Source of the DNA: Leucoraja ocellata
Lineage: Eukaryota
Direction of reading: 5' to 3'
Length of the DNA: 64,000 nt
Assembly (NCBI GenBank): GCA_036785375.1
Contig: JAWMAR010000243.1
Location: 1-64,000, forward strand
The position numbers were made by a program, and so were the translations under genes. How positions within the stretch are numbered: position 1 is the first letter of the stretch; every line of letters starts with the position of its first letter. The notes under the pieces are model-generated. The model searched no databases. It worked only from the letters and a program-made list of their open reading frames with translations, and was not told where the DNA came from. Below, piece after piece: positions 1 through 64,000 of this stretch.

Positions 1-206
1 CTGGTTTCCTCCTGCAGGGAGGGAGTGGGTGGGGAAAGTGGGCTTAACATGGAACACTAGTGTAAACAGATGATCAACGATCAGTGGGGACTGTGCTGAA
101 GGGCCTGTTTCCATGCTGCATCATTTAATCAGTCATGTTCTGTGTGGGCACGGTGGGCTGAAGGACGTGTTCCTGTGCTGTATTCTCACAATACTCTCCT
201 GTTTAG

Positions 207-386
207 ATTCAGGAACTGCATGAAGAAGAGAGTGACTGGGTGGAGTATGCTGCTGATGAGCTCACAGTGAAGATGAGACTAACTGAGGACATCTTTAACA
301 TCCTGGTTGAGGACACAGCAAATATTCTCAGCACCATCTATAGCAAGAGGCTGGCCGAGCAAGAGTTCATCACCTCCACCACATGA
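207..386 (+). CDS. Terminal coding exon of a CEP350-like centrosomal protein (DUF4378-like C-terminus); probably the CCDC187-type paralog; the 5' part of the gene lies outside the window
   Basis: Acceptor ctcctgtttag|ATT at 206/207, then IQELHEEESDWVEYAADELTVKMRLTEDIFNILVEDTANILSTIYSKRLAEQEFITSTT* (TGA 384-386). This resembles the CEP350 C-terminus as I recall it (QELHEEEAQWVNYDEDELCVKMQLADGIFETL). Not in the ORF track because it is under 60 aa and has no own start. Confidence 0.85.
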   Translation: MQELHEEESDWVEYAADELTVKMRLTEDIFNILVEDTANILSTIYSKRLAEQEFITSTT

Positions 387-2281
387 AATTTCAGGCAATG
401 TATCATTGACAATGTACTGGCAACACCAGATGAAGAACCCAGATGTTAAAATGTTTCTCAGAATGTTCATAATCACCACTTAATGTGCAAAATTAAATCC
501 AGGGAATTTAATTAACGCTGAGCAAATGGACATAACGGCCTGATTTGCACTGGGGACATGGTATAACTTGGAAGTTGACAAGCAAGGTGATGGCCATCCA
601 TTGGCAGTGGCCTTACCATAGCACAGGGCACCCACTTCTAGGTTGAAAGTTGTGGGTTTAAGTCTGCCACAAGGACTGTACAAAATCCATGCGAAAATTG
701 GGAATGTTGTGGTACAAGAGGTGCACTTTTTGAGTCTGCTCCTCACGTGGATTTTAAACTTATGCTAGAAGGACAGAGACTTTATCTGATTTTTTAAGGA
801 AATAGAATGTGCAAAAGCTACGAGAAGAGCAAGTACCAGGGATTGCTCTTGGGTAGAACTGGTATGAACCTGACAGTCTAAATGGCCTTTTTGAGAGATG
901 TAACTCCTCTGTGAAATTGAACAGAAATGAGTGCTGAATGGATTCTTCTCTCTTCTGAATCATTCACCAAGGCACTAAATTAGCAGTTACCACAGATGCA
1001 TTTGGATGGATGACTTAATTTAGTCATGTAGCTCACCCTAAGTGTTTAGTCAGGCAGGCGTTTACTGGTTGTTTTCTGTACACAGGTGTTAAATGAAGTC
1101 TATTATGGTGGGCCGTAAAACCAAATGGAACTGAAATATGAACTATACTCATGCTGGACTGTGCTAGAGTCATGTGTGCTCAACTTTAGGCAGTTAAACC
1201 TCCTTAAGAAATATATGGAGCACAGCAGATAAGTTTGGAATTCTTACATTTAGCTTTTAAATACCTTTGCAACTGTAAAATACCTTCCACAACTGTAAAA
1301 TGGTTCACATTTATTGGTATCCTGCAGAACATGGCTATATTAAGAGTGACAAGGAATCTGTTGTGGTGCTGGGCAGCTGTTTAGTATCTGCTCAACATGT
1401 TCTCTGAATGCTGTCCAATAGTTTGACTTTTATATCAGACAATATCAGTGCTTATTTACTGGACAAAAAGGTGCCGGAATGTACCATTAGTAAACATGTG
1501 CCACGTTGCCAGAAAACAAAATAATGTTTAACTTTTTAGAGGCGCCCACCATCATAAAAAGCCTGGACATTACACACCTCAAACATTCTTCAGTTGGAGA
1601 TTAAAGTGACATATATTGAAGGAAGTTAAACCTAGAACATGGAACAGTACAGCACTGGAACAGGCCCTTCTGTCCCCATGGCTGTGCCAAAAATGATGCC
1701 AAGTTAAACTAACAAGTTAAACTAATCTGCTTGCACTTGTTCCATATCCCTCCATTCCCTACATAGCCCTCTAAAAGCCTCTTCAACACCACTATTGTAT
1801 CTAACTCCATCACCACCCCCGGCAATATATTCCAGGCACCCACCTATCACTATAACTCTTAATTATTAAAATTATTCAGCTGTAGAAATGTTTGATATTT
1901 TTAATTCCCCAGCATTGACACAAGGCATTAGGTAAATTAAACATCAGGGACTTGGCTGTGCCTTGTTTTTTATTTCCCTCCTCAGTTTCTGAGCCTTGGG
2001 ATGCTGTTGCCATGACTCTAATCTCCTCAGTGACAGAGATCCACTCATTATAGCACATGCCTTCCAAATCTGAAAGAAAATTAGAAAATGCTGGAAATAT
2101 TCAGCAGGTCAGGCCTCATCTGTGGGAAGAGCAATGGAGCTAATGTTTCAGGTCGAAGACCCCTTCATTAGAGACGGGAGGTTCCTGTGCTTCTACTGTT
2201 CTATGTTCTACAAGAGCTATATGTGTAAAGGCTCAATAACCATGAGATTTACCAAACAAATTGAATAATTTAAACCTTTAT

Positions 2282-2478
2282 GAAGATAGACACAAAATGC
2301 TGGAGTAACTCAGCGGACAGGCAAGAATGGGTGACGTTTCGGGTCAAGACCCTTCTTCAGACTGAAACGTCATGTGACCCATTCCTTCTACCCAGAGATG
2401 TTGCCTGTCACACTGAGTTACTCCAGCATTTTGTCTATCTTCGGTATAAACCAGCATCTGCAGTTCCTTCCTACACAT
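2282..2478. mobile_element. Fold-back Penelope-terminus mini-element with a hammerhead core on the minus strand (2333-2360)
   Basis: gaagatagacacaaaatgctggagtaactcag ... ctgagttactccagcattttgtctatcttc inverted arms, plus the end motif accagcatctgcagttccttcctacac shared with many copies in the window. Confidence 0.75.
2333..2360 (-). ncRNA. Minimal type-I hammerhead ribozyme motif (putative)
   Basis: Minus strand CUGAAGA A GGGUC UU GACCC GAAA CG UC: all conserved core nucleotides present; helix I weak in this copy. Confidence 0.55.
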
Positions 2479-3508
2479 TATTCCTTTGTGAAATTAGAAT
2501 GAACGTTAATTAGAATTATCCATGTGGAATTATGTCTAATTTTAAGCAGTTATAACTTTTAAACATAGTAATAATCTCATTGGAAATTCTGTTTTATAAC
2601 AATTCTTAATTATTACAAATATTCAGTTGTAAGCAATTGATGGTGTGGCAGTAACACCAGTTATGTTATGAACATGGATGATCATTTTTTCCTTTTTACT
2701 ATTGATAACATTGGGTAAATTTATCCTTTTGAGTTAAAGAGCCAACAGACCTGATTGTTCTAAGTTTCTCAATTTCAAAACTGAAAACTGACTTTTGTTG
2801 CACTTTATAACTTTGGTAAAAAATGGCTTGACTTTCAAGGTGATTAATGATCATGACAAATTTGTAACTTTATTTAGATCAATGGAAATTAATATTCCGT
2901 TATTTCATGTTGAGATCAGTCTTTCCTTGGTGCAGATTATTAGGGAAAAGTCTAATACAAAGGAGAGACAATATTGAGCTCAAAACTAGTGTTGAAATAG
3001 GGTCCTGACCCGAAGTATCTTCCATACATTTCCCTCCACAGATGCTGCCTGACTTGCTGAGTCCCTCCTATTTTAATTTTTCCCAAGCACTGATGAAATA
3101 CATCAACTTCCTACAGCATTTTGCTGCAAGAACCAGACAGCATGCTATTATTCTGCTTTGAGGAAAATAATAATCAACGTTAAATTTTAAAATATTCACC
3201 ATGTACCTATGTCATTGAGTGATCTGTTATACGTTTTCCTGTTTTGTTATTCAAAGGTGATTTGCAGTGAGCTTGTATTGTATATTTATTACTCAGATTT
3301 TAATTTTTAACAAAGTTGGGCCATGATACAAATTAATGAATCATGATAATTCACTTCTGAAATCTTCCAAATGAGTCATGTAATTGTCCAAATTATGGCA
3401 AGGCAATCATTTAAATAATAACAATGGAAACTTAAAAAATTTATATATATCCATTGGAAAGTTCTTATTACTTGTTGTATTTTTAAAACCATGTTTGTAT
3501 TTTTATGA

Positions 3509-3514
3509 AATAAA
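3509..3514 (+). terminator. Probable polyadenylation signal of the upstream CEP350-like gene (3' UTR about 387-3535)
   Basis: AATAAA preceded by TGTA/U-rich elements (ttgttgtat, tgtttgtatttt) and followed by GU-rich aatgttttgtt. Confidence 0.55.
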
Positions 3515-4704
3515 GCTTGCAATGTTTTGTTAACAGCTGGAAATCAGCTTGTCCTTATTTTGTCCTGAGGGTGGAAGTGTGGAAGACATTTTGATTCTGC
3601 TCTGGTCTGGCCAATCTTTAGTTTCACATTATGAAACAAAAACGAATTAGTCCTTCGCATATTTTACAAATTTATTTTGTTGCTCTGACTTTGACATTAT
3701 AATGAACAATTACAACTCAGAAAAGCTTAGTTAACGGCAAAATGGGTCTGATATCTGGAAAGGAATGTGAAAAGCATCATCGAAAACAAAATTGTTTCTT
3801 TTCTCATCCACTAAATGTTGCACCCTTTATCCTTTATCTCTACACTGTAGACAGATTGATTTTATTCATGTATGGTCTTTTCTTTGACTGGATAGCACGC
3901 AAACAAAAGCTTTTCATTGTACCTCTGTACGTATAACAATAATAAACTAAAGTAAACTATCTTTGCTTCCATTGGTCTTTTAGATGTTGCAACAATTCCA
4001 TAATACAAATGCAGACCTAACATGACGATGTATTGAATTAATTTCTGGTCACACTCTATGCAAAGGTGGTGAAGAGATTTACTAAAATTTCAGGCATAAA
4101 GGATTTCGGCTACATTTTGTTTCTGATACAAATGACACTGCAGGGTAGAAGAGGTCTATTTTACATTTTACATGCTGAGACCTGAAAGCTGATTAAAAAC
4201 ATTTTTAATTCCAGCTTGAGTGTCCTATGTGTTAAAAGGCTGAGATCAACATCTACATGATGCTAATGCTGCGCTGTGTCAGATTTTAGCAGCTCGATGA
4301 ACATTGTGTACCATACAAATAGAAAATAAATGTTTCAGGATAAAATTGTTTGTGCAGTCCAGAATATGCAAGTACAAAGGAGGCTGTTCAATGAGAAGAA
4401 ACTGAATTTTACACTTACATTTGATATTGCCTCTGCAATGAAGGCAGCAGTCAAACAAGCATAGGATTTTGAAATTGCCCAATGAAAGATCAGAGTGTGA
4501 CCATGTTCTGGGCTAGCTCTGTGGCATTTCCAAGTAAAGGAAAGAACAAGAATAGCAATAATTATCATTGTGGAAGCACAGCATTCAACTGAGTCTTTGA
4601 TGTAAAAAGTTGACACAAGGCAACAGTTTACTTGAAAGCCAAGCAAGATGATATCAAACTTGAGGCCAAACTGAGTGAGTGCCTGGAATATGCTGGCAGG
4701 GGTG

Positions 4705-4978
4705 GGTCAAGTCAAGTTTATTTGTCACATACACATACGAGATGTGCAGTGAAATGAAAGTGGCAAAGCTCGCGGACTTTTGTGCAAAAAGACAAACAAC
4801 CAAACAAACTATAAACACAATCATAAACACGCAATTTCTTTTACATAATAAATAATGGAAGGAAAAACGTTCAGTAGAGTTAGTCCCTGGTGTGATAGGC
4901 GTTTACAGACCGAATGGCCTCTGGGTAGAAACTCCTTCTCAACCTCTCCGTTCTCACCGCATGGCAACGGAGGCGTTT
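4705..4978 (-). mobile_element. Rex/Babar-type LINE 3' end nested in a CR1 3' fragment (about 4675-5145)
   Basis: gtcaagtcaag tail and tttatttgtcac...gcagtgaaatg 3' motif; it splits the CR1 sequence ggcaggggtgg|gaagcagat. Confidence 0.55.
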
Positions 4979-5422
4979 GGAAGCAGATAGGGTAGAAACA
5001 TTTCAGAGGGTTTTGGGTGGGATATGCTTGGAATGGAGGAATATGGATCATGTGCTGGCTGAGGAGATTTGTTTGTCTTGGCAGGGTCATCACAAACATT
5101 ATGGGCTGAAGGGCTTGTTCCTGTGTGGTACTGTTCCATGTTCTGTAAAAACCTGATTTACAGGTTGATTCGCATCTGATTTACATCTGAAAATCTGATT
5201 TACATAAACACCTAATACAACTTTAATCCTTTGTGAAATTGGAATGAAAGTTAATTACTATAGGTAGTTGAGCTCAATACTATTGTTGGAGTAGAGTCCT
5301 GACGCAAAGTATCATCCACATACTTCCCTTCACAGATACGATCTGACCCACAGCATCCCTCCAATCTTGGGCTTCTCAACCACAGTTGAATTCACAGCAT
5401 GATTTTCATCACTCTGAACTCC

Positions 5423-5910
5423 AATCATAATCATACATTTATAGCCAAGTATGTTTTGCAACATACAAGGAATTTGATTTACCATATAGTCATCCCAATA
5501 AAAAGCAATAGAACACACTAAATACATTATAACATGAACATCCACCATAGTGGCTCCTCTGCATTCCTCACTGTGATGGAAGGTGAAAAAAAGTTAAATC
5601 TCTCCCTTCTTTGTCCTCCAGTGGTCAGGGACCTCCAACCTTCCGTTGACAGGACGATCTTACTCCCATAGCCGGCGGCAGGTCTCCTCGTCGGGACGAT
5701 CAAGTTCCTGCATCTGAGGGAAATCTCGGCTCCGCCGCACCGAGCAATCTACCGCAGGTCGGGGCTGGTCATGCGGCTTTTGGAGCTTCCCGATATCAGT
5801 CTCAACCTGAGACTGCGAGCTCCTTGACGTTAAAGTCCGCAATGTTAGGAATAGGTGATGTCCGTAAAGATCCCAGGCAAGGAATCGGCTCCGATGTTAA
5901 GTCCACAATG
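5423..5910 (-). mobile_element. Non-autonomous retroelement, copy A (related to 26041-26845 and 40510-41275)
   Basis: Shared ccttccatcacagtg block, 3' hairpin gtatgtt-gcaa-aacatac, and (atgatt)-type tail. Confidence 0.7.
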
Positions 5911-6026
5911 TTAGGAATGGGTGATGTTTCGGGTCGAGACCTTCTGAAGAGTCCCACTAAATTACTCCAGCTTTTTGTGTCTATCTTCTGTGTAAACCAG
6001 CATCTGCAGTTCCTTCCTACACCTAT

Positions 6027-6175
6027 CTTCATACCGTTGCATTGTCAGCTACCCTAGGGTTTTGGAGGTGTTGTTCCTCCAGTTTATGTGCGGCCTTATT
6101 ATGGGAATGGTGGAGGCCCAGGACAGAAAGGATGTTGTTGAATGGGGAGGGGGAGTTAAAATGATTTGCAATCCA
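6027..6175 (-). mobile_element. Degenerate Penelope GIY-YIG C-terminal fragment, flanked by PLE-terminus copies (5910-6025, 6215-6330)
   Basis: Aligns by eye with 9120-9260 (ttcataccgttgcattgtcagctacc vs ttcataccattggattgtaagctac; ggaggcccaggacagaaagg; ggggagttaaaatgatt). Confidence 0.65.
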
Positions 6176-6984
6176 CCTTATGGACCACATGTGTTAAAGT
6201 TTCTCTCAAACTCGATAGATACAAATTGCTAGAGTAACTTAGCAGGACAGGCAGCATCTCTGGAGAGAAGGAATGGGTGACGTTTCACGTCAAGACTCTT
6301 CTTCAGAGATGCTGCCTGTTCCGCTGAATAAGCAAGTTCAGTATTCTGAAAAAACGTATTTGACAAATCCCATGATTCCTTTGCGGGAACTGCTGCTCAG
6401 CGATTCCCCTTGCTGCACCGACTGAGGTTAGAGCTTCGTGTTGGGGAGAATCGCACCTGCCCTTCCGCCACAGTGAGTGGGACCCGAATCCCTCAGCATC
6501 GTCACAGAGCGACCTTGGCGGGCCGGTGACCGTGGCTGCCGGTTGGTCCTCTCGACGCCGGAGCAGCGGAGGGGGAGGGTAGGTGCAATTCTCCCCAGAC
6601 CCGGAGCTCCAGCCTCAGTCGATGCAGCGACGGGAATCGGTGAGCAGCGGTTCCCGCAAAGGAGAGGTGGTCAGTGGGATAGATGGCGGGAGAGAGGAGA
6701 CAGGGACTGGTGAACGGGAGAGGGGCTTATTTCCCCCCCGCGCCGGCTGCAAGTCCGGGGTCGCCACCAGACAGGGACGGGTACATCTGGCCACCCTTCT
6801 GCATGGACCAGTGGAGAAGGGGGAACTAGTGTCGCTAACTCCAGTAACAATCCAACAGCGCTTGCAGCGTGGGAGACCCAGTTCGATCCAATGTTTATCT
6901 ACAGTAACCTGTAACATGGGCATGCGCCATCTGAATACCGAACTCGCTTATTGTTCCAGCTTTTTGTGTCTATCTTCGGTGTAA

Positions 6985-7130
6985 GATAGTTATATGGACG
7001 GGAAGGGAATGGAGGGTTATGGTCTGAGCGCAGGTATATGGGACTAGGGGAGATTATGTGTTCGGCACGGACTAGAAGGGTCGAGATGGCCTGTTTCCGT
7101 GCTGCAATTGTTATATGGTTATGTGGTTAT
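6985..7130 (+). mobile_element. CR1 LINE 3' end
   Basis: atggagggttatgg...ggcctgtttccgtgctg with an (atatggtt)-type tail. Confidence 0.65.
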
Positions 7131-7177
7131 CTGTAGTGCCTTCCTGCAGATTTCTCTCGTAAAGTATCCAAGCTCCC

Positions 7178-7345
7178 GTGACGTAACAGCAGCCGCGTTT
7201 GCCCCGGAGCCGCACGCCCCGCCCCCTCCCCGTGACGTCAGGCGGCGACGCGGGTGAGAGGTGACGTCACAGGAGCTGCGGTTGCCCCGGAGCCGGACGC
7301 CCGCCCCCTCCCCGTGACGTCAGGCGGCGGCGTCGTGGGTGAGAG
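7178..7345. repeat. Two-copy tandem duplication (83 and 85 bp) in the QSOX2 promoter
   Basis: Units 7178-7260 and 7261-7345 both read gtgacgt.acag.agc.gcg.ttgccccggagccg.acgccc(c)gccccctccccgtgacgtcaggcggcg..gggtgagag; a third gtgacg starts at 7346. Confidence 0.9.
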
Positions 7346-7381
7346 GTGACGCGGCTCGAGCGGCTGGCGGCCGTTGGGAAG

Positions 7382-7655
7382 ATGGTGGCGCCGGGTCGGG
7401 GCAAGTGCTCGAGCTCCCGTGCTCTGCTCGCCCTCACCGCCGCCACCCTCACGCTGCTGGGGCAGCTGCTGCGCCATGGACACGCCGCCAGCCTGTACGG
7501 CGGGGAGGACGCGGTGGTCATCCTGGAGGCCCAGGCGGTCAAGGCGCTGCTGGCCAACTCGCCCAGCGCCTGGGTGGTGGAGTTCTACTCGTCCTGGTGC
7601 GGCCACTGCGTTAGCTTCGCCCCCACCTGGAGAACGCTGGCCCGAGATGTCCAAG
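7382..7655 (+). CDS. QSOX2: QSOX2 exon 1: signal peptide and Trx1 WCGHC
   Basis: aagATGG Kozak context; MVAPGRGK...[11 protein letters not shown]...[26 protein letters not shown]; donor CAAG|gtgagg, phase 1. Confidence 0.95.
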
Positions 7656-7689
7656 GTGAGGCCCGCAGGGGAACTAACACCGTTACCTC

Positions 7690-8370
7690 GGGGCACACTA
7701 AGTGCTCGACTAACTCAGCGGGTCTCCGCAGGTCAGGCGGCATGTGTAGGAAGGGGCGGCATATGTTGGTTTTCGGCTCTGAAGTAGGGTCTCGACTCGA
7801 AACGTCACCCATTCTTTCTCTCCAGAGATGCTGCCAGTCCCGCTGAGTTACTCCAGCATTTTATGTCTGGACAGGCGACGTGTCGGGTCGGGACTCTTCA
7901 GAAGAAAAGAAACCTCGCCTATCCATGATCTCCTGAGAGACCCTTCTTCAGACTGGTTACAAGCTCCTGACCCAAAGCGACACCCAGATGCTGAGATGTT
8001 GCCTCGCCCGCTGAGTTACCCCAGCACTTTGTGTCTTTTTTTTGTAAACCAGCATTACAGTTCTTTATGTCTCCAGTTACATTGGGATGGTCCCGGAACT
8101 GACTGTGAGCCTTGATCTGTGTTATGAATGTTTTGGATTTCCACGTCACTAAAGCTGCAAAACATGCCGTAGCCTCACAATCCGTCTATTAAGAGAGAAG
8201 AGATTGCAGATGCTGAAATCTTGAGCAAAAAAAAAGTGGTGGATTAACGCAATTGATCTGTGGAGGGAGTGGACAGCCAAGATTTCAGGTCAGGACGCTG
8301 AGGACGTCGACTGTCCACTTACTCCACTGATCCGCTGAGTGACTCCAGTACTTTGTGCGTTTTTTTGTAA
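7690..8370. mobile_element. Cluster of PLE-terminus mini-elements at the start of QSOX2 intron 1
   Basis: Repeated aactcagcgggtc / gctgagttactccagc motifs; a hammerhead-like core with one substitution at 7779-7806. Confidence 0.7.
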
Positions 8371-9097
8371 ATCGTGTGATTATTATGTATTTGGTGATGT
8401 ACTTGGTGTGTTGGTGATCAGGAGAATCTGGAGGGATGGAAGATAAAGGGAATGTTGATGGTGAGATGCTGCTGTTCTATGATCTAGATCCAGTCATGAT
8501 GAAGGAACAGCAGTGTACTCTCTAGTCAAGGCGACACTCGACCAGCAGGGGGACCAGGTCAGAGTGTTCCCAAAAAACTAAAGTGTTGGAAGTGTTCAGG
8601 CTGATTGTAGTAGGAAGAGGAAAACTGGTCTCAGATAAGGTGTGGAGTGAAATCTAAAGCCGGAGAAAGGGATATAACAGCAAATGTCCGCTGTTCACTT
8701 CCGCTGGATTGGCACCTTCAGCTCCCTCTTTAATTTACCTTAGTTTCTATCTTTTTTTGACTGTAAATCTAGGTAGCTGTGCCTCACAGTCACCCCGACT
8801 GGCACAATAAATTGCAGATCAAAACCTGGCCGTTTTCTATGTTTTTAACGGGTGGGAAAGTGCGTGTTTTCCCATCCACTAACATGTACCGGATGTCTAG
8901 CATGTCCTCCACTTGAGATTTTCGGTCACGTGGGTGCGGATCTACGCTCTAGTGACCTTTCGTGAAATCACCCTATAGTGGAAGGGGACAGGGGGGAACA
9001 AGGGATGGGATAGTGAGGAGTGGAAGATGGTGGGGTGAGATAATGGATGCACATCAAGGTGGGGATGCTGAGGAGGGAGATATTACAGGTGGGGGTG

Positions 9098-9360
9098 TTA
9101 CATAAAATTAGAGAATTCAATGTTCATACCATTGGATTGTAAGCTACATAAGCAGAGTACAAGGTGCTGTTCCTCCAATTTGCATAGGGCCTCACTCTGG
9201 CAATGGAGGAGGCCACGGACAGAAAGGTTAGTATGGGAAGGGGAGTTAAAATGATTAGCAACTGGTTTGATCCCGGAGGCCTTGGCAGACACACGCAAGT
9301 GTTCGGTGAAATAATCACCTGATCTGCATTTGGTGTTGCTGATGTAAAGGAAGCAGTTCC
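9098..9360 (-). mobile_element. Penelope-like element, degenerate GIY-YIG endonuclease C-terminus
   Basis: ORF 9098..9406 (-): ...TEHLRVS...PVANHFNSPSH...VRGLLHCQSEALCKLEEQHLVLCLCSLQSNGMNIEFSNF, matching the PLE pattern EH..(P)VA.HFN...H....E..(L).(S)L.P.G.N. Confidence 0.8.
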
Positions 9361-9489
9361 TTGTATCTACATTTAAATTGGGATTGTCCCAATCATGGTT
9401 GTGCATGTCAGACTTTTGCTCTGCTGTTGAACGTTTTGGATTACCACAGCTTTAAAACTATAAAACTTTATTTCACCAATCAATCCGTC

Positions 9490-9910
9490 TCTATAAGGAG
9501 AGATTGGACGAGCTTAGATTGTTTTCTCTGGAGACTCGGAGTTTGAGGAGAGACCTGATATAGGTAAATAAAATTACGAGGGGCATAGACAGTCAGAACC
9601 TTTATCCCAGATTGGCAAATGTCAAAGACGAGAGAGCATAACTTTATGGTGTTAGGTGCAAAGTTTAAAGGAGATGCGCTGGGCAAGTTTTTGTTTTACA
9701 GAGTGGAGGCCTGTAACGCAATGCCAGGGGTGGTGATGGAGGCAGACACAATACTGGTGTTGAAGATGAGTTTAGATAAGCACATGGATCTGCTGGGAAT
9801 GGAGAGATATGGATCATGTGCAAGCAGAGAAGATTAATTTAACTTGATATCATGTTCAGTGTGGACTGAAGTGCCAGCACCTGTGCTAAACTGTTCTATG
9901 TCTATGTCTA
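9490..9910 (+). mobile_element. CR1 LINE 3' fragment
   Basis: Degenerate (R)L.GDLI.V.KI...D...TR.H..KV.G RT C-terminus and CR1 3' UTR with ctatgt tail. Confidence 0.75.
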
Positions 9911-12900
9911 AAACACAACAGGGAGGTTGTGGAAACTGCAATGTGCTGGAGGAACTCAGTGGATCAGGCAGCATCTGGAGCATTTAGTTTCACAAATAAC
10001 ATGAATTATTATTAAATATGTAAAAGAGAAAAACTGCATGTTTGTACATTAAATATAACTAGTGTTATACCCACCAGTGTTAGGATCTCCCTTTATTTTT
10101 CATTTGGACCATTGCCATTCATGTGACTCCCTAGGGTGCTATCTGAGGGCTATGCTGTCTGAGGCAATAGACAGTCAACATTTTGGGTCACGACCCTTCA
10201 GGCTGATGGAGTAGGGGGGAGATAACTGGAAAAGAGATGTGAGGGTGTTGCAAAACCAGGCAAGTGATAGATGGATGCAGGTGGGTAAGAGGGATGTTTT
10301 GCGAAGGCAAGTCTGAGGAGAGACGTGGCTTTTGTCACAAGTCTGGGTTCGAGTTTCACTGTACCTAAATTGGTACACGTGACAATAAACAGACCTTTGA
10401 ATCTTTTTGAACCTTTGAATATGGTCAAGCATAGGAATCACAGAGGGGGAGCGGTGAGAGAGGATCTCACAGGACTCCGGTCGGGGAGAGGAAGCAAACT
10501 TCTTCAAAGTAGGCATACTTTGAAGAGATTTCGCAGTGAAGCAATAGCAGACACAAGGTACTGCGGGTGCTAGTTGTCCTACTGAGTATTAGACCAGAGT
10601 TATTGTCTTCAGCTTTCGGTACAGTGTCTGATCATATGTTGACTTAATTGGACAATGGTCTCATTCGCCTTTAGCTTACATACAATTATAGTTTTAATCT
10701 TAAGTATGGTGATAAATCAATGAATGAAAAATTGACCGTAAGTCAATATTTGTTTGCCAGCGGTTTTTAGTTAAAGATGTTCAAATATATTGAAATGGAT
10801 GAAGATTAATTTCTGCATTCACCATTTAAAGATTTTGATAGTGGTTTGTGCTTTGGACTACTGTTCAAAGGAAATTGGACATATATTTGAATGTGATTTT
10901 TGACAGTACATCTCATGATCAGTGCGGCTTTTTTGTGAAGGTAAAATTCTGACTATGTTAAAAGGTACTTTGAGTAATATGTGTACAGTAAAACATAATG
11001 GATAATAGGGGGTCCGTTACTGCTGATTTCCCATTTTTAGTGAGTAGGGTGTTATTATTGTATGTAGTTAAAACAAAGAACTGCAGATGCTGATTAATGC
11101 ACAAAAGGATACAAAGTGCTGGAGTAACTCAGCGGGTTAGGCAGCAGGTTGGAAAGAGGAGGCAAACTCAGAGTTATATGGTCTTTCTGCGTGGAAACGG
11201 GCCCTTCAGCCCAACTTTCCCACTACGGACAACGTCCCATCTTCATAAGCCCCACCTGTCTGCATTTGGCACATATCCCTCTAAACCTGTCCTATCTTTG
11301 TGTTAAACCTGTCAAATCCATGTAACCTCTACAAGCCAGGCATTCTACTTTGCTTAGAGAATGGATAGGTGATGTTGGAACCCATCTTCAGACTAATTCG
11401 GTCTGCTGAGTTACTCCAGCACTTTGTGCCGCGTCACCGTAAAACTAAGCGCCAATGCGTGGTGTGAGGCAGGAGTAGCGTCGGCAAGGTCCATTCACTA
11501 TAACCAAAGTCCATTATAAAGGAGTTTGTTAAAATGAGTGTTTGTTGTGTTTTCATTGGACTAATTGGAAGCAAAGCTTAAGTTTATCTATTATTTCTCT
11601 TTTCTTTGGTCCATACTAGTGAATGAAATTAAGGGTTGTCTGTTCTAGGAATTTTAAATGTATATGCATTTTGAATGCTTTTGCAAATGTCTTGAATAAT
11701 GGCCCAGAATGTAACTATCAGAAATGTTATGTCTTTTACCAGTAACTAGTACGTGCAGACTTTGCATTTAAATCATTTTCTTTGTATTATGTGGCAATCT
11801 ATTCATCTAGATCTTCTTTATGTTTTAGTTTTGAGTCTAAAGTGGTGTTATGCATTATTTATGGTTTAGGCTTTTCAATCTGTAAAATTCATAACATGAT
11901 TTTGGCATCAAGAGCTATGAAGTTCTGGTAAGGTTGATAATTCAAATCCTTAGCCAAGAAAATTGCATCATCCCAATTCTTACTTTTCCCCCCCAAATAT
12001 CTTGGTTTATTACAGTCATGTGTACCAAGATATAGTGGGACAATTGTTTTGTATGCTCTCAGGCAAATAATATAAAACTTGAGTACAATCATACCAGGCA
12101 TCAGTACAGCAGATGGAATGGGATACTTATTGTCACAACAAGGCACAACAAGGCATAGTTGCCTCCTTGGTTCTCCAGAGAGAGAGAAAGGAATATAGTG
12201 TTACAAATATATTTATATTTCAAATAATAAAGTTGATATTGCATAAGCAGCTTTCCATAAGCAGGTTTCGCAAGCAGGTGACAGTGGTATGGATTCAATT
12301 TGTTATTTTAGTTCGACAAGCTTGCACCAATTCCTCTGTATGTTCTCTGATGTCGTCTTACACAAGCAATGCGAGAGCTGCAGCTGATTTCAGCAGATAT
12401 AGCAACGCTCTTGTGCATTAACTCTATTCTATGTCATAGTTTTTCTGAATTTAAGTGTTAACAACTTGCCCAAATGTAAAATTAATCTGGGCTTTGTAAG
12501 TACAGTCCACAATAGTGATAAATTGTTGAAAAATTAGTTGACAAGTTTGATTTGAATGTACACATATAAGTAAGCATCTTTCATTGGGAGATGTCCTATT
12601 TCTGTTCTCATGGAAGTACCCCTATTTCAATGGGCTTCTGTACGTAAGTGGAAATAATAGTTGTTGGAGACACAATACTGAAATCATTTATTTCATTTCA
12701 ATACAATTATACTAAAACTGTTACTGTTTTCCTCTTTGTTACGATTTGATGTTCATCTGCTTCTTGTATACATAATTGGGGTTGATGTCAGTGAATCTTA
12801 TTCTCTTATATGCTCTACCTGTACAGCAGAATACAGGCAAAGTGTCACTTATTATGTTGACTAGAAGTTTCAATTTTGGTGGAAGTGCTGAGAGTTTTAG

Positions 12901-12959
12901 ATGATTCAGGCCACAAGGAACTTACTAACTATGCCTTGCACATTCTAATCCAAATTGTT

Positions 12960-13350
12960 GATGTAGATTAAAAACAATAATCGTACCAGTATCAACCCTT
13001 GAGGCAAACTATTAGTCACAGGCTTCCAGTCCAAAAAAATATATATTCCAACATCACCCTTTGCTTCCTTACCATCAAGCTAATTATGTATCCAATTAGC
13101 TAGCTCTTCCTGGAATCCATGCAATTTAACCATCCAGAATTGCTTAATATTTGGAACCTTATCAAAGATCTTGCTGAAACCCATGTAGACTATGTCTACA
13201 GCTCTGCCATTGTCAACCTTCTTAGTTACTTAAAAAATCTCAAATTCGTGAGTCACAATTTCCCACCCACAAAGCTGTGCTGGCTATCCCTAATCCATCT
13301 GACTTTCCAAATACATAGATATCTTATCCCTCAGAATCACCTCCAGTAAG
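12960..13350 (-). mobile_element. Degenerate CR1 RT fragment
   Basis: The reverse complement contains SQHSFVGG...NL, AVDIVYM.F.K.FDKVP and WI.NWL motifs, like 53200-53500. Confidence 0.6.
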
Positions 13351-14094
13351 TTGCCTGCCATGGATATCAGGTGAATAGATGTTAAATGGCTTATTTACAT
13401 AAGATGCGCCGAGACCGTAAGAACAAGTTGATGATGTAAGTCAACAGTTACCTTTCAGCTTGCAGAATTTTTTTCATGCTGCTGTTGACTGGTATTGCAG
13501 TAGAAAGAAATGTGCAAAGCTAATACTTTACCACTTAGCAGCTTTGTAATTACGTTGTTACTATCGCAGTGAACATTTTCAAGTTGCTATCAAAAGAGCA
13601 AAGCAAAAACACTGTGAATATTTTGTCTTGTTTTAAGTTTTCAGCTCAATTTAATGCATCAGTTGTATTCTCCATACTTTGATGTAAGCAGTATTAAAGG
13701 AATGCTTTAATTTTTCATCTTAGTTTTTATTCCAAACCCCATTTAACTATTGCCAGTTAATGCTTGTGTCTACACATGACATAGATACTATTTCTTCCGT
13801 TTTGGTAATGGGGGAGTGAGTGCACACTTTTGTAATTTGGTGATGTGACACCTCATCAGTGCCAGGCTAATTGGATTCCAGACAATTACATCATTAGATA
13901 CTGGCAATTCATATTTCAGCAATGAGCTGTGGGGTAAGATATTAAGCACTCACCTTATGAAAGCCTTTTTAGGATTCTTCTGAAACTCTATCTTACAAGA
14001 AATGATTTTCTTCACTGGCTTATATCCTATGTTTGTGGATATATTTTTTCCTTCCTTTGCTTTCCGACTACTTCCAAAGGTGCTGCCACTATCT

Positions 14095-14285
14095 GCTGGA
14101 GTAAACTCAGTGGCTGACTTGCTGAAGAAGGGTCTCGATCCGAAAAGTCACTCATTCCTTCTCTCCAGAGATGCTGCCTCACCCGCTGAGTTACTTCAAC
14201 ATTTTGTGTCTACCGCTGACTTGCTGAGTAACTCCAGCACTTTGGGTTTTCCTCAAGATTCCAGCATCTGTAGTTCCTTGTGTCA
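14095..14285. mobile_element. PLE-terminus element nested in an older PLE-terminus element, with 13-bp TSD
   Basis: gctgacttgctga at 14113-14125 and 14215-14227 flanks agaagggtctcg...tgtctacc. Confidence 0.75.
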
Positions 14286-16680
14286 CTATTCTACTGCCAC
14301 TATATGTTGTGTTTGCTCCACCAAGCTGGCGTGAGGTAGAATCTGTGTTTCTCTTATGATTTTGTGTTGTTACTTCTAATGCATGGGGACAGGGTTCGAG
14401 GGATGGAAATTGTCACTTCAATTGAACACAATGAATAAAGTGTCCTACTGCTTGTTTATGCTTCCGTATATATAGCATAGAATGTATTGAGTAATGAGAT
14501 GATTGTGCAAACTATAATTAACGTCTAGATGTCTGATACCTGAAAGATTTGTTTACTGGGAAAATACTTACAAAGATGGCAACTGTTTTTAAAAGGTGCT
14601 GCTCATTGATCCACATATTGCTTGGGTATATGAAGGCAAATTAATTGGCACCAAATCTATATAGGAGATGAATATTTTTTTTTTAATTTAAACTGCCCCA
14701 GGAAGGCATCTTAAAATTCATTTTGTTTTTCCTGTAGTCCCTAAAATGTGAATTTGCTGGTTCCAGCCAGCATGACATGTCTTTTTTTTAAAAACAGAAT
14801 ACAAACCTATGCAGTTTCCTAATCTACCTCAAGTATATGACATTATATTTGTCCTCAGTAGATGACTCTTAAGTCGCATCAAAATTGGCAAGCAATTTTA
14901 TTGCTTTGGTGAAAGAACTGATAGTACCTTTTATTATCTCAGGCGTTCTTTAGGATAAAACAGAATTTTGATCGTTTTTCAAGTGGTACAACGTAATCTC
15001 AAAGACAGCCACGTTTTTGCATTATCTGCAAATGAAATAGTTCAATTTGAAAGAGAAAATTGTCGGCAGTGTTAATCTGTTGAATGCTACAGATTTCTGC
15101 CCATAACTCGAGTGCAATCAAAATCCACTTATTGTTTACAACCTTCCAATTATGCAGTTGTTTAAAATTGTGCAATGTGAAGTTTGGCCTTTAATCTCAG
15201 GAGCTCTGATTTTTCCTTTCAGCTGCCTGAAATTATTTTTATGTGGCTTTTTTCCTGAGTGATTCTGTTGAGAAGGAAAATATACTTTTCCAGTTCTAAC
15301 TCATTTACCTACCAGTAATTTCTCATTGTGATCAAACCTGGCATTATTGAATGTACTATAATCAATTATTTTACAGTTGACCTGCGAATGGACCATATGA
15401 TCATTATTACTTTGGACCTCTGGAGTCTTGCCTCACTATTATCACCAAGCACAATAATTAAAACAAGTTTTCCCATCCAATCCAATCCCTGACATATTTA
15501 TTAAATAAAATATTTAAGTGTTAATAGCCTAATGGTCTTGCTAACCTTCACCTTTGATTGCATTTTTTTAAACACCGTTTGCCTTTACAGAAATTAATGT
15601 GACCTTTTAATTGGATTTTAAAGTTATTGGTTTTACCTATTGAGATTGCAGATTAACATTTTCTTTGCATTTAATGAAGTAAAGCTCATTCTATCCTTTG
15701 TTTCTCAACAGTTTATCGCTGACAATTTAAGCATTAGCAGAAAGAAATCCTGAAATCCTGCCAGTCTTGGTTAATCTTAATTCCTGTAATTTAAGTAATT
15801 ACAGCTATTACCAATTCTCAGTAATTTCTAATATAATTCACACATACTCTCCAAACATATGCCCGATTCTCAATGTAGTTTTCAACAGCACTCTTATTAA
15901 ACTCGGTTAATGAAAAAGAGTCAAGTCAAGAGTCAAGAGAGTTTTATTGTCATGTGTCCCAGATAGGACAATGAAATTCTTGCTTGCTGCAGACCTTCGA
16001 AAAAAGATTTTATGCAGCCACTTGGCTTCCTTTTTCAATTTCTTTGAATAATTTTTAAAAAATAATATTTTCTCGTTTAATCAGTCTGGAATGGTGTGTG
16101 GCAATCCAGAACATCTTTGCAAATATCCTTTGTTTTGTTACCCAATGAATAATTAGCCAATTAACATGTGAATACTTTATGGTTCCCTTAATTTTCATGT
16201 TCTAAATGGACAGCTAAAATCAAAGGAAATTGTAGAACGCAATCATCTTACTGCTTTTGTAATATTGGAGACTTTAAAAAAAGGAAATAAAAGCAACAGA
16301 CTCTGTATACTAATTTGCTAATTATCTTGTGAAAGAGTAACTGCAACAGAGGGACAATAGTTTTGTACACTTCGTTTCAAATATCTCCTCAATATCCTCT
16401 ATCCAAAAGTGCACAATCCCCAACAAATTTTGTTTCTCTTCCTCATTATAATTCTTCAGCCCTGGCAACATGCACATTATCACTGCATCCTCTCCAGCGC
16501 TATCTTGTTTGGTGGTGACTGGAGGTTCAGTTTTGACCTGACTAATAATGTTTGCAATTTTATTCCATTCCCCATCTGATAAATTTAAGTATCTTATTCA
16601 CCTTTCTCAACGGCTTTATCTGGCCACTGGCAAGTGCTAAATTTGTATCGGAAAATAATGAAGTAAACTTTTCTTTGCAG

Positions 16681-16781
16681 ATTGGGAATTGGCAATCAGG
16701 GTCGGTGCGATGGATTGTGCCGAGGAGAAGAATTTTGCCGCATGTGCAGACTATGGTATTCACTTCTATCCAACGTTTCGG
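16681..16781 (+). CDS. QSOX2: QSOX2 exon 2
   Basis: ctttgcag|AT...CGG|gtaagg; (D)[33 protein letters not shown]. Confidence 0.95.
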
Positions 16782-17714
16782 GTAAGGGCACACCTGTTGA
16801 CGAAGTAATACTTTGTATAGTGAATGTGTGTAGTGTGTCTTTGTCTAGTGAATCATTCTTTGCAAACTTGCATATTTGAAATTAAAGTGAGATTTTTATT
16901 TATTCGTTTTTTCAGTTCCTTGATGTGCAGTCTTTTCTGCTGAAATGTAAGAATGTTTAGCTAATTTTGTGGGTGGAGAGAAATACAAGCTTTATAATTG
17001 AGAACCGACTTAACAGTACCTTTTCTTTGCATTGTGAAACGTGCATAGTAACTAGAACTGTTAAAGGTTAGTTTTAGTTTAGTTTATTTATTAATGTGGT
17101 TTATTGTCCTGTAAGCCACCTATGACTTTGAAGTTTGACTAAATAAATACATTTTTCCAATCTAATTTATTATCAAACTATTTTGGCTGGTGAACCCTGT
17201 ATATTTATCGTCTCTGTTGAAGCAATGAGAGACTGGCCCACTTTTTCCCAGTCATGCTGTATGTTTTGGTTTAATATGTACTTCTTGCCAGAGCTATACC
17301 AGAGATACACAGATGACCAGCATGCAGCTTAGTTAGTCTCTCACTGGATAAATTCCCTGCAGCATAAACTTATCAGAGGGATAAGTTAGGTGCAGAGTAT
17401 ACCATGAAGAAAGAAGTTCCCCTGAACTAAAATTATGCAAATCTTCTCAGCACTCCCGAATCAAAGGGTAAAAGTCAATGTTTCCTGATTGATATCAGTA
17501 AAATAATCTGTTATATATGTGAACAAAATTGGGGGAGATACTTGTCCAGAATACTTTGTGACTGTCATGCCACCAGGCAGAAAAAAGGTCCAGAAACCTT
17601 TTCTATTGTAATAAACATTGTAATGGTGAATTGTACAGAAATTAATTTATTGCTAATTTGATTTACATTTACATTACTTGGATACCAATAACTTTTTTTT
17701 GTCCCATTGTTGCT

Positions 17715-18545
17715 GGAGGAACTCTCTGAGGTACCACAACAGTAATGCCAATGACGATTGGTCTGTGTTGTGAGTGTGGTATTGGCTTAAAGACTAGTTA
17801 TTTGCCTTGACATGTTATTTGATCACCTGTTAAGGTCTGGTCGAGATTATAGCCTTTCTCCCATCCGCAGCTATTGAAGGAAGGAGGAAGTTTAACATCA
17901 TGAATTAGGTCAAGATGATATGCTTCTGCCCAACTCTCTACAAGATTACCATCCTCGTTGGTTTCTTTATAGCCCCATGAGGTGCTGTGACTGTTGAAAT
18001 CCCCAATGGTAACATTCATGTGTTGGTAACTGATGTTTTGTTCTTCAAAGGCAAATGAAGAGCCTGGCGGTTTGTAAACAGAGCTCACATTTAGTTTTCT
18101 CCAGGTTCACAGCAAGGATTTCTATGTTGTCCCTTTCTGTCATTGAAGTCTGGTTGATAATTAGGTCTCTTTTACTGAAGATAGTGCTGCCATATTTCTC
18201 ATGTGGCCTTTCAATGACTAGCTTCATTCCAGGGATCTTAGGTGGATGCTGTTGCTGGCCTCTGTGGGTCTCTTGTAGACATAAGACATCACAGTCATTC
18301 TCATTGCAGAGCTTTCCAATTAGTTGTTGTTTTGCAGATGAAACCCCCTCGGCATTGATGACATGGCTTCTGGCGACAATCAGTGGGAGCCATCACTTGT
18401 TAAAACTTGATAGGCTGGTGCTTGTAGCTTTGCAGGAGTTGGTACAATAGATACAGTAGATGATGGTGGCCTAGCTCAGGACGCTTAGAATTAGCTCAGG
18501 ACACTTCCCATTTCCAGCCCCGCGAACTGGATTCGTCTGCTATGG
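17715..18545 (-). mobile_element. Vingi/Ingi-type non-LTR retrotransposon, 5' part (APE endonuclease), frameshifted
   Basis: Minus strand INAEGVSSAKQQLIGKLCNENDCDVLCLQETHRG...IPGMKLVIERPHEKYGS...SVYKPP...IGDFNSHSTSWGY...PSFNS..W..GYN.D...PIPHSQHRPI (ORFs 18045..18227 and 17798..18088). Confidence 0.75.
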
Positions 18546-18559
18546 GGCTGTTTATCAAC

Positions 18560-18797
18560 ATGAGGACCAAAGTTGTGCCAATGAAAGTCAAAGAAGCCAT
18601 TATGAGGCTGAGAAACAAGAATAAAACTGTTGGAAACATCAGCCAGACCAAAATCAACTGGTTGGTACATCAGTAAGAAGAAAGAGATGGTGAACACTGG
18701 TGAGCTGACTGATCGCAAAGGGACTGGCAGGCCAAGGAAGACCTCCACAGCTGATGACAGAAGAATGCTCTCTGTAATAAAGAAAAATCCCCAAACA
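18560..18797 (+). mobile_element. Tc1-like transposase N-terminal (paired-like HTH) fragment
   Basis: MRTKVVPMKVKEAIMRLRNKNKTVGNISQT / KSTGWYISKKK...GELTDRKGTGRPRKTSTADDRRMLSVIKKNP, with the GRPR linker; frameshifted. Confidence 0.8.
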
Positions 18798-19311
18798 CAT
18801 AATAGGTGCTGTTTTTTTAATTTGCTCTCTGAACTGACACTATATGGGCTGATTATATGGGCATTTCAAAGAAATTCTATCTGGAATAGCTGTACTAACA
18901 ATTTTCTTCAACTTTCAAGAATTTGCATGTGCCTTTGGAACATATAATTTGAGGACTATATCACATTGTGTTTTCTCATGGGGATTAAAATACATTTCTA
19001 CTTTGATTTTCTTGACAGCGCCACCACAATTGTGCAGAATTGCTTAATGTGGTTGGATATTAATTATTGCCAGTTAAAGGACATGGCTACTAGGAAAAGG
19101 TTGTTGCTTATCACAATTTTGGGTGAGATTAACCCTGAAGGTGAATTTTTGGAACAAATGTGCCTTGCCAAGTTTCTTACTAATTTTCACAATTGAATGT
19201 ACTTATTGGGTAAATGTGAAATATTTGTTTTAAATCCACAGACTCTTGTGTGTTTTCAGTAAGAAATCTGTTGTTATTATCACTCATTTTTCACTTCTTG
19301 TTCCCTTGCAG

Positions 19312-19360
19312 TTCTTCAAAGCACTCGTGGGTCAGTTCGCAACAGGAGAAGATTATTACG
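19312..19360 (+). CDS. QSOX2: QSOX2 exon 3
   Basis: cccttgcag|TTC...TACG|gtatgg; FFKALVGQFATGEDYY(G). Confidence 0.93.
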
Positions 19361-19720
19361 GTATGGTACTAATGAGACAATTATTGAAGAATTTCTATAT
19401 CTAGCAGAAAATTGTAGAAAAGGCATTTCATGTTTCCTTCAATTTAAATGTATAACATTAGAAGCACAATACTAGTTCAATCAAGAATTTGAAATTGTGC
19501 AATTTGGATATGGATAGCTCTGATATTAAGATACAACTGTGGGCAGGTATTTGAATTTGCGACTGCAACACAAGTGGTGCCTTGCATTTAAATACTCTAT
19601 CTCTGTAGAACTATAGCTGTTTCCTTTTCTATTTATTGGAAGGTGGCTGAGATTTATTTTTGTATTCATCTACCAATCACCTAAACAATTCGATCTAACC
19701 ACCCTCTGAAATGGTGTTTA

Positions 19721-20014
19721 ATGCTTTCAGAAAGTATTCAGACCCCTTCACTTTTTCCACATTTTGTTACGATACAGCCTTATTCTAAAATGGATTAAAA
19801 AATTTTTTTAATCAATCTACACACAATACCCCATAATACAAAAGCAAAAACAGGTGTTTGGAAATGTTTGCAAAGTAATTATACAGAAATAACTGAAATA
19901 TCACATTTATATAAGTATTCAGACACTTTACTCAGTACTTTGTTGAGGCATCTTTGGCAGCGATTACAGCCTCAAGTCTTCTTGGGTATGTGCTACAAGC
20001 TTGGCACACTTGTA
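19721..20014. mobile_element. Tc1-like IR/DR-type terminal inverted repeat and adjacent internal sequence
   Basis: Direct repeat aagtattcagac at 19732-19743 and 19913-19924, about 180 bp apart; resembles teleost Tc1 ends as recalled. Confidence 0.75.
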
Positions 20015-20145
20015 TGAGGCGACCATAATGAGGCTGTGACTAGTTTCCAGAATGCAGGAACTCCTCACGACCATGAAGGCAACTCCCCGGCGACTATGTA
20101 GCGACTGCATAGTCTCCTGCAGTTGCCTAAGTGGGACAGGCCCAT
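20015..20145. mobile_element. One end of a Harbinger-type MITE
   Basis: Ends in cctaagtgggacaggccc, the same terminal motif as the MITEs at 50432 and 55280. Confidence 0.55.
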
Positions 20146-20222
20146 ATGGTTTACTTTTATGATAATGCTCATGAAAAATGGATTAGGGAACTCATTAAAA
20201 TCTGTGAATATTTGTTTTGCAG

Positions 20223-20328
20223 GACCAAACAAAGAGTTACAGACGTTCCGACATACCATGATTGATTTTCTACAAAATAGTACATATCCAAACAAGCCCC
20301 CTGCTTGCCCTGTGCTGGAACCAGCCAG
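20223..20328 (+). CDS. QSOX2: QSOX2 exon 4
   Basis: ttttgcag|GA...AG|gtattg; PNKELQTFRHTMIDFLQNSTYPNKPPACPVLEPA. Confidence 0.95.
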
Positions 20329-21427
20329 GTATTGTTAAAAGTACCCGTTTTTAAGTAATAACATCAATGATTTTTCTGGTGACTAATAATTACCTTGGTA
20401 CAAGATTAGAGAGATGTTGCTTTTTACATATTTGAAGAGGGTGCCCCCTACTGTTACTTAACTTTGTGGCAGGCTCTTCATTTTTACGGAGATGTGTATA
20501 TTCTAACATACAGCTACATTTTATTTTCTCGCATCACTTTGCAGCAAATCAATTACTTTGATTTGGCCTTTCTTTTGGTCAATTAGGAAATGAAAGAGCA
20601 ATTCCTTGAGAATTACTTTATTATTTTATCTTGTGCCTTTCATGTGCAAAATTCTCTTTGTTTCCACAACATTAATTGATTAAATTCCTTGTATACAATC
20701 TTATTGATGTTGATTTCTTACAATATACTAAAAGGAACTGTCCTTCATAGTATTTAGACATGCCAGACCTTAAGATCATTGCTTCATTTTTCTGTCCTAA
20801 TGCTATTAATCTTAGTCTTAGTAATTTTGCTGAACGACCACGATCTCTGTTGAATGATTATTTTTCAGAAGAGATAAATGTTCCTCTTGTTCCTACCCTA
20901 ATAAACAGCAAAGCCAATTTGAAAGGTTAAGAATGTTGATGGAGCCAGGAAAAGATTCTGAGTTGGGTGAAAGCTCCAAAGTCACATAACCTACTAGGAA
21001 TTGTTTCGGTGTGCTCTTTGAGCATTTATTTTTGTTTAGGAAAGACGGTGTTGTATTTGAAGGCTGTCAGAATTTGCTAAACTATAATCATGCAGCTAAT
21101 CTTCAGAAGATGAACCAAAGAAATTGATCATACTGAAAATCAAATATCATGGATGTTGTAAAGCTTGCTGTTTAGTTTAGAATTCCACCATTCACAAACA
21201 AGAGTTCTCAAGTTTTATTAAATATATTTAATGTTCTTTACAGAAATTTAGAACATCAATATAGTTCAATATTCCTTTACTTAGTTCAAATTTACAAAAT
21301 TACCTGTGGCATCTATCTAATGTTTTGTTATAATTAGAAAAGCAGTCTTCTTGGGAGATGCCTTGGTATGCATTTTTGTTCCAACTGTCATCCTCAAAAG
21401 TCTTTTAAATGTGTTTCTCTCTTTCAG

Positions 21428-21518
21428 CTCCTTTTCTATCCTATCAGACTTGGGTAAACACCAGAAGCATTATACTGCTGTTATCTTTGAAACAGCGTCG
21501 TCATATGTAGGTCGGGAG
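21428..21518 (+). CDS. QSOX2: QSOX2 exon 5
   Basis: ctctttcag|C...GAG|gtaagt; SFSILSDLGKHQKHYTAVIFETASSYVGRE. Confidence 0.93.
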
Positions 21519-22172
21519 GTAAGTGATTTTTTTTAACATTTCATTCCAAATTCTTTTCTGCTTCTCCATTTCACCAAAAATGGAGGATATCGTCTCTTGC
21601 ATCAAATATTGTTTTGCATAAGTGAAAATGAAGAATGGGTGTCAAGTAACCTTGTTGGTTTAAAAATTAATCTGAGGATTCATGAATGATGAATGCCTTT
21701 GTCAGTGAACAGGCCAGCAGTGCGAATAAGCACGTGATCATACATGTAATTGAATCTGTAAGCAAAAACCTAAGCAATCAATGTCTGGCTTTCTTTGTGG
21801 CGAAGTTAGAAACTTAAATAACATATGGTTTACCATAGCAATGCGAATGCAAGTTAAATTCAGTTACACAAAGTTAAATGATTTTATTTCAAAGTGTTAA
21901 ATTATTTTCTGTGGAATTAGTTTGAATAAAAGTGCCAGTTTGGTTTGTTGGATGGCACATTCCATTTGACTCATCTGTATACCAGGTACTTGGCTCTTTG
22001 GCTTAGAAGCTGAATCCAGACTCTTTGTATGACAATATATCTGGGCAGACTGCTGGTATTCATAATGTTTAGAGCAAATAGACCATTGATTAAAAAAAAT
22101 TAAAAAAAAATTAACTCTTTCAAAATAACCATGCTATGATGATGTTTACAGGTGTGTGTTATCTTCTAATAG

Positions 22173-22318
22173 GTGATACTTGATTTGATGCAGTATGAAA
22201 ATATTGTGGTAAAAAGAGCAGTGAATACTGATGAAAAGTTAATGGGGAAACTAAATATTACTTCAGTGCCATCCTGTTACCTGTTCCATCCCAATGGCTC
22301 TCGTGGATTGATTTACAC
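22173..22318 (+). CDS. QSOX2: QSOX2 exon 6
   Basis: ctaatag|GTG...AC|gtgagt; [48 protein letters not shown]. Confidence 0.95.
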
Positions 22319-22654
22319 GTGAGTGTGCAAGTTACTTTTTAGCGCTGTAAAAAATCTTAATCTGACCAGATCATACAGACTAAAATGGAGTGGGGAAGAA
22401 ACAAAACCATAATGCATTAGGGACCCAATGTCCGATGTTGTAAAACAGGCAACACAACACATACCTGATCTTTTGAATGAAAAATATATATTTTGCAGTG
22501 ACGTTACTATTTGTGACGGGAAAACCTCTCTTCATCACACTTGTATGCAATGTGAAGTGGGTTTTGGAAGGTATTTCCTTTTTAAACTGGAAGTGAATTT
22601 GGAGATGGAAGGTGAGAGAAATATATGCCACAAATTAAATTTAAATTCAATTTA

Positions 22655-23342
22655 TGAAAGTAAGCATGCAGGTACAGCAGGCAGTGAAGAAAGTGAATGG
22701 CATGTTGACCTTTATAACAAGAGGAATCTAATATAAGAACAAAGAGGCCCTTCTGCAGTTGTACAGAGCCCTAGTGAGACCACACCTGGAGTATTGTGTG
22801 CAGTTTTGGTCACCTAATTTGAGGAAGGACATTCTTTCTATTGAGGGAGTGCAGCATAAGTTTACAAGGTTAATTCCCGGGATGGCGGGACTGTCATATG
22901 CTGAGAGAATGGAGCAGCTGGGCTTGTACACTTTGGAGTTTAGAAGGATGAGAGGGAATCTTATTGAAACATATAAGATTATTAAGGGTTTGGACACGCT
23001 AGAGGCAGGAAACATGTTCCCGATGTTGGGAGAGTCCAGAACCAGGGGTCACAGTTTAAGAATAAGGAGTAAGCCATTTAGAACAGAGACTAGGAAACAC
23101 TTTTTTTCACAGAGAGTGGTGAGTCTGTGGAATTCTCTGCCTCAGAGGGCGGTGGAGGCAGGTTCTCTGGATGCTTTCAAGAGAGAGCTAGATAGGGCTC
23201 TTAAAAATAGTGGAGTCAGGGGATATGTGGAGAAGGCAGGGTTGGGGTACTGATTGGGGATGATCAGCCATGATCACATTGAATGGCGGTGCTGGCTCGA
23301 AGGGCCAAATGGCCTACTCCTGCACCTATTTTCTATTGTCTA
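22655..23342 (+). mobile_element. Young 5'-truncated CR1 LINE (ORF2 C-terminus and 3' UTR)
   Basis: ORF 22759..23253 YRALVRPHLEYCVQFWSP...RMRGNLIETYKI...TRGHSL...WNSLP; tail ctattttctattgtcta. Confidence 0.92.
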
Positions 23343-25127
23343 ATTAAATTTTCGTTCTTGGGAGCGTTTGCAAATTTGTGTCCAAAATCCTCTGTTTCTG
23401 GTAATCACTTGTTAATTCAGCCTAGATTTTGTTATTGTCATGCTTGTAAAATACCAACATTATTATACCGTCTATAGAAAAATCTGGAGAGTGTTTAAAC
23501 ACAAAGTATGATTCCTTGTTCCACCGCAATTTTTTTTAAACCTTCCTTCAATGAAACTAACAGAATCAAATTAACTCAGTAAAAAACAAAAATGTTGTCT
23601 CCGATCTGTTCTTGTAGCCACAGTATTTATGTGGCCAACCAGTTGAGTTTTTGATGGCGCTCCCCTGTTGATGGGGTGGGGGAGCGGTAGGGGGGGGGGG
23701 GGGGGGAGGGGATTGAGGGGAATTTGCAAAAAAGCTGCAACCAGTATTGAAAATCGGGCAATTATGAGCTAATATTTTCACTTCTGATCTTGTGATGAAG
23801 CAATGAAGTTGTGCAGCTCACTGCCCTGAGAAACCTCTGCAGCGATGTCCTGGGACTGGGATAGCTGACCTTCAACAAACACAACCATCTTCCTTTGTTT
23901 ACACACCTGTAGTAAGAAATTACTTTTGGAAATTTATATTAGCCTGAAAAATACATATCTAAACTTTTATTTGTAACATTCTTCTGGAGATATTTTACTC
24001 TGCTATTGAATTGTCACACTATTATTGCTCCTTTCTTCCCCAGATTATATCCTTTAATGTCTCTCAGACTGTGGGCTAGATATCTTTCTTCAAATATCCT
24101 TCACATTCAGTCCCAATGAAAAACTCTTCATTAATGGTCCCAATAATGAAAACTAAATTAACAAAATGTGCCACTCTCGAGGTAATGCAAACTTGGTGAA
24201 TACCAATTCCTGTTCTGAAGCATTGAAATTTGATCTAAGTTCATTGGAAATTTTGCAACCAATAAATAATACAAATGTTTTTTTTTCTGGTGGGTTTGAA
24301 TGTAAATTATTTTCAACTTACATTATGCATATGCTAGGAAATTCGCCTGAAACTAATTTTCTTTACCACAAATACAACCAAATAAAATATATTACTACTG
24401 TTTAAACATTTTAAATTTATAAATAAGATGGCATGATTTTACTCGCATGACTGTCCTTGCCACGAGCTGTTGAAACTTCATGCTGAATGTAGGTTTGCTG
24501 TGCATATTAAAATGCTGATTGTTCTCAAGCATTAATGCTTGCCGAATCTTTGTGAGTGTAATGTAACATGCTGTTAAACATTTGTTGGCCATTTCGCATG
24601 GATAAAAGCAGATTATCCTGAATGACTTGCTGATATATGTGGACTGCCTCGATCTGACATCAGTTTATTGATGTAATTCATAATTTATAAAGGATCTGGA
24701 AAGTTAGATATTTTTCAGGCTAAAATAAATTTAGAAAAGTAATTTCTTGGTAATCCATTTTGGTAATCTATTTTTTGCTTTCTTGATCTATTCCTATACT
24801 ATGTTGAGAGATACAGTTTAAGCAATTAAACTTTAATAATTTAAAAACAGGATGCATCTTTGTAGGCAGAGAATGTTACAGTATGCACTAGTGCTTTTGT
24901 CCTCATAGGTTTTCACATTTTCTTCTTTACCTCCAATAGTTTGTGAAAGTGTTCCACTTAAAAACACCCTTCATTTTTTTTCTAACCTCTACAATTGATA
25001 ACTATAATAACGTAGACACATCTTTGGGAATCTTTTGAAAATGCTGAAGGATAGTATCAAGCAGGAAGGTGATGGCAATATGCATTGTAGAATTGAACGA
25101 TTACTCTTAACTCTTTTTTTACAATAG

Positions 25128-25271
25128 GCAAAGGTCGTTACGATCATTCTATACTTCCAATTTAAAGTCATTGCCGGGTGTAACCAAGAGATTACCTATC
25201 CAAAATGTAGTGTCAGTGAGACCGAAGGAAGATACGATAGCTGCCTTAAAGCCCTGGAAGGACAATGACCA
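25128..25271 (+). CDS. QSOX2: QSOX2 exon 7
   Basis: tttacaatag|G...CA|gtaagt; QRSLRSFYTSNLKSLPGVTKRLPIQNVVSVRPKEDTIAALKPWKDND. Confidence 0.92.
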
Positions 25272-25494
25272 GTAAGTATTTCTTTCAAAACTTGATGGTC
25301 TCTAGCCTTTAACCAAGTTGTCTCTGCCTTGGAGAACTGTAGATGCTCATACTGAAATTAAGAAGAGTTTTGTACGCAGAGAATAAAGAATTATGAGAAC
25401 AAGCAGGGATAGTGGAGGTGAAGAGTCAACCATAATTCTAATGTATAGTTGAACAGGGTTGAGGGTCTACTTTGCTGACTTCAAAGCATGATTA

Positions 25495-26040
25495 GCAAGT
25501 TGACAGTAAATGATGGAATTGGACAGTGTATCTTTAGAGATTTGTTTGAGCATTTGATGGCATGCCAGATCCTTTTAAACTTTGAAGAAAGTAGAGGCAC
25601 AGTCTTTGTGATTATATCTATGTGCTGGGCCCAGGGCAGGTCATCTGAGATGTTAACTCTCAGGAATTTGAAGCTGCTAACTCTCTCCACTGTCACCCTA
25701 CCAATTAAAACTGGAAAGTCTCCCGACTTTCCCTTTCTGCAAACGATGATTGGTTTTGTTTATGGTTTTGATGATGTTGAGCAAGAGGTGGCTGTTACAG
25801 CACCATATAACCAAGATATTCCATCTCTCATCATCTGTGATTCAGCTAACAGCAGTGGTGTCGTCAAATTTTAGGATGGTATTGGAGCTGTACTTAGTCA
25901 CAGAGTCGTGGGTGCAAAGAGAGTCGAGCAGGATGGTAAGCAAACAGACTTGAGGTGCACCCGTATTGCTGGTCAATGAGGAGACGATGTTACCAATTCC
26001 GTACTGATGGAGATCTGCTGATTATGAAGTTAAGGATCTG
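25495..26040 (-). mobile_element. Rex/Babar-type LINE RT fragment
   Basis: VERVSSFKFL.VNISDDL.W..HI (ORF 25481..25696) and degenerate NTGAPQ / LCTHD / ILKF-DDTT motifs on the minus strand. Confidence 0.75.
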
Positions 26041-26845
26041 CGCCAACAGCTTGTCTCATCTTTGTCTTTTCCTGTTTTGGTTTGTGTTTACTTGTATGTT
26101 TTTAGTGTACCTTTAGTTTTTGTATTGTGTGAGGGTGGGTGGGGGGGTGGGGGGTTTGGGGGGGAACCTTTTTTATTTCTTTCCTCGACGGAGATGCGAC
26201 TTTTTCCATCGTATCTCCGTCTGCACTGCGGCTTTAACATGGGGCTGGCGGACCCTTTGTCAGGGATCGACTGCGGGAGCTCCAACCACAGGAGCTTCGA
26301 CCGCCCCGATCGTGGGAGCTTTGATCGCCCCGACTGCGGAAGATTCGATTGCCCTGACTGCGGGAAGAAAGAAGGTATAGGTTATTTGCCTTCCATCACA
26401 GTGGGGAATGTGAGGTCGCCGAAAAATCATGATGGACGTGCTGCCTGCACTGGTGAGGACTCGGATTGAGTGGAGTGATCTTGGTGTTTTGTGGGGACAT
26501 GGCTCCATGAGGACATCCCGGAGTCTAGTGTGAGTGTGGACGGATTTCTGACTTCGGGCCGACAGTGATTGCAGAGAGAGTGACAGCAGTCAGTACAACT
26601 CTGGTCACATCCCGGTGAAGGAGTGAGTGTGTGGCCCGGACATTGAACTGATGGCTGTGGGACTCTGCTTATGCTCTGTGCCCTAGGGATTCTCACACGC
26701 CGTTGTTGTTCTTTAAGTCTATGTTTAATTTTTATGTGATTATGTATCTTGTTGCTTTTTTGTATGACTGTTGGCGAATCAAATTCCTTGTATGTTTACA
26801 TACTTGGCTAATAAATTAATTACAAATTACACAATTACAAATTAT
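26041..26845 (+). mobile_element. Non-autonomous retroelement, copy B
   Basis: Homologous to 40510-41275; internal ~24-bp tandem repeats (26270-26365), 3' hairpin, AATAAA at 26810-26815, (attacaa)-type tail. Confidence 0.7.
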
Positions 26846-27256
26846 TCAAATTGTCAGAGCAGAGTGAAGTGTCAGTGAGATAGCATTGGCCGTTAACATA
26901 CTGTGGTGAGAAGCAAATTGAAGTGGAATTAGAAATTTAGAAATTATGTTACAGATGACTTGTATTGCAACTTAGCTAATACTGGTCCATTGTGAGATTT
27001 TGTATTGGAAAATTAATCCACCGTTTTTCACAAATTGTGCTAAGAGAATGTATATTGCCTGTTACTTTCCCATCGTGTGTCTCTGTGCTTCAGTAAGTAT
27101 GTCCTGGCAATACTGCTCCAATTTTAGTTGGAATAGATTTTAAGAACTGCGATCGGTGTTGGGTTTTTTCTGTGTTCAGAAGTAATAATTTGAATTCAAG
27201 GGATCATTTTCCAATGATGGATAGCTATTCAAAATTTAACCTGTCATTGTTTTCAG

Positions 27257-27386
27257 GGGTAAGGTATATTTTGCTGATCTGGAGTCTTCTTTGCACTATC
27301 TTCTTCGAGTGGAACTTGCTAGCCACAAGATATTGGAGGGGCCTGAACTGACATCGCTGAAGGATTTAATTACAGTTCTATCAAAG
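27257..27386 (+). CDS. QSOX2: QSOX2 exon 8
   Basis: ttttcag|G...AAG|gtaatt; GKVYFADLESSLHYLLRVELASHKILEGPELTSLKDLITVLSK. Confidence 0.95.
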
Positions 27387-29134
27387 GTAATTAGAATATC
27401 TCTTGAGTGGAATTTTAGTAGTAATTTTGATGAATTAACAAATATATTCAATTTCTGTTCTATCTGATTGTCAATTTGGGCATGCTATTGGGATCTGAAA
27501 CATGGTTGTTATGATTATGGTCTCATAAGTGCATTACCAAAGTGCAATGATGTATGGTGGCAGATGCAACTGGTGGGTCTTGCTGCATTTGATCCCCATG
27601 ATGCGCCCTTTTTTGAGCCATGTATAATTAAAAAGATCTATGTTTGAGATGCTTTCAAGAAAACATACAGCATTAGCCAATCACACACAAGCTTTAGCGG
27701 TAATCTTTGACTCGGCACTTTCCATCACCTTTCACAAATGAAATTTTGTCTGTGCTAATTATCAGTTAAATTTGTCCCTGTAAATGCCGTTATGATGAAA
27801 CTGCTCAGCGGATACATCTTTTACTTCACTCAGTTCTCAAGTTTTCTTCAACACCAATCCAATACTTTATCTATGTATGAATCACAGAGAGCAGAGTCCA
27901 ATGGTGGGAAGAAGTAAGTGTATGATTTTTGACACAAAAGCAGATGAACGTTCGAAGGAATTGCTGATGTGTACTTGTCCTAGTATTACTGGACCCTTTT
28001 CATTGCCACTTTATACTTATCAAAGTCTAGTAAATACCTTTGCTCATGCCATGTTATTTATATCTTTGTGTTTTTCATGAGATGCAAAGTTGCCATGCCA
28101 CCTAGTTAAAACTTAAACTTGGCATCCACCTCTTTGATACCACTACTTTTGCTATTTCTATTATGTGATGCAGCAGCACAGCATTAAGGAGCAGACTTTC
28201 AGAGTGTCCTGGTTATGCTGCTACAATTTTTTTTGTTGCAGATTTTAATAACTGTTCTTAATTGCCTCGAAAGTAATTAATGTTATCAGCTGAGGACAAT
28301 TTTGATGCGGGTGGAATTGTAAGTCTGTCTAGTGGATGAAAAAGTAGCACGCTCTTGGTTAAGTCACCAGATGGCACTCTGAACAACTGCTATCACATCA
28401 AAATTAAGAGGCATTGGGATGTTAAGATGCTTCCTGCTGGCAATTTGCAGACCATCACTTATTTGTGTGTATTCTATGGACTAAAGTAAGATAAGAACTG
28501 TGAAGTAATCCTTTAGAGGACTGGTCAAGTGTGGCTGTTTTAGGTATATATTGGACAAGGATGCAATAGATTAAAGAATTGAGCTTCAATAATGCCTTAA
28601 ATATAACATAAATGATTATCTAATTCACCATTATTTAAATGAGCATTATTTGTCAATAGTAACTGCGATTTGTATCAATGTTGAAGAGCTTAAAGTCGAA
28701 AATAGGCTGTGGCCTTGAACTTAATTAGTATTTCCACACTAGAGATTTCCAGAAAGTGAAGCATGGAGGATTTTTTATGTGTGGGAAAAGTTTCCCTAGC
28801 CGATTCATCTATTCATTTTTGTATTGGTTATATATCACTGAAACTGATTGACATAATTAAGTTATTGTTTATCTCAGCTTGCAGTGGGCATTTAAGAATT
28901 GTGTGTCTCCTATGTAACAAACTGCTCCTCTAATTGCATAATTGATTGTAAAACATTTTGAAGCACTGGTGTGGAAAGATACAATACAATTGCAGACTCA
29001 GGAATTATCATCTTTTCAGCAAAACATAAGCATTCCATGGATCGTTTGCACCTTGCAAAACTTGACAGATATATCAGCAAAAATGAGAAATTGAAAAATA
29101 TCTGTTAGTCAAAAATAGTCACCAACTAGAGAAG

Positions 29135-29410
29135 TTGGTGGCAAGAGCACATCCCTTCCCGACAAGCTAAATGCATTGTATACTAATTTTGAACAGAAGG
29201 GCAATGGATTAATATCACCAACTCTGGCAGCCTCGGGTGCACCTGTACCCACAGTCACCGTCATAGATGTCTGATCAGCCTTCCTGAGAGTGAATCACGC
29301 AAAGCAACTGGCATGTCTCAAATGACACTTACCAATTACTATAGAAGCACTGCAGAAAGCATCCTATTGGATTGGTTTGACAACTCCTCTGTCCAACACA
29401 GCAAGAAATT
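29135..29410 (+). mobile_element. Degenerate Rex/Babar LINE fragments
   Basis: SLPDKLNALYTNFEQ and TNYYRSTAESIL-like motifs. Confidence 0.5.
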
Positions 29411-30384
29411 AGAGCATTAATTGTGAATTCACGTACTCGTGTATTGTGGCTTCACTATGGGCTCGCCAGTCGCACATTATTGGATAGAAAATCAACAAAT
29501 TTAAAAGAATTATCTATTTCCATAGTTGTATAAGTAATATTATTGTTATCCTTAATACATTATTTAGAAGGTCTTCATATGAATGAAATACATTTTAATA
29601 GCTTGGCACTTCATGGTAGCTTCAAGTGCCCTTGAGCGTTCAATGTATATGAAAATGTCTGACTACACTCTGAAAAAGGTATTAATTTATCAGATTACAT
29701 GCTGCATGCAGAATGCTTTACATTTTGTGTAACTGAATAATTTTCTGAATTAGGGAATGACAATTAATTTCTTTTCTATGGCTGTTTTGCTTTTGCCGCA
29801 GACATTTTATAAATGAAATCTTTTTTATCGTGTTTTACCAAAATGGAATCAGTTGGTTGAGATAATGAGATGGCCAGATTAACACTCCACTTTCTTAAAG
29901 GAAAATATGTCATATATTGATTTAATCCTTTAACTGACAGTAGGGATTAGTGTTTTTTTTATAGACAAATGTATTCCATAATGCCAGATCCTCCAAGATT
30001 ATGACATGACTGGTTAAAGAAAACAAAAGAATGATGATCCGAAATTTTTAAATGTTGTTAGCTGTTTATTGAACCTGATTCTTAGTCACTTTAGCAGTTT
30101 TGTTTGTTTCTCAGAAGATTAAAGTGATAAATTCAAATATTGAAATCTATGTGAAGATGTTATATTTATCCAAGTACATTGAACAAGCTTCTTCCCCTAT
30201 CCAGATCTTCTGGATAAACTTTTCTAAATAGAGTATATTGTAGATATATTGTTTTCTCCTAGTTTTTTTTTTAAAGTCCAATCAACCAAAAACTAATGAT
30301 TTGAAGAAGACCCACATCTTGAATATATGAGAAAAAAGTATTTGCTTTTCCTATATATTGCGATATTGTTATTATTGTAATTTT

Positions 30385-30790
30385 GAGGTTTGCCTTTATG
30401 ACCTTGGAACATCCTTGAGTAATTTATTGCCACCGTAATAGTACTTTGGAAGTGTAATCACTGTTATAATGTAAGAAATGAATGTTGCTATATTTCCTTT
30501 TTATTCCCTCAAAAGATCAGTGTTGCGATCAGTATCTGGATATTGAAACTAGGTCTTCTGCAGTCATGACACTGCATCAAAATGCTAAACAAATGAGTTT
30601 GTTTGAAGCCTGATGCAACAGGCTGCAAATATGTCTGCTTTTTAAATTGGTCAAAATAAATGTCTAAAATTTTTATTCTACTCAACTGAACACTGCACCT
30701 CTGGTCAGTGCCACGTGTGGAGCAGCTCTGTCTAATCCACATGCAAATATAAATGCTGAACCTAGATTATGGTTTCTGATCTTGGTCAAA
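30385..30790 (-). mobile_element. Ancient Deu-domain SINE (SacSINE1/AmnSINE-like) remnant
   Basis: gcctttatgaccttggaacatcc...gtactttggaagtgtaatcactgttataatgtaagaaatg and gcacctc...cctagattatg match my recollection of the DeuSINE consensus; not verified. Confidence 0.45.
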
Positions 30791-32349
30791 TAAGGTATTG
30801 CATGCCATGTTTATTAGAAAAGATCACAAATAAAATAAACTATATTGATTGCAATGCTCTTCTTTGAATTGAAATGCCATTTATTAATCTCGTAGTAGAA
30901 AATTGCACACAACAATTGACAGATGTGCCTCAGGGACAGAAGGCGATCTAATAGAGTAATGAATCATAGCATCTGTTATTGGTATTTAGAAAGATCAAGG
31001 TAGATTTTCCCCTGGGATCAAGGCATAGGATTGTGAAGGGTTGACTTGCTTTTTGTGTTTCAGTACATAATGCACCGAGTAAACTTCCATTAACCAAATT
31101 CTCCTGTGTATCCTTATGTATTCGCACACTGTTCCTTTAACCTTCTGAGCTAAGGCTGTTCCTGATTCCTTTAAAGGAACTGAAATTCTAAAGATTAATA
31201 TTAAATCCTATTTTATTCTTTCTTGACTGATGAGTTTGGTGATTTGGTAGTTTCAGTGCTACAGCCACCATTAAACTACTTATGGCATTCTTCCTCTGTT
31301 TCTTTCATATTCCTCAGTTTTATTTATTGTGAGATCAGTTGGCTTTTGCTTACACTATTGATCAAAGTAAAATGTACTAACATTTTGGGCTTCTGATCTG
31401 GGAATGTTCACTTCTGGACTCGCAAAATTTTACTTAGGGATTCAAAACAAAATAGCTTTCTTCCTGTGAATAGAATCGAGCAATTAATTTTATTTGCATG
31501 ACTCAATTTTATTGATGTAGCATTTAGAATATTGCTGTTCATTGTACATGTGTTTCAATCCTATCTTCCATATGCCTATACACCTCGTCGTTCCTTTACT
31601 CTGAACCACTTCTAAGAACATAATTTATTACTTAATATAAAGGAACATGAGGTTAGGGTAACATATTAATGTACAGAAAAGAAGGTGTAAAACTGGGCCA
31701 TTATTTCAATATTGCCTCCGTTCCTACCATCTAAATGGTAAAAGGCTTATTCACGTGATGCTGGATTTGTTTTTACAGCTTTAAATTTAACATACAATGT
31801 AGTTTCCTCTACATTGATGTGACCTGCCATGGATTGGATTACTGCTTTATGGAGAATCTCCATTCACTCTGCAAATATGACCCAAAACATCAATGGAGTC
31901 ATAGAGACAGCATGGAAATGGGCCATTCAGACCAACTCGTCCATGTCGATCAAGATATCCCATCTAAGATAGTCCCATTTTCCGGCATTTGTCCCAAATT
32001 CTATACCTTTCCTTTTATATACCTGTCCAAATGTGTTTTAAATATTATTATTGCACCTGTCCCAATTACCAACTCTGATCAGCAAATGAGAGATTAATGA
32101 AATTCATCAATTCAGTCTGCTGAATTTTGTGCAATTTGCATTGAGTATGTTGCTGATCATGTCGTAATAGAAAGAGATTTGGCCATCATTAATAATGTAT
32201 CCTTTGTAAGCCTATCCTTCAATAATTTAATTCTAAAAATAAATGAAGTGAATCCTGATTCAATGGCCATGCTCTAGATCTTGATGAGTTTATTTGGTCT
32301 TTAGTTCAGATGAAGATTTTGTCTGACAAATAATTTTACTTTTCAACAG

Positions 32350-32472
32350 CTCTTCCCTGGACCACAGCCAGTAGTGAAGTTGCTAGAAACATTGCAAGAA
32401 TGGTTGGTGAGCCTTCCATTGGATAAAATTCCTTATGATGCAATCTTAGATTTGGTGAACAACAAAATGAGG
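32350..32472 (+). CDS. QSOX2: QSOX2 exon 9
   Basis: tttcaacag|CTC...AGG|gtaagt; [41 protein letters not shown]. Confidence 0.96.
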
Positions 32473-33979
32473 GTAAGTGTTTTGTTGATCATTGAAAATA
32501 CAGACTAATATTCTTCAACACTAAATGTAAGATTTTTTTTGAAAAACTAGAGTGCAAGTTTTGGAATCTTGAGCAAAAAACTGCTGGAGGAACACAGTGG
32601 ATCACGCGGCATCTGTAGAGGAAAATGAGCAGATGTATTTTCAGCTCAGGACATTTCTTAAGTCTGAAGAATCTGCACTTAAAATATCAGCAGAACAATT
32701 CCCTCCACAGATGCTGCTTGACTCACTGAGTTCCTCCACCAGTTTATTTTCTCGCAATTTTTTTTTTCTTTTGTCATGCACTTGGAACTCCACATGGCAT
32801 CCATTCATCTTCTGTGCAAAATGCTTCTTCATGCATTGGTGCTGACTGTTTTGGACTCAAAAGGGCCAATACAAGTCCTGGGTCATAAATGTACAAAATA
32901 ATTACCCTTTTGAGTCTGCCTTAGTCATAATAGGTTGTCTAATACTTTGCTCGCATGCCCTCAATGTAGGTTCAAAATGAAGTGTCTCAGATAACCGTTT
33001 GCTTTTCTACTTTTCATTTCCTGTTCAACATTTTATGTATTATTATTTTTTTAATTAGTCATCTGCTTTTTTTTAATACTTTGGCTTTCAACAATTTTTA
33101 AAATAATTAATGCAATACTCCATTGATGTAAATGATGAGACTTTTCTGAACTGGATTCTTAAACATTATTCCTGTTATGTGGATGGATGATTGGGGATAA
33201 AAATTCTGTGATGCTGTTTTGAGCTTGGATCTAAAGAGGGTTAAGGAAAATTTCTGTTTATACCCATAAAGTGTATATATAATGTGATCTAACAATAAAA
33301 TTCACTGAAATGTATTTCCAGCCACCCTTCCAATTACTTTCTTCTCAAGCAGTCCTTTTTCAATTGAGTCGAGAAAGGAAACTCTGGGCTGGAAACTCTC
33401 AGAATTACTTTCAGAATCAGCTCACCGTGAATATTTGGTGATATAGTCTGTGTTGGGTTAAATTAGATGTTGATAAATTATTTTAAATGGGAAGTCCTTT
33501 TTTTTTGCATATTTGTATAGATTTCTGAGCTAGGAATTAAACCTGTTAAATTAGCGCCAACTTGAGCCTTTAACCAAGATGATAAAAAAATTGAACATTC
33601 AACTATGACCTCTAATATTTCACTAGACTAGTTTTCATATTCAAATATAATCTTAATATTACCATTTCCCTCAATTCCTGCTGTGTGATCATTTTGTATT
33701 TCCACACAACATTTTTTTACATACATTATTTTTCGTTTTGTTGTCATTTATTACTTAGTAATTGGCTCTTTCGGAAATGCTGCATTTGCTAAAATAATTC
33801 ACACCGGGTGCTCAAACAGGACTTTGCTATGTTCCATGTGTTGAGCTGCTTTTGTTGCAGCTTTGTTTTTTCAAGTGTATGTAGAAGGTTAAAACTATTT
33901 TATTTTTGAAGTGATGCTGAAACTGTCAGATTGATGAGTCAATTTGGCTCTTATAATGCATTAAAAAAAAAAAGAAGCG

Positions 33980-34427
33980 GGTGAGAGCTATAGGGAGAGG
34001 TTGAGAAGGCTGGGTCTCTATTCCATAGAGTGTAGGAGGATGAGGGGTGATCTTATAGAGGTATACAAAATCATGAGAGGAATAGACCGGGTAGATGCAC
34101 AGAGTCTTTTGCCCAGACTAGGGGAATCGAGGACCAGAGGACATGGGTTCAAGATGAAGGGGAAAAGATTTAATAGGAATCCGAGGGGTAACGCTTTCAC
34201 ACAAAGGGTGGTGAGTGTATGGAACAAGCTGCCAGAGGAGGTAGTTGAGGCTGGGACTATCCCATTGCTTAAGAAACAATTAGACAGGTAAATGGATAGA
34301 CAGGTTTGTAGGGATATGGACCAAGCACAGGCAAGTGGGAGTAGTGTAGCTGGGACATTGTGTGGTGTGTGCGAGTTGGGCCGAAGTGCCTGTTTCCACA
34401 CTGTATTACTCTATGACTCTGACTCTA
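33980..34427 (+). mobile_element. CR1 LINE 3' end
   Basis: ORF 34001..34291 LGLYS.E.RRMRGDLIEVYKIMRG.DRVD...TRGH...WNKLP; tail actctatgactctgactcta. Confidence 0.9.
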
Positions 34428-34775
34428 ACCTTACCTGGTCTGAACTGTAAATGGAAACTTCTTCCACAGTATCATTGCTTGAGTTCTTGAGGTGACATGG
34501 CTAGCCACTTATTGGCACAAAATCATGGCAATGTTCAAGAAGCTGGCACACTTTGCAAAACCTGAGATGGGCAATGATACCAGTGAACCCCATAATCTGG
34601 CGATGATTTTTTAGGAAATAGCAATTCAAGACAAAATTATTATGCATTCAACTTTTTAGGGCTAATGGAAAAGTAACATCTTCCAACACTTGGGTATAGT
34701 TATTTTGAAAATCTTATAAATAATGAAGGCATAAATATATTTTTAGGTATTTATTTGTGTGTTCTTCTCTTGCAG

Positions 34776-34926
34776 ATATCAGGAATGTTTTTGAGAAATA
34801 CAGTCGAGTGGGTAGGCTGCCAGGGTAGCCAACCACACTACAGAGGTTACCCATGCTCTCTCTGGACACTCTTCCATATCTTGACAGTACATGCCGAGAC
34901 ACGTCCTGAAATGCAGATCATTGCTG
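34776..34926 (+). CDS. QSOX2: QSOX2 exon 10 (start of Erv/ALR domain)
   Basis: ctcttgcag|ATA...G|gtaaac; [50 protein letters not shown]. Confidence 0.96.
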
Positions 34927-36914
34927 GTAAACATTCTTTAAACGCAGTTATATTACTGTAACCCAAAGAGATTTACAACATGTGCTAAATTTGTTAATGC
35001 CAATGACTGGAAACATACAAATTAGGAGCAGAATAAATCCACCTGACCTCTTGAACTTGCTCCACGATTAAATAAAATACAGGCTGATCAGATTATAACC
35101 TCAAGTCCCCTATCCACTTTCCAGCATAGCTTCTGGTCATCTTAAACTCCTTTGCTTTTGAAAAAATCTGTCGTAAAAATACTCAAACTCTGCCTCCACT
35201 GCCCTTTAAGGAAGCCTCTTGGCCTAGCTTAATGTGGTTGGTCCAGAGCAAACATCAATGTTGTTCACAGTTTACACCTTAGGACTGAAAGCACTTGAGC
35301 ATCTCTACTTGTGTACACTGCCCTGTTTCTTGAAGTCAATAACTTGACACCAAATTACTTCTACCTTTTCACTACCTAATTTCCGCCCCATCCGTCAACA
35401 GATTTAATAATGTTTACGTTTGCATAAATAGTTAAATAATTGAGGCATCAGCAGTATATCCCTGTGGCATATCACTTGATACTCTTTGTCAACCAGAAGA
35501 AGACCCTTCTATATCTACTGTGTTTCCTGTTAGGCAGTCAACCTACCCATGCCAATATGTTATTTCCTGTATAATATTGTTTCCTCTCAGCAATAATCCA
35601 AATATTGTAGAGAGGTTATCCTGTTCATTCTAAACTAATATTGTTATCGATGTGAATCAAGTACAAATTAGCTATTGATTTTGCTACTCGGTTTGCCTTT
35701 CTTTTAAGAAACTTGAGTAATGATAAGCAACAAAGATAATTCAAAATTAACAACACAGAATTTGCAGAGGCCAAAATCTTTTTTGTAAACTTAAATAATG
35801 TAAAATGATCAGACAATAAAATCAAAACCAAAATATTGCAGGTGTTGTAAACTAATATAAGAAGAGAAAATTCTGGAACTATTCTGCAGCCCAGGAAGCA
35901 TATGTGGAGTAGGAAACAGGTAATATTTTAGATCAATGAGCTGCCAAATTAGTTGATCACAACAGGATAAGGTGGCAGTAATTGTTCTTCTGTCTGTAGA
36001 TTAGTGAAGGGGGGAGTGCAGGACGGGGATTGTAGCGTCAAAGAAGAAATCTGCAGGATGTTCCTGGTCATGCAAAGCCTGCTGGAAAATGCACACTGGG
36101 GATAGATTTGATCGAGAGTTGGCATTTATCTTTTTCAAGCATCTTAAAGAATGATTGTTAAGACTATAGATAACATGGTAACTTTTCTCATGAATGAGTT
36201 GCTGGCGAGGAGATGATAAAATCAGCAAAATGTGCTTTATCATTTTGCTTCCTAACACCAGCTGGTGTTTGACATTTGTTCACTAATGAGATGAAATGGG
36301 TTGTGAGTTACTCTTATAATGCTGTTTGAAGAATTGGGTCAGCTAAGTCAGCTGGATTATCTATAGAATTTTTCCTTCTTATGACTTATCCACATTGTCT
36401 CATGTAACCAGTGAAGATCTTTTAATCCTGCACTGCAGGTAGGTTTATATTATTGTACACTTTAAAGATTAGTATGAATTAAATTGCAGAGGTCAGCGGT
36501 TACTTAATCTTGGACGAGGATAGGTAGATTACGTGCTAAGAGTGGTGTGTTTTCATCAAATATAAATTCATCTCTTAGCTGACAAAGTTTTAATAAGATG
36601 TTTAACGATACAAATGTACATCTATGTTGTTACAACAGAAGTTAGTGTATCATAACTTTCAGTATCACAATTCTGTAAATTGCATTGCACAGTTTATTTG
36701 TACACCCTTTGTTAAAGCACAAATTATAAAAAGTAATAAATCTCACAATTAATTGGGGTTGTAAATTGCAATAAAATGGTTAAATCAAAATAAAATGGAT
36801 ACAATTATTAAATAATTTTGTCAACTCCTCTGGCTGTTCGTGTGTCACTGACATGTCTCTTAAGGTCATTTGTATCCTCTGCCTAACCTAATATAAGCAG
36901 GTTAATCAAAACAA

Positions 36915-37905
36915 TGGTGGAATAACTCAGCAGGTCAGGCAGAATATGTGGAGGGTATGGATAGGTAACATTTCAGTTTGGGATTCTTCTTCAGACTCCA
37001 ATCCCTCCACAGATGCAGCCTGACCCACTGAGTTACTTCAGCACTTTAAGAATCCTTTATTTCATGATCTTTACAGTAAGCAAGTTGAGCCACAACTCTG
37101 ACAAAAAAAAAACTCCTGGAGAAACTCAGTGGGCCATGCAGCATCTGTAAAGCAAAATGAACAGATGACGTTTTGGGTCAAGATCCTTCTTCAGACTGCT
37201 GCCTGGCCCGCTGAGTTACCCCACCAGTTTGTTTTTATTTACTCAAAATTCCAGCATCTGCTGTTTCTTGTGTGTCTGTTTTGTACTATATGTACCACAG
37301 GGGGGAGCTAATGTGCAGGAAAGAACTGCAGATGCTGGTTTTAATCGAAGGTAGACACAAATTGCTGGAGAAACTCAGCAGGTCAGGCAGCATCTCTGGA
37401 AAGAAGGGATGGGTGACGCTTCTGGTTGAGACCCTTCTTCATGCTTTCCTTTGACATTAGTGCTTTGTATAAAACAAACTGTTTTTGCTGCTCTTAAGAA
37501 TTTTGGGGAACCCGGCCCGAATTTCCTATTGCCAATGCAAAAATTTACACTATGTTACATAGAATATTGTTACAATATGTTAGATAGAATATTGCAGAAG
37601 GCAGCTGTACAGTGATGCAATTACTTTTTTTGCTGACATTCCAGGAAACCAGGAAGAATGCCCGGACTGGTTTCAGAAACATAGAACAATGAAGCAATTA
37701 ATTTCACTTGGCTAAGCCATGCCAATATGACAGCAAGGTAGACACCAAAAGCTGGAGTAACTCAGCGGGACAAGTACCATAAGGGTCTCAACACAAAACG
37801 TCACCCATTCGTTCTCTCCAGAGATGCTGCCTGTCCCTCTCAGTTACTCCAGCATTTTGTGTCTATCTTCGGTTTAAACCAGCATCTGCAGTTCCTTCCT
37901 ACATA
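36915..37905. mobile_element. Cluster of four PLE-terminus mini-elements in QSOX2 intron 10
   Basis: Copies near 36915-37050, 37105-37275, 37312-37442 and 37735-37905 with aactcagc / gctgagtt arms. Confidence 0.7.
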
Positions 37906-39479
37906 TAAAAGGGCAGCTCAGTTTGTCCTATTCCCCAATTCTGTTCCCATAACCTTGCATGTTCTTTCCTTCCAGATTGGGTTTCTTATAATGTGACTTG
38001 CCTCGGGCATTTAATTGGATTAGTCATGTAAACAGTCGTTTATAAGAGCAGAAGTTCAGAACTGTGCTCAGCTGGTTCACCTGGATAAATTGACTGAGGG
38101 CAGTTTAGGGCAACCAAAATATGGCTTTTTGAAATATAGTGTACATTTCAAGAGCCTGCTAGTGAAAATTATCCATGATTACTTGAGAATAAGGTAATGG
38201 AGTAAACTGAGAAAGATGAGACTTTATGAGTGACCACGATGGATAAATAAATTGGGAATGGTAGGCTATGCACAAAAAAAAATTACTTGGATGACCTAAT
38301 AATTAATTGAAAAAGAGTGGCTAAATTAAGGGGAAATATGTAATTGTCCCGAATTTCTTTGTCTTTCAGCCTACATAACAAAAAAAACCACTTGTTTTTT
38401 TGCCTCTTATTTTTCCCCTTGTTGCTTTCTTTACTGAAATTATAGAGCACTGTTTTCCTTAATGACTTGAGATGGTAATGTGTACTAGATCAAGGTTAGT
38501 CCCATACTTCTGATAAATTGCTGTAGGATTAACTGAAAGCTCTTGAGTTTTTTGCTACGAGCCGCAGAATAATATCATTAATAGGTAGAGTTTTCATGAT
38601 AGCATAATGGATTAGTGTGATGGATGGCATATTTTTACATTTCACCAGCTTATAAACAACTGATCTCATTAATTTTTCATGCTGTTCCTTTACTGGATTC
38701 TGTTTTTCAGGTATTTTAGTCAGATATACGTGTTGGCATTAATGATGATTATTAGTACTTTTTGACAAAATATTTCTGAATTGTTGATAATGAGTATTTA
38801 CAGTTGTTTGAAAGAGGCAATGGGCCTGAGAGTTTGCTAGATCATTTAATTTTGTGGGCAAATGTGTTGAAAATAAAATATGTACATAGAATAATAGCAC
38901 AACCCTTTGGTCCACAATGCCATCCACGATACCAGTCAAAACTAATTCCATCTGACTACACATTGTCTACAATCATCCATTCCCTGTTTATTCATATGCC
39001 TTTCTAAATGCGTATTACTCATTGCCATCATATCTGCTTCCACCAATTCTCGCATTCCATGCACCTACCGCAGTGAGACACAAAAAGCTGGAGTAACTCA
39101 GCAGGACCTACCGCTCTCGGTACAAATAAACGTGCCTTGCAAATCTTTTATACCTTTCTCCTTTCACCTTACAGCTGAGCGAGTTGCGTTTGACATTTCC
39201 ACCTTGGCGAAAAAGACTCTTACTATCTACCTTCAGGCCCAATTAGAGTAATAAGACCCAATTAATGTAATTTAAATTAAATTAAGGTTATGTTGTGGCA
39301 GGAGAACCAGGATCCATGGCAACAATCCTCCAGTCCTTCATGGGAAATCAGTGGCACTTCCACATTTCCTGCTGACCTCGAGTTGGAAATGTAACACAGG
39401 AACAGATGCTGCTTCACTGCATTTTGAAGCTGAAGTTAAAGCTACAAATTAATTAATTGGCAAGCATGGTATGGGTACC

Positions 39480-39960
39480 TGCTAGGCACAGTAGACAAAT
39501 CCCCTGTTTCCATCTCCCTCCGTCAGATATACAGCTTTGGATATTGTTTGGGGCGGTGGCTTGTCAGGTAAAGGCCACAGCGCCCAAGTTCATGAAAACA
39601 TGGTTGGCTGTGAGTGGAAAATACTTGAAGAAATAGGGTGCTAAGGGAGATAATTATAAGCAGAACAAGAGGGTATTTCTCCTTCAGTATTCAGTGAGAA
39701 CGGGAGAAACGGAATGATGGTGGAGTAGCATTGCTGGTTAAACAGGAAATTAATGTAACAGTGAAAAGGGATATTAGCTCAGATGATATGGAATTTCTAA
39801 CAGTAGAGCTAAGAATTACCAAGGGCACAAAATGTTAATGGGAGTTTTATGTAAACCTCAGACAGCAATGGTGATGATTGGGGATAATATTGTAGATGAA
39901 ATAAGAAGGGTATGCAATAATTGTGCAGTAGTGATCAGGGTGATTTTATTCTGCGCTAAT
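39480..39960 (+). mobile_element. Highly degenerate CR1 ORF1 and endonuclease remnant
   Basis: PVSI.L..RYTALD.V and GVALLVKQEI...VELR..KG.K.L.GV-like motifs. Confidence 0.45.
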
Positions 39961-40277
39961 TAAGGCTGGATTTATGCTTTTTGGAAAATTATGATTTGCA
40001 CATTTTCTCTTTGAAAAGAATAGGGTGTAACCAAATTGGGAAAATAATTAATGATTAAGACTTAAAAACAAGTTTTGAAATTAGTGTTCTTTTTCAAATC
40101 TGAAGAAAAATTAAACAGAACTTTCCTTCACAGAATACCTGTCAGGATAAAAGAGATCATAAGGCTCGTAAATTTAATTTTGCAGGACTAAAGGATTGCC
40201 GGTGCTGTGACTCCATTGAACAGAGGCTCTTGTATTAAGTGCCTTCCTTGTTCCTAAATATTTTTTTTTCTGTTTAG

Positions 40278-40466
40278 GTTTTGACAATGGGCCTCAGGTA
40301 GTTCTACAAGTTATCAGAAGATACATTCATCATTTCTTCGGCTGTAGGGACTGTGCGCTACACTTTGAAGAAATGGCTAGAGAGTCAATGGCTGAAGTGC
40401 AAACACTAGATGGTGCCATTCTCTGGTTATGGAAAAAGCATAATGAAGTGAACATTAGACTGGCAG
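40278..40466 (+). CDS. QSOX2: QSOX2 exon 11 (FAD-proximal CRDC)
   Basis: tgtttag|GT...G|gtaaga; [62 protein letters not shown]. Confidence 0.96.
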
Positions 40467-40509
40467 GTAAGATAAGTTGATTAGAAGTAAGCAACATTGG
40501 TTGTGTTGC

Positions 40510-41275
40510 CATAATCATCATACTTTATTAGCCAAGTATGTTTTGCAACATACGAGGAAATTGATTTGCCATACAGTCATACCAATAAAAAGCAACAAAA
40601 CATACAAAATACATTTTAACACGAACATCCACCATAGTGACTCCTCCACATTCATCACTGTGATGGAAGGCGAAAAAAAGTTCAATCTCTCCCCTTCTTT
40701 GTTTTCCCCCGGTCGGGTCGTTGAGCCTTCCGTTGACGGGCGATCTTGGCTCCCGTAGCCGGTGGCATTTGAGCCCTCACATCGGGTTGATCAAGTTTCT
40801 GCATCAGGGGAGGGGGGTTCTCAGCTCCCCCGCACCAGGCGATCTGACCCCAGGTCGGGGCTGGTTGAAACCTTCTGCATCGTTTGGAGCTCCCGACATC
40901 AGTCTCTACCCAAAACTGCGATGGTGAAATCCGCAGGCCGTGGTTGGAGTGTCGATCCCAGGCACGGGATCGGCTCCGATGGTATGTCAATATCCCCGCG
41001 TTGGGCTAAAAGTCAGTCCAGAGCAAGGCTGCCAGCTCCATGATGTTAGGCCGCAGAGCAACCGGAGATACGATCCGGGAAACAATCGCATCTCTGGCAA
41101 GATAAGAGATTTTTTTAAAGTTTCCCACGACCCACCCCCCCCCCCCCCCCCTCCACCCAACACCCACATAAAACAAACTAGAGATCATTAACATACTTTT
41201 AAAACACGCTAAAAATAAAAGACTAAAAGACAGACAGAATTGGCAAGGCTGCCATCGTGGCGCCACCCGGTGGTA
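40510..41275 (-). mobile_element. Non-autonomous retroelement, copy C (most complete)
   Basis: Minus strand begins ggtggcgccacgatggcagcc, has a G-tract, and ends gtatgtt-gcaa-aacatac-ttggct-AATAAA-gtatgatgattatg. Confidence 0.75.
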
Positions 41276-43509
41276 TGTGCCAACCTTTAATGTTTAAAGA
41301 TCAGCAGAGTACCCACAATGTAAAAGATTTTATTTCCGTGCAGTAGCTTTGGTCAATTGAGGGAAAGGGCATTGAAGATCAGGGGGTCCTCAAGAGCAAT
41401 TGAGAAAGTTAAATCTTTTCAAGGATACTTCACACACATCCTTGAATCATTTATATTCTGTCGTCTTAGAAATTTCATCCTGTTAAAGGGCTCCAAATAG
41501 AACATCTGTTTCAAGATTCTGGTGTCAGGAATGTAATTACCATTGCCTCACCAACAGAGAGCCAACTGACTCTAGTCTGAACAAGGGTCTAGACCCAAAA
41601 CATCACCCATTCCTTTTTTCCAGAGAGTCTGTTCAGTTAGCCTCTGTACAGAGCTGGGATATATAACTGCGATCCTCTTCCTTCCAGTTGGAGTGGATCA
41701 TCTGCTTTTATTCCATCTCCCTGCTGTTTGTTGGTATTTACATCGACACAACTGCCTTCAATTAATCCAGATCTTGAGGCTTATATCTCTCCAACTCTGT
41801 ATACGTGCGCTTGTGGACTAACAGGACAGTCACTGTTGCTTAGTTAGTGTATGGGGTATATCGGGATTATGAGGGGGGGCAGCGAGTATCATTTAATTTT
41901 ATTTGGAGAGGGGGCATCTCAGGATCAAAATATTATATACCTCAACAAATGCAAATGAGGTTGCGCTAACATTCCATGTTCACATAACCAGAATTAGATT
42001 CCTTATGATTAAACGTGAATATTTCAATTGGCGGAATTGTAACAGTTAACTTAACCTGGCTTTGCATATCGTATGGTGGTGTAAACATGTAATATGTAAA
42101 TTTCCTGCTTTGTTCTGCACCCCCATTGTTGAGTGAGGTCATTGTTTGGAAGTTGTATTCAATTACCACTTGAATGCAAGTGGACTGTTAAGTACTGTTT
42201 TGCTAATGTCAGAAAAGAAAGGAGAGGGCATCTTCTCAAGCACGTATTTCTGAATTATTGCTCCCCAATATAGATGAATCGTTGTATTTTTTGTAAAGGG
42301 CCACCCTTAGAGGGCAGTTTGATCAGGCTTTGTTGTGTATTTTATTCCATATGTATTTTTCCCTATCTATACCATATTCTGAATACCCAAGCCTGTCTAA
42401 TGATCCATAAAATTGATCCCATTTACTAACACAAGGCCAAATGGCGAGAACAATGATTGATACTGACAAACGTACAATAACACCACAGCAAGGGTGTGCA
42501 CAAATTAATTGTGCTCTGCAGCTGCAGCTACACTAGTCAACATGTAGTGGCTACTTGTGTGATTCAGCCTGTATATCTGTATATCTGCTTTTTGTTTTGT
42601 GCGGTATGAAGGAAATATAGACTAAGGCTTACAAGACATCTGTGTTCGATCGTTGTTTATTTTATTTTGCCAATATAAGCAGCACAGGACTTGCATGTCC
42701 ATTGTGTTTTTGTAACTGACTGTTTGGAGGGATCAAGTAAAAGAGGTCGCTGTGACACCCAGGAGATGGTCGCATTTGAAAATTCAGCCCTTTACGCACT
42801 GCCTGCACTCGCCCCATCTTTGGAGAATTATGACATGCAACCTGTCATCTGTCGACCAATAACCAGTGAAAGGGAGAGTCCTGCATTCACAATCCACAAA
42901 GTAGGAGTCAGTTGGTTTTGTTTTGCTTGTGGTGTAATGAATTGTTAACCAGGCCCAAGGCCTGTACAAAAAAGGCTTCAAAGAAACAGCTGGTAGAGGA
43001 GGCAGTTACAACTGAATAATGCATCTGTCAGCGTACCTTTAAAGGCACTGTCTACATGAGACTTTCCGAAGTTAACCTTATGTTAAGAACCAGGACTGGT
43101 GTCTTTAGTTTTTCTACATTGATGCTGCAATATTTATAGCAGTTCCTGTGCAGCCTTTGCCATCACAGTTTTGCACAGAAATTAGATTGATTCGAGTTTT
43201 CCTCATCTGGAAACGTGGAAAATATGACATTGTCATGATATAGCTTGGGCATTAAATGCTTTTAATAATATATACTGGACAGTTCCCCTCGTTAATTATT
43301 CTCAACAATGCTGTTATTTTGCAATGCAAGAGAGGGCTTCAGTTTTCTCTAAATGAAAATTAATTTACACCTTCATAGGTTGTACATTTACAATTTTTTG
43401 GGGTGAATTCTACTGGCAGAAGAATTCTCACAGCCCAGCTGCATATAAAATATAATGACATAAAATGTACCTTGAATCTGGCATAAACGTTAAATTAATA
43501 TAGAATAAT

Positions 43510-43950
43510 CTCAGAACAGAACGGAATGGCACAGAAACGGGTCCTTTGGCCCATGATGTCTGTGCTGGGTATGGTGCGAAGTTAAACTAATAACGTCTGC
43601 TTGCACAAGACCCATGTATCTCTATTCTGTGCAAGATTGAAGGCCACTGTCGTATCCGCCTCCACAACGACCCCAGCAGTACCTTCCAGGTACTCACCAT
43701 TATCTGTGTATATAAAAAGAATTGCCCATGCACTTCTCCTTTAAACTTTCACTATAAAGCCATGTCCTCAAGTACTTCGCATTTCCACTCTGGGAAAATT
43801 ATTCTGGCTGCCTACCTTATCTATGTCTCTCATTATTTTATGTACTGCTATCAGGTCACCTCTTGGCCTCCACTCCAGAGAAAATAATCCAAGTTTGTCC
43901 TATCTCGTTTTAGCTAATGTCCTCTTAATTCAGACAGCACCCTGGTAATT
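43510..43950 (-). mobile_element. Degenerate CR1 3' fragment (similar ones near 1630-1850, 11150-11330, 31895-32080, 35010-35590, 38930-39230)
   Basis: Reverse complement of CR1 3' UTR and RT end (gaaacgggtcctttggccc...ttccaggtactcacca...tatcaggtcacctct). Confidence 0.6.
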
Positions 43951-44177
43951 TGCATTGACCCACAAAAAAAAACAACAAAAAAGTACTGAAGTAACAGTTG
44001 TGATTACATCTGTTTGCTGGGACCAAAAACAGGGCATCTTATGTGTTAGCACCCAGTAATTTGAGGTTGATCTTAAATTTACTCTTACATTTTAAATCTT
44101 AAATGTACTCTTGTTTACTTCCATAACAATCTGTGTTAATCTTCCAGTGTTATCTAACTTGTTTTTTGCTGCTTTAG

Positions 44178-44734
44178 GTGCTCCAAGTGAGGATCCAATG
44201 TTCCCTAAAGTGGCATGGCCAACTGCTGATGGCTGTCCTGTATGTCATGAAGAAATCAAAGGTCTCCATACCTGGAAGGAGGAGGAGGTTCTGAGATTTC
44301 TGAAATCACATTACAGTGTGGACAATATTTCATATAAATATAGTGGATATGAGCCTCAAATCCACAAGGCAGTCAATGAAGTTGTCAAAGGTAATGGAAA
44401 GAAAGGTAAAGAAAAAGGGTCACCCCAGTTGATGCATAGCCAAAAGGAGCCGAATATCGATGCCCAGAACATAGACCAAAACTCAAGAAATGGTGCCTTG
44501 GTGAAGCGAGAAAGGACTGATCTGCTGGACCAAAACATGGAAAGACAGGAACTAGACAGCTATAGAAAAGAAGTGAAACATATTTCATTTCTTGGTGTAG
44601 GCTTTTCCAGGATGGACATGAGCCTTTGTATCCTGTTGTATGCAGCTTCCAGTTTTTTCCTCATGATCATGTACTTCTATTTCCAAATGAGGTCCAAAAG
44701 GTGGAAAACCAAATTTACCCGTCCTTGTGTTTAA
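44178..44734 (+). CDS. QSOX2: QSOX2 exon 12 (CPVC, linker, transmembrane anchor, stop)
   Basis: gctttag|GT; APSEDPMFPKVAWPTADGCPVCHEEIKG...[39 protein letters not shown]; lies within ORF 44111..44734. Confidence 0.96.
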
Positions 44735-45460
44735 AACAATGTAATTCCTGGATAATGAATGGCTCATCTGTTTTGTATAGGTAGCTGTTCTGGTGAGGAT
44801 ATTTGTTATCTCCAGATCACACCACCATTTGTTATGAATATCAGTCTGGACAATGATGTTTAGGTCTAAGGCGTGACTCAATTGTGAGTATCTTTGAGAA
44901 ACTCAATCACTTTTAGGCAGCATGATAAGTACTTAAGTTGTTTGTGTGCCTTTTTGGAGGAATTTACAATCATGCCCACACATCATCCCTGCGCTGCTCA
45001 TTTCTGATTGCTGATTCTGGTATGATGTTTTGAAATTAGCAAATGTGCTATTCATCATTGGATGAGGAGTTGGGATATGTTGCATGATATGAACCTGTGT
45101 CTTTTTAAGTTTTCTTGAAGTTTTCCCTCTTTTTCTTCCATCTACTCTTTTTATTTTCCCTTTAAGTTGAATAGAATTGAAAAAGCTGCGGAGAGAATTT
45201 GGACATTTATTGATCTATTTTATGATTGGAGCATGAGGTTGTATTCTTGATCTGATGCTTCTGCAGTTTTAACTACCCCAGTGGGATTTGTGAAGACACA
45301 CTAACTGTCCCCAGTGTATGTTGCTGGACCAATAATTTAACTAGTTTATCAGTCTCGTGGAGGACCTCCTAACATCTTCTACCAAACTAATTAATTGAAA
45401 TATCCTCTGATCCTACGCCTCCAATTCTAATTTGAGATGATATTTAAGTTTACCAAACTG

Positions 45461-45466
45461 AATAAA
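45461..45466 (+). terminator. Candidate proximal poly(A) signal of QSOX2
   Basis: AATAAA about 0.7 kb after the stop, followed by U- and GU-rich sequence (ttgtgttggttt). Confidence 0.45.
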
Positions 45467-47901
45467 GTCATTTCATTTATTTAATAATTGTGTTGGTTTA
45501 GGCATCAGGGTGTGCAGCGCTTGCTATGTGGCAATACCAGCCAGAAATGTTCTCCAAATTATTTTCTGTTTTTCATCAGATTCCTTGCTCAGTCAGTGAA
45601 AATAGTATATTTTTGGAAAATGTATTTTTTCAATGATAAAATAATGATACTTAAAAAAAAAAAAAGCCTGAATGAAAGTCAATTTGACCTTATTTTAACC
45701 GTTGTAGCTATACCAATTTTAAAGTAGAGTGCCCTGGTGAGACCTAGTGCTTATATTTTTGCTTTCAGAAAAGCCTCCTGTTCTAAATTTTTTAGTAGCC
45801 CATCTGCAAGATTAATGAGCAAACTCACCAGCATGATGTTTAGAAAAACTGGGACAGTGAGGGAAAAAAATGAATTAAAAATAAAAAAGCTGACAGCAGT
45901 TGGAGACCCGCCCACAAGAACAGGAGTCTATATTGTGTGCTTGATGATCTCCTCGAGGTGACAACATTTTTGTTCTTCTCAAGAAAAGCTGCCCCACATG
46001 ATTCTGAGTTGTCCTAAATCTAACAAACACACCCACACCTGCCACAATATTGTATTTATTCTAAGACAATATCCGATATCCACACAAAACCTCCAGAAAT
46101 GTGGTCAAGGATCTCCCTCGCTGCACATTTTGTTCAGGGAAGATCTGGTCAGGGCCTGTGCGTTTCCTAGGGGGTAGGTGTTAGTTCTCAATAATAGGGA
46201 AATAATGAGTTCTAATTGCTTAAACAATGAATATTACGTTAGCCAACTATTGGCCTGAGCTTGTTCTTAACATATGAAATACCAATGCCTTGGTGTGCCA
46301 AACTACTTCAAACTCAAGATCACTCCCAATTATTCCAGGTCACCCTGCCAACCTTCCAGCTAAAACTATCCCTGACAATCTCTACTACAGAGCTAACTGC
46401 AGAAAGGCAATTTATTCCCTTAGTCCGGAGATCTCGTTATCTAAATCGATACCCACAAACTCAAAGCTCAATCCCACCATCCTATCACTGCCAAGGGATA
46501 GAGCTCAGGGATAATGAGGATTCCATATCTACCTCTAGCATATAAAATACCGTTATAACACTAAAAGGCAAGTGTAAAGATCTCCTACACCGTCAAATAT
46601 TATTATGTAACTTAATTAAAACAGGGCCTTGTTTAAAGTTAATGAGTAATAAAATTAAACGATAAGTTAAGCTTAAAAAAAAAATCAACCTAATGGGTTG
46701 GCTTATGCTTTTGTGGGCAAAGATTTGATGCGCTAGTGGCAGTCTTACTTATTAATTTTAACACAAAGATGTGAAACATAGTGGGTATTTGAAATATATG
46801 ATCCACAAGAAATCAAGGTTCCTTTGGCAGACAGGATTTGCATATTATTAGGCCTAATTATTTTTAAGCATGCAGAAATATTTCCTCTGACATCAGATGC
46901 ACTCCTATTGACTCTCCACTATCTTGCTAATCTTATTTCACTGCCCAAGGACCATTCATTCTGACAAAATGTCCAATTTGTTTAACCTCTATTTGAAAAT
47001 GATCTTTGTTTAATAATATTAGATGTTTTCCTGTGAATAGAATGATTACTGTTAGTTCAGTCTTTTAAAATATTTTTGGCAGAAGGAATAACCTGATCTT
47101 GAAAGGTTATAAAGACATATTAAATATTCTACCAATGCAATTGATAAATTATGAATTTGGAGTCAAGGTACATTCCAATGATGTTCTCTCAGCATATTTG
47201 TTGCTGATGAGCTCTTAATTCATCTTGTGCCACAAATAAACCTGATGTTTTTGATATTTCACTCCAAGTATCTTGCTCCTTTTTTGTTCCATTTCCAGAC
47301 TTTTGCTCTGAGCTATCGAAAACATGTATTAAGACCAAACTCCTGTATGTCTTCAGACAGAAAAGGGAAATGTTTATGTTGAATTGTAACACTGTCTGCC
47401 TGCCCAACTTTGAAGTGTCCAATTGCCTTGTATTTGGTTTCACAACATCCCATTCCTCAGCAACACAACAGCATCTTTTTTTTTTTTAGAGAGACCTAAC
47501 TGTGCTTTAAAACATTTGAAAAGTCCCACTAATGTTCAGTAGCATTACCTACAGTATTAATTGGTGAAATAACATTCCATTCCCAGCTTGAAATTTAAGA
47601 TTCCGTTGCATGATGGGGAAGAAAATTCCATTCAGTATTTGTCGGCTTCAGTTTTTGAATAGATTGAGTGCCATTTGTTCATTCAGCAAGCTGCCATCAC
47701 TTTCAAAACGTTACTTAAATATAATTGATGTCTGGTTTAATTTATTTATTTTGTTCATAGCTGCCTTGGTTTTTCAGTTTACTGAATTGTTCCTTCATGA
47801 TATAAAATGTCAGTCAATGCCATATATTTTCATTAGGAGCAAATGTACACTATTTTGTACTGTTTAAAAAAAAAAATTCAAGGACGGTTAATCCTGTTTG
47901 A

Positions 47902-47922
47902 AATAAATTATCCTGCAATAAA
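47902..47922 (+). terminator. Candidate distal poly(A) signals of QSOX2
   Basis: AATAAA at 47902-47907 and 47917-47922, preceded by TGTA elements (aaatgtacactattttgtactg). Confidence 0.55.
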
Positions 47923-48344
47923 CTTGTATGCCTTTGAACAGTCTTTATTGAAAGTTGTGAGGAGCTTGTGAAATTCTTGATTTTAGTTTATAATCTGCAA
48001 GTTGGGCATTTCAGGCGCAATAATCATTTCCAGGTATCCGCCCCACATAATAAGCAGTGAGTGGCAATTTGTTCTTGCTACAGGTAAAAGATTAAGGCCA
48101 TGACATGCCTTGAGCCATGCAGCATCCCGTTTATTGCATCTCCATCTGCCTAAAGACTAAACATGCATGAACTCTTTCACAAGTGAACAAGACTTGTCTG
48201 CCACTTGAATATTGGCCAAATTTTACCAACTCGTTAACACTTTGTACTCATTGTACTAACAAAAAGATTGATGAGACAGTGCAACCTGTAACCAGTTTAG
48301 ATTTGCGAGTATAATTGGAGTATGACAAGGCAATGTTCTTATCA

Positions 48345-48985
48345 TGACTATTGAGGGATGGTCGTCGAACCAGGAGAATTGACCCAGTACTGGTCAAGCT
48401 GCAGCTTAACATAGCCAATGTCCCAGACTCTTCCATCCTAAACCCTGAATACATCCCATTCCACAGGCAGGGCAGACCCAGCCGCTGTGACAACTGTTGT
48501 ATGCAGGCAGAAGGAAGCAGTCCTGGCAATTTTTGTCATTGACTCCAGACCCAATGTGACATGGGTCAAGATAGCTGATTTACAACCATCATCCAAGGAA
48601 GCAGTAATCCCACTACATAACAGTGAAGCATTGAGATCAGGGAGGGCATAAACTGTAGACTGGGATTCAATGCCCAACAATAGTTGCACTGCTGAACATT
48701 AGCCATCTGACTATGATGTGTTGACTGAACCAAAAGGGAATATCTTTAACCAATGTTGTGCACTGTTCTTGATTGTATTATTCAGAGTCACCATTACAAA
48801 TCCTTGTAGAGCATGCTGAGGACATGGTCCAATGTGTTCTGTGACCTCACCCTGCACTGGGTATATGTTCAGGACTGATCTGGCAGCACAAAAGGCAGTG
48901 TACATGTGTGGCTGTGGGTCATCAAGTGCAGCGGAATTATGCTCCAACATGATCTGTAACCTCATGGCCCAAAATGTTCTGGAAC
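48345..48985 (+). mobile_element. Degenerate L2/CR1-group LINE endonuclease region
   Basis: ORF fragments ANVPDSSILNPEY..HRQGRPSR (like IPGY..HRQDRP.RGGG) and RTDLAAQ...G.SSAAELCSNMICNLMA. Confidence 0.45.
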
Positions 48986-50431
48986 ACCCCTCATCCTTAT
49001 ATCTTTGTTTTAAAAATATGATGGAGTGATTTAAACATTGATGAGTTATTTGCACTGGGGAGGGCAGCTATTTTTTTTCTTTGACTTTTCAGCCTCAAGT
49101 TAATTCTGCACCTACTCTTTTCTTTCATTGCTATGTCTCCATGTTGCCTGCTGAGAATATGCTGGCTGAACTGACGATTATTCTTGAGCGGGATGGATAG
49201 ATTTCAGGAAGCATTTGATTTGTGCCATATTATTTTGTGACTAACCAGTTATCTGAAATGGTTCATTATTTTCAGAGAGGCATGTGATTTTGGCAGGAAT
49301 ACTGTCCATATCATCACTCTTTCCTAGGATTAGTGGTGAGGTTTCCCCTTCCTCCCATTAAAGCTTTGTATAAACACAACATTCTGCAGCGTTTATCTCA
49401 ATCTGGTGAAATAGATCTTTTTATTTACTATCTTCTTGGTCTGATGCCAACTCAATATGGTGACTTCATCACCCCCATTGTACTTGAAAGCCTGAACGAG
49501 GAGGGTGCAGGTATGATTGGCAAGGAAACTCCATAATTAAGAATTATAGTTATAAAGAGAAATTTCAGATGGAGGTTTCATTTCTATATAACAAAGGGGA
49601 CTGAGGGTGATGTAATTAAGATGTATACAATGATGGATGGCTTAGGCAGGGTAAACACAAATGATGTACATCTCATAGTAGATGACAATAACAACGAACC
49701 ATAAACTTAAGCTGATTAGTAGAAAACATTCTAGGGAAGTGTAAGAACATTTTCTTCACTGAATGAGGAGCAGCTATGAATGGATGTGAGAGACAGATCC
49801 AAATAATAATATATAATCTGACAGGATTTGGGAAGTGGGGTTAGCTCTGTTATTTATGGGTCTGCGTGGACGTTATTGGTTCTGTTTCATTGTTTCCTAC
49901 TGAAAACATACATTAATCCAATGCTGTTGTACAGCATAGATGAAGAAATAATAACTCCCATGGCTGATGTGTCTAAAACGAGGGGTCACTGTCTTCAATT
50001 TGGGGTTAGCCATTCAGGACTGATAAGATACAATTTCATCAGCCAGCCTCATGATAGTGAATCTTTGAAATTGTCCAAGAAGACCTGGAGGCTCAGTCGC
50101 TAAGTGTAAGGAAGTTTTGAGATTAATATACGTTGTGTTATGTGTTTGACTTTGAGTTTAGTTTATTGTCAGGTGAACGGAAGCACAGTGAAACGTTTTT
50201 GTTGCGTGTTAACCCGTCAGCAGAAAGACAATATATTGATTATAATTAAGCTATGATAAAGGGAATAACGTGTGCGTTTTCACACTTCTATACGTTTTGC
50301 CCGATGGGAGGAAGGATGGCCAGGGTGCGACTTGTCCAGGAATATGCTGGTGGCCTAATCACGAACTGCTGCTGACACTCATGCATACTCCACAGAGATT
50401 CACATACACCCATCTTTAAACTCGTTGGTTA

Positions 50432-50639
50432 TGCCCCATGTCCTACTTAGGAAAACCTGAACGGAAACCTCTGGGAACTTTGTGCCCCACCCAAGGTTTC
50501 CGTGCAGTTCCCGGAGGTTTTTGTCAGTCTCCCTACCTGCTTCCACTACCTACGACCTCCGGCAACCACCTGCAACCTCCGGGTGGATCGCAAAGTCTCC
50601 AGAGGTTACTGCTCATGTTTCCTAAGTGGGACAGGGATA
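50432..50639. mobile_element. PIF/Harbinger-type MITE, older copy
   Basis: TIRs tgcccc.tgtcc.acttaggaaa / tttcctaagtgggacaggg; TTA at 50429-50431 and 50640-50642. Confidence 0.8.
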
Positions 50640-52079
50640 TTACACGTCCATGTCCGCAGCTATACATCTGATACTAAACATATTCTCCAACACTGAATCT
50701 AAAGTGAACGCCGCAGCCCCTTCCGTATCCGGAGAATGAAAGCAAAGTCCACGAAGAGACCAGTCTGAACGGCCCTGACTGCCTCGCTGAGTTATTCCAG
50801 CGCCTTGCGTTTTGCTCAATGTTGCAGCATCTGCAGTTCCTTGCGTCTCCAAGTATCGGATGTCAGCCGACCAGAGCCCGCTGTCCCCCGGAGCCACCCA
50901 CGCCTTTAGCCCTTGGCCATCTCTTCACCACAGTGAAATACAGACCCGCAAAGATTACGTAGTTGAATTATTCTATCGGCTCCTTGTCCAATGTTGGGAA
51001 CAAGTGTAATGCGCGCAAATAACATAAGCCTGAGTCCAGATCACAACACCGACTGGAAAAGGTGCAAAATCCACGTATTGTGTCTAAACTAAAGAGAATT
51101 TTGATTTATCCCAAATTTTATCGATTCAAATTATAAATTGCTATCGGTATCATACAATTGAAAATAGCTATACATTTAAGAGGCTTCTGGATAGATACAT
51201 GGATATGGAGGGGTATGGAACACGTGCAGGGAGATTAATTTACTTAAAGGTTAGATAGACACAAAATGTTGGTGTAACTCAGCAGGGCAGGTAGCATCTC
51301 TGGAGAGACGTTTCAGGTCAAGATCCTTCTAACTTGCATTATGCATGGCTTGGACATTGTGGGCTGAAGGGGATGTTCCTGTGCTGCACTGTTTTATGCC
51401 CCATGTCTAGTTTACAAGTCACCTTGTTCGACGGAAATGAAGAACAACCTATGTTCGAACCACATGTGGCCTGGCCCGCTGAGTTACTCCAACACTTTGT
51501 GTTCTACGCCTTTTTGTTCCATTTCCATTGTCTATTGTGTGAGGGAGCTAAATATATGTGTCTGAAAGCGTTTTAGGACATCAATATTCCATATCTACCA
51601 CCATCTAAAGAGCCGTATAATAGTACTTTCCAGTAAGATTTCTATCGCCATCCACCCCTCTTTCACTGACTGCTTGCTAGCCTGTAGTTCCAGGGTCCTT
51701 TCGCTGCTGGACATTGAGGGGCAGAGTCCAGTGGCGACTCCCCTCAAACAAGGGAAGGGATATTTTATTTTGTTTATACGTTGCATTTTGAAATTAAAAA
51801 GTAGCATTGATGGCCTTTGCTCTTTTTCTTGCATTATTTCTGTCCAGAGTCGAACGAGTCGGCTTTATTTAGCAGCTGCTTCTCAAATACCTGGAAGAAG
51901 CTCAAAATATCCGCCTACGGATTCGCTAAACATCCGCGATGATTCTGATCCCCACTACCTGCAGATAGTGTCGGGGCCAGAGTCATTTAATCTGTCCTGC
52001 CGCTCGACTCACAACTGGCTGGTCGGGTAATTGGCATATCCCCCGGTATCTCAATGTTGGGGTTAGGTGTTCGGTTTCG

Positions 52080-52165
52080 TTTAGTTTAGTTTAGTTTAGA
52101 GATATAGCGCAGAAACAGGCCCTTCGGCCCACCGAGTCCACACCAACCAGCGATCCCAGCTTACT
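52080..52165 (-). mobile_element. CR1-type or SINE 3' tail with (gttta)n
   Basis: gtttagtttagtttagtttagagatatagcgcagaaacaggcccttcggccc. Confidence 0.6.
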
Positions 52166-52979
52166 AATACATTTGCAGATCTGTATGCATAATTTAAGAA
52201 CGTTTTGGAAACTCGTCGCCAGGGGCTATGCAAATGGCGAGTCTAATGGCTGGATAGATGAACTGGTCCCGTCACCATCTGCATAGAGGACACGATGGAT
52301 ATAATCTCGAGTTCATGTAGCAAATACTTTCTTGGATTCTGCAAGCTTTCCCCTTCCAAAAGCATTTTTGATTTTCAGTGGTTTGGTTAAGGCTATTTTA
52401 ACGTAAACCGCTATGATTGTTCTAAATTAAATAAGTGAAAAATATTCAGGGTAAGTGAAGCGTGTGAAGTACTGGCCAGGCCTGCTCTCCCCATACGTCG
52501 GGCAGTGGGAAATAGCCGGAGGACCTCAGCGGGTCAGGCAGCATCTGAAGAGGGAATGGACAGACGACGTTTCCGGTTGGAACCTTTCGTCAGACTGACC
52601 CACTGAGTTCCTCCAGCACTTTGTTTTTTGCTCAATACTCCAGCATCTGCAGTTTCTTGTGTCTCCTCCAGAAGATAGTTTTTTTTTCCACCGTATTTTC
52701 AACGCATTTCGTCACCACTCGCGCCTGCTGTACATTTGTCGACAACCTAAGGTGTGTGTTTTTTTTGTAGCGGTGGGTTTTAAATTATTATTAATGTTAG
52801 CTCAAAACCTAGCTTGCGTCGAATGGAATTTTAAGGAGTCCTGCATTAATAATTGAGGAAACTTTACGATCTATTTCCATGCTCGCATTGAAATGAATGA
52901 CATGGTCGCGATAAATGGATCCGTTCCTCTGCTGTCTTTGTGAATTAAAACAACAACATCAAGCTGGGAAGTTTAACGC

Positions 52980-53605
52980 TGCCTGGTCTGATATCCGAGG
53001 ACATTGTGGGAAACTAGAGAGGAAATTGCAGAAGTCCAGGTTGAAATTTGCGAGTGGTCCTTAAATAGCGGAGAGGTGCTGGAAGACTGGAGGGTGGCAA
53101 ATGTACTCCTTTTCAAGAAGGGCGGCAAGGACAATGTTGGGAACTACAGGCCAGTGAGGTTAACATCTGTAGTTGGAAAGTTACTAGAGAGTATTCTGGG
53201 GGGTAGATACATGCATTTGGATGGGCAAGGACTGATTAGGGATAGTCAGCATGGTTTTGTACGTGGGAGGTCGTGACTCACAAATCTGACAGTTTTTGTT
53301 TGAAGACCAAAAAGGTTGATAAAAGCAGAGCTGTAGATGTTGTGTACATGGACTTCAGTAAGGTGTTCTACAAGGTTCTGCATGGTAGGCTGCTCTGGAA
53401 GGTTAGATCGCATTTGATCCAAGGAGAGATAGCTGAATGGATAGTAAATTGGCTCCATGGAAGGAAGCAGAAGGTAATGGTGGAATGGTGCTTCTTAGAC
53501 TGGATGCCTGTGACTAGGGTGTGCCTCAGGGTTCGGTGCTGGGCCCGTTACTGTTTGTCATCTACATCAATTATGTGGATGAGAACATACAGGGAAAGAT
53601 TAGCA
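52980..53605 (+). mobile_element. CR1 RT internal fragment
   Basis: ORFs 53004 and 53273: EDWRVANV.LFKKG.K...GNYRPV.LTSVVGKLLE...SQHGF..GRS / AVDVVYMDFSK. Confidence 0.9.
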
Positions 53606-53904
53606 ATTTTTGGGTGGAATATTGCGGGGATAACGACGTTTAGAGCTACATTGCTTTGATAATCTGCTGGGATAACTCGCATTGACGTCGGCATAGAAAC
53701 AAGGAACATGAGATACTAGATTACAGGTTAACAGTGCTTCACTTTATGGCATGTGAGGCTGGAGCTGCAGGTGTTGGCCTGACTTCACAGCTCCTTAAAC
53801 ACATCGCTCTAGTGTGCGAAGCCACACATTTGTTGTCATACCTGTACCACGGTCCCGACAACGTTTAAACCCAATTGCCTTTCAATATATTTAATTTGCA
53901 AATT

Positions 53905-54445
53905 AGTATTGTGTGCAGTTTTGGTCCGCGAATTTGAGGAAGGACATTATTGCTATTGAGGGAGTGCAGCGTAGGTTTACAAGGTTAATTCCCAGGATGG
54001 CGGGACTGTCATATGCTGAGAGAATGGAGGGGCTGGGCTTGTACACTCTGGTGTTTAGAAGGATGAGAGGATTGAAACATATAAGATTATTAAGGGTTTG
54101 GACACGAGAGGCAGGAAACATGTTCCCGATGTTGGGGGAGTCCAGAACCAGGGGCCACTGTGTAAGAATAAGGGGTAAGCCATTTAAAACGGAGATGAGA
54201 AAACACTTTTTTACACAGAGAGTTGTGAGTCTGTGGAATTCTCTGCCTCAGAGGGCGGTGGAGGCAGGTTCTCTAGATAATTTCAAGAGAGAGCTAGATA
54301 GGGCTCTTAAAGATAGCGGAGTCAGGAGGTATGGGGAGAAGGCAGGAACAGGGTACTGATTGGGGATGATCAGCCATGATCACATTGAATGGCGGTGCTG
54401 GCTCGAAGGGCCGAATGGCCTACTCCTGCACCTATTGTCTATTGT
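53905..54445 (+). mobile_element. Young CR1 3' end, same subfamily as 22655-23342
   Basis: ORF 53913..54359; 3' UTR nearly identical to 23254-23340; tail ctattgtctattgt. Confidence 0.92.
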
Positions 54446-55279
54446 TACTGGTTACCTTAATGTCAAATGTATTAATGTTTCTATGAAAGGAAGTTAAATG
54501 GTTGACCACATAACAGGACTGGCTGGCCTTCACTGACACTCTCGCAATAAACAGATGGTCCCTCGAATATATGTCGCTTGGTTCAGTAGTAACACCCTCG
54601 CCCCACCCCCCTCACAAATGTATGGAAAGACTATATTTAAAGTGAGGGGATTTTTGCATCGCTTTAAAAGCATGTTTGCACTTCGCATTTAAACGAAAAA
54701 TGGCCAATATTTTAAGAATACTTGCCATTTAAATATGTCGATGGCAGTAGGAAGATAGAAATATAAGACAGAGGAATTGATAATTCTGGGCTCCGGCCTC
54801 TTCCCCCTCACAACCTGTTTGTCTACCTTTAACTATAGATTTGATGATGTGTCTAACGAGCATTATTTCAGCGTCCATCCTACAGGGGAACAAAAACTAA
54901 CAACAAACAAGTGATGACACAATGTGCTGAAGTAACTCAGCGAGTTGGGCAGCATTGGTGGACACGTGACGCTTCGGGTCGCGACCCTTTTTGAGATTGA
55001 TTGCCTGAATAAGGCGGAGACTGTAACAGGGTGTACCAACGAACGCCATTTGTTTCAACTGAACCAGCATCTGAAACCCGAGGGCACTTAGTTAGTCTAT
55101 GTACATACACAGTGCGAACACATTCATGTCCCAACATAACATTTGTCGTGGTCAGGTTGCTTACCGTCCCCTTCAGAGAAAAGTGTCGAACACTATTAAT
55201 CCCCCCCACCCAGCTACTGATCGACCAGCTGAGTATTTGATGAACTCTGGTCTTTAGTTCCAATGTGCATTTGTCTTTA

Positions 55280-55501
55280 TGCCCCTGTCCCACTTAGGAA
55301 ACCTGAACGGAAACCTCTGGAGACTTTGTGCCCCACCCAAGGTTTCCGTGCGGTTCCCGGAGGTTTTTGTCAGTCTCCCTACCTGCTTCCACTACCTGCA
55401 ACCTCCGGCATCCACCTGCAACCTCCGGGAACCGCACGGAAACCTTGGGTGGGGCACAAAGTCTCCAGAGGTTTCCGTTCAGGTTTCCTAAGTGGGACAG
55501 G
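55280..55501. mobile_element. PIF/Harbinger-type MITE with perfect 82-bp inverted arms
   Basis: 55284-55365 is the exact reverse complement of 55420-55501; TTA at 55277-55279 and 55502-55504. Confidence 0.88.
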
Positions 55502-55932
55502 TTACAATTCTTGCTCGTCATACACTTGTCTAAAATCCATTTGAAAGTTAACACTTATTTTGGAATTTTATTTTAATCGCTACATTAAAATGACAACAGA
55601 CTCTACATTCGTCCCACAGTTTAAGAACTAGAAACTTTATTCTAAAAATAAATTCAACCCAATTCTCGAGGCTGGCGCCCATTTATCATTTTTCAAATAT
55701 ACGATTCTGTTAAGCGCACCGAGCCATCTTCTCAGTTGCCGGTACTTTATAAACTCCCGTTATTGCTCTTGAATAATCAAAAATGTTTTGTAAAGAAAAG
55801 ACAATTTTATCTCTACCTTAGAATTTCCCTGCGAAAACAGGTGTTTAAACCATTGTTTGATTGAAGCGGGTCAAATATATTTGCGAGCTGTGTTAAATAT
55901 TGTCATCTCCGCGTCTGTGCATTTATGTGTAT

Positions 55933-56025
55933 AAGAAGGAACTGCAGATGCTGGAAAATCGAAGGTACACAAAAATGCTGGAGAAACTCAGCGGGTGGGT
56001 AGTTTCTCCAGCATTTTTGTGAACC
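55933..56025. mobile_element. Fold-back PLE-terminus mini-element with TSD
   Basis: gtg(c/t)atttatgtgtat at 55917-55932 and 56026-56041. Confidence 0.75.
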
Positions 56026-57551
56026 GTGTATTTATGTGTATCTCGGTATATGTTTCTATGTACTATTTTTGTGTATAAATATCACAAATTGCTAGAGTAA
56101 CTCAGCACTTTGTGTTTGCTCAAGATTCCAGCGGTATCTTGTACCTCAGTGTAAATATCTGTACCCCTTCAGTGCCGCGAGGAGAGAGTTATTACACGGA
56201 TGCAGATACCAATATCCAAGGATAAAATGTGAATTATATGTCTTTAATAATCAAGTCTTCAACCTATCGTTGAGGAGGATAATTTCATGAGTGGGACGGC
56301 ATAGTGTTGGAATAAAGACAACGCGAAAGGAGGCTGTCTCTCTGCACCGTCCCATTGTGTAAAAAACACATCGACACGTGCCTGGCTATGTATTTGGCGA
56401 CACGGGTGAACACACCAGTCACTGCGACCCCCCTTCCTGTCAGCCCGAGGAGAGGACAATTTGCAGCGGCATTTGTTATGCTAAAGAGTGAACCTCCCAG
56501 AGGCGATTTGCGGGGTCAGCTGATCATAGGAATCCACTATTCGTTCTCGCACAGACACCAGTAGCTTCGGCTGCGACTCGCTGCCGCGGTTACCCAGGAG
56601 GGATTATACACTCGAACCCGCCACTTCTCCCAGTCATACACTTAAGACATTATTTATGAAGAAAATTTCCGTCGAAACTCGAAATAAAATGCTGCTGGAG
56701 CACCCTGGACCCACAAGCTGCACGAAATCCACAGATCGCCCACGTTTAAACGGCAGTGCAGGTAAGCGATATTACAAATTGCTATCTCAGCTTGAATTTA
56801 ATGATATTAAAATGTGCATTTCAGACAGCGGCTAAATTACACGGCTCCCTCTGTGAAATTAACAAAAAAAAGAGAACAGGGTCCTCCTTGCCACCTTCAC
56901 ATAAACCCGCGCACCCCTTTCTCAAGACGACAAATAATTCGGCGGTTGCTTGGTTTGAGCCGCCGGCTCCAACTGCCCTGGGCTAAAACAACAAAACACG
57001 CCCCGATATTTCAGTCAAAAGTTTAAGATATTCAAAACAAGGTGAACAAGGAAGCATTTTAAATGCGTTTGCAACAGTTTGACAGTCTTGCATGCAACGT
57101 CCGAATCCCATTATGATTTAACAAGCCAATATTAAAACCTTCTGCTGTCCCAGTTAATACTTATAATGAATGTGTAACGAATAATGTAACGTGAGAGGCT
57201 ATTTAATATGCTGCACATTTTGTACGAATCAACACTCGGGCTGTTTTCGAACGACATTCTTAAGGTCTTGAAGCAATGAGTGGATTGTATTAACCATTTT
57301 ATTTTTGAAAGATAAATTGTAACTTTAACCACCCTCTGCTCGCTGGCAAGCGGTACACGTTATGAATATGCAATGAGGCTCATTGTTAGGAAATTCTATC
57401 AACAGATGTAGAGCGCGTGTCTGGTCTGGCCTGTCAATACTGGGGCATCATTCATTGTTCGCCGTTGGGAGAGACAGCGTATTATCAGAGTAGTATTATT
57501 CTGTAACCTCGAACAGCACGCCTCACCAGTTTCGTGCCACCCCATCACCGC

Positions 57552-57590
57552 CCTCCTCCTCCTCCTCCTCCTCCTCCTCCTCCTCCTCCT
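57552..57590. repeat. (CCT)n microsatellite
   Basis: Uninterrupted cct run. Confidence 0.95.
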
Positions 57591-57894
57591 CACTCCAACC
57601 CCACTGCTTCTACCCCGAAACCCATGGGTGTGAATGGAGTTGAAGTGAGTGTATCCCAGCCCCTGTCAGGTGAGGTTTCGATGCCACAGATATCTGCTGG
57701 TGTGCAGAGTTTCCACAGACGCTACAGCCCGTCCCATTCAATTATAACCCGCATGTGTTGCGCGTGTGTGGGAGGAGTGGGTCGGCTGGGAATGGGCGTG
57801 AGGTGTAATTAGGACTTTAGAGCGTGTTCCCAAATTCTCTCCTGACTTGTCCCAGTGAAGACCCGAGGGGGAGGCCCGTGTCCGGGAATATGAT

Positions 57895-58071
57895 GTTTAA
57901 GAAGGAACTGCAGATGCTGGAAAATCGAAGGTAGACAAAAGTGCTGGAGAAACTCAGCGGGTGAGGCAGTATCTATGGAGCGAAGGAAATAGGCAACGTT
58001 CCGTTGCCTATTTCCTTCGCTCCATAGATGCTGCCTCACCCGCTGAGTTTCTCCAGCACTTTTGTCTACCA
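57895..58071. mobile_element. Near-perfect fold-back PLE-terminus mini-element with 13-bp TSD
   Basis: ccgggaatatgat at 57882-57894 and 58072-58084; the arms ggtagacaaaagtgctgg...ggcaacg / cgttgcc...tttgtctacc pair almost perfectly. Confidence 0.85.
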
Positions 58072-59418
58072 CCGGGAATATGATTTTTTTTGTGTTGGTA
58101 GTGGGTGGCAGCGGTCATTGGTGTCCAATGTGGAACTCAAGTTGAGGAGAAATAAAATAGGGTCGTTTTCAGAAATTGCTCGATCGGCAATTATACCCTA
58201 TCCGCAGGCAGACGGTATCGTCTGCACCGCCTTCGCCCTGTTTAATCGCACGGTTCCCAACATTATGTAAACGTTTTTTATAGGTAACCCAGACCACCGA
58301 AATTTAAAAAAAAAATTGAGTCTGTAACTTCTCTCCCGGTCCCTTACAGCCTTTATTTTTACATTGCGTCTCCTTCACCTTTCCCCTCGCTGCAGTATTA
58401 TTTATTTAGGAGGAAGTTTTCGCTGGTATTCTGAGACACTAAGGAACTGCAGATGCCTGTTTACAAAATAGAAACACACACAAAGTGCTGGAATAACTAA
58501 CAGAGCAGAACAGGCAGCATCTGAGGAGGACATGGATAGGCGACGTTTTGAATCTGAGGAAGGGTCGTGTCCAAAAACGTGGCCGATCCATGTCTCGACC
58601 GACCGAGTTACTCCAGCACTCTGAGCATAGAACATAGATCAGGAATAGGCCCTTCAGCCCATGATGTCAATTTAGATTGCTTGATATTTAGTCATTTGCA
58701 CAACCAGTAGAATATGTGGTGTGTATATGGGTGAGAATTACAGAACGATACTGTGACGATTCTTACACTTAGCAGTCCAAACCAACGTTTAAAACGGCGG
58801 TACGCAAAAATGCTGGAGAAACTCAGCGGGTGCAGCAGCATCTATGGAGCGAAGGGAATAGGCAACGTTTCGGGCCCTTCTTCAGACTGATTATTCTTGG
58901 TGAGATTCAAACTGTACCGAGGGAACAATATACTCTCGTTATCATGAAAAAATAATTTCATCCTTTCACTGGTCAGATTTTCGTGCTTCTGATTTGGGCG
59001 ATTTGAAATTATATCCAATGTTATAACTTTAAAAAAAATCAAGTGCGAGTTTTGATGCGTTCTGTACCCAGGATAAGATGCAACAATCTTGTCTGTGAAA
59101 TGGCCCATTCTGGAATTTGGAATTTGTCTCGGCTCCAAACGAGTTACCCGGGGTTCAAAGTCAGACGGTAAACGAACCGAGCCGTTTGTCCTGTTAGAAC
59201 ACGAAGATAAAGGCAGAACATGCTGGAGATTTTCAGCAGTTCGGGCAGCAACCGGAGAAAAGTTGGTGTTGTAGCCGGTGACATTCCGTTAAGGGGTTTG
59301 ACGATATTCTCCCCATGGATGCTGACTGGGGTTTTTTTGTGGAATTTGTTTTATTTTTCGATTTTCATTACCTGTAGTTTTATTTTTGCTTTATCCTCCC
59401 ATTATCTTTATAGCACTG

Positions 59419-59740
59419 NNNNNNNNNNNNNNNNNNNNNNNNNNNNNNNNNNNNNNNNNNNNNNNNNNNNNNNNNNNNNNNNNNNNNNNNNNNNNNNNNN
59501 NNNNNNNNNNNNNNNNNNNNNNNNNNNNNNNNNNNNNNNNNNNNNNNNNNNNNNNNNNNNNNNNNNNNNNNNNNNNNNNNNNNNNNNNNNNNNNNNNNNN
59601 NNNNNNNNNNNNNNNNNNNNNNNNNNNNNNNNNNNNNNNNNNNNNNNNNNNNNNNNNNNNNNNNNNNNNNNNNNNNNNNNNNNNNNNNNNNNNNNNNNNN
59701 NNNNNNNNNNNNNNNNNNNNNNNNNNNNNNNNNNNNNNNN
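59419..59740. other. Assembly gap (322 N)
   Basis: Run of n. Confidence 1.
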
Positions 59741-60599
59741 ACCTCTAGACTTCCTAAACACTCACCGACCAACTTTACGCGTCCTTCTCTTCCACTCCAC
59801 CCCTTCATGGTTGAACCCCGGCGGATCGGGGTTATGCCTCGTTCAAGACATTACTCTCACGCCAAGTTTTATCCCCATCGCCACCACCCCTTTATGCCAG
59901 CGATCAATAGGGCGTAAAAATATTTATTGGAGCGTTACAAAGTTAGAAATAATCATTGCAGCTCGGCACACCTTTCACCAAAGTGTGTTTGATATACTCC
60001 AAGAAGCCAAACAAATGGGCCATTGATTTTGAATTCATCAGAAGATACATCAGTAGCGCTGCATTTGATTTCCCAAGGCTCCGCTCGGCTTTAAAGATCA
60101 GTGTCAATAAAATTTATCAGGGGGTTACTTAAGATTTTATTGAGCGCCGGCAACTTCGAATGTAAACATTGAGGGGTTTTTTTTAACACGTTTTACTTTT
60201 ACAAAATACAACCGCATTTTATATTTTTTTCTGAATAAAGCCCGTGTTTTTTTTTTGTTGATGAAAACATTGTGGCTTTAACGACGGGGAGTCTGGGGTG
60301 AATTTCTGCCAAACCTGGAGGTTTCTGAAGGAAGCGCCACTGTGTTATCGGTCAAAAACTGCGGGCAGCTTTTGAGGCCGGGTCTCTGAGTGGAGTCTTT
60401 AGTCCGACCATGTATGTGTTGTTCAGAAGGATAACATGACACGGGGGACAATAGGTGGGTGAGTACAGAACACCAACGAGGTGCGGAATGGAATTGAAGC
60501 TTTGCTGTTACTTTGCCACACAGGTGACTCTTCTCCTTCCCCTCCATCCGAGTGTCCTTCGTCATTAGTTTGTTATTTGATCGATATATTTAACTGACG

Positions 60600-60878
60600 C
60601 AGTTACCTCAAACATATCTTCCAGTTCTTGCCATAAGCTAAAGTACTGTCCGATTCACCTCTACCCCAATACGGACATTGGACTTAGTCTGTGGAAATGA
60701 TACGCTACAATGAATGCTGAAAATAATATTCTGCATTCTGTACCTTGCACCTTTTGCACTTCAGTTTAACTTGGACGTATGTATCTAAATAGTATTATCT
60801 GGTTTGATTTGGATAGCATGCAAAACAAAGCTTTTCACGGTACCTCGGTACACAAGGCAACAATAAACCTCAACCTAG
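60600..60878 (+). mobile_element. Rex/Babar-type LINE 3' UTR (similar tails near 3830-3960, 10345-10420, 15920-15990, 50150-50345)
   Basis: ggatagcatgcaaaacaaagcttttcac.gtacctcggtacac...caataaacct, shared with 3890-3958. Confidence 0.6.
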
Positions 60879-61017
60879 CCGCATGTAGCGTGAGTTATGC
60901 AAAGATGACACTGACATCTTGTCTGACGCGTAGATAAGGCAGATCGTGCATGTATCACACCAGTGCTATAAAAGGTAGAATGATTGCATAATTGTCCAAA
61001 CACATCAAGCTATCAGT

Positions 61018-61304
61018 GTTTAAGAGGGAACTGCAGATGCTGGAAAATCGAAGGTACACAAAAATGCTGGAGAAACTCAGCGGGTGCAGCAGCATCTATG
61101 GAGCGAAGGAAATAGGCAACGTTTCGGGCCGAAACCCTTCAGGGTTTCTCCCTCACCTACGCTATATGGGAAGCTGAAAGCACTAACTTTACTGGATCTC
61201 CTTTCGATATTTGAACGAGCATCAGGGTTTCGGCCCGAAGCGTTGCCTATTTCTTTCGCTCCAGAGATGCTGCTGCACCCGCTGAGTTTCTCCAGCATGT
61301 TTGT
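61018..61304. mobile_element. Fold-back PLE-terminus element with 13-bp TSD and a locally templated spacer
   Basis: tcaagctatcagt at 61005-61017 and 61305-61317; inverted arms about 61058-61138 and 61224-61304. Confidence 0.85.
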
Positions 61305-61438
61305 TCAAGCTATCAGTACCGTGCGGGCCATTAACACTGGAGAGATGCTCGTTCAAATATCGAGAGGAGATCCAGTAAAGTTAGTGTTTTCAACTTCCCA
61401 TACAAATATTTGAAACATTGGTTAAATAATTCAAAGGT

Positions 61439-61519
61439 AGACAAAAATGCTGGAGAAACTCAGCGGGTGAGGCAGCATTTATGGAGCGAAGGAATAGGCG
61501 CCGAGACCCTTCTACAGAC
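61439..61519 (-). mobile_element. Single-arm PLE-terminus element with 12-bp TSD
   Basis: taattcaaaggt at 61427-61438 and 61520-61531. Confidence 0.8.
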
Positions 61520-62129
61520 TAATTCAAAGGTTTCCGCCCAGCTCAGTACCCGCGAAACAAACGCCATGGACACTTCTCGTTTCCTCGAGCGTAGGTGAGG
61601 GAGAAGAATATGAGATTTACTCCCCTTGAGCAGAACGAGTCTGGCCACTCGCAGACTCGGTAGATGATCATATAGCTTTGAATGAATAGACAATTAAACC
61701 ATCGCATGAAACAGAACTGTGAAGAATAAAAAAACAATAATATGATTCCACAAGCGCATTGAGTTTGAGGTCATTATTTAGCTACACCTGTATGTGAAAC
61801 TCAACTATGCACGGGGGAAGATACAGTCTCGGCAATTGGTCAAAATTCTCAAGCATCGCGTCTGTGGATAGTTCAGACTTCCCAAACCACATAAATAGGG
61901 AAAGGTGTAAGCACACGGGTTTATTTAATTACAAACATTTATAATTAGGACTGACAGTAAACTTACACGTTGCACATACATCCCATGATAGATACCCATG
62001 ATATTAAAATGGCCATGCGTTTACATACATTGTGATGGTAGAATAAACTCCCTTTTAGTTACAAACGTCTAATGGTTGGAGAAAACTTTTACAGTTATAT
62101 AAATCATCCATTCCTCAGTTCAATGCACG

Positions 62130-62212
62130 ACCCACCACCACCCCCCCCCCACCACCACCACCCACCAACCACCACCCCACCACCACCCCACCACCCACCA
62201 CCACCCCTCCCA
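62130..62212. repeat. Degenerate (CCA)n / C-rich simple repeat
   Basis: cccaccaccaccccc... tract. Confidence 0.85.
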
Positions 62213-62739
62213 ACCTTTCCTTCTCTGTATCCATGAACCACTTCTTTGGAAAGTGTCTTTAGACGAAGTGCATCGTGTTAACATTTAAGATTCATGATAT
62301 TTAGAGGACTTACACGTTAAAAAAAAACCGGCAGCGACATAGCATTCACTATAAATTACATTAAAACTCTGACATACAAATGTAGCCCCTTTTATCGTAA
62401 AAATGCAAGAAGATTGTGTTTTTGTTCCTAGTTATTTTTCGAGCGGTTAGGGAATTAGAGTTGGCGGGTGTCGGAGACGGGGATGGGGAAACAAGGCGAG
62501 AAACTCGTTTATTTGCTATATTGTGTACACCAGCATCTACAGTTCCTTGTGTACTCGTGTGTATTTACTGCTGACCTGGTAATGCGGTGCCTTGTCCCAA
62601 ACCGCCCAGTCACTGCAGGAAGCTCTGCAGCGGAGATGGGATCACACGGTCTCGGTTCTTCCCATGGACTTTAGTGGTTGGGTTACTGGTGGTCTCTGGT
62701 ACTTGTGTGTCTCAACATCTGTTTATAAACCGAGATGCC

Positions 62740-63140
62740 TGTATGCGTGTAGATGATTCGGCATATACTTGGGTGCTTGCGCGGGTGTGTATGCGTGCCT
62801 GTAAATGTGTGTTCATGTGTTTGCTTGTGTGTGTGAAAGTGTGTTTATGTAAATGTATTTGCGTGTGTGTGTGTGCGCGCGCTGGCCTTGGTATACATTT
62901 TATACCGAATATATCCGAACTAATGTCTGGGCTCCGTTTTTGTATTTGCATATATGTATATGAGTATTTTGACACGTGCATTTCTTGCTTATGTTAAAAT
63001 TTCTGTGCGTTTTGCATATGAGGATGTTTTGTTTGTGTGTGTGCTTGGGTGGATGTGCTTGTACGTGTTTATACTTTGGCGTTTATGTGTGACGTACATG
63101 TGTGTGTCTGTGCGTGTGTATGTATGTGTGTGTGTGCACG
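62740..63140. repeat. Degenerate (TG)n-rich region
   Basis: Interrupted gtgtgt runs. Confidence 0.85.
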
Positions 63141-64000
63141 GCTGGTGAGCCTCACCAAGCGAATGGACGGCCAAGCGGTGACAATAACCATACCTGAAAA
63201 GCAGGGCAAATTCGAAACAGCAAGATAGGTAGATTCTAATAAAACATTGAACTCAGCAAAATAAATGGGGGCCTTACTAAACAACGATCTGCCGATCAGA
63301 ACCAGTTACTAGATCACACTGTACAGTGGATACGGGGATTGTAATGTTGTCTTAATTCCTATTACAAACCCCAGACAACCCTCCCCCAACAGCTCATGCA
63401 CTGTTCCCAACCATGTAGATTGACCCATCTTGTACTCCCAGTTTTAGACGTTGTGTGATGAACATGAGGGGTCAGGCAGAACCAGAATTCAAACGTATTT
63501 CAATTCAGGATTCGAACACAAGTCATACATTCTCAATTATTTAAGATAGCCACACATTGCGAGAACAACTTCATTGGGGAACAATTCCACGGCTACTTTT
63601 ACATATAAGGAATAGTGCCTCATGCGCAGTTGACCACAACATGAGCGGCCGCCAACCCAACTATAATACTAATAATTTTGCTTTAGAATTAATTTACTGA
63701 GCATTGTAGATGACGCTTCCTCTATATGTTCGGGGTTTATTGCAGTGATTACATTTTCGTTATCCACACAGAAGCTTGTGTGTTTTATTTTAATCTGGCA
63801 ATATGTCTGGGGCATAATTATGGTAATATTTTTAAATGAAAACATCAAATTAGTTATTAGCGTTGCAATATGATTTTTTAATTTAACATTATTGCAGATT
63901 GCAAGGCTCATCTTTGTGGCTGGCGATTTATTTTCCTTTTGTCATTAAATCTTGGTTCTTATCTCGGTAATGCCTCGGATTACGGTTAAACCAGACTGCG

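Follow-up and report, generated by a model that had tools for sequence, protein, structure and literature searches.

Minimal hammerhead ribozyme motifs in the pLTR of a Penelope-like element of Leucoraja ocellata, and short copies that share a 5′ edge at the front of the ribozyme

Minimal hammerhead ribozymes have been linked to Penelope-like elements (PLEs) since 2014 (PMC4209133). As described in the available parts of that work, they are type I motifs without helix III, with an extra nucleotide that separates position 9 from 10.1, a G10.1-C11.1 pair and a palindrome at 15.2-16.2; they lie in the pLTRs of the elements, are scattered through genomes as single or opposite-strand motifs, and cleave weakly as dimers. 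EN+ Neptune-type PLEs combine a reverse transcriptase (RT), a Cys linker and, at the C-terminus, a GIY-YIG endonuclease, and their copies show 5′ truncation, partial tandems, adjacent inverted copies, target duplications, a 30-40-bp tail at one end and palindromes at inverted junctions (PMC8557442, PMC3846280, in the parts available). Neptune or Nematis elements can be told by the CX2-5CxxC linker that joins their RT to the EN (PMC8557442), and Neptune and Poseidon elements are reported from vertebrates in the accessible part of a recent preprint (bioRxiv 10.64898/2026.07.22.740005). The pattern of an inverted copy plus a tail, described for PLEs in general (PMC8557442, PMC3846280), has been tied in a study of the anole to two internal RT start sites (PMC11167929). 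The anole element itself, PAc, has its hammerhead at the pLTR-ORF junction and two 3′ ends that frame the tail; its ribozyme is reported to be protein-assisted, and unprocessed RNA to be the main template (PMC11167929). Animal retrozymes are tandem repeats with canonical type I ribozymes (PMC7229834).

The motif described here, at positions 2333-2360 on the minus strand of the window (the whole 64,000-nt stretch that was analysed), shares with the hammerheads of PMC4209133 the type I layout without helix III, the extra nucleotide, the G10.1-C11.1 pair and the palindrome, and it too sits in pLTR sequence scattered as single or opposite-strand copies. It differs in having a helix II of 4 bp and a helix I of 2 bp, the latter as short as in D. 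virilis, and in its numbers, with ~170,000 core matches against ~4,000 in coelacanth and ~9,000 in Xenopus (PMC4209133), counts made with different descriptors. Like the EN+ Neptune-type PLEs, the parent element has an RT, a Cys linker and, at the C-terminus, a GIY-YIG domain, and its copies show the same truncations, partial tandems, inverted neighbours, target duplications, tail and junction palindromes, whereas most copies here are cut to ~100-135 bp and no intact ORF was found. As in PAc, the hammerhead stands at the pLTR-ORF junction, two 3′ ends frame the tail and there is no sign of cleaved RNA as template; PAc belongs to the Poseidon clade, however, and its ORF starts inside helix II, whereas the likely start codon here lies ~145 nt after C3. 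With animal non-LTR retrozymes (PMC7229834, bioRxiv 10.64898/2026.07.22.740005) our repeat has in common that it is non-coding, related to pLTRs and equipped with a type I hammerhead; judged by its sequence, the motif nevertheless appears to be a PLE minimal hammerhead and not the ribozyme of a non-LTR retrozyme. Because the motif and its connection with PLEs were already known, we regard the finding as a further instance and not as a new kind. What goes beyond this is the fixed 5′ edge at the front of the ribozyme, of which the accessible part of PMC4209133 makes no mention. Among the papers listed for cartilaginous fishes and for non-autonomous pLTR units we found none on this family, and the supplements of PMC4209133 or of the 2026 preprint may hold one. 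Our preferred reading, to which we give a probability of roughly 0.8, is that the motif is a minimal hammerhead in the pLTR of a PLE, and that its short copies are decaying insertion products that are likely not self-cleaving. The ~170,000 core-intact motifs, which have fixed 5′ and 3′ ends and target duplications, offer a dense read-out of the poorly understood insertion cycle of PLEs, and they suggest, at the edge of the ribozyme, a start site open to experiment.

An earlier sequence-only reading had reported a full hammerhead core at 2333-2360, and all of its parts are there: the CUGANGA box, helix II, GAAA and C17, as well as the extra A and the palindromic ACGU to which it had drawn attention, the latter of which would make an intermolecular helix III. 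For helix II, 4 bp capped with a tetraloop is a better reading than the 5 bp with a 2-nt loop first proposed. Nine sites, this one included, had been listed, and while all nine do belong to one common repeat, a site-by-site check found both core boxes kept in only five (2333, 6279, 14122, 52566 and 58864). The copy at 2333 is the single fully intact one (1/9), with 4/4 helix II pairs, ACGU and the 2-bp helix I; at site 58554, G12 is changed. GIY-YIG relics had been claimed in the window as well and are present at about 9101-9361 and 6027-6175, both on the minus strand. The features are as follows.

2333-2360, minus strand: minimal type I hammerhead core, with C3 at 2360, C17 at 2333 and the predicted cut between 2333 and 2332
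2361-2365, minus strand: TCAGT directly 5′ of C3, containing the 2-bp helix I strand and an initiator-like motif at the 5′-boundary hotspot
2269-2363, minus strand: left arm of a fold-back insertion, an edge-started pLTR piece with an internal deletion and most of its tail missing
2364-2478, plus strand: right arm of the fold-back, an inverted pLTR piece truncated inside the hammerhead, with a ~40-nt PLE tail at its end
6027-6175, minus strand: decayed C-terminal fragment of a PLE GIY-YIG domain
6214-6328, both orientations: head-to-head pLTR pair, with the hammerhead at 6279-6306 (minus strand) carrying a helix II mismatch
7779-7868, plus strand: pLTR piece with hammerhead A9 changed, just inside the intron after a QSOX-like first exon
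9101-9361, minus strand: PLE GIY-YIG C-terminus (P0001) with a pyrimidine tract after it and no hammerhead end
14122-14214, plus strand: pLTR piece with intact core boxes, ACGU palindrome and helix I lost
37110-37266, both orientations: head-to-head pLTR pair of an older subfamily, G12 changed at site 37167
52510-52658, both orientations: head-to-head pLTR pair of an older subfamily, site 52566 with core boxes kept and a distorted helix II junction
57894-58081, both orientations: almost perfect inverted pair of pLTR pieces that lacks a hammerhead and gives rise to a sub-threshold Rfam MIR1507 match
58775-58888, minus strand: edge-started pLTR piece of the youngest subfamily, site 58864 with core boxes kept and the helix II loop deleted
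61017-61304, no single strand: pair of pLTR pieces of the youngest subfamily with partial hammerheads, site 61224 without the CUGA box

An Rfam scan of the window (E ≤ 10) gave no match to a hammerhead family. Minimal forms lie outside the Rfam models. The MIR1507 match, at 57953-58048 in the inverted pLTR pair, is below the gathering score; hairpins formed by such inverted pairs can pass for miRNA precursors, and they could be mis-annotated as miRNAs or feed small-RNA pathways. Behind the endonuclease relic, at 8860-8980 on the minus strand, a different repeat replaces the hammerhead end, and a similar stretch occurs in L053.

The very high copy number that had been proposed was borne out genome-wide, with 171,850 matches to the core pattern in the 3.44-Gb assembly against 314 in a reversed control, and 6,695 matches to an exact 35-mer against 0 in the control. 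In 400 kb of arbitrarily chosen DNA there are 26 core matches (0 in the control) and, using a profile of the region downstream of the ribozyme, 174 pLTR pieces (0 in the reversed control). Extrapolated, this gives roughly 1.5 million pieces genome-wide, which is too many, since some haplotypes are present twice in the assembly. C462, for instance, repeats stretches of the window, and G000:C462:1249395-1254054 (L002, L062) is near-identical to this part of it; this duplicate is probably a second haplotype, one of many such pairs in the assembly. The endonuclease relic of the window, P0001, returned 124,173 first-look candidates across the genome.

The motif is the hammerhead of the pLTR, or 5′ leader, of a PLE with RT and GIY-YIG domains and a Neptune-type Cys linker. 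With the window and its duplicate left out, a hammerhead follows the end of the endonuclease in 23 of 28 loci, at a distance of 102-231 bp in 20 of them, and of 30 loci with the exact motif, 13 (some of these being haplotype duplicates) have the C-terminus of an endonuclease upstream of it on the same strand. Walking along the ORF in the 5′ direction, we found the hammerhead, ~100 nt and the tail leading into the ORF start in L177, L193 and L197, and in the last of these a tandem runs from the endonuclease through tract and hammerhead to the ORF start. In the order observed, the end of the endonuclease is followed by a pyrimidine tract, TCAGT, the hammerhead, ~100 nt, the tail and the ORF start. 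The hammerhead also closes decayed PLE copies of 3.5-4 kb: N-terminus, RT, endonuclease and closing hammerhead occur in that order in L263, L264, L265, L267 and L269 (up to ~4 kb), and L262 has hammerheads at both ends. No intact PLE ORF was found, all 10 long loci being decayed, with longest stop-free frames of 175-347 aa. In the frame of L123, RT motifs are accompanied by a C-x4-C-x2-C linker and a domain of GIY-YIG type; a PDB sequence search with it gave no match at E ≤ 1, and the Pfam matches of the PLE to RVT_1 (E=0.0029) and GIY-YIG (E=0.0058) are both weaker than the curated cut-off. The Neptune-type assignment is made from the sequence of the Cys linker, a feature common to Nematis too. 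An open frame of 1027 aa was considered as an intact PLE and rejected, since it consists of an RT piece and a CR1-type LINE inserted in frame; at this locus (L121, G000:C76:2282500-2292400) the LINE lies inside the PLE RT and the long frame is open by chance.

The dispersed copies are decaying. Position N7, which the sequence-only reading had described as varying between A, C and G, is A in 59 of the 67 ungapped copies drawn at random. Helix II had been said to change its sequence while keeping its pairing, but across its four pairs in 222 non-redundant copies of this genome, whose subfamilies are close, two-sided changes number 3, 0, 3 and 0 against 1.7, 0.6, 2.1 and 1.4 expected from shuffles. 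The variation is one-sided, from G-C to G-U by CpG decay and from U-A to U-G in one subfamily. A helix I pair, 2.2-1.2, shows 6 two-sided changes against 2.4 expected (16/500 shuffles), a result that we do not trust given seven tests on related copies. Nor did excess conservation of the core among copies materialise (0.93 for non-CpG core positions and 0.90 for non-core positions, p=0.21). With no two-sided excess in helix II and a core no better kept than its surroundings, the variation that had been noticed is therefore decay. Among the 67 random ungapped copies the core is kept in 25, and core, helix II and palindrome together in 15; G12 is kept in 46 and G16.2 in 41, both being CpG sites. 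Between subfamily consensuses (five compared, n ≥ 30 each, three smaller clusters being left out) the core varies at 0/11 positions and the downstream region at 19/66 (p=0.056), a difference that is suggestive of selection in master elements only.

The predicted fold of the RNA of the pair at 2269-2478 is a single long hairpin (-103.9 kcal/mol, z -11.5), and copy 2333 is predicted to be inactive in this context because the opposite arm pairs with G12 to C17. In monomer folds the probability of helix II is at most 0.04, and at most 0.01 for two intact copies, so that the hammerhead is not adopted, and the computed self-duplex of ACGU is worth only -1.7 kcal/mol. The weak predicted monomer fold agrees with the weak cleavage reported for dimers (PMC4209133) or with a need for the PLE protein (PMC11167929), as far as the available parts of these papers go. 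It is likely that dispersed short copies do not cleave RNA on their own.

As had been claimed, there are non-coding short units: many copies are short, discrete insertions with target duplications. Head-to-head partners within 1.5 kb accompany 90 of the 174 random pieces; for 31 the sole neighbour, within 1 kb, is on the same strand, and the other 53 are solo. There are two preferred 3′ ends, ~40 nt apart, used by 100/165 and 65/165 copies. At the other end, the start falls 1-7 nt ahead of C3 in 51 of 165 random copies, ~10 times the background rate. The rate at which copies stop is 0.10 per nt at -5 to -1 (40 of 79 copies at risk), compared with 0.003-0.024 per nt outside -10 to -1 (setting aside the last bin, which is capped by the end of the reference) and about 0.01 per nt inside and after the ribozyme; there is no hotspot of 5′ ends at the cleavage site (0.013 per nt). 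The edge is fuzzy, extending from -7 to -1, and its first base varies. Among the 51 edge-started copies, 16 have an inverted partner, 27 abut unrelated DNA and eight have pyrimidine-rich sequence upstream; the latter may be long copies of unsampled subfamilies. Flanking repeats of at least 9 bp border 15 of 65 solo edge-started copies (drawn from all loci, with a few near-duplicates included), compared with 0.8% of shuffled pairs. The target duplications measure 8-19 bp and place the 5′ end at -3 in 6/15 cases, four more being ambiguous through microhomology. DNA contigs of run X15 have loose ends at the 5′ edge and at both 3′ ends. In L227, L095 and L126 one non-matching base (G in L227) separates the unit's start from the target duplication; it might have been copied from a cap or added without a template.

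CAGT is found at the edge in 59 of 86 endonuclease-linked copies, with TCAGT preceding or forming part of it, and TCAGT followed by C3 fits the initiator consensus TCAGTY given in the accessible part of PMC1779564; Penelope is described as having an internal TATA-less promoter (PMC2377424, in the part available). We see an even chance that the short units are cDNAs that ran off at the start of the RNA, at an initiator-like TCAGT three bases before C3, in which case the TCAGT at 2361-2365 (minus strand) would have a promoter role. It is unlikely that the edge is instead where a pLTR intron ends, at a 3′ splice site (pyrimidine tract, CAG|U), with the boundary created by spliced or mis-spliced templates. 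Such a site would account for the pyrimidine tract and the CAG that immediately precede the motif in most linked copies, and the intron of D. virilis Penelope does end against helix I (PMC4209133, PMC2377424, in the parts available), yet a donor GT at the stop codon is present in only 44/86 copies and is mostly missing in the youngest subfamily, and the target duplications adjoin the edge with no exon piece in between. Searching for the spliced junction motif gave 202 matches, of which 0/20 inspected were intron-less, these being variants of the tract end, and no GT-AG joint occurs among the RNA joints listed. An in-frame fusion of the endonuclease through the hammerhead, brought about by splicing, was considered and rejected, since half of the copies lack the donor GT; by eye, the frame is also not open in all subfamilies.

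The insertion cycle may be pictured as follows. If it works like the Poseidon element of the anole, the PLE protein would nick DNA and start reverse transcription at two internal sites on the RNA, corresponding to the two 3′ ends, and synthesis would then proceed towards the RNA 5′ end. Most element RNAs would begin at the initiator-like TCAGT, so that run-off cDNAs would yield the 95-135-bp units and read-through RNAs the long copies. The template would be uncleaved RNA, for which the fixed ends and target duplications argue. In master elements, the ribozyme would putatively cut only with the help of protein and/or as a dimer via ACGU. We suggest, tentatively and with slightly less than even confidence, that the ribozyme is the 5′ tip of the transcript, and that run-off has sown about a million 95-135-bp 'strong-stop' insertions without a non-autonomous master. 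Were this so, a family on the scale of a SINE would arise without any such master, and the job of the ribozyme in master elements would be the removal of a capped 31-nt leader or the cutting of read-through RNA, under the control of protein.

The short units might alternatively be a self-propagating non-autonomous family, akin to a SINE, of 95-135-nt RNAs with their own internal promoter that PLEs copy in trans. The discrete 5′ edge, the two 3′ ends and the target duplications would all be expected of it, just 14 of the 174 random pieces have an endonuclease end upstream, and in rotifers a pLTR sequence is reported to suffice for mobilisation in trans (PMC3846280, in the part available). We nevertheless consider it improbable, as long copies (tract- or endonuclease-linked) and edge-started copies occur together in each of the four motif-defined subfamilies (38/16, 57/25, 14/9 and 13/12) and no short-only subfamily is found among the four, at a low resolution of about 100 nt. 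Since each subfamily has both kinds, the short units look like by-products of an autonomous PLE.

It is very improbable that the repeat is a tandem non-LTR retrozyme, which would produce circular RNA through self-cleavage as a dimer. In its favour are the ACGU palindrome in 5/5 well-populated subfamily consensuses and the pLTR-derived retrozymes reported from one sampled chondrichthyan (bioRxiv 10.64898/2026.07.22.740005, in the part available). Against it, the motif occurs in 0/12 tandem arrays (period ≥ 40) found in 464 kb, although the rest of the 3.4 Gb may hold rare arrays; no run of three motifs is present among the first 100 listed core matches, copy ends show no excess at the cleavage site, and helix I is 2 bp without loop 1, the canonical helix I with its loop 1-loop 2 contact being absent. 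Neighbouring pairs within 1 kb among those first 100 matches are six head-to-head and three same-strand, counted by hand. Of the PLE derivative first proposed, the PLE origin and the minimal type I hammerhead stand, while the label 'retrozyme-like' finds no support.

RNA reads from another organism contain the repeat in abundance, with ~21,000 of 12.9 million records in run X23, on both strands, and show no pile-up of read beginnings or ends, a weak test in bulk oligo-dT and single-cell cDNA. As the libraries are not 5′-end data, the reads are no test of cleavage. An opposite-strand joint at L197:1048, exactly the predicted cleavage position, is represented by 52 and 44 reads (runs X23 and X24) and is probably one rearranged genomic copy.

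The window and other loci contain further features of note. A QSOX-type sulfhydryl oxidase gene has its first coding exon at 7382-7655 (plus strand), with a thioredoxin domain and a CGHC motif in a GC-rich island (Pfam Thioredoxin E=1.5e-9; best PDB match QSOX1); a pLTR piece lies ~120 bp into its intron. Just upstream of the QSOX-like start codon, at 7178-7351, is a two-copy 83-bp tandem repeat with TGACGTCA words. Finally, at L107:3884-8001 (plus strand) lies an L1-like element, possibly young, whose ORF1 measures 343 aa and whose ORF2 frame stays open over at least 723 aa.
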